From contig NW_027362766.1 of assembly GCF_046119375.1 (NCBI RefSeq), positions 11,718,001 to 11,782,000 on the forward strand: a DNA stretch of 64,000 nucleotides. Reading direction: 5' to 3'. How positions within the stretch are numbered: position 1 is the first letter of the stretch; every line of letters starts with the position of its first letter. Origin of the DNA: Phyllobates terribilis. Its lineage: Eukaryota. The notes under the pieces are model-generated. The model was not told the origin of the DNA and did no database searches. It worked only from the letters and a program-made list of their open reading frames with translations. Both the position numbers and the translations under genes were made by a program. Shown here one piece after another: positions 1-64,000 of the stretch.

Positions 1-3000
1 GAGTTCAGAGAACACAGACATGGGATCGGGTGGGTAAGAGAGGACAAACGTAGGCTTGGGTGGGCTCAGAGAACACAGACATGGGATTGGGTGGGTAAGA
101 GAGGACAGACGTGGGCTTGGGTGAGTTCACAGAACACAGACATGGGATTGGGTGGGTAAGAGGACAGACGTTGGATTGGGTGGGTAAGAGAGGACAGACG
201 TGGGCTTGGGTGAGTTCAGAGAACACAGACATGGGATCGGGTGGGTAAGAGAGGACAGACGTATGCTTGGGTGAGTTCACAGAACACAGACATGGGATTG
301 GGTGGGTAAGAGGACAGACGTTGGATTGGGTGGGTAAGAGAGGACAGACGTGGGCTTGGGTGAGTTCAGAGAACACAGACATGGGATCGGGTGGGTAAGA
401 GAGGACAGACGTAGGCTTGGGTGAGTTCAGAGAACACAGACATGGGATCGGGTGGGTAAGAGAGGACAGACGTATGCTTGGGTGAGTTCAGAGAACACAG
501 ACATGGGATCGGGTGGGTAAGAGGACAGACGTATGCTTGGGTGAGTTCAGAGAACACAGACATGGGATTGGGTGGGTAAGAGAGGACAGACGTATGCTTG
601 GGTGAGTTCAGAGAACACAGACATGGGATTGGGTGGGTAAGAGAGGACAGACGTATGCTTGGGTGAGTTCAGAGAACACAGACATGGGATCGGGTGAGTA
701 AGAGAGGACAGACGTAGGCTTGGGTGAGTTCAGAGAACACAGACATGGGATCGGGTGGGTAAGAGAGGACAGACGTAGGCTTGGGTGGGCTCAGAGAACA
801 CAGACATGGGATCGGGTGGGTAAGAGAGGACAGACGTAGGCTTAGGTGAGTTCAGAGAACACAGACATGGGATTGGGTGGGTAAGAGAGGACAGACGTGG
901 GCTTGGGTGAGTTCAGAGAACACAGACATGGGATTGGGTGGGTAAGAGAGGACAGACGTATGCTTGGGTGAGTTCAGAGAACACAGACATGGGATTGGGT
1001 GGGTAAGAGAGGACAGACGTATGCTTGGGTGAGTTCAGAGAACATAGACATGGGATCGGGTGGGTAAGAGAGGACAGACGTAGGCTTGGGTGAGTTCAGA
1101 GAACACAGACATGGGATCGGGTGGGTAAGAGAGGACAGACGTAGGCTTGGGTGGGCTCAGAGAACACAGACATGGGATCGGGTGGGTAAGAGAGGACAGA
1201 CGTAGGCTTAGGTGAGTTCAGAGAACACAGACATGGGATCGGGTGGGTAAGAGAGGACAGACGTGGGCTTGGGTGAGTTCAGAGAACACAGACATGGGAC
1301 TGGGTGGGTAAGAGAGGACAGACGTGGGCTTGGGTGGGCTCAGAGAACACAGACATGGGATCGGGTGGGTAAGAGAGGACAGACGTATGCTTGGGTGAGT
1401 TCAGAGAACACAGACATGGGATTGGGTGGGTAAGAGAGGACAGACGTATGCTTGGGTGAGTTCAGAGAACACAGACATGGGATTGGGTGGGTAAGAGAGG
1501 ACAGACGTATGCTTGGGTGAGTTCAGAGAACAAAGACATGGGATGGGGTGGGTAAGAGAGGACAGACGTATGCTTTGGTGAGTTCAGAGAACAAAGACAT
1601 GGGATCGGGTGGGTAAGAGAGGACAGACGTAGGCTTGGGTGAGTTTAGAGAACACAGACATGGGACTGGGTGGGTAAGAGAGGACAGACGTGGGCTTGGG
1701 TGAGTACAGAGAACACAGACATGGGATCGGGTGGGTAAGTGGGTAAGAGAGGACAGACGTGGGCTTGGGTGAGTACAGAGAACACAGACATGGGATCGGG
1801 TGGGTAAGTGGGTAAGAGAGGACAGACGTGGGCTTGGGTGAGTACAGAGAACACAGACATGGGATCGGGTGGGTAAGAGAGGACAGACGTGGGCTTGGGT
1901 GGGCTCAGAGAACAGACATGGGATCGGGTGGGTAAGTGGGTAAGAGAGGACAGACGTGGGCTTGGGTGAGTTCAGAGAACACAGACATGGGATCGGGTGG
2001 GTAAGAGAGGATAGACGTAGGCTTGGGTGAGTTCAGAGAACACAGACATGAGATCGGGTGGGTAAGAGAGGACAGACGTAGGCTTGGGTGAGTTCAGAGA
2101 ACACAGACATGAGATCGGGTGGGTAAGAGAGGACAGACGTAGGCTTGGGTGAGTTCAGAGAACACAGACATGGGATTGGGTGGGTAAGAGAGGACAGACG
2201 TAGGCTTGGGTGAGTTCAGAGAACACAGACATGGGATCGGATGGGTAAGAGAGGACAGACGTAGGCTTGGGTGAGTTCAGAGAACACAGACATGGGATCG
2301 GGTGGGTAAGTGAGGACAGACGTGGGCTTGGGTGAGTACAGAGAACACAGACATGGGATTGGGTGGGTAAGAGAGGACAGACGTAGGCTTGGGTGGGCTC
2401 ACAGAACACAGACATGGGATCGAGTGGGTAAGAGAGGACAGACGTAGGCTTGGGTGAGTTCAGAGAACACAGACATGGGATCGGGTGGGTAAGTGGGTAA
2501 GAGAGGACAGACGTGGGCTTGGGTGAGTACAGAGAACACAGACATGGGATCGGGTGGGTAAGAGAGGACAAACGTGGGCTTGGGTGGGTTCAGAGAACAC
2601 AGACATGGGATCGGGTGGGTAAGTGGGTAAGAGAGGACAGACGTGGGCTTGGGTGAGTTCAGAGAACACAGACATGGGATCGGGTGGGTAAGAGAGGATA
2701 GACGTAGGCTTGGGTGAGTTCAGAGAACACAGACATGAGATCGGGTGGGTAAGAGAGGACAGACGTAGGCTTGGGTGAGTTCAGAGAACACAGACATGAG
2801 ATCGGGTGGGTAAGAGAGGACAGACGTAGGCTTGGGTGAGTTCAGAGAACACAGACATGGGATTGGGTGGGTAAGAGAGGACAGACGTAGGCTTGGGTGA
2901 GTTCAGAGAACACAGACATGGGATCGGGTGGGTAAGAGAGGACAGACGTAGGCTTGGGTGAGTTCAGAGAACACAGACATGGGATCGGGTGGGTAAGTGA

Positions 3001-5650
3001 GGACAGACGTGGGCTTGGGTGAGTTCACAGAACACAGACATGGGATTGGGTGGGTAAGAGGACAGACGTTGGATTGGGTGGGTAAGAGGACAGACGTGGG
3101 CTTGGGTGAGTTCAGAGAACACAGACATGGGATCGGGTGGGTAAGAGAGGACAGACGTATGCTTGGGTGAGTTCACAGAACACAGACATGGGATTGGGTG
3201 GGTAAGAGGACAGACGTTGGATTGGGTGGGTAAGAGAGGACAGACGTGGGCTTGGGTGAGTTCAGAGAACACAGACATGGGATCGGGTGGGTAAGAGAGG
3301 ACAGACGTAGGCTTGGGTAAGTTCAGAGAACACAGACATGGGATCGGGTGGGTAAGAGAGGACAGACGTATGCTTGGGTGAGTTCAGAGAACACAGACAT
3401 GGGATCGGGTGGGTAAGAGGACAGACGTATGCTTGGGTGAGTTCAGAGAACACAGACATGGGATTGGGTGGGTAAGAGAGGACAGACGTATGCTTGGGTG
3501 AGTTCAGAGAACACAGACATGGGATTGGGTGGGTAAGAGAGGACAGACGTATGCTTGGGTGAGTTCAGAGAACACAGACATGGGATCGGGTGGGTAAGAG
3601 AGGACAGACGTATGCTTGGGTGAGTTCAGAGAACACAGACATGGGATCGGGTGGGTAAGAGAGGACAGACGTAGGCTTGGGTGAGTTCAGAGAACACAGA
3701 CATGGGATCGGGTGGGTAAGAGAGGACAGACGTAGGCTTGGGTGGGCTCAGAGAACACAGACATGGGATCGGGTGGGTAAGAGAGGACAGACGTAGGCTT
3801 AGGTGAGTTCAGAGAACACAGACATGGGATTGGGTGGGTAAGAGAGGACAGACGTGGGCTTGGGTGAGTTCAGAGAACACAGACATGGGATTGGGTGGGT
3901 AAGAGAGGACAGACGTGGGCTTGGGTGAGTTCAGAGAACACAGACATGGGATCGGGTGGGTAAGAGAGGACAGACGTATGCTTGGGTGAGTTCAGAGAAC
4001 ACAGACATGGGATTGGGTGGGTAAGAGAGGACAGACGTATGCTTGGGTGAGTTCAGAGAACACAGACATGGGATCGGGTGGGTAAGAGAGGACAGACGTA
4101 GGCTTGGGTGGGCTCAGAGAACACAGACATGGGATCGGGTGGGTAAGAGAGGACAGACGTAGGCTTAGGTGAGTTCAGAGAACACAGACATGGGATTGGG
4201 TGGGTAAGAGAGGACAGACGTGGGCTTGGGTGAGTTCAGAGAACACAGACATGGGATCGGGTGGGTAAGAGAGGACAGACGTGGGCTTGGGTGAGTTCAG
4301 AGAACACAGACATGGGATCAGGTGGGTAAGAGAGGACAGACGTATGCTTGGGTGAGTTCAGAGAACACAGACATGGGATCGGGTGGGTAAGAGAGGACAG
4401 ATGTAGGCTTGGGTGAGTTCAGAGAACACAGACATGGGATTGGGTGGGTAAGGGAGGACAGACGTATGCTTGGGTGAGTTCAGAGAACACAGACATGGGA
4501 TTGGGTGGGTAAGAGAGGACAGAAGTTGGATTGGGTGAGTAAGAGAGGACAGACGTGGGCTTGGGTGAGTTCAGAGAACACAGACATGGGATCGGGTGGG
4601 TAAGAGAGGACAGACGTATGCTTGAGTGAGTTCAGAGAACACAGACATGGGATTGGGTGGGTAAGAGGACAGACGTATGCTTGGGTGAGTTCACAGAACA
4701 CAGACATGGGATCGGGTGGGTAAGAGAGGACAGACGTATGCTTGGGTGAGTTCAGAGAACACAGACATGGGATCGGGTGGCTAAGAGAGGACAGACGTAT
4801 GCTTGGGTGAGTTCAGAGAACACAGACATGGGATTGGGTGGGTAAGAGAGGACAGACGTGGGCTTGGGTGAGTTCAGAGAACACAGACATGGGATCGGGT
4901 GGGTAAGAGAGGACAGACGTATGCTTGGGTGAGTTCAGAGAACACAGACATGGGATTGGGTGGGTAAGAGAGGACAGACGTATGCTTGGGTGAGTTCAGA
5001 GAACACAGACATGGGATTGGGTGGGTAAGAGAGGACAGACGTAGGCTTGGGTGAGTTCAGAGAACACAGACATGGGACTGGGTGGGTAAGAGAGGACAGA
5101 CGTGGGCTTGGGTGGGCTCAGAGAATACAGACATGGGATCGGGTGGGTAAGTGGGTAAGAGGACAGACGTGGGCTTGGGTGGGCTCAGAGAACACAGACA
5201 TGGGATCGGGTGGTTAAGTGGGTAAGAGAGGACAGACGTGGGCTTGGGTGAGTTCAGAGAACACAGACATGGGATCGGGTGGGTAAGAGAGGACAGACGT
5301 GGGCTTGGGTGAGTTTAGAGAACACAGACATGGGATCGGGTGGGTAAGTGAGGACAGACGTGGGCTTGGGTGAGTTCAGAGAACACAGACATGGGATCGG
5401 GTGGGTAAGTGGGTAAGAGAGGACAGACGTAGGCTTGGGTGAGTTCAGAGAACACAGACATGGGATCGGGTGGGTAAGTGGGTAAGAGGACAGACGTGGG
5501 CTTGGGTGGGCTCAGAGAACACAGACATGGGATCGGGCGGGTAAGAGAGGACAGACATGGGCTTGGGTGAGTTCAGAGAACACAGACATGAGATCGGGTG
5601 GGTAAGAGAGGACAGACGTGGGCTTGGGTGGGCTCAGAGAACACAGACAT
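1..5650. repeat. 61-bp tandem satellite (~90 units, runs off the left edge)
   Basis: Unit GAGTTCAGAGAACACAGACATGGGATCGGGTGGGTAAGAGAGGACAGACGTAGGCTTGGGT repeated with point and indel variants; it decays into related sequence at 5650-5970 and 6280-6560. Confidence 0.97.
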
Positions 5651-5972
5651 GGCCTCGGGTGAGTTGTGGGGCGCATAAACGTGTGGTGTGGTGGGGCATA
5701 CACGTGAGCTTGGGTGTTATTCAGAAGTGGGCTTGAATGGGGCGAGAGGGCACAGACGTGGGTCAGGACTGTAGAAAGTGAGCAGATGTGGAGTCGGAAC
5801 TGTAGATGGCGTAGAGGGAGCACAGACATGGAGAAGGGACTGTAGATGGGGCAAAGATGTGGGGTCTGGTGAGTTTGAGGGGCTGAGGGGGGTACAGATA
5901 TGGACTCTGGTGAGCTGGTGAGTGTTCAGATGTGGGCTTGGGTGAGTCAAGGGGGCACTGAAATGGGTCAGG

Positions 5973-6275
5973 ACTAGTGTTGAGCGAGTATGTTCTGTTA
6001 ACCCTTTCGCCGAGTATGCTCGGGCCGAGCTCCGAGTATTTACAGCTGCTCGGTGATATGGTTGAATCGCTCACGTGTGCATGATTTGCAACTGTTTGAC
6101 AGTTTTATTACATGTGAGGAATGTCTATTTCGTACACATTCCTCACATGTAATAAAGCTGTCAAACAGTCACAAATCGTGCACACGGGAGCGATTCAATC
6201 ATATCACCGAGCGGCTGTAAATACTCGGAGCTCGCCCGAGCATACTCGGACAGAACATACTCGCTCAACACTAGT
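5973..6275. mobile_element. Fold-back MITE (~300 bp, near-complete palindrome)
   Basis: Ends ACTAGTGTTGAGCGAGTATGTTCTG ... CAGAACATACTCGCTCAACACTAGT; the arms pair up to a short loop near 6120-6130; no coding capacity. Confidence 0.85.
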
Positions 6276-6566
6276 CAGTACTCAAGAAAGTGTACAGGCA
6301 TGTAGACGGGGCGGAGACAAGGAGCTGGTGATTTTGGGGTGCACAGATGTAGGTTGAGGGGGCACAAACGTGGGACCGGGAATGTACACGGGTACAGACG
6401 TAGGGTCAGGTATGTAGAGGGGTCACAGATGTGGGTTCAAAATGGTGGCAGGGACACAGACATGGGATCTGGACAAGAGAGGAAGCAGATTTGGGCTCGA
6501 GTGAGTTGAGGTGCACAGACGTGGGGTCAGGATGATAAGGGGCACAGATGTGGGATCGAGTGAGTT

Positions 6567-6975
6567 GGAGCACACACACGTGGCGTCGGGACCGTAGACG
6601 GGAGCACACACACGTGGCGTCGGGACCGTAGACGGGAGCACACACACGTGGCGTCGGGACCGTAGACGGGAGCACACACACGTGGCGTCGGGACCGTAGA
6701 CGGGAGCACACACACGTGGCGTCGGGACCGTAGACGGGAGCACACACACGTGGCGTCGGGACCGTAGACGGGAGCACACACACGTGGCGTCGGGACCGTA
6801 GACGGGAGCACACACACGTGGCGTCGGGACCGTAGACGGGAGCGCACACACACGTGATGTCGGGAATGTAGACGGGAGCACACACGTGATGTCGGGAATG
6901 TAGACGGGAGCACACACGTGATGTCGGGAATGTAGACGGGAGCACACACGTGATGTCGGGAATGTAGACGGGGCA
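6567..6975. repeat. 34-bp minisatellite (GGAGCACACACACGTGGCGTCGGGACCGTAGACG) followed by 32-bp variants
   Basis: About 8 near-identical units from 6567, then about 4 variant units; explains the 34-aa periodic ORFs. Confidence 0.93.
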
Positions 6976-7191
6976 CAAAAGTGGGGTCAGGAGTGTAGAG
7001 GATGCACAAAAGTGGGGTTGGCACTGTAGATGGAGCACACGTGTGGGCTCGGGACTGCAGGAAGGCATAGACAGTAGACGCGGGGGGGGGGTTGTGCCAG
7101 TAAACGGGGCAAAGACGTGGGGTCGCGACTATAGACGGGGCAGAGACAAAGTCTGGTGGCAGGGAGGCACTGGTGTATCTCACACACACAC

Positions 7192-7264
7192 CTTGTACTT
7201 GCGTCTGGCAGGGATTCAGCTGGTGATGTTGGGGTTCCGGGTCATCGTCCACTACTAATGTCAC
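7192..7264 (-). other. Candidate internal exon of an unidentified minus-strand transcript
   Basis: Unique sequence between repeats, bounded by TTGCAG| and AAG|GTGTGT on the minus strand; one open frame (VTLVVDDDPEPQHHQLNPCQTQVQ) that I do not recognise. Confidence 0.2.
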
Positions 7265-7434
7265 CTGCAATCAGTGCTGAAGTCCTCTGTGCTTGACTAC
7301 ACTCACTGAGGAGTACTGCTGCTCTCTAACGCCCCGTGAGTCTGACTCTTCTTCCTCAGATCTGTGACCGTCTACAGCAGTAACAAGTGCTATATCCTAC
7401 ACTCTGCAGCTGCCCCCTTAGTTCCTTGCTTTCT

Positions 7435-8515
7435 GCCCCCCCCCAAGCAGCTCCTCCTCGCTTTCTGCCCCTCTGTACCCCGCAGCTGCTCGCTTTCTGC
7501 CCCTCTGTACCCCGCAGCTCCTCCTCGCTTTCTGCCCCTCTGCCCCCCGCAGCTCCTCACTTACTGCCCTTCTGCCCCTCGCAGCTCCTCACCGCTTTCT
7601 GCCCCTCGCAGCTCCTCACTTACTGCCCCCCGCAGCTCCTCCTCGCTTTCTGCCCTTCTGCCCCTCTGTCCCCTGCAGCTCCTCACTTACTGCCCCCCGC
7701 AGCTCCTCCTCGCTTTCTGCCCTTCTGCCCCTCTGTCCCCTGCAGCTCCTCACTTTCTGCCCCCCGCAGCTCCTCCTCGCTTTCTGCCCCTCTGCCCCCC
7801 GCAGCTCCTCCTCGCTTTCTGCCCCTCTGCCCCCGCAGCTCCTCACTTTCTGCCCCCCACAGCTCCTCCTCGCTTTCTGCCCCTCTGCCCCCCGCAGCTC
7901 CTCACTTACTGCCCCCCGCAGCTCCTCCTCGCTTTCTGCCCCTCTGCCCCCCGCAGCTCCTCCTCGCTTTCTGCCCCTCTGCCCCCCGCAGCTCCTCCTC
8001 GCTTTCTGCCCCTCTGCCCCCCGCAGCTCCTCACTTACTGCCCCCCGCAGCTCCTCCTCGCTTTCTGCCCCTCTGCCCCTCGCAGCTCCTCACTTACTGC
8101 CCCCCGCAGCTCCTCCTCGCTTTCTGCCCCTCGCAGCTCCTCACTTATTGCCCACCGCAGCTCCTCCTCGCTTTCTGCCCCTCTGCCCCCCGCAGCTCCT
8201 CCTCGCTTTCTGCCCCTCTGCCCCCCGCAGCTCCTCCTCGCTTTCTGCCCCTTGCAGCTCCTCGCTTTCTGCCCCTCGCAGCTCCTCCTCGCTTTCTGCC
8301 CCTCGCAGCTCCTCCTCGCTTTCTGCCCCTCGCAGCTCCTCACTTACTGCCCCTCTGCCCCCCGCAGCTCCTCACTTACTGCCCACCGCAGCTCCTCCTC
8401 GCTTTCTGCCCCTCTGCCCCCCGCAGCTCCTCACTTACTGCCCCCCGCAGCTCCTCCTCGCTTTCTGCCCCTCTGCCCCCCGCAGCTCCTCACTTACTGC
8501 CCCCCGCAGCTCCTC
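7435..8515. repeat. Mixed 24/35-bp C-rich minisatellite
   Basis: Interleaved units CCCCCGCAGCTCCTCACTTACTGC and CCCCCGCAGCTCCTCCTCGCTTTCTGCCCCTCTGC. Confidence 0.93.
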
Positions 8516-8579
8516 AGGTTCTGGCCATTGCTACTTCTCTCTTCAGAACTTGTTTTCGCTCCGTGATAACAATAGGTGA

Positions 8580-8820
8580 AGCCGGTGATGACGTCAGGAG
8601 CTTCCCTGGCGGCAGCCACCAATCAGAGCGCGTGTTCTAGGACGACCCCCTGTGTCTCCGTCCAATGGTAGCGCTCGTCTGTGGCGGGCGCTGTCTGCTG
8701 AAGCCGCGGCACTTGTTTACTTTTCTCCTCTTTCCTGTGGGCGGAGCAGGCCCGTGTTGTGTCTGTAGCAGCAGCTCGCGGGGCATGCCGGGAGCTGTAG
8801 TTTTCTCCTGGCCACGTGGT
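8580..8820. promoter_or_regulatory. CpG-rich housekeeping-type promoter, gene not identified
   Basis: CRE TGACGTCA 8589-8596; CCAAT at 8619 and 8662; GC box GGGCGG 8739-8744; ZNF143/Staf-like ACTACAGCTCCCGGCATGCC on minus 8782-8801; E-box CACGTG 8813-8818. Confidence 0.7.
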
Positions 8821-9119
8821 GACTGATAGAGGAGCCTGTTGCGGATTCCGCAGGCGGATGGTGGTGGTGGAGTCTGCAGTACAGCCTCGTCCACACACAC
8901 CGGTATCACAGGAGAAGGCGGGGGCTGTGGAGCACGGGGCAGCAGCTCTGGCAGGAGTAGGCGCTGGCTGCAGCTTTCTATACTCTTCACCCATGTGACA
9001 GAGGGGGTTGTCACAGGCCAGTGCCGCCCCCTAGGGGCAGATATGCTCAAAGGCAACTCTAGCATTAGGATGGACTGAGGGATGGAGGCACAGGAGAGGC
9101 TTTTTGGCCTCCTGACTGG

Positions 9120-12100
9120 GTGAGGGGCACAGATGTTCTATGAGACTGGACACCCCCGCTGTTCCCCATCTCATGTATGGAGGCGTACGGGGGTTATGTC
9201 CAACTGAACTGCTCCCCATCCCTGATCGCACCCTATCCCCCAGCAGCCCCTCACATGTGGCCACCTGTCCCCCACTAGGACTCACCCCACCTACATCGCT
9301 CCCGGACTGCCTCCTACCCCTGTCACCTCTCGCCCACTACTCACCCCCACAATGTTCCCGCTTCTTCTCACCCTCATGCCCATCCTTCTCCACTTCCTAC
9401 TACCCCCACTCATCACTCCTCCCAGTAATGAAATGCTCATCTCTCCCTCCATCCTACCTACTCACCTCACCCTCTCCTCTGAACTGTTCCTCCACTTTCA
9501 ACCCTCCATCTCCAAACAAACACGCCCGCCACGCTAGCTCTCCTGCCAGCACCTTCTCACCCTCTCCCTGCTCCTCCTAATTGCGGGTGACATCTCCCCT
9601 AATCCTGGCCCACTCCAGCACCCCCCCACTCCCACAACATATAACCAACCCCCGTAACCTCAACAACCTCAGACCCATCCCTCCCGCCCCTGCTTCCCCA
9701 GTCTCCCTTCCGGGCGCCCTCTGGAACGCCCGCTCGGTCTGCAATAAACTTCCATACATCCACGACCTCTTCATCTCCAAAAAAAACTCTCCTTCCTCGG
9801 CCTCACGGAAACCTGGCTCACCCCCTCTGACACAACCTCCCCGGCCGCCCTCTCCTACGGTGGACTTACATTTTCCCACCCCCCCCTTCCCGCCCCAACA
9901 ACACCCGCGGTGGAGGAGTCTGCCTACTCCTGGCCAACACATGCTCCTTCATCCCGATTATGCCTACCCCCTCCCCTCCTTCGAGGCACATTCTGTGCAC
10001 ATCTTCTCCCCTTGCAACCTCCAACTGGCGGTTATCTACCGTACCCCAGTATCCCCCTCCTCTTTCTTTGACCACTTCACAACCTGGCTCCTCCACCTCC
10101 TCTCCTCTGACATCCCCACCATCATCATGGGTGACTTCAATATCCCCGTTGACACCCCCTGCACCGCCGCCTCTGGGCTCCTATCCCTAACCTCCTCCCT
10201 CGGTCTCTCCCAATGGACCTCATCCACCACACACACCGACGGTCACACACTGGACCTTGTCTTCACCCGCCTCTGTTCCCTCGCCGACCTCGAAAACTCA
10301 CCTCTCCCCCTATCTGACCACAACCTACTGACCTTCTCCCCCCCCCCTCTGATCACCCCTCCCCACACACTCGCCCACCCCCGTAGAAACCTCAAACTCA
10401 TCGACTTCCACTCACTCTCCGAGTCCCTCCTCCCTCTCTCCGGCCTAGCTTCTTCTCAGGACGCCGACGCCACCCTCTACACAGCCCTCGACCAAGCTGC
10501 CCCACTCTCACATGTCACAACCTGTGCACACAGACAACCCTGGCTAACGCCCCTCACGAAAAAACTTCGGCAGACGTCTAGAGTGGCTGAGCGGAAATGG
10601 AAGAAATCCCACTCCGCTGAACACCTCACCCTGTTCAAACAGTCCCTCACCGCCTTCAAGACTGCTCTCACGAATGCAAAACAAGACTTCTCTTCCCTAA
10701 TAACCGCCCTATTCCGCAACCTCAAGCAACTTTTCAGTACCTTCAACTCTCTATTCTGTCCCCCTGCGCCCCCCCCCCCGCCTCATCTCAGCCGACGATT
10801 TCGCCACCTTCTTCAAGGACAAGATTGACAAAGTCAGACAAAGCTTCGATCTACAAGCCGCCCAACCCCCCTCACCCAAATGTAGTTTCTCCCCCATGAC
10901 AGACCTCCTCTCCTCTCTGCTAGCTCACTCACACCTCACCACCTGTGCCCTCGACCCCCTCCCACCTCATCCCTAACCTCACCACTGTCCTCATCCCCCC
11001 CTAACCCATCTTTTCAACCTATCACTTAAATCCGGCACTTTCCCATCATCCTTCAAGCATGCCACAATCACACCCATCCTCAAAAAACCCTACCTTGACC
11101 CTGCAATAGTCTCCAACTACTGCCCGATAGCTCTCCTCCCTTTTGCCTCAAAATTACTTGAACAGCACGTTCATGCAGAGCTGTCCTCCCACCACTCCTC
11201 CTCCTCCCTCTTAGACCGCCTTCAATCCGGTTTCCGACCCCACCACTCCACCGAAACAGCCCTAACTAAAGTCACCAACGACCTACTGACCGCCAAGAGC
11301 AAGCGACACTACTCAGTCCTCCTTCTCGACCACCCCCTCCTGCTCCACATCCTAGAATCCCTTGGCATCACTGACCTAGCCCTCTCATGGATCTCCTCCT
11401 ACCTAATGGACTGGACTTTCAGCGTCACCCACTCCCACACCTCATCCTCGCCCCACCCCCTTTCTGTTGGAGTTCCCCAAGGCTCAGTCCTGGGACCACT
11501 ACTCTTCTCCGCATACACCATCGGCCTGGGGAAACTCATCGAATCCCACGGCCTCCAATAACCACTTCTACGCTGACGACACCCAGCTCTACCTGTCTGG
11601 CCCCGACATTTCCGCCCTACTATCCAAAATTCCCCAATATCCATCTGCCATCTCATCCTTCTCCACCCGATTCCTCAAACTCAACATGGACAAGACCGAG
11701 AAAATACTCCCCCCCCCCCCAACCGCTCTCCCCAGCTTCACAACTTATCCATCACAAACAACTGCACCCTCTCACCAGTCACCCACGCAAAGTGCCTCGG
11801 GGTAATCCTCGACTCCTCCCTCTCCTTCAAGCCCCACATCGAAGCCCTCGCCACCACCTGCCGACTCCAACTGAGGAACATTGCCCGAATCCGCTCGTTC
11901 CTTGACCAGGACTCTGCAAAACCGCTTATCCACGCCCTCATCATCTCCTGTCTCGACTACTGCAACCCCTGCTCACTGGCCTCCTCGTTTCCTCCCTCGC
12001 ACCTCTCCGCACCATCCTCAATTCCGCTGCCCAACTCATCCACCTATCTCCCCATTTCACCCCCACCTCCCCCCTCTGCCAAGCCCTTCACTGGCTCCCC

Positions 12101-12605
12101 ATTGCCCTGAGATCACGGTTCAAAACCCTAACATACAAGGCCATACATAACCTGTCCCCTCCCTACATCTCCGACCTGGTTTCCAGATATGTCCCCCCGT
12201 GCGATCTTCGCTCCTTTTAAGAACTTCTCTTCTCCCCTCTCATTTCCTCCTCCCACAACCGCCTACAAGACTTCTCTCGTGCATCCGCCATACTCTGGAA
12301 CACTCTCCCCCATCACATCCGACACTCCCCTACCCTGGGAACCTTCAAGAAAAACCTAAAGACCCACCTCTTCCTTCAGGCCTACAGCCCACACTGAGAC
12401 CCATCCGCTACACCATCTCACCCTCTCCTCTTCCTCCCGTCTCCCCACCCACCCCCTATAGACTGTGAGCCCTCGTGGACAGGACCCCCCCCCGCCCTAC
12501 TGTACCAGTGCGCCTCGTCTCGATGTTTCATGTTAGTGTCCGACTGCCCCTACACTTGTAAAGCGCCATGGAACCTAATGGCGCTATATATTTAATAAAT
12601 AATAA
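9120..12605 (+). mobile_element. L2-clade LINE, ORF2 (APE endonuclease + RT) disrupted by frameshifts
   Basis: EN motifs GALWNARSV, IIMGDFNI, GHTLDLVF, LSDHNLL; RT motifs GVPQGSVLGPLLF and FYADDTQLY; 3' stem-loop GCGCCAT..ATGGCGC followed by an (AAT)n-type tail at ~12563-12605. The 5' boundary is approximate. Confidence 0.9.
9586..9612 (+). other. 2A-like (StopGo) motif GDISPNPGP upstream of the L2 endonuclease
   Basis: Frame from 9550 reads HLLTLSLLLLIAGDISPNPGP; this frame is not shown in the ORF track. Confidence 0.75.
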
Positions 12606-12863
12606 CTGCACGGACGCCCATACAGGGCCCAATTAAAGGAACTCATCTCTTAAACCTCGCTGTTGCCAGTCTGAGCCCACCGCCGGGACCACACAGCTGT
12701 AGGAAGATCTCATCTAAGATGTAGATACACAAGCCCGGGAGTAGCAGTCATGTAGTTACCACAGCAGAACCACCATGTTTCACTTTTGCCCCCCACCCTG
12801 TTCAGGTGCTACCCTCCACCGAGCAGTCAGTAATGGACAGAATCAGGTACAAACTGTAAAGTG

Positions 12864-12869
12864 TTTAAT
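12864..12869 (-). terminator. Candidate CHTOP polyadenylation signal (ATTAAA)
   Basis: ATTAAA on minus ~380 nt downstream of the CHTOP stop codon. Confidence 0.35.
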
Positions 12870-13250
12870 GATTGCTGCACAGGAACAAACGATTCCCCCA
12901 CAGCCGGATGAGACCCCCACCCCGCCGATGCTGCCAGACACGAATCCTAGTGTCATGGAGATGCACAGATGTCAGATTTATGGGGCACCCTGCCAATCGT
13001 CAGAAGTATCACTATAAACAGGAGAATGTGAATGTCCAGCAGCGACCACCTGGTGGAGAGCGACCCCCAGGGAACAGAGGCTTCAGCTGTCTCCTTACAT
13101 TCGATAATCAATAGGATTGAAAGAAAAAAAAACTAAGTATATATTAAAAAAAAAAAAGTTAAAGGAACTCTAAAACAAGGCGATGAACTGGTGCTCCAGC
13201 CGTCCTGTGCCAGTCCGAGAAGGCAGTCCCTTACATACAGCTTTTTTGCA

Positions 13251-13453
13251 TCAGTCATTTGACTCCGGGTCAGCCTGAGCCATGTAGGCGTCCAGCTCTG
13301 CGTCCAGGTGTCCCTTCGTCTTGGACATGTAGGCATCCAGCTGGTTGTCGAGCTGTTCTCTGGTCAGTGAGGGTCGGGCTCCTCCTCTTCCTCTACCGCG
13401 GCCTCTCCCTCGGCCAAAGCCTCCTCTGCCCCGAAGCATCACCCCTCCACGGC
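13251..13453 (-). CDS. chtop: CHTOP last coding exon (RGG tail + C-terminal duplicated LDAYM motif)
   Basis: CCACAG| acceptor at 13455-13454; TGA at 13253-13251. Confidence 0.95.
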
Positions 13454-16441
13454 CTGTGGACATGCATATAAATTACATCTCACATGGGCAAGATCCCCCA
13501 ACCACACACTGGTCAGACCCAAGACCATCACACCAACCTCTGCCACTCATTCCTCCACGGCCCAGTGCTCCCCCTCTCACTAGACCTCGGCCAGGGCCTC
13601 CACGACCTCGGATGCCTCCTCTCCTCAGCCCCATCCTGGTAGCACCACCTCGGCCACGCATGTTTTGACCTAGATGATCAGGAGACACTGGAAAGGTCAG
13701 ACATGAGAAATAAATGTAAGGAGTGAACAGAACAACGGAGAAAGGACCCACCTCGCATCATCATGGCGCCCCGCTGTATTCCTCTGCCTCCCCGGCCAAC
13801 ACGCACGATTCCCCTCTGTGACCCCCGGAACCCCATCCCAGCTCCGCGCATTCCACTGGCCCCTCGCTGAAGCCCTCCCACCGGTCTCCCTAACCGGGCT
13901 TGGATATTGCTCTTACCGAGCCGCTGCTTTAAGCTCTAGCAGGAGAAATCAGATAGATTACACATACGGAACAAAAAGGACAGTGAAGGTAGGGAAAAAT
14001 ATAACCATTATGCAGCGGCAGGCGGAGCTGGAAGTGAAGCAGCCGATCTGGTCTCAATCTCTGGGGTGAATCCACCATAGGCTCCAATCTCATCACAAGA
14101 ACAACCCAAAGGCTGAAAGGCATCACTACAATTGGTGAGCTCTGACATCTGACCACCCACTTGACAGCACTGCAGACCCCCCACCACCTGATGTGTAGGG
14201 AACACCACTGATCAGATCCACATCACTGTCAGGCGAGTGGCAGAGGTCAGACCCTCACAGTACACCATAACTTTAGAAGCTTCTAGCCTTTGTGTGATGC
14301 AGGACCCCCATTACGCCCACGAGGTCAGCTTATAACCCCTTAAATCACATTAATACATTAAAAAAAAATGCTGTAAAATACAGATCCACTGCGTCTCCAG
14401 TTAGGAGGCTTACCGGATGCTCTGTCGAGAGGAACCAGATGATGCTTAACACAGGGTACAGTGGGTGACCACTGCCGCCACCTGATTGCCATTTTCCTGC
14501 CTGTAGAGCGAGCTGATTGGGACCTAGGAGGCCTCAGAACAGCAACAGCATAGTACAGATGAACGGAGACCTCATCGATGAACGGAGACCTCATCGATGA
14601 ACGGAGACCTCATCGATGAACGGAGACCTCATCGATGAACGGAGACCTCATCGATGAACGGAGACCTCATCGATGAACGGAGACCTCATCGATGAACGTC
14701 ACGTTTCTTCTCACTGACATCACCTAACCAGGACATGTACTCACTGATGGGTCACAGGTGCCTTCTTACCACACTGTGCTCCCATACATAGATGTCTCCC
14801 AACTCCCCCATCCACACCAATACTCAGGCCCGCTACGATGAGGGAGCAGTGAGCCACTGCCAGGTCCGTCTCCTCCAGACAAACATCGGCTCACCTGCTG
14901 CCTAGGATTGAGGAAAGAGTTGGCAGGCAATCATATACAGTAAGCGGCCGGCTGATCCCATCGCTATCTGATGTACAGGGGCCTCCAAACACACGATGTC
15001 CGCCAACATAGAAACAAAATCACCTGCTAAATCCACGTTTTGCCCGTGCCTCGCGCCACCGCTGGCAAGTTAAACACCAGCCAATAATCCAATGAATGCT
15101 CGACAGTTATTAGCTGGTGCAAAAGTGCATCTTCGAATGTCAGATTTTCTCCACACCCCGAGCCATCGCCGCAGAATTGTGACTGCAGCTCTGGATGTGA
15201 CTGGAGGATAATACAGGATGCAGGGCCGTGGAGTCAGTATAAAATATATAATACATTGAGTACACTAGTGCAATGCAGGATGTGCTGTAAATGTTTTCAT
15301 AAGAATTTGGGAAATTATGAAACGTCCTATAAATGTCTGTTCTGTTCCTGATCTTTGCTTTTGGTGGAGATGCATCTGTGCTGCACTTTATGTACACGCT
15401 CAGTACTGACCATTGCTGTGTAGTCGGGGAAATTGAGGAGTGGGAGGTTTGGCTTACCGACTCCACAGCCCTGCTCCACAAGCGAGACCAGAATCTTTCC
15501 CTCTCACCATGCAGAGACACGGATAGTCCAATATGGCCGCCAGCACGCGCCGACCCGCCGTGGGCGACGTCTCACCTGCTTGAGCTTCAGTGCGGCTTGC
15601 ACAGACGGCCGGTTCTCCATCTGCTGCGCCAGTCTTCTGTTCCTGGCACTGGCCAGGCTCTGCTGCTGCATCGTTGCGCGGATATTCACTGGCATCGGGT
15701 GTTTGTTCTTCAGCATGTTAGTAAAGCTTCAAGGTCGAACAAAATGGGGGGAGGGTTTAGATAAGATACAACAGACACGAGCGCGTACCTCAAGGCCCCC
15801 CACAGGAGCTGTCACCACTGGACTTGGTTTTTTGGGGGGCATACATGTTGCCCATGATCTATCCTCCGCAACTTCCACATGTGCACAGCATTAAAAAAAA
15901 AGGGAGAAAATCTACAGTATAGGGACAAAAAAAAAGGAGAACAGACCCCGAAAGTCACAGGGAGGAGGAAAAGGAGGACACCACAAATGGAGGCAGCACA
16001 GGTAAGAAGATAGAGGAGATGAGGACATGGAGGAGACAGCAAAGCAGACGCCTCTTACAAGACCCTCCAACAAGGGTCTCTGGGCAGGGAGGGTGACCCG
16101 TATCATGCCTCTTACAGCTCTGACCACACAGTGGTGTGCCAGCCTTGGACACAGCAGCGGGCATCACGCAGCACAGGTCACATGCTACCAGGCTGCATCC
16201 AGAACCCATGTATAACAGGTGGAAGAAGGGGGAGGGCGCCAGGCCGCCCCTCACTGTGTATTACCACACCCCAGTGTAACATGGCTGCCGGGAGGACAGC
16301 TGCCGCCTGCTCAGTAACACAAGGGACGGGCTACATTTTGTATGTTACATGGTGCAGAGGATTTCAGCTTCCTCACCGCTCGTTCAGCGACAGCTTGGTG
16401 GTGCTCTTTAATACAACTTTAGATGCTGACGGAGAGGCCAT
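13251..16441 (-). CDS. chtop: Chromatin target of PRMT1 (CHTOP), spliced CDS of 5 coding exons, 244 aa
   Basis: Exons join in frame (65+151+184+132+203 = 735 nt) with GT-AG borders: [51 protein letters not shown]../RGG-rich/..[33 protein letters not shown]. Matches the vertebrate CHTOP sequence and exon phases. Confidence 0.97.
13538..13669 (-). CDS. chtop: CHTOP coding exon 4 (RGG-rich, 132 nt)
   Basis: CATCTAG| acceptor and |GTTGGT donor; [19 protein letters not shown]... Confidence 0.92.
13752..13935 (-). CDS. chtop: CHTOP coding exon 3 (184 nt)
   Basis: CTGCTAG| acceptor and |GTGGGT donor; [21 protein letters not shown]... Confidence 0.94.
14558..14698. repeat. 19-bp perfect minisatellite (GATGAACGGAGACCTCATC) x7 in a CHTOP intron
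   Basis: Seven identical units plus an 8-nt partial unit. Confidence 0.95.
15576..15726 (-). CDS. chtop: CHTOP coding exon 2 (151 nt)
   Basis: TTGAAG| acceptor and |GTGAGA donor; [50 protein letters not shown]. Confidence 0.95.
15845..15911 (-). other. Candidate 67-nt poison cassette exon in CHTOP intron 2
   Basis: Long pyrimidine tract + TGTAG| acceptor at 15913-15912 and CAT|GTATGC donor at 15844; inclusion shifts the frame to CTT TAC TAA in the next exon. Confidence 0.5.
16377..16441 (-). CDS. chtop: CHTOP first coding exon (whole exon 16458-16377)
   Basis: TTGCAG| acceptor at 16460-16459; ATG at 16441; [22 protein letters not shown]; |GTGAGG donor. Confidence 0.95.
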
Positions 16442-17229
16442 CGTTACTGCCGGACCACCTGCAAGGCAAGAGAGATGAAGACTGAGCTGAGGAAACCCAA
16501 CTACAGACCGACCCTCACAACCCCAATAAAGGAGAAGCCTGCCCCACCCCCAGTAATGGCAAGGCAGAACCCCCTACCCCAAGACAGACAGACCCAATGG
16601 TCCAACTCCCACCACAAGTCAGAAGACAGGCCCACCACCAGATATATCAGCCCATGGACAGGCCCACCCCATTACAGGCCAGTCCAAGGACAGGCCCTCC
16701 CCCATACTCAATAAAGACACACCTGAGGACAGGCCCTCCCACACCTGACAAATACACACCAGCCCAAGGGCAGGCCCTTCCTTCTCCCCAATACAGACAA
16801 GCCCTCCACCAACCCTCGCAACACAGACTGGCCCGAGGGCAATCCCCCCCCCTATAGGGATGACACGGAGACCAATTACTCCCACATAGTCGGCAGCACC
16901 CGTAGTGACACCCAGCGTATCAACCCCCCCTCAATACGGGACACCCGCAGGGTATTTGTCTCCAACTGCCCAAATACCAAGAATGAGCGCCCCTCAGATC
17001 TTCTGAAGACCACAGCGCCGACTGTCACTAGATGGGGTGTGGCCTCGCTCAATACAAGTATATGGCGCGAGGTGGCGCCCACAGGCCGGGGGTATGTACA
17101 TCTCATACATACTCTCCGGTCCCAGCTCGGACGCTGGCGAGTCCTCGCAGCACACAGTGTGCGCGCTGACGGGGAAGGAGAGTCAGTCTGCAGCAGACTT
17201 ATCGCTTTTGACCAGAAAACCATTTTAAG

Positions 17230-17615
17230 CAAGTTGAAGATTAAATTATCTCTAAAAGGCCTAAAGTTAAAGATGAGACATGTACTTTCAATTTTAGTAA
17301 AAAAAAAAAAAAAACTTATTTTATTTTAAAAACTACAAACTGGGCCAATGCAAAAGTTAGGGCACCCTGCAGGGTTAGTACCTAGTAGCGCTCTCTTTTG
17401 CAAGTATCACAGTTGGTAAATGCTTTTTGTAGCATTCAAGAGTCTGCTAAATTTCAGATTTTTTACAGATTGTGTTATGTTTGCATCTAGAATTTGTTAT
17501 AATTTCATTTAATCCATTCTTCCTTCTACCTGTGAAATGTTCCCCGTGCCATTGGCTGCAACACAACCATGATTGATCCACCCCCATGCTTAATGGTTGG
17601 CGTGATGTTCTTTTT
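17230..17615 (-). mobile_element. Tc1/mariner remnant: mid-transposase fragment plus 3' end and TIR
   Basis: Minus strand reads KKNITPTIKHGGGSIM..CVAANGTGNISQVEGRMD at ~17510-17615; 17230-17375 is an inverted copy of the TIR at 21990-22155. Confidence 0.75.
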
Positions 17616-17622
17616 CGGACAA

Positions 17623-19108
17623 GCTGCATAGGCTTGAGAGCCAACTACCAATGAAGTAAATCTGGTGATGTGCATCTCTGTAATGAGGAGGGGTGTTGAC
17701 TAATGACATCAACACCCTATATAAGGTGTGCTTAATTATTAGGCAACTTCCTTTCCTTTGGCAAAATGGGTCAGAAGAGAGATTTGACAGGCTCTGAAAA
17801 GTCCAAAATTGTGAGATGTCTTGCAGAGGGATGCAGCAGTCTTGAAATTTCCAAACTTTTGAAGCATGATCACCGAACAATCAAGTGTTTCATGGCAAAT
17901 AGCCAACAGGGTCGCAAGAAGCGTGTTGGCCAAAAAAGGCGCAAAATAACTGCCCATGAATTGAGGAAAATCAAGCGTGAAGCTGCCAAGATGCCATTCG
18001 CCACCAGTTTTGCCATATTTCAGAGCTTCAACGTTACTGGAGTATCAAAAAGCACAAGGTGTGCGATTCTCAGGGACATGGCCAAGGTAAGGAAGGCTGA
18101 AAAACCACCACCTATGAACAAGAAACATAAGATAAAACGTCAAGAATGGGCCAAGAAATATCTTAAGACTGATTTTTCAAAGGTTTTATGGACTAATGAA
18201 ATGAGTGTGACTCTTGATGGGCCAGATGGATGGGCCAGAGGCTGGATCAGTAAAGGGCAGAGAGCGCCACTCCGACTCAGACGCCAGCAAGGTGGAGGTG
18301 GGGTACTGGTATGGGCTGGTATCATCAAAGATGAACTTGTGGGACCTTTTCGGGCTGAGGATGGAGTGAAGCTCAACTCCCAGACCTACTGCCAGTTTCT
18401 GGAAGACAACTTCTTCAAGCAGTGGTGCAGGAAGAAGTCGGTATCGTTCAGGAAAAACATGATTTTCATGCAGGACAATGCTCCATCACATGCATCCATC
18501 TACTCCACAGTGTGGCTGGCCAGTAAAGGTCTAAAAGAAGAAAAAATAATGACATAGCCCCCTTGTTCACCTGATCTGAAACCCATAGAGAACCTGTGGT
18601 CCATCATAAAATGTGAGATCTACAGGGAGGGAAAACAGTACACCTCTGGGAGCAGTGTCTGGGAGGCTGTGGTGGCTGCTGCACGCAATGTTGATTGAAA
18701 ACAGATCAAGCAACTGACAGAATCTATAGATGGAAGGCTGTTGAGTGTCATCATAAAGAAAGGGGGCTATACTAATCACTAATTATTTTGTTTTTTGCAT
18801 GTCAGAAATGTTTATTTCTAAATTTTGTGCACTGATATTGGTTTACCTGGTGAAAATAAACAAGTGAGATGGGATTATATTTGGTTTTTATTAAGTTGCC
18901 TAATAATTCTGCACAGTAATAGTTACCTGTGCAAACAGATATCCTCCTAAGATAGCCAAATCTAAAAAAAAAAAAAACCACTCCAACTTCCAAAAATATT
19001 AAGCTTGGATATTTATGAGTCTTTTGGGTTGATTGAGAACATAGTTGTTGATCAATAATAAAAATAATCCTCTAAAATACAACTTGCCTAATAATTCTGC
19101 ACACACTG
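17623..19108 (+). mobile_element. Tc1/mariner element, 5'-truncated, transposase pseudogene
   Basis: ORF 17766-18557 with KVLWTNE and FMQDNAPSH motifs; in-frame TAG replaces W before PPCSPDLKPIENLW; right TIR ends ...AATAATTCTGCACACACTG followed by TA. Confidence 0.9.
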
Positions 19109-19110
19109 TA

Positions 19111-20227
19111 TTTCCAAGTGGTTAATACAAATGCTAGTACAAAAGGAGCTAACCAACCTAATCAGACAGACAGACCTATGATAAATATACACCTAGGTGA
19201 GAAGGATGCAGTTCCTGGCTTCAAAAGAATTCTCTCACCCCCTGGGCATCACCATTTGCTCAACAGAAATCTACAGTCTCGCCGGCACGAAATATTGAGT
19301 ATCGGAAGTTCTATACTTCCGATAATAGTGAGACACATGTTTAGTGGCACGAGGAACAAAACGCATAGTTTTCCGAATTTCTACGCCCTTCGGGTGCGCT
19401 GTAATGCAAAAGTACAAAATAACAGACTGCAGCTATGCCATGTGTGTTCTCAGAAAGGTAAATTCGTAATGGAAAATATGGTATCACTAGCTCGCTTCTG
19501 CGATCAACCTGCGAGGAGTTATCGGGGAAGTTAGATATTTCAATCAGAACATGAACGGTGGAGCCCCACCAACGTGGTGTCATCACAGGGGGGGGTGATG
19601 GCAGGTCCCCCACTTCGGCATAAAATACCCAGCCGAAGATGGGTCCACATTCATGCCGGAAGTTACATATTTTGTAGCAGGGGTCCCGTTCGGCAACAGT
19701 CCATTGGAGCGCCTTCCCTGCAATCGGTATAGTACGTTTTTTCTATTAACCCATTTATTTTCGTGTAACTGCATATGTATTGTCTTTGCAAAACCTTTTG
19801 TATATTTTTCCTAAACACTGCCTCCCTTTTGGATTAAATATAAAATTGAATAGTTCTGTTTCTATGGCTCTGTAATCGTTCCCTCCCCCAAAGCCATACG
19901 CTACCAGAAAGCAGGAGTCCGATCAGGCCTGTATTGGATTTCAAATCTGATCAGTGGTGGCAGCGAATAATATTAATTGGGCTAGCGTGAGGCTATCAGT
20001 GATAGTACTAGGGCAAATACGTATATTCCATGTGTTGAAAGGTGGTGTGTATGCCATACGCTCACTGCTAGCTTCCTGATAACTACTTAGTGAGAACAGC
20101 CTGCAGCCTCCTATATTGATCATCGGCCAATCGTGCTATTGTCCGGACGATCGGGGGCAGCAGAGCTGTTTGCTCAAGAGATCACAGTGGGTGGTCTGAG
20201 TAATCGGGATCGTATGAATCCCTGACA
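19111..20227 (+). mobile_element. Probable LTR-retrotransposon fragment (LTR end + PBS-like motif)
   Basis: ...CTGATCA followed by TGGTGGCAGCG at 19955-19965, complementary to the 3' end of a tRNA-Leu (CGCTGCCACCA); no intact ORF. Confidence 0.35.
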
Positions 20228-20563
20228 CCGTGTATTTATTGAAAAAGAGGCGACCACTTTACTAAGCGGTTAGTAATGGGAGCGTTTTGTAGACACCCTC
20301 CATTACTAACCTGGGCTTCACGTCAGGCGCCAATACAAGGCTGATGTGAACCCCAACTCTACAGAGCAGTGGGAAGAGCAGAGGCTAAGCGCCAGATATG
20401 GTGCATCTTATGGATGCGCCATACCTGGGACTGCTGAGGGATTATATTAGCCACGGAGGGGGCTAGTATTCATGGCCCCTTCCCTGGCTATTAATATCAG
20501 CCCCAGCGGTCAGCTTTCCCTCTGCTGGTTATAAAAATGATGTGGGAGGCCATGTTTTTTTTT

Positions 20564-21140
20564 AGGCCCTGTGCCCACGATCCGGACGTAGCAGCGCTTT
20601 GGACGCAACTTTTTTGCTGTGTCCAAAACATTGCATTCTATTGAAAGCAGGTAAATCTGCATGTGTTCAGTGAACCATGAGCATTTACTGCATTCAATAC
20701 ATTCTAGTGGTCAAATTTCTGTTGCGGAGACTAGCGACCCTGCAAGAGGATTTGACAAGTTGCGGTCCTGAAAGACGTGGCGCATGTCAGTGCCTCATGG
20801 GTGATTCGCAGCCTCTGATGCACACACAGTGGACATGGGATTTCTAGAGATCCCATCCACTATGCTGTAAAATCTAGACGCTGCAGGTTTGACGCTGTAT
20901 AAACACGCAGCGTCAAATCTGCAGCGGCTCCAGGTCGTGGCCATGTACCCACACTCACCCGCAGCATGTCCATTTCTGTAGCGGATACGCTAGTCTCCGC
21001 TCCAGATTTTCACCGATTGAAGTGTCATTGTATGTGGTGGATTCTCATGTACTGACAACAAAAGTGCAGCATTAGAACACTTATGGACGCAGCAAAAATA
21101 CGCTGCGTTCAAAGCGCTGCTTGTTGCTGTTCGTGGGGAC
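20564..21140. mobile_element. Degenerate MITE(s) of the GGCxxTGTGCxCAC-ended group
   Basis: End TTAGGCCCTGTGCCCACG resembles the ends at 31701, 61387 and 63216; 20960-21140 is a diverged inverted copy of 20570-20760. Confidence 0.5.
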
Positions 21141-21599
21141 GTAGCAGCTAACGAAACAGCTGTGAGCAGGTGTTAATAGCCAGGGAACATGTTTGCCTAG
21201 GCTAAAAATGGCAGCTCACAGCTGCCCCAGAAATTACATGAATGGAAATGCTAATGAGATTTGGTGAATGGGATTAGCTGACGCCTAATTCTTTTATTTG
21301 GTGATGACAAGGTCTCAGACCATTTCATCACCAAACCTAATTAAAGTAAAGAGTTAAAGAAACACACAGACACAGAGTAAACACTTTATTTGAAATACAA
21401 CAGACATTCTTTAATCATTTAAATTAACCAATATACTCACCCCAGTTCTGACAGCAATCCAAAAAGCAATGTCCCACCAAATAACTATTTAGATCCAAAA
21501 TGCATTCACTGATTTACAAAAGCGCGTAAACAAAAGAGTCAAAAAATGTGCGTTTTTTCCTGCCAAGGAGATGCAGAAACGCTGCGAAAATTTCTGCCT

Positions 21600-22155
21600 T
21601 CAAATCCTGAAGGTCTTTTGCAGTCAAGCGGTGGTTCGGAGTTGGCTCTCTAGCAATCCTATGAGCAGCTCTCACTGAAATTTTGCTTGGTCTTCCAGAC
21701 CTTATGTTGACCTCCACTTTCCTGGTAACTGCCAATTTGTAATTACATTTCGAACTGAGGAAAGGGCAACTTGAAAACGCTTTGCTATCTTCTTATAGCC
21801 TTCTCCTGCTTTGTGGGCATCCACCATTTTTATTTTCAGAGTGCTAGGTAGCTGCTCAGAAGAATCCATGGCTGCTGTTTTTTGGCACAAGAATTTTATA
21901 AAGCTGGGAAATTTAGATAACCTGATCGTGAACAAGTCATAACCCTAACAGGCCGATTAAGGTCTGAAACCTTGGTCAAAGTTATCAGAGCACACAAATC
22001 TCCAAACGGTGCCCAAACTTTTGCATTGGCCAATTTTACTTTTTGTAATGTTTAAAGTGTAAAAAATGAAAAATATATATATATGTTGCCTAAAATAAAA
22101 AGGAAATGTCATTTTTAACTTTAAGCATTTTAGAGATAATTTCATCTTCAACTTG
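21600..22155 (-). mobile_element. Tc1/mariner remnant: 5' TIR + transposase N-terminus
   Basis: MDSSEQLPSTLKIKMVDAHKAGEGYKKIAKRFQVALSSVRNVI (HTH), then RSGRPSKISVRAAHRIARE; TIR matches 17230-17375 inverted. Confidence 0.85.
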
Positions 22156-22320
22156 ATTACCCTATACTATATACAAACATACATGGCCCCCCTACACAGT
22201 ATATATACCCACATACATTATACACAACCCAAGCCACACATACCTACATTATATACAAACATACATCACACACATTATATATACCCACATATAAACAGAC
22301 ACCCCCCCACACCCATTATA

Positions 22321-24184
22321 CACTGCTCCAAAAAATAAAGGGAACACTTAAACCACAGAATATAACTCCAAGTAAATCAAACTTCTGTGAAGTCAAACTG
22401 TCCACTTAGGAAGCAACACTGATTGACTATCAATCTCACATGTTGTTGTGCAAATGGAATAGACGATCGATGGAAATTATTGGCAATTATCAAGACCCCC
22501 TCAATAAAGGAGTGGTTCTGCAGGTGGGGACCACAGACCACATCTCCGTACCAATGCTTTCTGGCTGATGTTTTGGTCACTTTTGAGTGTTGGTTGTGCT
22601 TTCACACTCGTGGTAGCATGAGACGGACTCTACAACCCACAGAAGTTGCTTGGGTAGTGCAGCTCATTCAGGATGGCACATCAATGCGAGCTGTGGCAAG
22701 AAGGTTTGCTGTGTCTGTCAGCGTAGTGTCCAGAGGCTGGAGGTGTTACCAGGAGACAGGCCAGTACACCAGGAGACGTGGAGGGGGCCGTAGGAGGGCA
22801 ACAACCCAGCAGCAGGACCGCTACCTCCGCCTTTGTGCAAGGAGGAACAGGAGGAGCACTGCCAGAGCCCTGCAAAACGACCTCCAGCAGGCCACAAATG
22901 TGCATGTGTCTGCACAAACGGTTAGAAACCGACTCCATGAGGGTGGCATGAGGGCCCGACGTCCACAGATGGGGGTTGTGCTCTCAGCCCAACACCGTGC
23001 AGGACGCTTGGCATTTGCCACAGAACACCAGGATTGGTAAAGTCACCACTGGCGCCCTGTGCTCTTCACAGATGAAAGCAGCTTCACACTGAGCACATGT
23101 GACAGACGTGGCAGAGTCTGGAGACGCCGTGGAGAGCGATCTGCTGCCTGCAACATCCTTCAGCATGACCGGTTTGGCAGTGGGTCAGTAATGGTGTGGG
23201 GTGGCATTTCTTTGGAGGGCCGCACAGCCCTCCATGTGCTCGCCAGAGGTAGCCTGACTGCCATTAGGTACCGAGATGAGATCCTCAGACCCCTTGTGAG
23301 ACCATATGCTGGTGCGGTCGGCCCTGGGTTCCTCCTAATGCAGGACAATGCCAGACCTCATGTGGCTGGAGTGTCAGCAGTTCCTACAAGATGAAGACAT
23401 TGAAGCTATGGACTAACCCGCCCGTTCCCCAGACCTGAATCTGATTGAGCACATCTGGGACATCATGTCTCGCTCCATCCACCAACGTCACGTTGCACCA
23501 CAGACTGTCCAGGAGATGGCGGATGCTTTAGTCCAGGTCTGGGAGGAGATCCTACAGGAGACCATCCGCAACCTCATCAGGAGCATGCCAAGGCGTTGTA
23601 GGGAGGTCATACAGCCACGTGGAGGCCACACACAATACTCAGCCTCATCAGGAGCATGCCCAGGCGTTGTAGGGAGGTCATACAGGCATGTGGAGGCCAC
23701 ACACAATACTGAGCCTCATCAGGAGCATGCCCAGGCGTTGTAGGGAGGTCATACAGGCACGTGGAGGCCACACACCATACTCAGCCTCATCAGGAGCATG
23801 CCAAGGCGTTGTAGGGAGGTCATACAGGCACGTGGAGGCCACACACAATACTCAGCCTCATCAGGAGCATGCCAAGGCGTTGTAGGGAGGTCATACAGGC
23901 ACGTGGAGGCCACACACAATACTCAGCCTCATTGTGACTTGTTTTAAGGATATTACATCACAGTTGGATCGGCCTGTAGTGGGTTTTTCCACTTTAATTT
24001 TGGGGGTGACTCCAGATCCAGGCCTCCATTGGTTAATAAATGTGATTTCCATTGATTATTTTTGGGTGATTTTGTTGTCAGCACATTCAGCTTTCTACAG
24101 AACAAAGAATTCAATGAGAAGATTTCATTCATTCAGATCTAGGAGGGGGGATTTCAGGGCTCCCTGTATTTTTTATGAGCAGTG
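22321..24184 (+). mobile_element. Tc1/mariner element, complete ends, transposase pseudogene
   Basis: TA|CACTGCTCCAAAAAATAAAGGGAACAC ... TATTTTTTATGAGCAGTG|CA; motifs VLFTDES, GSGSVMVWGGI, LMQDNARPH, SPDLNLIEHIW with stops and frameshifts. Confidence 0.92.
23572..23932 (+). repeat. 71-bp x5 tandem amplification of the Tc1 transposase C-terminus
   Basis: Units start at 23572, 23643, 23714, 23785 and 23856; bounded by CCTCAT at both ends. Confidence 0.95.
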
Positions 24185-26950
24185 CATATGGCCCCATACA
24201 GACGCCCCCCCCCACACCCATTATACGTGTCCCCATACAAACAGCCACCCACCCCCACCCATTATACGTGTCCCAATAGACGGGGCCCTCCCCCCCACCC
24301 ATTATACGTGTCCCAATACAGACGGGGCCCCCCCCCCCCCCACCCATTATACGTGTCCCAATACAGACGGGGCCCCCCCCCCCACCCATTATACGTGTCC
24401 CAATACAGACGGGGCCCTCCCCCCCACCCATTATACGTGTCCCAATACAGACGGGGCCCTCCCCCCCACCCATTATACGTGTCCCAATACAGACGGGGCC
24501 CTCCCCCCCACCCATTATACGTGTCCCAATACAGACGGGGCCCTCCCCCCCACCCATTATACGTGTCCCAATACAGACGGGGCCCCCCCCCCACCCATTA
24601 TACGTGTCCCAATACAGACAGCCCCCCCCCACACCCATTATACGTGTCCCAATACAGACGGGGCCCCCCCACACCCATTATACCTAAACTATACACACAG
24701 ACACAAGCCCCTCCCCCCCACATACTATATATACCCACACTATACACGGCTCCCCACATACTATATATACNNNNNNNNNNNNNNNNNNNNNNNNNNNNNN
24801 NNNNNNNNNNNNNNNNNNNNNNNNNNNNNNNNNNNNNNNNNNNNNNNNNNNNNNNNNNNNNNNNNNNNNNNNNNNNNNNNNNNNNNNNNNNNNNNNNNNN
24901 NNNNNNNNNNNNNNNNNNNNNNNNNNNNNNNNNNNNNNNNNNNNNNNNNNNNNNNNNNNNNNNNNNNNNNNNNNNNNNNNNNNNNNNNNNNNNNNNNNNN
25001 NNNNNNNNNNNNNNNNNNNNNNNNNNNNNNNNNNNNNNNNNNNNNNCCCCCCGCACACATTGAGCCTGCACCGCACACAGCCCCCCGCACACATTGAGCC
25101 TGCACCGCACACAGCCCCCCGCACACATTGAGCCTGCACCGCACACATTGAGCCTGCACGTGCTCATACTATACACAGCCCCCCGCACGCATTGAGCCTG
25201 CACTATACACAGCCCCCTCATGTGCTCATACTATACACAGCCCCCGCACGCATTGAGCCTGCACTATACACAGCCCCCCGCACACAGCCCCCACACGCAT
25301 TGAGCCTGCACTATACACAGCCCCCCGCACACAGCCCCCTCATGTGCTCATACTATACACAACCCCCCGCACACATTCAATGAGAAGATTTCATTCATTC
25401 AGATCTAGGAGGGGGGATTTCAGGGCTCCCTGTATTTTTTATGAGCAGTGCATATGGCCCCATACAGACGCCCCCCCCCCCACACCCATTATACGTGTCC
25501 CCATATAAACAGCCGCCCCCCCCCCACCCATTATACGTGTCCCAATACAGACGGGGACCCCCCCCCCAACCATTATACGTGTCCCAATACAGACGGGCCC
25601 CCCCCCCCCCACACCCATTATACGTGTCCCAATACAGACGGGGACCCCCCCCCACCCATTATACGTGTCCCAATACAGACGGGGCCCCCCCCCACCCATT
25701 ATACGTGTCCCCATACAGACGCCCCCCCCCACCCATTATACTTGTCCCCATACAGACGCCCCCCCCCCCACACCCATTATACTTGTCCCCATACAGACGC
25801 CCCCCCCCCCACACCCATTATACTTGTCCCCATACAGACGCCCCCCCCCCACACCCATTATACTTGTCCCCATACAGACGCCCCCCCCCCCACACCCATT
25901 ATACTTGTCCCCATACAGACGCCCCCCCCCCACACCCATTATACTTGTCCCCATACAGACGCCCCCCCCCACACCCATTATACTTGTCCCCATACAGACG
26001 CCCCCCCCCCACACCCATTATACTTGTCCCCATACAGACGCCCCCCCCACACCCATTATACGTGTCCCCATACAGACAGCCCCCCCCCCACCCATTATAC
26101 GTGTCCCAATACAGACAGCCCCCCCCACCCATTATACGTGTCCCAATACAGACAGCCCCCCCCACCCATTATACGTGTCCCAATACAGACAGCCCCCCCC
26201 ACACCCATTATACGTGTCCCAATACAGACAGCCCCCCCCCACACCCATTATACGTGTCCCCATAGAAACAGATGGCCCCCCCACACCCATTATACATGTC
26301 CCAATACAGACGCCCCCCCCACCCATTATACGTGTCCCCATACAGCCAGCCCACCCCCCTCCACCCATTATACGTGTCCCCATACAAACAGCCGCCCCCC
26401 CACCCATTATACGTGTCCCCATACAGACGGGGCCCCCCCCCACCCATTATACGTGTCCCCATACAGACGGGGCCCCCCCCCACCCATTATACGTGTCCCA
26501 ATACAGACGGGGCCCCCCCCCACCCATTATACGTGTCCCAATACAGACGCCCCCCCCACACCCATTATACGTGTCCCCATACAGACGCCCCCCCCACACC
26601 CATTATACGTGTCCCCATACAGACGCCCCCCCCACACCCATTATACTTGTCCCCATACAGACGCCCCCCCCACCCATTATACGTGTCCCAATACAGCCCC
26701 CCCCACACCCATTATACGTGTCCCAATACAGACAGCCCCCCAACACCCATTATACGTGTCCCCATAGAAACAGATGGCCCCCCCCCACACCCATTATACA
26801 TGTCCCAATACAGACGCCCCCCCCACCCATTATACGTGTCCCCATACAGCCGGCCCACCCCCCTCCACCCATTATACGTGTCCCAATACAAACAGCCGCC
26901 CCCCCACCTATTATACGTGTCCCCATACAGACGGGCCCCCCCACACCCAT
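24185..26950. repeat. ~33-37-bp C-tract minisatellite (CACCCATTATACGTGTCCCAATACAGACG-Cn) in two blocks either side of a gap
   Basis: Blocks at ~24185-24680 and ~25452-26950, each followed by the same ~100-bp TATACAC-rich linker. Confidence 0.92.
24771..25046. other. Assembly gap (276 N)
   Basis: Run of N. Confidence 1.
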
Positions 26951-27072
26951 TATACCTAAACTATACACAGACACAAGCCCCTCCCCCCCACATACTATAT
27001 ATACCCACACTATACACGGCTCCCCACATACTATATATACAACTACACAGCCCCCCGCACACATTGAGCCTG

Positions 27073-30000
27073 CACTATACACAGCCCCCTCATGTGCTCG
27101 CACTATACACAGCCCCCTCATGTGCTCGCACTATACACAGCCCCCTCATGTGCTCGCACTATACACAGCCCCCTCATGTGCTCGCACTATACACAGCCCC
27201 CTCATGTGCTCGCACTATACACAGCCCCCTCATGTGCTCGCACTATACACAGCCCCCTCATGTGCTCGCACTATACACAGCCCCCTCATGTGCTCGCACT
27301 ATACACAGCCCCCTCATGTGCTCGCACTATACACAGCCCCCTCATGTGCTCGCACTATACACAGCCCCCTCATGTGCTCGCACTATACACAGCCCCCTCA
27401 TGTGCTCGCACTATACACAGCCCCCTCATGTGCTCGCACTATACACAGCCCCCTCATGTGCTCGCACTATACACAGCCCCCTCATGTGCTCGCACTATAC
27501 ACAGCCCCCTCATGTGCTCGCACTATACACAGCCCCCTCATGTGCTCGCACTATACACAGCCCCCTCATGTGCTCGCACTATACACAGCCCCCTCATGTG
27601 CTCGCACTATACACAGCCCCCTCATGTGCTCGCACTATACACAGCCCCCTCATGTGCTCGCACTATACACAGCCCCCTCATGTGCTCACACTATACACAG
27701 CCCCCTCATGTGCTCACACTATACACAGCCCCCTCATGTGCTCACACTATACACAGCCCCCTCATGTGCTCACACTATACACAGCCCCCTCATGTGCTCA
27801 CACTATACACAGCCCCCTCATGTGCTCACACTATACACAGCCCCCTCATGTGCTCACACTATACACAGCCCCCTCATGTGCTCACACTATACACAGCCCC
27901 CTCATGTGCTCACACTATACACAGCCCCCTCATGTGCTCACACTATACACAGCCCCCTCATGTGCTCACACTATACACAGCCCCCTCATGTGCTCACACT
28001 ATACACAGCCCCCTCATGTGCTCACACTATACACAGCCCCCTCATGTGCTCACACTATACACAGCCCCCTCATGTGCTCACACTATACACAGCCCCCTCA
28101 TGTGCTCACACTATACACAGCCCCCTCATGTGCTCACACTATACACAGCCCCCTCATGTGCTCACACTATACACAGCCCCCTCATGTGCTCACACTATAC
28201 ACAGCCCCCTCATGTGCTCACACTATACACAGCCCCCTCATGTGCTCACACTATACACAGCCCCCTCATGTGCTCACACTATACACAGCCCCCTCATGTG
28301 CTCACACTATACACAGCCCCCTCATGTGCTCACACTATACACAGCCCCCTCATGTGCTCACACTATACACAGCCCCCTCATGTGCTCACACTATACACAG
28401 CCCCCTCATGTGCTCACACTATACACAGCCCCCTCATGTGCTCACACTATACACAGCCCCCTCATGTGCTCACACTATACACAGCCCCCTCATGTGCTCA
28501 CACTATACACAGCCCCCTCATGTGCTCACACTATACACAGCCCCCTCATGTGCTCACACTATACACAGCCCCCTCATGTGCTCACACTATACACAGCCCC
28601 CTCATGTGCTCACACTATACACAGCCCCCTCATGTGCTCACACTATACACAGCCCCCTCATGTGCTCACACTATACACAGCCCCCTCATGTGCTCACACT
28701 ATACACAGCCCCCTCATGTGCTCACACTATACACAGCCCCCTCATGTGCTCACACTATACACAGCCCCCTCATGTGCTCACACTATACACAGCCCCCTCA
28801 TGTGCTCACACTATACACAGCCCCCTCATGTGCTCACACTATACACAGCCCCCTCATGTGCTCACACTATACACAGCCCCCTCATGTGCTCACACTATAC
28901 ACAGCCCCCTCATGTGCTCACACTATACACAGCCCCCTCATGTGCTCACACTATACACAGCCCCCTCATGTGCTCACACTATACACAGCCCCCTCATGTG
29001 CTCACACTATACACAGCCCCCTCATGTGCTCACACTATACACAGCCCCCTCATGTGCTCACACTATACACAGCCCCCTCATGTGCTCACACTATACACAG
29101 CCCCCTCATGTGCTCACACTATACACAGCCCCCTCATGTGCTCACACTATACACAGCCCCCTCATGTGCTCACACTATACACAGCCCCCTCATGTGCTCA
29201 CACTATACACAGCCCCCTCATGTGCTCACACTATACACAGCCCCCTCATGTGCTCACACTATACACAGCCCCCTCATGTGCTCACACTATACACAGCCCC
29301 CTCATGTGCTCACACTATACACAGCCCCCTCATGTGCTCACACTATACACAGCCCCCTCATGTGCTCACACTATACACAGCCCCCTCATGTGCTCACACT
29401 ATACACAGCCCCCTCATGTGCTCACACTATACACAGCCCCCTCATGTGCTCACACTATACACAGCCCCCTCATGTGCTCACACTATACACAGCCCCCTCA
29501 TGTGCTCACACTATACACAGCCCCCTCATGTGCTCACACTATACACAGCCCCCTCATGTGCTCACACTATACACAGCCCCCTCATGTGCTCACACTATAC
29601 ACAGCCCCCTCATGTGCTCACACTATACACAGCCCCCTCATGTGCTCACACTATACACAGCCCCCTCATGTGCTCACACTATACACAGCCCCCTCATGTG
29701 CTCACACTATACACAGCCCCCTCATGTGCTCACACTATACACAGCCCCCTCATGTGCTCACACTATACACAGCCCCCTCATGTGCTCACACTATACACAG
29801 CCCCCTCATGTGCTCACACTATACACAGCCCCCTCATGTGCTCACACTATACACAGCCCCCTCATGTGCTCACACTATACACAGCCCCCTCATGTGCTCA
29901 CACTATACACAGCCCCCTCATGTGCTCACACTATACACAGCCCCCTCATGTGCTCACACTATACACAGCCCCCTCATGTGCTCACACTATACACAGCCCC

Positions 30001-31060
30001 CTCATGTGCTCACACTATACACAGCCCCCTCATGTGCTCACACTATACACAGCCCCCTCATGTGCTCACACTATACACAGCCCCCTCATGTGCTCACACT
30101 ATACACAGCCCCCTCATGTGCTCACACTATACACAGCCCCCTCATGTGCTCACACTATACACAGCCCCCTCATGTGCTCACACTATACACAGCCCCCTCA
30201 TGTGCTCACACTATACACAGCCCCCTCATGTGCTCACACTATACACAGCCCCCTCATGTGCTCACACTATACACAGCCCCCTCATGTGCTCACACTATAC
30301 ACAGCCCCCTCATGTGCTCACACTATACACAGCCCCCTCATGTGCTCACACTATACACAGCCCCCTCATGTGCTCACACTATACACAGCCCCCTCATGTG
30401 CTCACACTATACACAGCCCCCTCATGTGCTCACACTATACACAGCCCCCTCATGTGCTCACACTATACACAGCCCCCTCATGTGCTCACACTATACACAG
30501 CCCCCTCATGTGCTCACACTATACACAGCCCCCTCATGTGCTCACACTATACACAGCCCCCTCATGTGCTCACACTATACACAGCCCCCTCATGTGCTCA
30601 CACTATACACAGCCCCCTCACACATTGAGCCTGCACTATACACAGCCCCCCACACACAGCCCCCTCATGTGCTCATACTATACACAGCCCCCCGCACACA
30701 GCCCCCTCATGTGCTCACACTATACACAGCCCCCCGCACACAGCCCCCTCATGTGCACACACTATACACAGCCCCCGCACACATTGAGCCTGCACTATAC
30801 ACAGCCCCCCGCACACAGCCCCCTCATGTGCTCACACTATACACAGCCCCCCGCACACAGCCCCCTCATGTGCTCACACTATACACAGCCCCCTCATGTG
30901 CTCACACTATACACAGCCCCCTCATGTGCTCACACTATACACAGCCCCCTCATGTGCTCACACTATACACAGCCCCCTCATGTGCTCACACTATACACAG
31001 CCCCCCGCACACAGCCCCCTCATGTGCTCACACTATACACAGCCCCCCGCACACAGCCCC
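27073..31060. repeat. 28-bp satellite (CACTATACACAGCCCCCTCATGTGCTCA), ~126 pure units plus a degenerate end
   Basis: Perfect periodicity 27073-30600; there is no stop codon on the + strand, hence the 1178-1975 aa artefact ORFs. Confidence 0.98.
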
Positions 31061-31199
31061 CCGCACTGCCTCCTCGGGTAGCAGCCGGCGGTCAGCGGCT
31101 CAGCCTCTCACCTGGCGTCCAGTGACCCCCGCGGCGGCCTGTCCTGTGTGCCCGGATGTGCTGCAGGGGGAGCGGCTTCTACACTGCGCCCCAACTCAC

Positions 31200-31262
31200 C
31201 CCAAAGGTACGAGCGATACAAAATGGAGTCACTGGAAGCCTCAGCTCCAAAATGGAAGCGTT
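31200..31262 (-). other. chtop: Probable CHTOP non-coding exon 1 (TSS approximate)
   Basis: GGG|GTGAGT donor at 31199 (alternative CAG|GTGAGA at 31111), next to a CpG promoter; vertebrate CHTOP has a non-coding first exon. Confidence 0.7.
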
Positions 31263-31420
31263 GTTAAAGCACGCCGCCCTCTGACGTCATCTCGCCAACA
31301 AGACCCCGCCCAACCTTCCTATAAAACTTACTGCGCACGCCCTGTGGAAACCATGGAGACCTGCAGCTGCCATAGCCAAAGAGGTGCGCGAGGAAAGTGT
31401 GGCGCCGCCATCTTGTGGTT
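31215..31420 (-). promoter_or_regulatory. CHTOP CpG promoter
   Basis: YY1-like CAAAATGG at 31219 and 31248; CRE TGACGTCA 31282-31289; GC box CCCCGCCC 31304-31311; YY1-like GCCGCCATCTTG 31404-31415. Confidence 0.75.
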
Positions 31421-31700
31421 GGCAGATTCACTTGTGGCTCCCAATACACATCCACTCACTATTTTACACTGTTGGGGGCTTTCACATAGTGGTCTGTGTC
31501 AGGACTGCGCGTCTGAGTGTCCGGCGGCGTACAATCCCGAAAAACTGCGCTCTACCGTCACCATTGCGGTCTATGGCCCTGTCAGAGCATAGTCCAGACC
31601 CCATTTTGCGGGGAATTTTAGGAGGACACAGACCACAATGTGATAGCACATGGTCTATGTCACAATGGTCGTCACATCAACGTATACACAATCTCATTAA

Positions 31701-34465
31701 GGCTATGTGCACACGATGCAGAAATGATCCAGATTTTTCCTGAGCGTTTCTGCATCTCCCTGGCAGAAAAAACGCATGCGGATTGTACACGCGGATCATG
31801 CACGCGGATCATACACGCGGATCCTACATGCGGATCGTACACGCGGATTGTACATGGGGATTGTGCACGCGGATTGTACATGGGGATTGTGCACGGGGAT
31901 TGTGCATGCGGATTGTACATGGGGATTGTGCATGCCGATTGTACATGCTGATTGTACATGCCGATTGTGCATGCCGATTGTACACGCGGATTGTGCATGC
32001 CGATTGTACATGCCGATTGTACATGTGGATTGTACATGCCGATTGCTCATGCCGATTACACATGCTGATTGTACACGCGGATCGTACACGCGGATCCTGC
32101 ATGCAGATCGTGCACGCGGATTGTACATGCCGATTGTACATGCTGATTGTACATGCGGATTGTGCATGCCGATTGTACACGCGGATCGTACACGCGAATC
32201 GTGCATGCCGATTGTACATGCGGATTGTGCATGCCGATTGTACATGCCTATTGTACATGCCGATTGTGCATGCGGATTGTGCATGCCGATTGTACATGCC
32301 GATTGTACATGCTGATTGTACATGCGGATTGTGCATGCCGATTGTACATGCCTATTGTACATGCCGATTGCTCATGCCGATTACACATGCTGATCGTGCA
32401 CGCGGATCGTGCACGCGGATTGTACATGCTGATTGTACATGCGGATTGTACACGCGGATCGTGCACGCGGATTGTACATGCGGATTGTACACGCGGATCC
32501 TGCATGCGGATTGTACACGCGGATCGTGCACGCGAATTGTACATGCTGATTGTACACGCGGATCCTGCATGCGGATCGTGCACGCGGATTGTACATGCTG
32601 ATTGTACACGCGGATCGTACACGCGGATCCTGCATGCGGATCGTACACGCGGATTGTACATGCGGATTGTACATGGGGATTGTGCATGCCGATTGTACAT
32701 GCGGATTGTGCATGCCGATTGTACACGCGGATCGTGCACGCGGATTGTGCATGCCGATTGTACATGCGGATTGTGCATGCCGATTGTACATGCCGATTGC
32801 TCATGCCGATTACACATGCTGATTGTACACGCGGATCGTGCACGCGGATCCTGCATGCGGATCGTACACGCGGATCGTGCACGCAGATTGTACATGCGGA
32901 TTGAACATGCTGATTGTACATGGGGATTGTGCATGCCGATTGTGCATGCCGATTGTACATGCTGATTGTACATGCCGATTGTGCATGCCGATTGTACACG
33001 CGGATTGTGCATGCCGATTGTACATGTGGATTGTACATGCCGATTGCTCATGCCGATTACACATGCTGATTGTACACGCGGATCGTACACGCGGATCCTG
33101 CATGCAGATCGTGCACGCGGATTGTACATGCCGATTGTACATGCTGATTGTACATGCGGATTGTGCATGCCGATTGTACACGCGGATCGTACACGCGAAT
33201 CGTGCATGCCGATTGTACATGCGGATTGTGCATGCCGATTGTACATGCCTATTGTACATGCTGATTGTACATGCCGATTGTGCATGCGGATTGTGCATGC
33301 CGATTGTACATGCCGATTGTACATGCTGATTGTACATGCGGATTGTGCATGCCGATTGTACATGCCTATTGTACATGCCGATTGCTCATGCCGATTACAC
33401 ATGCTGATCGTGCACGCGGATCGTGCACGCGGATCGTGCACGCGGATTGTACATGCTGATTGTACATGCGGATTGTACACGCGGATCGTGCACGCGGATT
33501 GTACATGCGGATTGTACACGCGGATCCTGCATGCGGATTGTACACGCGGATCGTGCACGCGAATTGTACATGCTGATTGTACACGCGGATCCTGCATGCG
33601 GATCGTGCACGCGGATTGTACATGCTGATTGTACACGCGGATCGTACACGCGGATCCTGCATGCGGATCGTACACGCGGATTGTACATGCGGATTGTACA
33701 TGGGGATTGTGCATGCCGATTGTACATGCGGATTGTGCATGCCGATTGTACACGCGGATCGTGCACGCGGATTGTGCATGCCGATTGTACATGCGGATTG
33801 TGCATGCCGATTGTACATGCCGATTGCTCATGCCGATTACACATGCTGATTGTACACGCGGATCGTGCACGCGGATCCTGCATGCGGATCGTACACGCGG
33901 ATCGTGCACGCAGATTGTACATGCGGATTGAACATGCTGATTGTACATGGGGATTGTGCATGCCGATTGTGCATGCCGATTGTACATGCCGATTGTACAT
34001 GCGGATTGTGCATGCCGATTGTACACGCCGATTGTACATGCGGATTGTGCATGCCGATTGTACATGCCGATTGTACACGCGGATCGTGCACGCGGATCGT
34101 ACACGCGGATCCTGCATGCGGATCGTACACGCGGATTGTACATGCTGATTGTATATGGGGATTGTACATGCCGATTGTACACGCGGATCGTACACGCGGA
34201 TCGTGCACGCCGATTGTACATGCGGATTGTGGATGCGGATTGTGCATGCTGATTGTACATGCGGATTGTGCATGCCGATTGTACATGCCGATTGTACACG
34301 CCGATTGTACATGCGGATTGTGCATGCCGATTGTACATGCTGATTGTACATGCGGATTGTGCATGCCGATTGTACATGCCCATTGTACATGCTGATTGTA
34401 CATGCCGATTGCTCATGCCGATTGCACATGCTGATTGCACATGCGGATTGTACATGCCGATTGTA
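31701..34465 (+). mobile_element. TTAA-flanked MITE end carrying a ~2.7-kb 13/14-bp satellite (ATGCGGATTGTAC family)
   Basis: TTAA|GGCTATGTGCACACGATGCAGAAATG..., then the satellite from ~31785 until it is cut by the Tc1 at 34466. Confidence 0.85.
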
Positions 34466-36345
34466 CAGTACAGACCAAAAGTTTGGACACACCTTCTCAT
34501 TTAAAGATTTTTCCCTATTTTCATAATTATGAAAATTGTACATTCACACTGAAGGCATCAAAACTATGAATTACCACATGTGGAATTATATACTTAACAA
34601 AAAAGTGTGAAACAACTGAAAATATGTCTTATATTCTAGGTTCTTCAAAGTAGCCACCTTTTGCTTTGATGACTGCTTTGCACACTCTTGGCATTCTCTT
34701 GATGAGCTTCAAGAGGTCGTCACCGGAAATGGTCTTCACTTCACAGGTGTGTCCTGTCAGGTTTAATAAGTGGGATTTCTTGCCTTATAAATGGAGTTGG
34801 GACCATCAGTTGTGTTGTGCAGAAGTCAGGTGGATACACAGCTGATAGTCCTACTGAATAGACTGTTAGAATTTGTATTATGGCAAGAAAAAAACAGCTA
34901 AGTAACGAAAAACGCGTGGCCATCATTACTTTAAGAAATGAAGGTCAGTCAGTCCGAAAAATTGGGAAAACTTTGAAAGTCTCCCCAAGTGCAGTTGCAA
35001 AAACCATCAAGCGCTACAAAGAAACTGGCTCACATGAGGATCACCCCAGGAAAGGAAGACCAAGAGTCACCTCTGCTTCTGAGGATAAGTTTATCCGAGT
35101 CACCAGCCTCAGAAATCGCAGGTTAACAGCAGCTCAGATTAGAGACCAGGTCAATGCCATACAGAGTTCTAGCAGCAGACACATCTCTACAACAACTGTT
35201 AAGAGGAGACTTTGTGCAGCAGGCCTTCATGGTAAAATATCTGCTAGGAAACCACTGCTAAGGACAGGCAACAAGCAGAAGAGACTTGTTTGGGCTAAAG
35301 AACACAAGGAATGGACATTAGACCAGTGGAAATCTGTGCTTTGGTCTGATGAGTCCAAATTTGAGATCTTTGGTTCCAACCACCGTGTCTTTGTGCGACG
35401 CAGAAAAGGTGAACGGATGGACTCTACATGCCTGGTTCCCACCGTGAAGCATGGAGGAGGAGGTGTGATGGTGTGGGGGGGCTTTGCTGGTGACACTGTT
35501 GGGGATCTATTCAAAATTGAAGGCATACTGAACCAGCATGGCTACCACAGCATCTTGCAGCGGCATGCTATTCCATCCGGTTTGCGTTTAGTTGGACCAT
35601 CATTTATTTTTCAACAGGACAATGACCCCAAACACCTCCAGGCTGTGTAAGGGCTATTTGACCAAGAAGGAGAGTGATGGGGGGCTATGCCAGATGACCT
35701 GGCCTCCACAGTCACCAGACCTGAACCCAATCGAGATGGTTTGGGGTGAGCTGGACCGCAGAGTGAAGGCAAAAGGGCCAACAAGTGCTAAGCATCTCTG
35801 GGAACTCCTTCAAGATTGTTGGAAGACCATTTCCGGTGACTACCTCTTGAAGCTCATCAAGAGAATGCCAAGAGTGTGCAAAGCCGTCATCAAAGCAAAA
35901 GGTGGCTACTTTGAAGAACCTAGAATATAAGACATATTTTCAGTTGTTTCACACTTTTTTGGTAAGTATATAATTCCACATGTGGTAATTCATAGTTTTG
36001 ATGCCTTCAGTGTGAATGTACAATTTTCATAGTCAGGAAAATACAGAAAATTCTTTTTTTTTTTTTAAATCAAATAAATTTTTATTAAACATACAATAGT
36101 TTCAAAAGCATTACATTTTTAAAGGGCATTTAAAGAACACAAACCTCCCTGTAAACCAGTCCCCTCTCACCCCTGTCCGACAGCATCCTCTCCCCTATGT
36201 TGTATCATGAAGAAAAAAAAAAAGGGCAAAAAGAAACCCCAAGACAATAAAGAGATCTTCTATTATTCACTTATGGTAGAAAACCAAAGGTATATTGCCC
36301 AAATGTCAGTTTATACTGTCTTATTCAAGTTTGAACTCAGTACTC

Positions 36346-39300
36346 TTAGATTCCTTTGTATTGTATCCAAGGTTCCCATATCTTTTCAAATATGTTCTGT
36401 GTTCCTCTTTTCCCATATATTCCTCTTTCCATCTGTATAATGAATTCTATTTGTCTAAAAAATTCTTCCTCGGAGGGAGGGTCAGTTCCAATCCAATTCC
36501 TCGCTATAACTTTCCTAGCACAGTAAAGTAATCTAGCAATGGCTATTTTAATATTTTTATCAGCTAATATCTCTTCTACATAGCCCAAGAAACATGTAAT
36601 AGGGTCCCCTGGGACTTCGCACTTGTACGCCCCATCAATTGCAGCTAGGACCCCTGACCAAAACCTTAATAGTCTAGGGCGTTCCCACATCATGTGGAAT
36701 ATGCCCGCCTCCCCTCCCCCACATCTTGGGCATTTTGAATCATCCCTTATCCCCATTTTATGCATAATTAGCGGAGATCTATAGACTCTGTGAATTACAT
36801 AAATATGGCACAGTCTTGCAGGATCGCTCATAGAAAGTATAGGTATATATTCCAGTATGTTTTCCCAAATGTCGTCCCTTATGGGTCCAATTTCCTCTTC
36901 CCATTTACTTTTAGATCTTATTGGAAACTCCAGTAGGTAAGTGTGCATCAAGTCCTTCTACGTTCCCGAGATTACTCCTCTGGTGTCTCCCTCCTGACAA
37001 ATATATTCCAGGACTACATCTGTTTCCACTTAGTTCCTTGGAACTTGATTGCGTGATTAATCTGCCTATAGTGATACCATTCTGAATTTGGCAGCAAAAA
37101 TTCACTCTGTAGCTACGAGAAGGGTTTAAGACTTTCCCCCTCCATTATTTGATGCATATAATTAATTCCTTTACCTATCCGTTCTCTCATGATACCAATC
37201 TTTTGCATCTCTGGAAAGTTATTGTTCTTCCGTATAGGAGTAAATTTAGTTAGACCCTTCACTCCTCTCACTCTCTTTACCATGTTCCAAGTTTTATGTA
37301 TGAGATCCATTGTCGGCATTTTTCCCCCCAATCTATTCATGTCTCCACCCTCCAAGCCGTCAAGTATTTGTCTTTCTCCAATGGAATGTTCCAAAATTCT
37401 TTTTGAAGATCCACCAGATCCCAAACATGACCATCCCCTGAAATGTTGACTCTGTGCTGCCAGATAATAGATTTCTGCCAATCCACCCTCCTCCTTAGGT
37501 CTCTGGAGAGTCTCCAGCTTTATTCTTGCCTGCTTCTTTCCCCATACCAAAGCTCTACTCATTGAAGCAGTGGCGATAAATTAGTATTAAGATAATCTGA
37601 TACCGGTAGAGATATTTGTATTCCCAAGTACATTTTTACACTGCAAGTTATCAACTTCCTTTCCTCCATTTGTCAATTCAGCTTCTCGATCCACTTTGAA
37701 CAGTACTGATTTGGACCAGTTAATCTTCAGCCCCGATATCATCCCAAACCTTTCAATTATCTGCATGGCATGGTTCAATGATTCATCTGGATCGCCCAAA
37801 AAACAACAAGTTATCGTCTGCATACAGAGCAATTTTTTCCTCCAATATTCCATATGTGAACCCCTGGATCTCCTTTGTTTCCCTGATAATTGCAGCCAAA
37901 GGTTCAATTGCCATGGCAAAAAGAGGCGGCGACAGTGGGCATCCCTGTCTGGTTCCTCTACCCAAATGGAACAAAGAGGATATTGCTCCGTTAACTCTTA
38001 TCCTGGCAACAGGTTGGGAATATAATAATTGTACCCATTCAATAAACCTTGGTCCGAAGCCAAATTTTTGCATAACCACCCACAAATATTTCCATTGTAC
38101 ACTATCAAACGCCTTTTGTGCGTCCAGTGAGGTGATTATTCTTCGACCTGGGTTATCAGTTTTTAATTGAAGGTTGAGATACAATCTTCTTATGTTAGCC
38201 GCAGTGGATCTATTGGGCATAAACCCGGACTGGTCTGGATGTATTAATGAGGAAATTACCCCAGTTAGCCTATTAGCCAGGACTTTGGCTATTATTTTAA
38301 CATCAGCTGTTAGTAGCGAGATTGGTCTATACGATTCAGGAATTCTAGGGTCCTTCTCCTCCTTGGGGATCACCACTATCACCGCCTCTCTCATAGAGGC
38401 CGGCAGCACCCCCCCCTCCCTGGACTCATCAAGTACTTTCAATAGTTTGGGCATCAGGAGTTCAGCGAACTGTTTATATACTTCTGACGGTAGCCCATCC
38501 ATACCCGGGGCCTTCTCATTAGCCATGCCATGTAGAGCATTTCTTCAATAGTAATGGGGGAGTCCAGCCTCTCCCTATTCTCATTGTTTAGTCTAGGGAG
38601 CAAAATCGAATCAACGAAATTATCTATGTCCTCAGGCGTCGCCGTCCCCTCTGAGGGATAAAGGGATTTCTTATAGAAGTCACTGAAGACCTTCAATATA
38701 CCCTCCCACTCAGTAATGGTCTTCCCTTTATCATCAATCATTTCATGGACAAAGGAATTATTTCTTTGTGCCGATGCTATCACCGATAACAAATGCCCAA
38801 CCTTCTCCCCTTCGGCATAAAAATTAGCTTTCCGGAACGCCTGAATTTTTGCCATTTTGTCTATTAGAATCTTGTTCATCTTATCTTGCGCGTTTCTAAG
38901 GCCGCGCTGTACCTCAGGAGTATTACTATTTGTGGCTTCCTCCTCCACCCTTCCCAATGCTTCTAGACCTTCTTTTTCTTCTTTTTGAGTTTGTGATTTA
39001 CGCCTACAAATGTCTCTAAACAATAGCCCTCTAAGAAAGGCCTTCATCGCATCGTATTCTATTAATTTGTCTGTACTGCCATCATTGTGAATAAAAAATT
39101 CTTTCAATTCTTCTTCCATTCTCTGAACCTCAAGATGTTGTAGCCAGACGGGATGCATTTTCCACCCTTCCTTAACTATCCCTCTTTGGGGTCCATACCT
39201 AATAGTTACCATAATTGGACTATGGTCTGAGATTATTCTAGGGAGATAATGTACATCCTTTATCATGGAGTCTGCCATTTCATCCGCTAGTGCTAAATCT

Positions 39301-39909
39301 ATGCGTGATAGCGTACCATATGACGTTGAGTGACACGAGTAGCATCGTTTTCCTGTATTCCTGACCCTCCGTGTATCAATCAGTCCTATTTCTTTTATGA
39401 AGTAGCCCAAAACTGTATTGGTACTTCCCTGTATGTTTGATTGTCTCCTACTCCTGTCCCAAAAATTGTCAATTACATTATTAAAATCTCCCATCATCAA
39501 AAGCGGTAATATTTTCCCTTTTTCAGCATATTCTCTCATTAATCTAATTTTGGTGCTAGAGTAAGTGGGGGGGGGTGTATAGTGCCGCTATGCACATCGG
39601 GATTCCAAAGAAAGTCCCCTTTACTGCTACCCCCTGCCCCTCTGGATCAATGTATACATCCAATTCCTCAAAAGGTGTGGACCTATTAATTAAAATTGAA
39701 ACTCCTCTAGCATAATTAGAGAAAGTGGAGTGATACGCCTTCTGTATCCATCTTATATTTATAACCTGCGTTGTTTCCTTTTGTAAATGAGTTTCTAAAA
39801 GACATATTACCGAGGCCCCTTGATCCTGCAAACTTTTAAATATTGTTGCCCTTCTGGTTTTCTCCGATAGACCCCTAACATTCCAGCTTATAACCTTAAA
39901 ACTACCCAT
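36346..39909 (-). pseudogene. L1 ORF2 (APE + RT + C-terminal Cys-rich), frameshifted
   Basis: ISWNVRGL, MGDFNNV, SRIDL, SDHSP, YRPISLL, LDAQKAFDSV, GTRQGCPLSP, LYADD and KCPRCGG motifs spread over several frames. Confidence 0.93.
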
Positions 39910-39959
39910 AATATACGATTAATGGTGTTTCTTTTATCTTATTTCTCTTTTTTGCTGTC

Positions 39960-40672
39960 GATACCCTCCCCCCTTCCCTCCTCCCTCCCCCCGTCCCCCT
40001 TTCCCTCCCCCCCTTTCTCTCCCCTTCCCTCCTCCCTCCCCCCCGTCCCCCTTTCCCTCCCCTTCCCTCCTCCCTCCTCCCCCCCATCCCCCTTTCCCTC
40101 CCCTTCCCTCCTCCCTCCTCCCCCCCATCCCCCTTCCCCCCCCTTTCCCTCCCCTTCCCTCCTCCCTCCTCCCCTCTCCCCGTCCCCCTTTCCCTCCCCT
40201 TCCCTCCTCCCCCGTCCCCCTTTCCCCCCCTTTCCCTCCTCCTCCCTCCCCCCGTCCCCCTTTCCCTCCCCTTCCCTCCTCCCTCCTCCCCCCCGTCCCC
40301 CTTTCCCCCCCTTTCCCTCCCCTTCCCTCCTCCCTCCTCCCCCCTCCCCCCGTCCCCCTTTCCCTCCCCTTCCCTCCTCCCTCCTCCCCCCTCCCCCCCT
40401 TCCCTCCTCCCTCCTCCCCCCGTCCCCCTTTCCCCCCCCCTTTCCCTCCCCTTCCCTCCTCCCTCCTCCCCCCCATCCCCCTTTCCCCCCCCTTTCCCTC
40501 CCCTTCCCTCCTCCCTCCTCCCCCCTCCCCGTCCCCCTTTCCCTCCCCTTCCCTCCTCCCTCCTTCCCCGTCCCCTTTCCCTCCCCTTCCCTCCTCCCCC
40601 CTCCCCCTTTCCCTCCCCTTCCCTCCTCCCTCCTCCCCCCCGTCCCCCTTTCCCTCCCCTCCTCCTCCCTTT
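39960..40672. repeat. Polypyrimidine/polypurine minisatellite in the L1 inter-ORF spacer
   Basis: ~700 bp of CCCTTCCCTCCTCCC/CCCCGTCCCCCTTTCCCT units, almost entirely C/T on the + strand. Confidence 0.95.
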
Positions 40673-40808
40673 GAGTGCTTTCTAGGAGCTGTGGGTTCTC
40701 CATTCCTGTTTTTGACTCCCAATTAAAGAATACCCCAACTAGGTCTCTCATTTTAAGTTCTCAGCCGACCATTCCTTTAAGAAAAATTTTAAGTATCTTG
40801 GTAAACTC

Positions 40809-41879
40809 TCACTTTCCTGTTTGCAAAGATTTAGCATTAACAACGATCCATTCTGTGGCTTCCTCTGGCTTTGTAAAAAAGAAGACCTTATCCATAGCCA
40901 CTACTCGCAGTTTGGCCGGGAACAACATTGAGTACTTTGCGCCTAACTCTCTTAGACGTCTTTTTACTCCTCCAAATTGCATTCGCTGCCTTTGGACAGC
41001 TACCGAATAATCAGGATATATGCCAATCCGTTGGCCATTTATTGTGATCTCACCATCTTCTCTTGCTTTGCGGATGGTGATATCTCTGTCTCTATAGTGG
41101 AGTAGCTTTGCAATCAGAACACGCGGCCCTTTTCCCGTGGGCTGGGGTTGCATTGGTACTCTGTGTGCACGCTCCACCGCGTAGAATTTAGTAAGAGAGT
41201 CCGCTCTATTTTTTTCCTTCAGCCATTTTTCATTGAAATCAGTGGGATCTCTTCCCTCAGACTTTTCCGGGAGTCCGACTATTCTAATATAATTTCTTCT
41301 GGAGCGATTCTCCAAGTCATCATTTTTGGCCATCATTTCTGAGATTTGTTGTTTAAATTGCTTTTCAGATTTTGTGAGTTTATTAATCTGATCTTCTGTT
41401 TCTCCCACTCTGGTTTCCACCTCAACAGTCCTGATATTAGCCTTTTGCATATCTTTTTTAATAGTGGCCACTTCAGATTGCACTCCCAGGACTTGCTGTG
41501 TTAATGTGGTTAGTGCCTGTTTACAAAAAGACACCACAGCAAACACATCCTTAATGGTGGGGTTTTCTTGTGCATCACCCTCCTCCTGTGCAACTTCAGA
41601 CGTAGCTTCTCCATCAATATGACTACTCTCCTGGGACATGTTTTCCTCCGCTTCAATTGTTTGCCCCATCGTTTCATCCTCCTCCATCTCCTCTCCTTCA
41701 TCCAGCTCCTGTTCTTTGTCTCCTTCCACATTACGTGCATACCTTTCCAGCCTCGCCGCTGCACTCATGCGACGCTGGTAAGCTGCATTAGCTTTGGCCG
41801 CCTCCTCCTTCTTCTCGGCGCCATCTTGGGAGCTATTTCCATCTCCCCATGCCGCGTCCTTCTGTCTTCGACGGGTCAT
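40809..41879 (-). CDS. L1 ORF1p (356 aa, open)
   Basis: Coiled-coil region, then DLENRSRRNYIRIVGLPE, VERAHRVP, IYPDYS and YSMLFPAKL motifs typical of L1 ORF1 (RRM/CTD). Confidence 0.9.
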   Translation of the reverse strand: MTRRRQKDAAWGDGNSSQDGAEKKEEAAKANAAYQRRMSAAARLERYARNVEGDKEQELDEGEEMEEDETMGQTIEAEENMSQESSHIDGEATSEVAQEEGDAQENPTIKDVFAVVSFCKQALTTLTQQVLGVQSEVATIKKDMQKANIRTVEVETRVGETEDQINKLTKSEKQFKQQISEMMAKNDDLENRSRRNYIRIVGLPEKSEGRDPTDFNEKWLKEKNRADSLTKFYAVERAHRVPMQPQPTGKGPRVLIAKLLHYRDRDITIRKAREDGEITINGQRIGIYPDYSVAVQRQRMQFGGVKRRLRELGAKYSMLFPAKLRVVAMDKVFFFTKPEEATEWIVVNAKSLQTGK

Positions 41880-42189
41880 CTCTGCACTCCTCCGAGCGTC
41901 GCAGCTTCCTCTTCTGCTATCCGCAGCGCTTCCCTCACCCTCCGGTCGGCTGAGACTGACGGTGGCGGCGGCGGATCCTCTAGATGATTAGGTAGCTGCG
42001 GGAGAGCGCGGGAAACACGGCCGTTCACATCGCCTACCAGGCTCCGCCCCACAGAAAAATCTTTAAATGAGAAGGTGTGTCCAAACTTTTGGTCTGTACT
42101 GTACGCTTCCTGATTTTGTCTATTTGATCTTGTCCTCCTCCTCATCCTCATTCTCCACCATATCACCACAATATCTACCATATCACCAT

Positions 42190-42908
42190 ATCTACGTCTC
42201 TTGCAAGGGGCATTGGAGTTCCTCCAAATTTTTGGCAGCCGTTGCATTCACTGCATAGGCAAACATTATGGGAGACCCACTTCCTTATAATGGGAACATT
42301 GTTTTCAAGAAGCTCTCCGACCCCTACGTCTCTTGCAATTGGCATTGGAGTTCCTCCAAATTTTTGGCAGCTGTTGCATTCACTGCATAGGCAAACAGTA
42401 CGGGAGGCCCAATACCTAATGGAACATTGTTTTCAGGAGGCCCTCCGACCTCTACGTCTCTTGCAAGGGACATTGGAGTTCCTCCAAATTTTTGGCAGCT
42501 GTTGCATTCACTGCATAAGCAATAACAGTATAGGAGACCCACTCCTTTCTAATGGGAACATGTCATTACTGTGGCCCACCTCTATGTGTCTTTAAATTGT
42601 TATTGGGATATTTCCTAAATGTTGGCAGCCATTGGACCCACTGCATACCCTTTAATTGTATAGCAGAAGCGCTCCTTTATAATGGGAACATGTGGTTTCT
42701 GTGCCCACCTCTCTTTGTCTTTAAATTGTTATTAGGGTTTTTTCCAAAATTTTGGCGTCCCTTGCAGTCAGAGCATGGGCATTACCACGATAGGAGACCT
42801 GCTCCTTTATAATGGGAACATTATTTTTACTGAGGCCCTCCTCTATGTCTTTTCAAAGGGGTATTGCGTCCAAATTTTTGGCAGCCCTTGTAGTCACTGC
42901 ATACCCAA
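42190..42908. repeat. Degenerate ~120-bp internal repeats of a non-autonomous DNA element
   Basis: Recurrent TTGGAGTTCCTCCAAATTTTTGGCAGC..CACTGCATA..GGAGACCCACT..TAATGGGAACAT; resumes after the solo LTR at 43771. Confidence 0.6.
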
Positions 42909-43765
42909 TGTTACGGATCCGGGTGGTGGAACCTCTGTGCTGCGGTGCAAGGAGGGACCAGAGGGGCGTGACTAAGTATCTACTCGGTCTGACCAAGGTC
43001 ACACGGCGGCTTAGTCGACTCCGTGAACCAGGGAGGGACAGAGCAGAGGGACCAGGTGTCACTCTGGGGCCGACCTTGTATGAGAGCAGGTGACTCCCAC
43101 GGGTCAGAAGGCAGGAACTGACTGGTACAGCGGAAGAGCACGGCAGGCAGGCTGACGGGTGGTCCAGGTAGTCAGGCAGGCTGATTCGGCTGATAGCCAG
43201 ACAGGTGCTCCGGGTAGGCAAGCTGGCGTGCACAACAGGTAACTAGCAGGTGCTTCCAGGTAAGCAGGCAAGCGGGCACAGCTGGTAACAGGCAGGTGCT
43301 TCCAGGTAAGCAGTCGGGCGGGCACGGCAGGTAACAGGCAGGTGCTTCCAGGTAAGCAGGCGGGCAGAGCCCATAGACAGATTGGCGGACTGAACTGTAG
43401 ACAGACTGTCGGGCTGGAGAGTAGTCAGACTGGCGGACCGGACTGAAGAACAGACTGGCGGACGGAACTGACTTGCAGAAGACCTGTGGGCTGAAGCAAA
43501 GTAAGAGTAACAGAGCAACAGCCTTGCACGGGCACCTCCATATTGGAGGAGGTGCCTTTTATAGAGAAAGCCCTCCGGTCATTGGTTGGGGACTTTTTAG
43601 GACGGCGCGCGCAGCCCCTTTAAGAGGGAGGGAGCGTGCCCTAAAGTTCGAGGGAAGCTGCGTGCACCAGCAGCAGCAGGGAGGCCGAAAGACGCCGGAG
43701 CAGGACCGCGGCAGTAGGGGAGACAGCGTCTCTGCCTGGCAGGGGGTAGAGACGCTGATGTTACA
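42909..43765. mobile_element. Solo LTR (857 bp)
   Basis: TGTTAC...GTTACA termini with a 5-bp TSD CCCAA at 42904-42908 and 43766-43770. Confidence 0.85.
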
Positions 43766-44546
43766 CCCAATAACAGTATAGGAGACCCACTCTTTAATAA
43801 TGGGAACAATAAAGAATAGCCAACTGCTGGCCCTTTAAGAATAGTAAGGGCCCCCTGATAGCCGTATAAAAATAGTATTTGTGCGTTTCAGAGTCTTTCC
43901 TTCATAAATGAAACAGGATGTGTCTGATCATGTCTCACATACCACATGGCAAGATAAGGTAGTAAAATATTAAAATGACATTTACCTTTTGAATATATTT
44001 TGAAAGCAATGCAAAAGTGCACAAACGCATCAAAAACGCTACGTGTGAACATAGCCCAAGGTGTGGAGGAGCATTTTTGTTTTTGTATATTTATTTTGCC
44101 TTATATACAAGTCATTACCCTGGAAAGGATGTTCCTTAACATTTTGCCCAGGAAAATCCATTTTGTTTTTGTATGTTTTATTGTGAGTCCGTAAAAGTGG
44201 CGTAATAACTCTGACAACATTGTTGACAGCAGTGACCTGGGAGTCAGAGATGCTTCCAGGGGTCTTCCCCATGCTGTTCCCATGTCATATGAGCACCGTT
44301 CCCATCCATTTGGGCAATTTTTAGGCCCTCTGCAGACCGCCAGGGGAGAAGGGGGGAGGTGCTTGAAAAATGCTCGAGTTTCCCATAGACTTAGATTGGG
44401 CTTATTACTCGGACCGAGCTCTCGAGCATTCCAATTTGGTCAACCCGAGCAACGAGTACCCGAGGATTTTAGTGCTCGCTCATCACTAGTAGTGATGTGT
44501 GACTTGGAGAATAAAGAAGAAAATTGATCTTCCACCCTACTTTATA

Positions 44547-46151
44547 ATAGGAAGGTATCCACAACCAGAATTTATGCCAGAACATGGATAAAATTTCTAG
44601 CTTTCTCTGGATCAAAGCTTAAGGCGGGGGCTCCAGTGGGCCACATTCTGGAGTTTCTGCAGAAGGGTTTTTAACTAGGCCTATCAACCAGCACCCTCAA
44701 GGGCCAGGTGTCAGCTTTGAGGGCCCTATACAACTGTGAACTAGCGCGTAATTATTGAGTATCTAGATTTATTAGGGCTTCATATAGATCTGGGCCTATC
44801 TTAAAAAGAAAGGGTAGTACCGTGGGATTTAAATCTGGTCTTAGCGGCCATGACAGAGTTGCCATTCAAGCCCATTGATTTAGCATCTGTTAAAGTGCTT
44901 TCCCTTAAAACAGCCCTGCTGGTAGCCTTAGCATCTGTTCGTAGGGTCAGTGACATTTAGGCCCTTTGTAGAGTTCCACCATTCACTCAGTGTCTTGAGG
45001 ACATAGTAATTTTGAAGCCGGATCCATCCTACCTACCTAAAGTAATGTCTCGGTTTCAAAGGTTACAGGAGATAATTCTTCCCTCTTTTTGCTCTAATCC
45101 TAAGAATCAGAAGGAGGAGAAGCTTCATACTTTAGATGTTAGAAGATGTCTACTAAAGTATCTGTCTGTGACTGACTCCTGGAAAGTCTAAAGACTCACT
45201 CTACAAGGGCCCTGTGTCACGGGTGTGTCAGGTGTGACAGACAGTCGTTCTGGATCCAGCTGTAGAATGTCATTGCGCTTGGCGCTGCAGGCACCTTCTT
45301 GATCTTTTCATCTGTAGTCTAGTGATATCCTTCTCCTTCTAGGACCTAGCAGTGACCTCCACCTTCTGCTGCTAATTGACACACCCTTGCTGGAAGTTTA
45401 AATACCTTCAGTCTCTACAGAGAGTCGCCGGTGATAGCTCTATTTTCCTCTCTCCAGGCTTAAAGTACTAGTTGTTGGCTAGTGTCTTCTTGGAGTTCCC
45501 TTGGAGGATAGTTGGCATGATCTCTCTGGTGTAATCTCAAGCTAAATGTTTTCCTTTGTCTGTTTACCTGTATGTCTTTAGTTGCAGTGGGGGCTGACTA
45601 GTGCTCACCCCATCCCCTCCCTATCTAGGGCCTATCACTAGGGGCAGTCAGGGATTAGGTTTCCTGCTCGGTGATAGGTACGAAACCTATTTAGGAACGT
45701 TAGGGGAGGCAGGGTGTTGTCAGATTGAATATGGGTTCCTCTTCCGACCTCACCTTTGGAAGAAGGGTGCTCCAGGTTGTGGTCCCTCCCTAAATTCTTA
45801 CTTTCTCTGTAATTCTCTCGTGGTGCTGTCATGGGTGATCGATAAAGTCTTAGTTACTTACTGGTAACTGTATTTTTCGGAACCCATGACAGCACCCTTA
45901 TATTCCCTCCCATCACGTGTGGGCGAGCACTTTTTCTGCTAGTGTATCAGTTCACATTGTGATTAATTTGTGGTACGGGGAAAACTTGTGTTTTGCAGTA
46001 ATTTTTGGAGGTCCTCTCATGCTCTGTAATGCAACTGATGCGTAGGCGAGGTACCACCCTGCAGGTTTCCTGTCCTTGAAGGGCAGATTCCCTCTCTCTT
46101 GGTACTGTCATGGGTTCCAAAAAATCCTGTTACCGGTAAGTAACTAAGACT
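44547..46151 (+). mobile_element. DIRS-type (tyrosine recombinase) retrotransposon 3' remnant, interrupted by an LTR-like insert
   Basis: Degraded YR-like translation (RKVSTTRIYARTW..ILEFLQKG..STLKGQVSAL..YLPKV..LHTLDVRRCL); inverted repeats 45846-45897 and 46101-46151 plus an ICR-like copy GGTGCTGTCATGGGT at ~45822. Confidence 0.75.
45215..45770. mobile_element. LTR-like insert inside the DIRS remnant
   Basis: Starts TGTCACGGG and breaks the recombinase frame; right end and TSD not resolved. Confidence 0.45.
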
Positions 46152-46318
46152 TTTAGACCACAGGCTGAGCAGATCTGAATTTGAGATGTTCAGATTGACA
46201 CTGTTGATATAGTTATCTTTTGAAGTATGATTGCTTAGAGATCCCAACTTGAATTTTGGTACAAATGTGGCTAGGAGCTTAGGAGGCATATGTGAATTTT
46301 TTGAAAATGTTATACCAT

Positions 46319-49300
46319 ATAGTAACATAGTAATATAATTTTTAAGGTTGAAGGAAGAAGGAAGACTAAGTCCATCTAGTTCAGCCCATAGCCTAACATG
46401 TTGATCCAGAGGAAGGCAACAAAAACCCATGTGGCAAACACTAAGTTCCACATTGGGGAAAAAAATTCCTTCCTGACTCCATACGACAATCAGACTAGTT
46501 CCCTGGATCAACGCCCTATCAAGGAATCTAGTATATATAACCTGTAATATTATACTTTTCAAGAAAGGCATCCAGGCCCTTCTTAAATGTTAGTAGTGAA
46601 TCCCTCATTACACATCATGTGGCAGAGAGCTCCATAGTCTCACTGCTCTTACAGTAAAGAATCCGCGTCTGTGATTATGATTAAACCTTCTTTCCTCCAG
46701 ACGTAGAAGATGCCTCCTTGTCCCCGTCTCAGGCCTCAGAGTAAAAAGATCAGTAGAAAGGTCTTTGTACCGTCCCCTCATATACTTGTACATAGTAATA
46801 AGATCACCCCTAAACCTTCTCTTTTCCACAGTAAATAACCCCAAGTGTAATAACCTGTCTTGGTATTGCAGACCCCCAGTCCTCTAATAACCTGTCTTGG
46901 TATTGCAGACCCCCCAGTCCTCTAATAACCTGTCTTGGTATTGCAGACCCCCCAGTCCTCTAATAACCTTGGTCGCTCTTCTCTGCACCCGCTCTAGTTC
47001 AGCTATGTCTTTCTTATACACCGGAGACCAGAACTGTACACAGTATTCTACGTGTGGTCGCACTAATGACTTGTATAGAGGTAAAATTATCTTCTCCTCA
47101 TGATCATCTCTGCCTCTTTTAATGCATCCCATTATTTTATTTGCCTTTGCAGCAGCTGCCTGACACTGGCCACTAAACGTGAGCTTGTCGTCCACCAATA
47201 CACCCAGGTCTTTTTCAGTGACAGTTTTGCCCAGTGTTTTACAATTAAGCATATAATTATACATTTTATTTCCTCTGCCCAAGTGCATTACCTTACATTT
47301 ATCCCCATTAAAGCTCATTTGCCATTTTTCAGCCCAAGCTTCTAGTTTACATAGATCCTCCTGTAATATAAAATTGTCCTCCTCTGTATTGATTACCCTG
47401 CAGAGTTTAGTGTCATCTGCAAATATTGAAATACTACTCTGTATGCCCCCTACAAGGTCATTAATAAATATGTTAAAAAGAAGGGGGCCCAATACTGACC
47501 CCTGTGGTACCCCACTGTTAACTGTGACCCAGTCTGAGTGTTTTCCATTAATAACCACCCTTTGTTTCCTATCACTGAGCCGGTTCTTAACCCACATACA
47601 TATATTTTCCCCTCTCCCCATTGTTCTCATTTTATGTATCAACCTTTTGTGTAGAACCGTATCAAAAGCTTTTGAAAAGTCCATATACACAACATCCACT
47701 GCATTTCCTTGGTCCAGTCCGGAACTTACCTCTTCATAAAAGCTGATCAGATTAGTCTGACAGGAACGGTCCCTCGTAAGCCCATGTTGATATTGGGTCA
47801 TGAGGTTATTCTTCTTCAGATACTCTATTATAGCATCTCTTAGGAAACCCTCCAGGATTTTACCCACAGTAGAGGTTAAGCTTACCGGCCTATAATTTCC
47901 AAGTTCGGTTTTTGTCCCCTTTTTGAATATTGGCACCACATTTGCTATGCGCCAGTCCTGTGGTACAGACCCTGTTATTATGGAGTCTTTAAAGATTAAT
48001 AATAATGGTCTATCTATGATGTTGCTTAATTCCTGCAGTACTCGCGGGTGTATCCCCTCCGGGCCCGGGGATTTGTCTACTTTAGTGATTTTTAGACGCC
48101 GCCGTACTTCCTGCTGGGTTAAGAAAGTGACATTTAATGGAGAATTTTTGTCATCACTGATCATGTTTTCTGTCATGCGATTTTCTTGTGTAAATACGGT
48201 TGAAAAAAAATCATTTAGGATATTGGCTTTTTCCTCATCCACCATTTCACCGAGACTATTTTTAAAGGGGCCAACACTATCATTTTTTAGTTTCTTACTA
48301 TTTATGTAGTTAAAGAATATTTTGGGATTATTTTTACTTTCTCTGGCAATGAGTCTCTCTGTCTCAATCTTTGCTGCCTTGATTTGGTTTTTACAAAATT
48401 TATTTAATTTTCTGTATTTATTTAATGCCTCATCGCTACCTACTTGTTTTAGTTCTCTAAATGCTTTCTTTTTGTCACTTATTGCACCCCTTACAGCTCT
48501 ATTTAGCCATAGTGGTTTCCTCCTATTTCTAGTATGTTTATTTCCATATGGTATATATTGTGCACAGGTCCTATTCAGGATGCTAATAAATGTCTCCCAT
48601 TTGCTTTGTGTAGTTTTATGTCTCAGGATATCGTCCCAGTTTATTGCACTAATATCATCTCTCAACTGTTGGAAATTTGCCTTCCTGAAGCTTAGTGTCC
48701 TTGTAACCCCTCTACTACACATCTTATTAATGGATACATGAAAACTTATTATTTTGTGATCACTATTACCCAAGTGACCCCCAACTCGTATATTTGATAT
48801 GTGGTCTGGCCTATTGGTTAATATTAGGTCTAGCAGTGCCCCCCTTCTTGTTGGGTCCTGAACCAGTTGTGAAAGGTAATTGTTTCTCACAGTTGCCAAA
48901 AACCTATTACCTTTGCTTGAACTACAGGTTTCTGTCCCCCAATGTATTTCAGGGAAGTTGAAGTCCCCCATAATAATGACTTCTCCTTGAGTCGCTGCTT
49001 CGTTATTTGCTTTACGAGGATATTCTTCGCTGCTTCCATTATTTTTGGAGACTTATAACAAACCCCTATCAGAAATTTATTATTTTTTCCCCCTCCCCTT
49101 ATCTCCACCCACAGGGACTCTACATTTTCATTAGATTCACAAATATTCTCACGCAAGATGGGTTTTAAGGATGATTTTACATATAAACACCCCCCGCCCC
49201 TCGCTTGTTTGTACGGTCATTTCTGAACAGGCTATAGCCCTGTAAATTAACTGCCCAGTCATGGCTCTTGTCCAGCCACGTCTCAGATATCCCCACCATG

Positions 49301-51197
49301 TCATAATTATTTTTCAACAAAATTAATTCTAATTCCTCCATTTTGTTGGTGAGGCTTCTGGCATTAGTGTACATGCATTTTATGTATCTCTCTGTACCTC
49401 TATTCCTTCTTACTATATTGGCTGTTCTAACCCCACACCCAATTTCTTTATTTGTGCCCAGGTCACTATCTGCACTATCTTCCCCACCTATAAAATGAAT
49501 ACCCTCCCCCCAATCCCTAGTTTAAACACTCCTCCAACCTTCTAGCCATTTTCTACCCCAGCACAGCTGTACCCTCCCCATTGAGGTGCAGCCCGTCCCT
49601 AGCGTAGAATCTGTAGCCAACTGAGAAGTCGGCCCAGTTCTCCAGGAACCCAAACCCCTCCTTCCTACACCAATTCCTGAGCCACTTATTTATTTCCCTA
49701 ATCTCTCGTTGCCTCTCTGGTGTGGCACGTGGTACAGGCAGTATTTCAGAGAATACCACCTTGGAGGTCCTTGCTTTAAGCTTGCAGCCTAATTTCCTGA
49801 AATCACCTTTAAGGACCTTCCACCTACCTCTAACGTTGTCATTTGTGCCAATGTGCACCATAACCGCTGGGTCCTCACCAGCCCCTCCCAGTAATCTGTC
49901 AACCCGATCAGCGATGTGCCGGTCTCGAGTGCCAGGTAGGCAGCACACTGTTCGACGATCCCTGTCTTAGGGCAATCTGTCACAATCTGTTCCCCTAATA
50001 ATTGAGTCCCCCACTACCAGCACCTGCCTGGCTTGCCCTGCTCTCCTGTTTCCCCCCTTACTGGAGCTGACACTCCTCCGGCATTCAGAGGACATGTCTT
50101 GCTGCAGCAGTGCTACCCCTGTACTGACACCCCCCTCATCTGCCAACTTTGCAAACTTATTGGGGTGTGCCAGATCAGGACTAGCCTCCCTGGCACTCTT
50201 CCCTCTACCCCCCCTTCTAACTGTCACCCAGCTAGCTGCCTCACCATCCTGCAGCTGCCTACTACCACCCTCCCCCACATCTACCCCGGTGAGCAGCTGC
50301 TCAGTGAGCAGCAGACTCCTTTCCATATTGTCTATGGATCTCAGTGTTGCCAGCTGCTCATTTAGATCCAGTACCTGGGCTTCCAAACGCACAACGTGCA
50401 CACATCTCGCACAGCAGTATGCACCCACAACCGGCTGTTCAGGGATTGCATACATGTGGCAAGATGTACACTGGATAGCATTGTCAATAATGGAGCTCAT
50501 TTCCTAATGGGGATTGCACTAGACAGAAATGTAAAGTAAAAAGAAATGTAAAGAATTAATAAAATACAGACAGCAATTCAGTCCAAATTCCTCCCTTCCA
50601 AACTCCCTGAATCCAAGTCACTGAATCACAAGTCACACACTTACTTCCGTTTGCATTTACGCTCCGTTCACACTCAGCTCGTTCACACTCGCTAAGGAAA
50701 AAGATTTAACAAGTTTTTTTTTTTCCCTTTAGCAGCAATCCAACCTACAGCTCAATGCACTACCAAAGGACTGGAAGCCCCAACCAGCTGCCACTTATAA
50801 ACCCTTAATTATGACCCCACACCCTTAATTAACCCCTTGTGAGCATAGCTACACCTCAGGATTTAAGTGCATTGTAGTTAACCCTTAAACCCACAGGTAG
50901 TAAAATAAGAGACTGTAAAACTGTAGAGAGAAAATGGGTTTTAAAAAGCCCAATAAAACTAAACAGGTAGAAAAGCACTCAGCAGGTCACAATTCAGCAA
51001 CTCACAGCAATTCACACAGGTATTTGCTGCAGGATTCCCAAATACCTCTTCACTGAATCACAAGTCACACACTTACTTCCGTTCGCATTTACGCTCCGGT
51101 CACACTCAGCTCGTTCACACTCGCTAAGGAAGAAGATTTATAGTTTTTTTTTTTTTCACCCCTTTAGCAGCAATCCAACCTACAGCTCAATGCACTT
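46319..51197 (-). mobile_element. Near full-length CR1-clade LINE (ORF1 PHD + esterase; ORF2 APE + RT)
   Basis: ORF1 CTSCHMY..CARC (PHD) and LVVGDSII..VHIGTND..DGLHLN (SGNH); ORF2 YTNARSL, MGDFNFP, NYRPVSLTS, DFSKAFD, GVPQGSVLGP, FADDTKL; 3' tail TTACTATGTTACT at ~46319-46333. Confidence 0.93.
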
Positions 51198-52062
51198 CCA
51201 TATGCATGATAGACAACATTCGTGCCGTTCTGAGCAGGTTGTGGACGCCCTGAATTTTCGGTGTAGAGACCTTTTTTTTTTATATAAAATAACATTACTA
51301 TGTGATATGTTATTGATGAGTGGACTCACTAGTGAATTTGATTAGTATATAAATAAATAATAAAAAGGATCAAATAGGCCCGTATCCATGGAAAAAAAAC
51401 AAGTATACGGTAACCAATAAAAAAATGATTTATTTTTGTATAGAATGTTGTAAAACATAAAACTACCTAAATGTTGATATCATAATTTTATTGACCCACC
51501 TGATGGTGTTTAAAAAATATATTCAAGAATTGCTGTTTGTGTTTTTTTTTTTTATTATTATTTTATTCCACCTCGCAAAAAGTGTAAACCTTTTGTGTGA
51601 CAAAACCGTACCACTGGAAAATAGATTTTGTCCCTCAAAAAAATAGGTTCTTGTACAGGAGGATGGGGAAAATATTAAACGTACACCTCTCGAAATATGG
51701 TGATGCAAAAGCAAAAGAGTAGCTAGCAATGATGAGATTCAGATCCCTATCAATGGGTTACGAATTACGATACTTAGAATTGATAAATAAATAAGTTCAG
51801 GAAACTTGGATGATTGTATTATTTCTAAAGCTTATAAAAATCTGTGTGCTTTGGAAACTGGTTTTGTTTTGAAGATGCTTATTATAATCTTTTTACTTTA
51901 TTCAGGTATATGTTGTATTATTCTATTTGTGTGTCGGATCAATGATGATAACAGGAGTATATCGAGATGTAAGAGAACACAGGACCCTCGGCCATACTTT
52001 AGGCTCTCACGCGGCTGTGACACATCTCCACCAGAACCTGCTCCTGTGACTTCTGCCGCCAG

Positions 52063-54425
52063 GCTCCATCATATTTACTCTTACGGGCAGCGGTGCCCCA
52101 TCATATTTACTCTTACGGGCAGCGGTGCTCCATCATATTTACTCTTACGAGCAGCGGTGCCCCATCATATTTACTCTTATGGGCAGCGGTGCCCCATCAT
52201 ATTTACTCTTACGAGCAGCGGTGCTCCATCATATTTACTCTTACAGGCAGAGGTGCCCCATCATATTTACTCTTACGGGCAGCGGTGCCCCATCATATTT
52301 ACTCTTACGAGCAGCGGTGCCCCATCATATTTACTCTTACGGGCAGAAGTGCCCCATCATATTTACTCTTACGGGCAGCGGTGCCCCATCATATTTACTC
52401 TTACGGGCAGCGGTGCCCCATCATATTTACTCTTATGGGCAGCGGTGCTCCATCATATTTACTCTTATGGGCAGCGGTGCTCCATCATATTTACTCTTAT
52501 GGGCAGCGGTGCTCCATCATATTTACTCTTACGGGCAGCGGTGCCCAATCATATTTACTCTTATGGGCAGCGGAGCTCCATCATATTTACTCTTACGGGC
52601 AGCGGTGCCCCATCATATTTACTCTTACGGGCAGCGGTGCCCCATCATATTTACTCTTACGGGCAGCGGTGCCCCATCATATTTACTCTGCGGGCAGCGG
52701 TGCCCCATCATATTTACTCTTACGGGCAGTGGTGCCCCATCATATTTACTCTTACGGGCAGCAGTGCCCCATCATATTTACTCTTACGGGCAGCGGTGCC
52801 CCATCATATTTACTCTTATGGGCAGCGGTGCTCCATCATATTTACTCTTATGGGCAGCGGTGCTCCATCATATTTACTCTTATGGGCAGTGGTGCCCAAT
52901 CATATTTACTCTTATGGGCAGCGGTGCTCCATCATATTTACTCTTATGGGCAGCGGTGCTCCATCATATTTACTCTTACGGGCAGCGGTGCCCCATCATA
53001 TTTACTCTTACGGGCAGCGGTGCCCCATCATATTTACTCTGCGGGCAGCGGTGCCCCATCATATTTACTCTTACGGGCAGCGGTGCCCCATCATATTTAC
53101 TCTTACGGGCAGCGGTTCCCCATCGTATTTACTCTTACGGGCAGCGGTGCCCCATCATATTTACTCTTATGGGCAGCGGTGCTCCATCATATTTACTCTT
53201 ACGGGCAGCGGTGCCCCATCATATTTACTCTTACGGGCAGCGGTGCCCCATCATATTTACTCTTACGGACAGCGGTGCCTCATCATATTTACTGTTATGG
53301 GCAGCGGTGCTCCATCATATTTACTCTTATGGGCAGCGGTGCCCCATCATATTTACTCTTACGGGCAGCGGTGCCCCATCATATTTACTCTTATGGGCAG
53401 CGGTGCTCCATCATATTTACTCTTACGGGCAGCGGTGCCCCATCATATTTACTCTTACGGGCAGCGGTGCCCCATCATATTTACTCTTACGGGCAGCGGT
53501 GCCCCATCATATTTACTCTTACGGGCAGCGGTGCCCCATCATATTTACTCTGCGGGCAGCGGTGCCCCATCATATTTACTCTTACGGGCAGCGGTGCCCC
53601 ATCATATTTACTCTGCGGGCAGCGGTGCCCCATCATATTTACTCTTACGGGCAGTGGTGCCCCATCATATTTACTCTTACGGGCAGTGGTGCCCCATCAT
53701 ATTTACTCTGCGGGCAGCGGTGCCCCATCATATTTACTCTTACGGGCAGCGGTGCCCCATCATATTTACTCTTACGGGCAGTGGTGCCCCATCATATTTA
53801 CTCTTACGGGCAGCGATGCCCCATCATATTTACTCTTACGGGCAGCGGTGCCCCATCATATTTACTCTTACGGGCAGCGATGCCCCATCATATTTACTCT
53901 TACGGGCAGCGGTGCCCCATCATATTTACTCTTACGGGCAGCGGTGCCCCATCATATTTACTCTTACGAGCAGCGGTGCCCCATCATATTCACTCTGCGG
54001 GCAGCGGTGCCCCACCATATTTACTCTTACGGGCAGCGGTGCCCCATCATATTTACTCTTACGGGCAGCGGTGCCCCATCATACTTACTCTTACGGGCAG
54101 CGGTGCCCCATCATATTTACTCTTACAGGCAGCGGTGCCCCATCATATTTACTCTTACGGGCAGCGGTGCCCCATCATATTTACTCTTATGGGCAGCGGT
54201 GCCCCATCATATTTACTCTTACGAGCAGCGGTGCTCCATCATATTTACTCTTACGGGCAGAGGTGCCCCATCATATTTACTCTTACGGGCAGCGGTGCCC
54301 CATCATATTTACTCTTACGAGCAGCGGTGCCCCATCATATTTACTCTTACGGGCAGCGGTGCCCCATCATACTTACTCTTACGGGCAGCGGTGCCCCATC
54401 ATATTTACTCTTACAGGCAGCGGTG
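52063..54425. repeat. 32-bp satellite (CCATCATATTTACTCTTACGGGCAGCGGTGCC), ~74 units
   Basis: Periodic array with recurrent 29-bp deletion variants; explains the 778-892 aa ORFs. Confidence 0.97.
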
Positions 54426-54438
54426 GTGATAGAGGAGA

Positions 54439-54953
54439 TGTTAGAAGAACAAGCCCTGGACAGCGGGCTCTGTCCAGCCACTAAGGTTAGAGTGGCTGGG
54501 ATCTCCAATGCCGTCCAATGTGACAATGTGGGTGTCCTTCGTTGCCAGATGAAGTTATTAGCTCCCTGCTTCAGCCAACTGGAGTGCACTACACCTTATT
54601 AAAGCTTCCATCTTGCTGCTGGAATCTGCCAGATACCGCTTAGTGTTTCCCTTGCTAAGTGTGTATCTTCTGCTCCAGTTTCGTTCTAGTTGATTCCTGT
54701 TTTGACCCCGGCTTATGTTTCTGACTATTATGGATCTTGATTTTGTCCTTGACGTGACCTCTTGGCTCTGACCTTTCTTGCTTTTGGATGGCAGCCCTTC
54801 CATGGTAGCATTCCACAGGATCCTACTGTAAAACCAGATCCCTGCACAGGGGTTACTCTTTACACTGATTTCTCTGGATTCTGTCGGAGCAGTGCCTAGT
54901 GCCAAGTCTGTGGAGAGAGCCTTTTGAACCTGTGGCCTCTGTCAGACGTTACA
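54439..54953. mobile_element. Possible solo LTR
   Basis: TGTTAG...GTTACA termini; no convincing TSD. Confidence 0.35.
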
Positions 54954-55345
54954 GGCTGACTCTCTGGATGTTGGAAGATTTCAGTACTTTTTACTATGGA
55001 GTTGAACCCCAAGCCGTCACTACAGCTAAAGGAACCTTGTGGACCTAATTTTTTGAGGCCTTAAACATCTACATCAGTGTACTGTGTCCATATCAAGGCA
55101 ATAAAAAACTTAGATGCCCAGGAGATACATTTTGACTAAAGCTGCAATTGGGAATTTCAGGGACCATTTTCAGAATGACATTGGACAAGACTGCCAGATG
55201 TCTAAATCACAGTTTAGACAAAATAGCCCTTCATTGATGGGTTGCCGATCGTTTTTTTTGGTATGAACAACTTCTCAAATGCAGCACACAACAAAACACG
55301 GAAGACCAACTTTTCGACAAATCTCTGCTATTGGTTGTCCACTAT

Positions 55346-56595
55346 TGACGCGCCCCCTGGGCCGTGGGGTACTCGGCAGCCGGGCCTCTGGATGCCGGTG
55401 GGAGATATCACGGTGGCTGGCCGGGTCCGTGACCCAGGGCGGTCAGTAAAAGGGGAATAGTTTATAGGGGATTTGGGAAAGTGTTCGTGACGCCACCTGT
55501 GGATTGCGGCTAAAGGGAGCCGCCGCTGCGGAGCAGTCCTCTGGAGCTGGTGTTACGGCAGCAGGGATGGTGTGGCTCTCCACAGGTAGAGCTGGCTCCA
55601 GGGCAGTGTGGGACGTGTAGGTTACGCTGGGCGTGGTAGTGCCGTGAGGGAGAGATGGCGCAGATGATAGAAGGGATGGAGGCAGTGCGGTGCAGTCATC
55701 CGAATTTTTACTCACAGTTCTTATGATAGTTCCACTGGTGCACTGTACAGTTGTCGGCCTCCCACGTCGCGCTGCATTCACCAGGCAGGGATTCAGCACT
55801 TCCTCAGGCAGATCAGGAGTACCTGGCAGAACCCCACTTTCTTGTGTTCCTAGCTAGACCGTCTTCTCGCTGGGTCTTTCTCCCTCCTGCCCTGCGCTTC
55901 ACACTCTCAATCCCGCTCGGGTGCTCTGAAGTCCCTCCTGTCTTGTCGCAGTTCCCGGACCTGCTTGACCCTCACGGGGATTAGAATGAGACTTCAGCAA
56001 CTGACTATAGAAGCCAGAAGCCTCCGGTTTTCCCAGCCGAGACGTAGAGTAGCATGGCTGGACCAGGGGCCGATCCCCTTCTTGCGGCCTAAGATCCCTC
56101 TGTCTTCTGACAGATGCGGGGCGTACGGGTGCCTTCCTGCACTCGCCGTACCCCCTAGGATCCCTTCTTAGAACGGAGCCTACTCCCTGCTCCCCTCCTG
56201 GGCCTCTAGCACTGGGCCCTACTTGTGGAGCAGAGCTCCTAAAGAGACTCTGCTCCCTGACTGTTCTCCACTGACTCAACTACTGTTCTGAACTGCCACC
56301 CTAAGATGGCTTCCCTTTTTATATTTCACTCTATAGTGCTCCCCTAAACTGCTTCCTCCACCCACACCCACTACTGGTTCCCCCTACCTCTGGGTTCCTC
56401 CCCACTCCAGCCAGGGACAGGGCTCAGCAGCTGCGCTCTGCATGTTGCCCCTCCAGCCGGTCTGGAGCAGTGTAGTGATGGATGCAGGTGTTGGGGTCCC
56501 GGGCAGCACTCCCTCCTTACCTGAGAGAAGAAGATACCACACCTCTGGGTGAGGTGCAGTACCTCTGTGGCGACTGAACCCTCAGGGGCGCCACA
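55346..56595. mobile_element. Solo LTR (~1.25 kb)
   Basis: TGACGCGCCCCCTG...CAGGGGCGCCACA imperfect inverted termini with a 4-bp TSD CTAT. Confidence 0.7.
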
Positions 56596-56830
56596 CTATC
56601 ATGCTTGGACCTTATTAGACGTACAAAGTAGTGTATGGCGGGATTAAGAATTTGTGATATTATGACATCTATTTGATGAATTGTGTGGAGCCGACATCAC
56701 AGTAACATCTCCAAGATAAGACGACATATTCAACAGAACAAAGACACAGACTTATTCGGAACTTAGTTCTCAAGTTTAATCAGACCGACGTTTGTACATC
56801 TGACATCACAAGTGGTTAATTTCAGGAGGT

Positions 56831-57633
56831 TCAGCTGCTCTCACAGAAAAAGGTATTACACGCTACGGTCAAAGATGCCACCAAAATAACAAATTCTTGA
56901 AAGTCCACCTCCCCGTCTCCATTCTCATCTAATTCCTTCATGATCTTGTCCACCGTACCTGCATCTTTCTGGGTCTGTAAGAAAACAGAGTGGATAAAAG
57001 AACGATAATCAAGGTAATTATTGTCAAAATTTGTGTACTGATAGGATTAGTTTCATTTGTATTGAAAGGGACATGGACTCTGATATCCATAGCTTACATA
57101 GATGTTAGTTAATTTTTAGACATCAACACATGCAGACACAGATAAACCAGTACTTTCTATCAGTCATGTCACCGAAAGCACAATTGGGTGGTTTTAGCCC
57201 TACTATAATATCACATGCGGATGTGGACCATCGGGAGGAACAGTTGTCAGTCAAACAAACATTTGCCCAAAACCTGAAGTGTATAGTTGTGCAAGTTCTG
57301 AAGTTAAAAAAAAACAATATAAACAAGCAAATCATGTGGAACCATACATATCCCTTCCTTATTGACATACAGGCTTTCTGACATTACCAAACCACTCAGA
57401 AGCGTCCAAGAAATTACTTTTCCTTTGACCGACATCATCTAACCTGATCCTACTACCATGTATCCTCCACATGAAGATAAGTTGTCTCTTACCTCCAGAT
57501 ACTCCCCAAGTTCATTCTGTAGCAGATCCTTCAGCTCTCTTCGACTCAACTTGAACTTATCACCTTCCCGGGCAGAATATGTGTGGAAAACATTGATAAG
57601 GGTCTCCATGGCTCCTTCAAGCTGCGAAGACAT
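56831..57633 (-). CDS. s100a1: Protein S100-A1, two coding exons (57633-57493, 56974-56831), 94 aa
   Basis: MSSQLEGAMETLINVFHTYSAREGDKFKLSRRELKDLLQNELGEYLE/TQKDAGTVDKIMKELDENGDGEVDFQEFVILVASLTVACNTFFCESS*; pseudo EF-hand plus canonical EF-hand DENGDGEVDFQE; GT-AG intron; synteny with CHTOP. Confidence 0.93.
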
Positions 57634-57702
57634 CTCTGAAGTATTCTGGTTGATGAACTGCACACGCTGAGAAGAGAACATGATTGCAGCACAGTATAGA
57701 AA

Positions 57703-58110
57703 AATATTTCGATTTGAGAGTCCTCAGTGGTTTATACCTTTTAATGGCTAACTGAAAAGATGGTAACAAATTGCAAGCTTTCGAGACTACTCAGGTCTCT
57801 TCATCAGGCTGGCTAACTGAAAAGATGGTAACAAATTGCAAGCTTTCGAGACTACTCAGGTCTCTTCATCAGGCTGGCTAACTGAAAAGATGGTAACAAA
57901 TTGCAAGCTTTCGAGACTACGCAGGTCTCTTCATCAGGCATAGCATACCCCAAAATCTGAAGAGTCACATATTTATACACAATATATGTGACTCTTCAGA
58001 TTGCCTGATGAAGAGACCTGAGTAGTCTCAAAAGCTTGCAATTTGTTACCATCTTTTCAGTTAGCCATTAAAAGGTATCAACCACTGAGGACTCTCAAAT
58101 GTAAATATTT
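57703..58110. mobile_element. Penelope-derived fold-back element (inverted pLTR-like arms)
   Basis: Arms ~57703-57809 and ~58003-58110 are reverse complements; a perfect 19-bp inner hairpin spans 57954-58002; carries hammerhead cores. Confidence 0.8.
57746..57939 (-). ncRNA. Three tandem 65-bp minimal hammerhead-ribozyme motifs
   Basis: Each unit on minus: CUGAUGA-A-GAGAC(loop)GUCUC-GAAA-GC-UU-GCAAU; units start at 57746, 57811 and 57876 on the + strand. Confidence 0.7.
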
Positions 58111-58851
58111 TTCTATCTACTGGCTAACACGGTACAAGAATATATATTTTCCCTATATAAGAACAGTATAGAAACTCAAGTAGGTGAGATTGAAGATGCT
58201 GCACAGTTCTAAACAGGAAAATGGTTAATCGAAAGGAATGTTTTGGTAGTGGAGATGAGAGAAGAGATGGCGCCAATGGAAAAGTCTTGGTACATGGGTT
58301 GGAGATATAATTATTAAGAAGGGTGAGAAAGCCTTGGTAATAAATTAAAATGTCTTGGCTAACTATATAAGTAAGAGAGGAGAAAGATCAGTAAGAGATT
58401 AATATGTTCTGTCAGCTGATTGAGAGTAAAAGTGGCCATTAGATGAATGTCAACCAAACTGGATATTTTCGGCCAATCTCATATCTGCCGCCGAAGGGGT
58501 TTGGCATCTTGTTACTCCTTTCTCCACTTATAAATAAATGTAAGCTCATCTGAACCGAGCATGCATGCGTATGAGAGGATTGTCAAGAGATATAGCGAAC
58601 AATTGCTTTCCGACAACTATATACAGTGTTTAGCCAGCTGAAGTTAGGTTATGGTATCACCTTCAAAGGATAAGTACTAGTTATGTCTAAGTGTCGGATG
58701 GGATGTAAAGGATGGATTTCTCTTGGAAAGGAAAGGCATATGATATGTAAGAATGAGATATCAGAAAGGATAAGATAATAGTTTGGAAAAGAAAATCACG
58801 ATTCAAAGGTGAGGACAGGAGTGGTTGGGTATAACTGAGGAATAATCTCAC

Positions 58852-58930
58852 CGGACAGTGACCTCTCAGCGGCAGCTATGACTCCTCCACAGCCGGTCGT
58901 GTAGACTAGTCTGTTGTCCCAGTGCCGGTG
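58852..58930 (-). other. Possible S100A1 non-coding exon 1
   Basis: CCG|GTGAGA donor at 58851 in a short GC-richer patch; S100 genes normally have a non-coding first exon. TSS not determined. Confidence 0.3.
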
Positions 58931-59392
58931 TCCTTTTCATCTCCTCTCTCCACTAGATTCATTACATGTCAAACAATGACTCCTGTTCCTCTCAGGTGTC
59001 ACTAGTCACATTTCCATATATCACCGAGGACCTCAGATGTATCACCCTGGAGATCGTGGAAACTAGACCCTACATATGTGTGCAAGAAAGGCGGTGCTGG
59101 TCACATAACTCCAAGGTTTACTAATTGCAATTAGCAGGTTTAGAACTCATTAGGCAGTGAATTCAGGGGGATATATTGTCGATCGGTATCGTATTACCTC
59201 TTCCCTTCCAATGGAGTACAAGATGGTGACATTGCTTCTCTAACAAGGGCCTTAATCCCCCTCTGTTGTAGGACTAAATCAAGACCAGCTCAAAGTGCGG
59301 AAAATGGAAAATGTTAAGGAACAGAGGATGCGATTATACAAACCTAAAGTGATCCAGAGCATGTGATTTATGCTCCAAGCTGCAACGCAACA

Positions 59393-60877
59393 CAAAAGGA
59401 ATCTGAAAGCTGAGGAGCAGCCCCATAGACATACAAGCAAAAGGAATCTGAAAGCTGAGGAGCAGCCCCATAGACATACACGCAAAAGGAATCTGAAAGC
59501 TGAGGAGCAGCCCCATAGACATACACGCAAAAGGAATCTGAAAGCTGAGGAGTAGCCCCATAGACATACAAGCAAAATGAATCTGAAAGCTGAGGAGCAG
59601 CCCCATAGACATACATGCAAAAGGAATCTGAAAGCTGAGGAGCAGCCCCATAGACATACACGTAAAAGGAATCTGAAAGCTGAGGAGCAGCCCCATAGAC
59701 ATACACGCAAAAGGAATCTGAAAGCTTAGGAGCAGCCCCATAGACATACACGCAAAAGGAATCTGAAAACTGAGGAGCAGCCCCATAGACATACACGCAA
59801 AACGAATCTGAAAGCTGAGGAACAGCCCCATAGACATACATGCAAAAGGAATCTGAAAGCTGAGGAGCAGCCCCATAGACATACATGCAAAAGGAATCTG
59901 AAAGCTGAGGAGCAGCCCCATAGACATACACGCAAAAGGAATCTGAAAGCTGAGGAGCAGCCCCATAGACATACGCGCAAAAGGAATCTGAAAGCTGAGG
60001 AGCAGCCCCATAGACATACACGTAAAAGGAATCTGAAAGCTGAGGAGCAGCCCCATAGACATACACGCAAAAGGAATCTGAAAGCTTAGGAGCAGCCCCA
60101 TAGACATACACGCAAAAGGAATCTGAAAACTGAGGAGCAGCCCCATAGACATACACGCAAAACGAATCTGAAAGCTGAGGAACAGCCCCATAGACATACA
60201 TGCAAAAGGAATCTGAAAGCTGAGGAGCAGCCCCATAGACATACATGCAAAAGGAATCTGAAAGCTGAGGAGCAGCCCCATAGACATACACGCAAAAGGA
60301 ATCTGAAAGCTGAGGAGCAGCCCCATAGACATACGCGCAAAAGGAATCTGAAAGCTGAGGAGCAGCCCCATAGACATACACGCAAAAGGAATCTGAAAGC
60401 TGAGGAGCAGCCCCATAGACATACAAGCAAAAGGAATCTGAAAGCTGAGGAGCAGCCCCATAGACATACGCGCAAAAGGAATCTGAAAGCTGAGGAGCAG
60501 CCCCATAGACATACATGCAAAAGGAATCTGAAAGCTGAGGAGCAGCCCCATAGACATACATGCAAAAGGAATCTGAAAGCTGAGGAGCAGCCCCATAGAC
60601 ATACACGCAAAAGGAATCTGAAAGCTGAGGAGTAGCCCCATAGACATACACGCAAAATGAATCTGAAAGCTGAGGAGCAGCCCCATAGACATACACGCAA
60701 AAGGAATCTGAAAGCTGAGGAGCAGCCCCATAGACATACATGCAAAAGGAATCTGAAAGCTGAGGAGCAGCCCCATAGACATACAAGCAAAAGGAATCTG
60801 AAAGCTGAGGAGCAGCCCCATAGACATACACGCAAAAGGAATCTGAAAGCTGAGGAGCAGCCCCATAGACATACACG
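59393..60877. repeat. 45-bp satellite x33 (CAAAAGGAATCTGAAAGCTGAGGAGCAGCCCCATAGACATACACG)
   Basis: 1485 bp = 33 units; a unit length divisible by 3 gives 15-aa periodic ORFs. Confidence 0.98.
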
Positions 60878-61221
60878 CTGTGCTACTGAGCTGTTTATCT
60901 AGGTGTCCTTCCACACATGTCAGATCTGACACAGACATAAGGCTTAATTAGATGGACGAGCGACTTCCAGTTTAGGAGTCTTGATCGACTACATACATAG
61001 TTACACAGGTTGAAAAAGAGACTAAAATCATGGACTAATTTCACATTCACTACGTAACAATTTTACATATATTTTTTGGTGTGTTTTCCTAATTCATTGT
61101 CCCTAAAATGAATAGAAAAGGTTATTATTCCCCATAAACTTTGCTTTTGTGGCCAGCACAATGATATTTTGAAATGTATCTATTTAAGAATATTCACAAA
61201 ATATTCAGTGCTGAATACTCG

Positions 61222-61316
61222 AGAAGCTTCTGGAACTCTGAGAACTATCAAGAGGTTTCTACAACTGTCTAGAACTTTCTTGAACTGTCCAGAAGTGTTC
61301 ATAGCAGTATAAATAC
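61222..61316 (+). promoter_or_regulatory. Heat-shock-element-like array followed by TATAAATA
   Basis: GAAgcTTCtgGAA at 61223-61235; phased GAA/TTC-like triplets every 5 bp from 61242 to 61294, including the perfect GAActTTCttGAA at 61272-61284; TATAAATA at 61308. Confidence 0.5.
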
Positions 61317-61386
61317 AGTTATCTTAACTAACCATTTCATTTCCTGTTCTGCAGAGTAAGTAAACTTGTGTGCACAGCTACAGTTA

Positions 61387-63216
61387 GGCTGTGTGCCCAC
61401 TATGCGTTTTTTAAGCGTTTCCGCTGCGGCAATTCCGCTGCAGAAACGCTTGGTAGAAGGCCTGCCATGTCCCCCAATGGTAATCCGCATGTGCTGTGCA
61501 CATGCTGCGGAAATTTCCACTGCGGATTATCATTGCGGAAAAAAACGCAGCACAATCAATTATTTTGCGGAATCGCAGCGTTTTCGCCGCCATTGACTTG
61601 CATTGGATCACGTGACATCCGCATCACGGCATCTGCAGATGCGGATACCATGCGTTTCAATGTGCGGATGGTACCCGGGTGTGGAGGACAGGAGACTCTC
61701 CTCCAGTCTCGGGTACCATAGAACCTGTAAAAAAAAGAATAAAATAAGAAATATACATTATACTCACCTTCTGATGGCCCCCGGTGTCCTTAGAGATGCG
61801 TCCTGGCTTGCCGGCAGCTCGCGATGGTCTAAAAAGGACCTGCCGTGACGTCATTTAGTCATGCGACCACTGACGTTGGCGGTAGCGTGACCCGTCACAT
61901 GACTAAATGACGTCATGGCAGGTCCTTTTTAGACCATCGCGAGCTGCCAGCAAGCCAGGACGCATCGGAAAAGGACACCGGGGGCCATCAGAAGGTAAGT
62001 ATAATATTTATTTGTTATTTTTTACCATTCTTTCGGTCACACTATATATGTCGTTTGCATGGATTTATATAGTGTGACCAAGTTGTCAAGCACTTTCCAA
62101 GTGATGCTAAAATCGCTTGTCAACCCACATGCGGAAATGCAAGTGAAGAATGCTTCACATCCGCGTGTGCAATCCGCGTGCGCAATCCGCGTGCCCAATC
62201 CGCATGTACAATCCGCATGCACAATCCGCGTGTGCAATCCGCATGTACAATCCGCATGCACAATCCGCGTGCGCAATCCGCGTGCGCAATCCGCATGTAC
62301 AATCCGCATGCACAATCCGCGTGTGCAATCCGCATGTGCAATCAGCATGCACAATCCGCATGCACAATCCGCATGTACAATCCGCATGCACAATCCGCGT
62401 GTGCAATCCGCGTGCGCAATCCGCATGCACAATCCGCAGGTACAATCCGCATGTACAATCCGCATGCACAATCCTCGTGTACAATCCGCGTGCGCAATCC
62501 ACGTGCCCAATCCGCATGTACAATCCGCATGCGCAATCCGCGTGTGCAATCCGCGTGTGCAATCCGCGTGCCCAATCCGCATGTACAATCCGCATGCACA
62601 ATCCGCGTGCGCAATCCGCATGTACAATCCGCGTGTGCAATCCGCGTGTGCAATCCGCATGTACAATCCACATGCACAATCTGCGTGTGCAATCCGCATG
62701 TACAATCCGCATGCACAATCCGCGTGTGCAATCCGCATGCACAATTCGCATGTACAATCCGCATGCACAATCCGCGTGCGCAATCCGCATGTACAATCCG
62801 CATGCACAATCCGCGTGTGCAATCCGCATGCGCAATCCACATGTACAATCAGCATGCACAATCCGCATGTACAATCCGCATGCACAATCCGTGTGTGCAA
62901 TCCGCGTGCGCAATCCGCATGCACAATCCGCATGCACAATCCGCATGCACAATCCGCATGTACAATCCTCATGTACAATCCGCATGTACAATCCGCATGC
63001 ACAATCCGCATGCACAATCCTCATGTACAATCCGTGTGTGCAATCCGCGTGCGCAATCCGCATGTACAATCCGCATGCACAATCCGCATGCACAATCCGC
63101 ATGTACAATCCGCATGTACAATCCGCATGCACAATCCGCGTGTGTTTTTTCTGCCAGGGAGATGCAGAAACGCTCAGGAAAAATCCGGAGCATTTCAGCA
63201 TCGTGTGCACATAGCC
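61387..63216 (-). mobile_element. Composite MITE: TIRs, central palindrome and 13/14-bp satellite
   Basis: GGCTGTGTGCCCAC ... GTGTGCACATAGCC|TTAA; internal palindrome 61758-62004; satellite GTACAATCCGCAT at ~62159-63142. Confidence 0.8.
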
Positions 63217-63399
63217 TTAATGTAGTTGGCATCAAGAGGTTGCATATATTCGGCAGACGCATTTTGCTACGTCTGTGGCCACTTGATAAAGACAAGCTAA
63301 AACATTCTCTGTGAAAGCATCTACTAAGACGTGTGAGGCCTACAAGATGAAAAAAAGGAGAGAACAGGGCGCAATGGGTGACTCAGTAATGCAATTTGT

Positions 63400-64000
63400 A
63401 GAGGGGTGTGGGGATGGCTACTAACCTTATGGAGTTGTGCACCTCTGCACAACCCCAGTGTAAAGCTCCACAAGCTCCGCTCTGTTGGTGGCTGTCATCT
63501 GCTTTCAGCGGCCTTCACAGGTCCCGATCTCACGTGGTGGGTCACGTGATCAGGTTTGTTGCGCATACCGCCGAGATGGACGCCCAGCTTCACCACCACT
63601 CCCGGCAGCGCTCCGGAGGGGTTAGGGAGGCGCAGCTTGGAAACCAAGGTAGTAACTACTTAATTAACTTCATCCCACAGGTGAATGAACAGGTAAATGG
63701 AGGCAGCTCTACCGCACCCCAACAGGGGGAAAAAGACAATCAGTGAATGTGAATAGCGGTACCAGAGCGCCAATAACAGGGCAAAAATGAAATTAAAATA
63801 ACTGGTTTATTAACACACACAACGCGTTTCGGTGGACAAGGCCACCTTCATCAGGTGTGAAAAGCAGCAAACAAATGATCCTTATATACATTTGATCAGA
63901 TATACAATTGCTTCGGGGCTAAATACAGAGTAATACCTCTATATTAACCCCTTTAGTTCATTTATGCCCAATAGAGTAAACAGGATTTTTATAAATTAAT
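63400..64000 (-). mobile_element. Penelope-like element pLTR fragment (left boundary approximate)
   Basis: On minus: TATATAA (~63885), a hammerhead motif, then AATAAA immediately downstream. Confidence 0.6.
63816..63859 (-). ncRNA. Minimal type I hammerhead ribozyme
   Basis: CACAC-CUGAUGA-A-GGUGG(CCUUGU)CCACC-GAAA-C(GC)G-UU|GUGUG: 5-bp stem I, 5-bp stem II, palindromic ACGCGU stem III. Confidence 0.8.

What the first reader, a model, noticed from the sequence alone, without database searches (positions are those of the whole stretch)
57746..57939. Tandem triplet of hammerhead-ribozyme cores, sense-oriented in the S100A1 upstream intron
Seen: a 65-bp unit is repeated three times head-to-tail, 17-210 bp further upstream than the acceptor's flanking ~60 nt, i.e. 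about 80-270 bp upstream of the S100A1 exon that starts at 57666. On the S100A1 (minus) strand each unit has an intact catalytic core: CUGAUGA, a 5-bp stem II, GAAA and a palindromic AGCU stem III with a CUU cleavage triplet. The mirror copy on the + arm (58003-58042) has a perfect stem I (AUUGC/GCAAU) but its catalytic G12 is mutated (AAAA). Known: minimal hammerheads in Penelope-like elements and in newt satellite 2 have unstable stem III and cleave well as dimers or tandem multimers. Inference: local amplification created the tandem geometry needed for cleavage in the pre-mRNA, which could tune S100A1 output or release small linear or circular RNAs. Caveat: stem I of the sense copies is only 2-3 bp, so activity may be weak.
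Basis: partly seen in the sequence, partly recalled or inferred. Interest (0 to 1): 0.8.

Follow-up and report, generated by a model that had tools for sequence, protein, structure and literature searches.

The report
Penelope retroelement hammerheads in S100A1 intron
The three tandem hammerhead-like units are real. They belong to a broken, head-to-head double insertion of a very abundant Penelope-like retrotransposon in intron 1 of S100A1, a known kind of transposon ribozyme motif with no sign of a role for the host gene.

Summary
Three 65-bp units lie head to tail at 57745-57939. On the S100A1 strand each has CUGAUGA, one extra A, a 5-bp helix II, GAAA, a palindromic AGCU and a CUU cleavage triplet. 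The + arm copy (58003-58042) has G12 changed to A, at the unit's only CpG. Spliced transcript contigs join 58852 to 57666, so the array lies in intron 1, in sense.

The units are not a local invention. The core occurs at least 1758 times in this 10.6-Gb genome. It lies about 155 nt from the shared 3' end of a 5'-truncated retroelement. Longer copies of that element encode a reverse transcriptase and a GIY-YIG-type endonuclease, so it is a Penelope-like element (PLE). The motif matches the published "minimal hammerhead" of metazoan PLEs feature by feature.

The locus (57703-58159, 15-bp target duplication) is a typical PLE head-to-head inverted pair.

The same 65-nt junction occurs at only three other loci. 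All three are independent inverted PLE insertions, and this is unexplained.

Nothing supports regulation of S100A1. The insertion looks recent, the active double-hammerhead fold is disfavoured, and a -255 kcal/mol hairpin competes with it. Self-cleavage could not be tested.

The scan has noted similar PLE hammerhead hairpins elsewhere in this genome.

The parts
58852..58915 (-). S100A1 exon 1 (5' untranslated). Only the 3' part is mapped; the donor GT is at 58851-58850.
   Evidence: A spliced contig (X19 record 9) runs 58915->58852 and then straight on to 57666->57493. X1 record 1 agrees. GTGAG follows 58852 on the minus strand.
57667..58851 (-). S100A1 intron 1 (GT..AG), which holds the whole insertion
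57493..57666 (-). S100A1 exon 2, with the ATG at 57633
   Evidence: Contigs with 0 differences. The 47-aa translation is closest to S100A1 among non-chimeric chains, E 1.7e-16.
57688..57702 (.). Left copy of the 15-bp target-site duplication (AGCACAGTATAGAAA)
   Evidence: the repeat finder family D2, 93% identical to 58160-58174
58160..58174 (.). Right copy of the target-site duplication (AGAACAGTATAGAAA)
57703..57983 (-). Arm A: a 5'-truncated PLE 3' region in the S100A1 sense. It carries the three units and ends about 42 nt short of the element's normal 3' end (no 'tail').
   Evidence: Alignment to 30+ family copies
57745..57939 (-). Array of three 65-nt units, each with an intact minimal hammerhead core
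57775..57807 (-). Hammerhead core of the 3'-most unit (CUGAUGA to U17). Predicted cleavage lies between 57775 and 57774.
   Evidence: Descriptor hit; sequence
57840..57872 (-). Hammerhead core of the middle unit. Predicted cleavage lies between 57840 and 57839.
57905..57937 (-). Hammerhead core of the 5'-most unit. It is the only one still preceded by the family's spacer strand of helix I (57940-57953). Predicted cleavage lies between 57905 and 57904.
57954..58002 (.). A perfect 19-bp 'central hairpin'. It is not a separate element; it is the point where the two inverted arms meet (arm A ends at 57983, arm B starts at 57984).
   Evidence: the repeat finder I4. Typical family copies carry only one half of it.
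57984..58159 (+). Arm B: a 5'-truncated PLE 3' region on the opposite strand. It has one unit, lacks the 14-nt spacer, and keeps the full 3' end including the ~42-nt tail (...TTTTCCCTAT).
58003..58042 (+). Mirror hammerhead copy with G12 changed to A at 58030 (CpG to CpA). It gained an 8-bp helix I by accident when the spacer was lost.
   Evidence: CpG variant frequencies

Best explanation
[quoted passage not shown] The element encodes a reverse transcriptase and a GIY-YIG endonuclease, joined by a Neptune-type CX4CxxC linker. It entered S100A1 intron 1 by target-primed reverse transcription, 36 nt upstream of the acceptor, and made a 15-bp target duplication. Each arm carries the element's own minimal type I hammerhead. 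This motif has no helix III hairpin and can only be completed when two copies pair through the palindromic AGCU (a double hammerhead), cutting after CUU. In the element's life cycle the motif is thought to process multimeric or read-through PLE transcripts. That role, and cleavage itself, are inferred from the literature and not shown here. On arm A the 65-nt stretch holding the hammerhead is present three times. The same junction at three other inverted PLE insertions suggests it arises from template switching by the PLE polymerase or at the palindrome. The unit's two ends sit at the base of a predicted stem, which fits that idea, but this step is inference. In the S100A1 pre-mRNA the insertion is most likely a neutral passenger. 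One sense unit would be locked in a long hairpin with the antisense arm, and the two spare units could at best form a weak double hammerhead.
For: Family size: 1758 exact core matches on both strands, 0 for the reversed control, and at least 1561 candidates by DNA search.
Retroelement behaviour: copies share one 3' end, and their 5' ends lie anywhere from 117 to more than 1645 nt upstream.
Coding capacity: longer copies hit RVT_1 at E 1.8e-13. Their C-terminus reads CX4CxxC, then VVY-..C..C..-YVGET, then ..HH.H, the PLE-type GIY-YIG with two cysteines between GIY and YIG (definition in PMC8557442). The nearest ESM Atlas clusters combine RVT_1, HTH_animal and GIY-YIG at score 0.97.
PLE hallmarks at this locus: an inverted 5'-truncated partner, a ~42-nt tail on one end only, and a variable-length target duplication, as described in PMC8557442. 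About 13 minus-then-plus pairs appear among the first 100 listed copies.
Motif: it shows every non-descriptor feature listed for metazoan PLE min-HHRs in PMC4209133: a nucleotide between A9 and G10.1, a G10.1-C11.1 pair, a palindromic 15.2-16.2, and a longer helix II.
Helix II is kept in propagating lineages. At pair 10.4-11.4 the counts are about 1350 A-U (estimated as 77% of 1758), 343 G.U, about 46 compensated G-C, and only 25 A.C mismatches.
Position in the gene: the array is intronic and in sense.
Against: Pfam's GIY-YIG model does not hit the endonuclease region, so that domain rests on motifs and Atlas neighbours.
No Rfam hammerhead model matches at E<=10. The same is true of the independent minimal hammerhead at 63.8 kb, so this is a blind spot of the models and not evidence against.
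No full-length element or direct pseudo-LTR pair was characterised.
Self-cleavage was not tested. Only assembled contigs were available, and these cannot show RNA ends.
The identical array junction at four independent loci, always on one arm of an inverted pair, is not really explained.
Confidence: 0.85

Rival explanations
1. A host-serving intronic ribozyme. The tandem triplet self-cleaves the S100A1 pre-mRNA. This would tune mRNA output or release small linear or circular 65-nt RNAs.
For: The array is in sense and inside intron 1. Three cores are intact and adjacent. Dimeric and trimeric PLE min-HHR constructs do cleave weakly in vitro (PMC4209133). Two of the three units are left unpaired by the big hairpin.
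Against: The insertion looks recent: the arms are 96% complementary, the units 98-100% identical, and the target duplication has 1 mismatch in 15. The family has at least 1758 copies. The same array occurs at three unrelated loci. The best fold containing the double hammerhead is -27.9 kcal/mol against an MFE of -43.1 for the array, and the array is no more stable than shuffles, z 0.14. Internal units have a 2-bp helix I and lack the family's spacer strand. Correctly spliced S100A1 mRNA is present. The published in vitro activity is low and mostly seen at non-physiological Mg2+.
Confidence: 0.05
2. A retrozyme-like or satellite-like hammerhead repeat that spreads as a small circular RNA. The 65-nt unit would be the monomer.
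For: The copies lie head to tail with one hammerhead per unit. The junction is identical at four loci, as rolling-circle copying of one circle would give. An isolated unit folds as a rod with its ends adjacent.
Against: There are only four loci with 3-4 units each. All sit inside PLE insertions and continue seamlessly into PLE flanks. No free-standing arrays exist. Plant retrozyme circRNAs are 600-1000 nt (PMC6155905), and from memory animal ones are about 170-400 nt, so 65 nt would be far below known sizes. A first circle needs two cleavage sites, which means a tandem must already exist.
Confidence: 0.03
3. Not a working ribozyme at all. The motif would be a conserved piece of PLE sequence with another role (for example RT recognition), or none. 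Any effect of this locus on the host would come from the ~190-bp RNA hairpin (editing, Dicer, polymerase pausing).
For: There is no Rfam hit. The hammerhead fold is not the predicted MFE in typical or tandem copies. PMC8557442 states that the function of HHRs in EN+ PLEs is unclear and that clades lacking them proliferate well. The whole insertion folds at -255.5 kcal/mol, z -26. Variation at the essential core position A14 (25 copies) is similar to that at the mismatch control (25), so individual copies are not under constraint.
Against: The full set of hammerhead features, including the G10.1-C11.1 pair, the palindromic 15.2-16.2 and NUH, is present and absent from random sequence. One helix II pair is compensated in a propagating subfamily. 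An unrelated PLE family in the same window has the same architecture with a different helix II and a different palindrome.
Confidence: 0.07

Closest known systems
Minimal hammerhead ribozymes (min-HHR) of metazoan Penelope-like elements (Cervera & de la Pena 2014, PMC4209133)
   Same: It has the CUGAUGA and GAAA boxes, an unpaired nucleotide between A9 and G10.1, and a G10.1-C11.1 pair opening a 5-bp helix II. It has no helix III hairpin but a palindromic AGCU, a U17 cleavage site and a poorly defined helix I. It lies in the terminal region of a PLE, occurs in thousands of mostly truncated copies, and is often paired on opposite strands 100-700 bp apart. The paper reports about 9000 such motifs in Xenopus tropicalis.
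   Different: Here the 65-nt stretch around the motif is itself repeated 3-4 times head to tail at four loci. The paper describes tandem hammerheads about 3 kb apart (whole-element tandems), not micro-arrays. Activity of this family is untested.
Penelope-like elements, EN+ clades (Penelope/Poseidon, Neptune; Craig et al. 2021, PMC8557442)
   Same: RT followed by a C-terminal GIY-YIG with the CCHH arrangement. A CX2-5CxxC linker as in Neptune. Strong 5' truncation, an inverted 5'-truncated partner copy, a 30-40-bp tail at one end only, and a variable target duplication.
   Different: Clade membership was not tested by phylogeny. No intact full-length copy or direct pseudo-LTR was examined.
Newt satellite 2 and Schistosoma Sm-alpha type I hammerheads; animal retrozymes
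   Same: Type I topology, an unstable helix III, and expected activity only as a double hammerhead between tandem units.
   Different: Those have a real (if short) helix III hairpin, a 6-bp helix I with loop-loop contacts, much longer units than 65 nt, and large arrays. Here the unit is 65 nt, there are 3-4 copies, and the array sits inside a PLE fragment.
Conserved intronic hammerheads of amniotes (RECK, CTCL, DTNB; reviewed in PMC6155905)
   Same: A hammerhead in sense inside an intron of a protein-coding gene.
   Different: Those are single, stable, canonical type I motifs conserved at orthologous positions across birds, mammals or reptiles. This one is a recent transposon insertion of the minimal type with no evidence of conservation.

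Membership tests
PLE minimal hammerhead (min-HHR) | Catalytic boxes CUGANGA and GAAA in order | tested here: met
   All three sense units have them. The + arm copy fails, with AAAA and G12A at 58030.
PLE minimal hammerhead (min-HHR) | One unpaired nucleotide between A9 and G10.1 | tested here: met
   An A is present in every copy examined. The feature is listed in PMC4209133.
PLE minimal hammerhead (min-HHR) | Helix II of 4-8 bp opening with G10.1-C11.1 and kept by compensatory change | tested here: met
   GAGAC/GUCUC, 5 bp. At pair 10.4-11.4: 343 G.U, about 46 G-C and only 25 A.C. Only this one pair covaries; pair 10.2-11.2 shows no double changes.
PLE minimal hammerhead (min-HHR) | No helix III hairpin; palindromic 15.1-16.1 that can pair between two copies; NUH triplet | tested here: met
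   AGCU followed by U17. A nested double-hammerhead structure can be drawn and scores -9.6 kcal/mol.
PLE minimal hammerhead (min-HHR) | Helix I of about 4-5 bp | tested here: not met
   Internal array units have only GC/GC. The first unit has GC/GC plus GGUA/UACC across an internal loop. Typical family copies have GC/GC plus GUGGUA/UACCAU. The + arm copy has 8 bp.
PLE minimal hammerhead (min-HHR) | Lies in the terminal repeat or 3' region of a PLE | tested here: met
   It lies about 155 nt from the shared 3' end, downstream of the RT/EN ORF.
PLE minimal hammerhead (min-HHR) | Mg2+-dependent self-cleavage after H17 | not testable with these tools
   Only assembled contigs were available, and they cannot show RNA ends.
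Rfam hammerhead families (type I/II/III, HH9, HH10) | Covariance-model score | tested here: not met
   No hammerhead match at E<=10 on 3 kb, 341 nt or 91 nt. The unrelated min-HHR at 63821-63854 is missed too, so the models do not cover this class.
Penelope-like element (EN+) | Reverse transcriptase domain | tested here: met
   RVT_1 at E 1.8e-13 and 1.4e-6 in two longer copies.
Penelope-like element (EN+) | C-terminal GIY-YIG endonuclease with two Cys between GIY and YIG, and downstream His residues | tested here: inconclusive
   The motifs are visible in translation and Atlas neighbours carry PF01541. Pfam itself gives no hit.
Penelope-like element (EN+) | 5' truncation, inverted 5'-truncated partner, 30-40-bp tail at one end, variable target duplication | tested here: met
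   description in PMC8557442.
Retrozyme / hammerhead satellite | Many free-standing tandem units that give unit-length circular RNA | tested here: not met
   Only four arrays of 3-4 units exist, all embedded in PLE insertions. circRNA was not testable.
Domesticated intronic hammerhead (RECK/CTCL type) | Conservation at the orthologous intron position across species | not testable with these tools
   No related genomes were available. Arm and unit identities of 96-100% argue for a recent insertion.

The most novel reading that the evidence does not exclude
The 65-nt multimers may not be random slippage. They could be a recurrent product of PLE integration. The telomerase-related PLE polymerase would copy the hammerhead module again and again by switching template at the base of the module's stem, or it would copy a hammerhead-processed small circle. 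Inverted PLE insertions would then occasionally seed self-cleaving multimers in host introns such as S100A1 intron 1.
Probability: 0.1. Interest if true: 0.55.

Novelty: new member of a known kind. Interest (0 to 1): 0.22.

Why it matters
As it stands, this is routine repeat annotation. One of thousands of Penelope-like hammerhead motifs in a large vertebrate genome happens to sit in sense in S100A1 intron 1. It matters in two ways. First, as a caution: an 'intact ribozyme in an intron' in such genomes is by default transposon cargo, and Rfam models do not flag this class. Second, there is one small open point. The same 65-nt hammerhead module is multiplied with an identical junction at four independent inverted insertions, which may say something about how the PLE polymerase switches templates.

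Tried and rejected
1. Rfam hammerhead models gave no hit at E<=10. I do not count this as evidence against, because a second, independent min-HHR in the window is missed as well. The microRNA hits only reflect the inverted repeat.

2. RNA ends at the predicted cleavage sites could not be read. Only Logan contigs were available and they cannot show ends. The single read-laying run did map the splice junction.

3. I tested whether the family's 5' ends pile up at the predicted cleavage site, which would be a genomic trace of in vivo cleavage. Forty copies have a non-T before GCAAU. Of 30 examined, 19 are point mutants, a few are small deletions, and about 5-6 have an arm starting exactly at GCAAU. 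A control position gave 25 variants. The result is inconclusive.

4. I tested microhomology slippage between the two TAGCC words as the origin of the array. That predicts a 61-nt period and the junction GTTAGCCTGATGA. No such junction exists, so this is rejected.

5. I considered the 'central hairpin' as a separate functional element. This is rejected: it is simply the meeting point of the two arms.

6. A>G differences at 57769/57770 in transcript contigs are not editing. They are the GCAACCUG subfamily variant of the repeat.

7. Pfam GIY-YIG on the C-terminal 188 aa gave no hit even at E<=10.

8. The supplement of PMC4209133, which would hold the Xenopus motif sequences, is not held.

Full report
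**1. The observation**

Tandem Repeats Finder reports one array at 57745-57939 with period 65, 3.0 copies and 99% matches. The repeat finder gives the three copies at 100, 100 and 98% identity. On the minus strand each unit reads GC / CUGAUGA / A / GAGAC / CUGAGUA / GUCUC / GAAA / GCU / U, followed by GCAAUUUG. That gives both catalytic boxes, one extra A after A9, a 5-bp helix II that opens with G-C, a self-complementary AGCU in place of helix III, and a CUU triplet.

I wrote a descriptor for this minimal architecture. It finds exactly these three units, plus one unrelated motif at 63821-63854 (minus strand), in the 64-kb window. It finds nothing in 200 first-order Markov randomisations.

**2. 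The gene context**

The 47-aa translation of 57493-57633 (minus strand) is closest to S100A1 among non-chimeric solved chains, at E 1.7e-16, ahead of S100Z and S100B. Transcript contigs with no differences cover 57493-57666. One of them (X19 record 9) continues without a break into 58852-58915, and X1 record 1 agrees. GTGAG follows 58852 on the minus strand.

Intron 1 is therefore 57667-58851, and transcription starts upstream of the array. The array is in sense inside the pre-mRNA. Spliced mRNA is present.

**3. What the sequence belongs to**

The locus is an inverted repeat. The arms at 57696-57809 and 58003-58116 are 96% complementary over 114 nt, and a perfect 19-bp hairpin sits between them.

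A DNA search of the window's own 10.6-Gb genome gave at least 1561 candidates. The exact 33-nt core, allowing Y-R at its one CpG, occurs 1758 times on both strands, against 0 for the reversed control.

Aligned copies share one 3' end (...TTTTCCCTAT). Their 5' ends begin anywhere from 117 to more than 1645 nt upstream. This is the signature of a 5'-truncated retroelement.

Four longer copies carry an open frame that hits RVT_1 at E 1.8e-13. Its C-terminus reads C-x4-C-x2-C, then VVY..C..C....YVGET, then HH.H. This is the arrangement that PMC8557442 gives as diagnostic for PLE endonucleases: two cysteines between GIY and YIG, with a CX2-5CxxC linker as in Neptune. Pfam's GIY-YIG model does not hit. 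The nearest ESM Atlas clusters combine RVT_1, HTH_animal and GIY-YIG at score 0.97.

I conclude that the family is a Penelope-like element. The hammerhead lies about 155 nt from its 3' end.

**4. Anatomy of this insertion**

A 15-bp direct repeat (57688-57702 and 58160-58174, one mismatch) brackets 57703-58159.

- Arm A (57703-57983, minus strand, S100A1 sense) runs from PLE sequence upstream of the hammerhead, through the 14-nt spacer and the three units. It ends at ...AAATATTTTTCTAT, about 42 nt short of the family's 3' end. Its end overlaps the target duplication by 7 nt.
- Arm B (57984-58159, plus strand) has one unit, has lost the spacer, and keeps the full 3' end.
- The 'central hairpin' is simply where the two arms meet. 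Typical copies carry only one half of it.

An inverted 5'-truncated partner copy and a 30-40-bp tail at only one end are described as typical of PLE insertions (PMC8557442). Among the first 100 listed core matches, about 13 minus-then-plus pairs lie 60 nt to 8 kb apart.

The G12A of arm B sits in the unit's only CpG. Of those 100 matches, 77 have CG, 13 CA and 10 TG, so this is ordinary CpG decay in a young family.

**5. Is the motif a hammerhead?**

PMC4209133 defines the metazoan PLE min-HHR. [quoted passage not shown] It also reports about 9000 such motifs in Xenopus tropicalis, and pairs on opposite strands 100-700 bp apart. The motif here has all of these features.

Within the family, helix II pair 10.4-11.4 shows these states (rest of the 31-mer exact):

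| State | Copies |
|---|---|
| A-U (majority) | about 1350 (estimate: 77% of 1758) |
| G.U wobble | 343 |
| G-C, compensated | about 46 of 51 double changes |
| A.C mismatch | 25 |

Pair-preserving variants have propagated and the mismatch has not. This is one covarying pair, and it may reflect only one or two events. Pair 10.2-11.2 shows no double changes.

A different PLE family at 63821-63854 has the same architecture with a different helix II (GGUGG/CCACC) and a different palindrome (ACGCGU).

Rfam finds neither motif at E<=10, so its models do not cover this class.

**6. Would it cut here?**

- In typical copies, helix I is GC/GC plus an internal loop plus GUGGUA/UACCAU. The upstream strand comes from the 14-nt spacer.
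- Internal units of the array have the previous unit's tail there instead, and keep only GC/GC.
- The first unit keeps GGUA/UACC.
- A nested double-hammerhead structure between two units can be drawn. It scores -9.6 kcal/mol on its own and -27.9 for the best fold containing it, against an MFE of -43.1 for the array. In that MFE the CUGAUGAAGAGA box pairs with UCUUUUCAGUUAG.
- The array alone is no more stable than shuffles, z 0.14.
- In the pre-mRNA sense the whole insertion folds into a -255.5 kcal/mol hairpin, z -26. This locks one sense unit to the antisense arm and loops out the other two.
- Published dimeric and trimeric PLE min-HHR constructs cleave only weakly.

Cleavage is possible but likely inefficient. 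It could not be tested, because only contigs were available.

**7. The array itself**

The junction ...CAGTTAGCCA|GCCTGATGA... occurs at only four loci in the genome:

| Locus | Units |
|---|---|
| This window (C6:11.78 Mb) | 3 |
| C3:651.06 Mb | 3 |
| C6:7.05 Mb | 4 |
| C10:130.29 Mb | 4, diverged |

A search allowing 0-8 nt at the junction found no other junction type.

The four loci have different flanks, different target duplications and different inversion points. In all four the array sits on one arm of an inverted pair, and in three of them the other arm has a single unit. In the fourth (C6:7.05 Mb) the other arm is cut off within the unit.

Slippage between the two TAGCC words would give a 61-nt period, and that is not seen. 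An isolated unit is predicted to fold with positions 3-14 paired to 50-62, so its two ends lie at the base of a stem. This would suit structure-guided template switching, but the fold is not significant (z 0.24). I regard the origin of the array as unexplained. The link to PLE insertions argues against a locus-specific, selected amplification.

**8. Verdict**

This is a known kind of object: the PLE minimal hammerhead, described in 2014. It sits in an ordinary truncated, inverted PLE insertion that landed in S100A1 intron 1. Earlier first-stage notes of this scan list many PLE hammerhead hairpins elsewhere in this genome. I reached the PLE reading before seeing them. The only mildly new point is the recurrent 65-nt micro-array.

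Noticed in passing
window 63821-63854 (minus strand): A second complete minimal hammerhead with a different sequence: CUGAUGA-A-GGUGG-CCUUGU-CCACC-GAAA-CGCG-U-U. It has a 6-nt palindrome ACGCGU and lies about 5 kb upstream of S100A1 exon 1. It is presumably from another PLE family. Rfam does not detect it.
   Followed up: partly
L031 (C3:651064012), L033 (C6:7049752), L038 (C10:130285495): These are the only other places in the genome with the same 65-nt tandem junction (3, 4 and 4 units). Each is an independent head-to-head PLE insertion with the array on one arm only. The origin of the identical junction is unexplained.
   Followed up: partly
L057, L058, L060, L069, L048 (position 1501 of each): Family copies whose forward arm begins exactly at the predicted hammerhead cleavage site (GCAAU...), several of them joined directly to an inverted arm. 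This could be a trace of reverse transcription of cleaved RNA. Enrichment over other positions could not be established.
   Followed up: partly
L045-L074: Among 19 point mutants at the cleavage nucleotide U17, 11 are U-to-G transversions, the one change that should abolish cleavage. Only 4 are U-to-C and 4 U-to-A. This may be a small propagating subfamily.
   Followed up: no
window 52066-54425, 59393-60878, 62159-63139: Three large minisatellites flank S100A1: 32 bp x 74, 45 bp x 33 and 13 bp x 75. They produce long spurious ORFs in all frames.
   Followed up: no
window 57696-58157 in runs X1, X2, X19, X22: Contigs of this PLE 3' region are very abundant, on both strands, in runs labelled with at least two organism codes. 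Word matches reach six organism codes, so the family is shared by related species and is probably transcribed.
   Followed up: no
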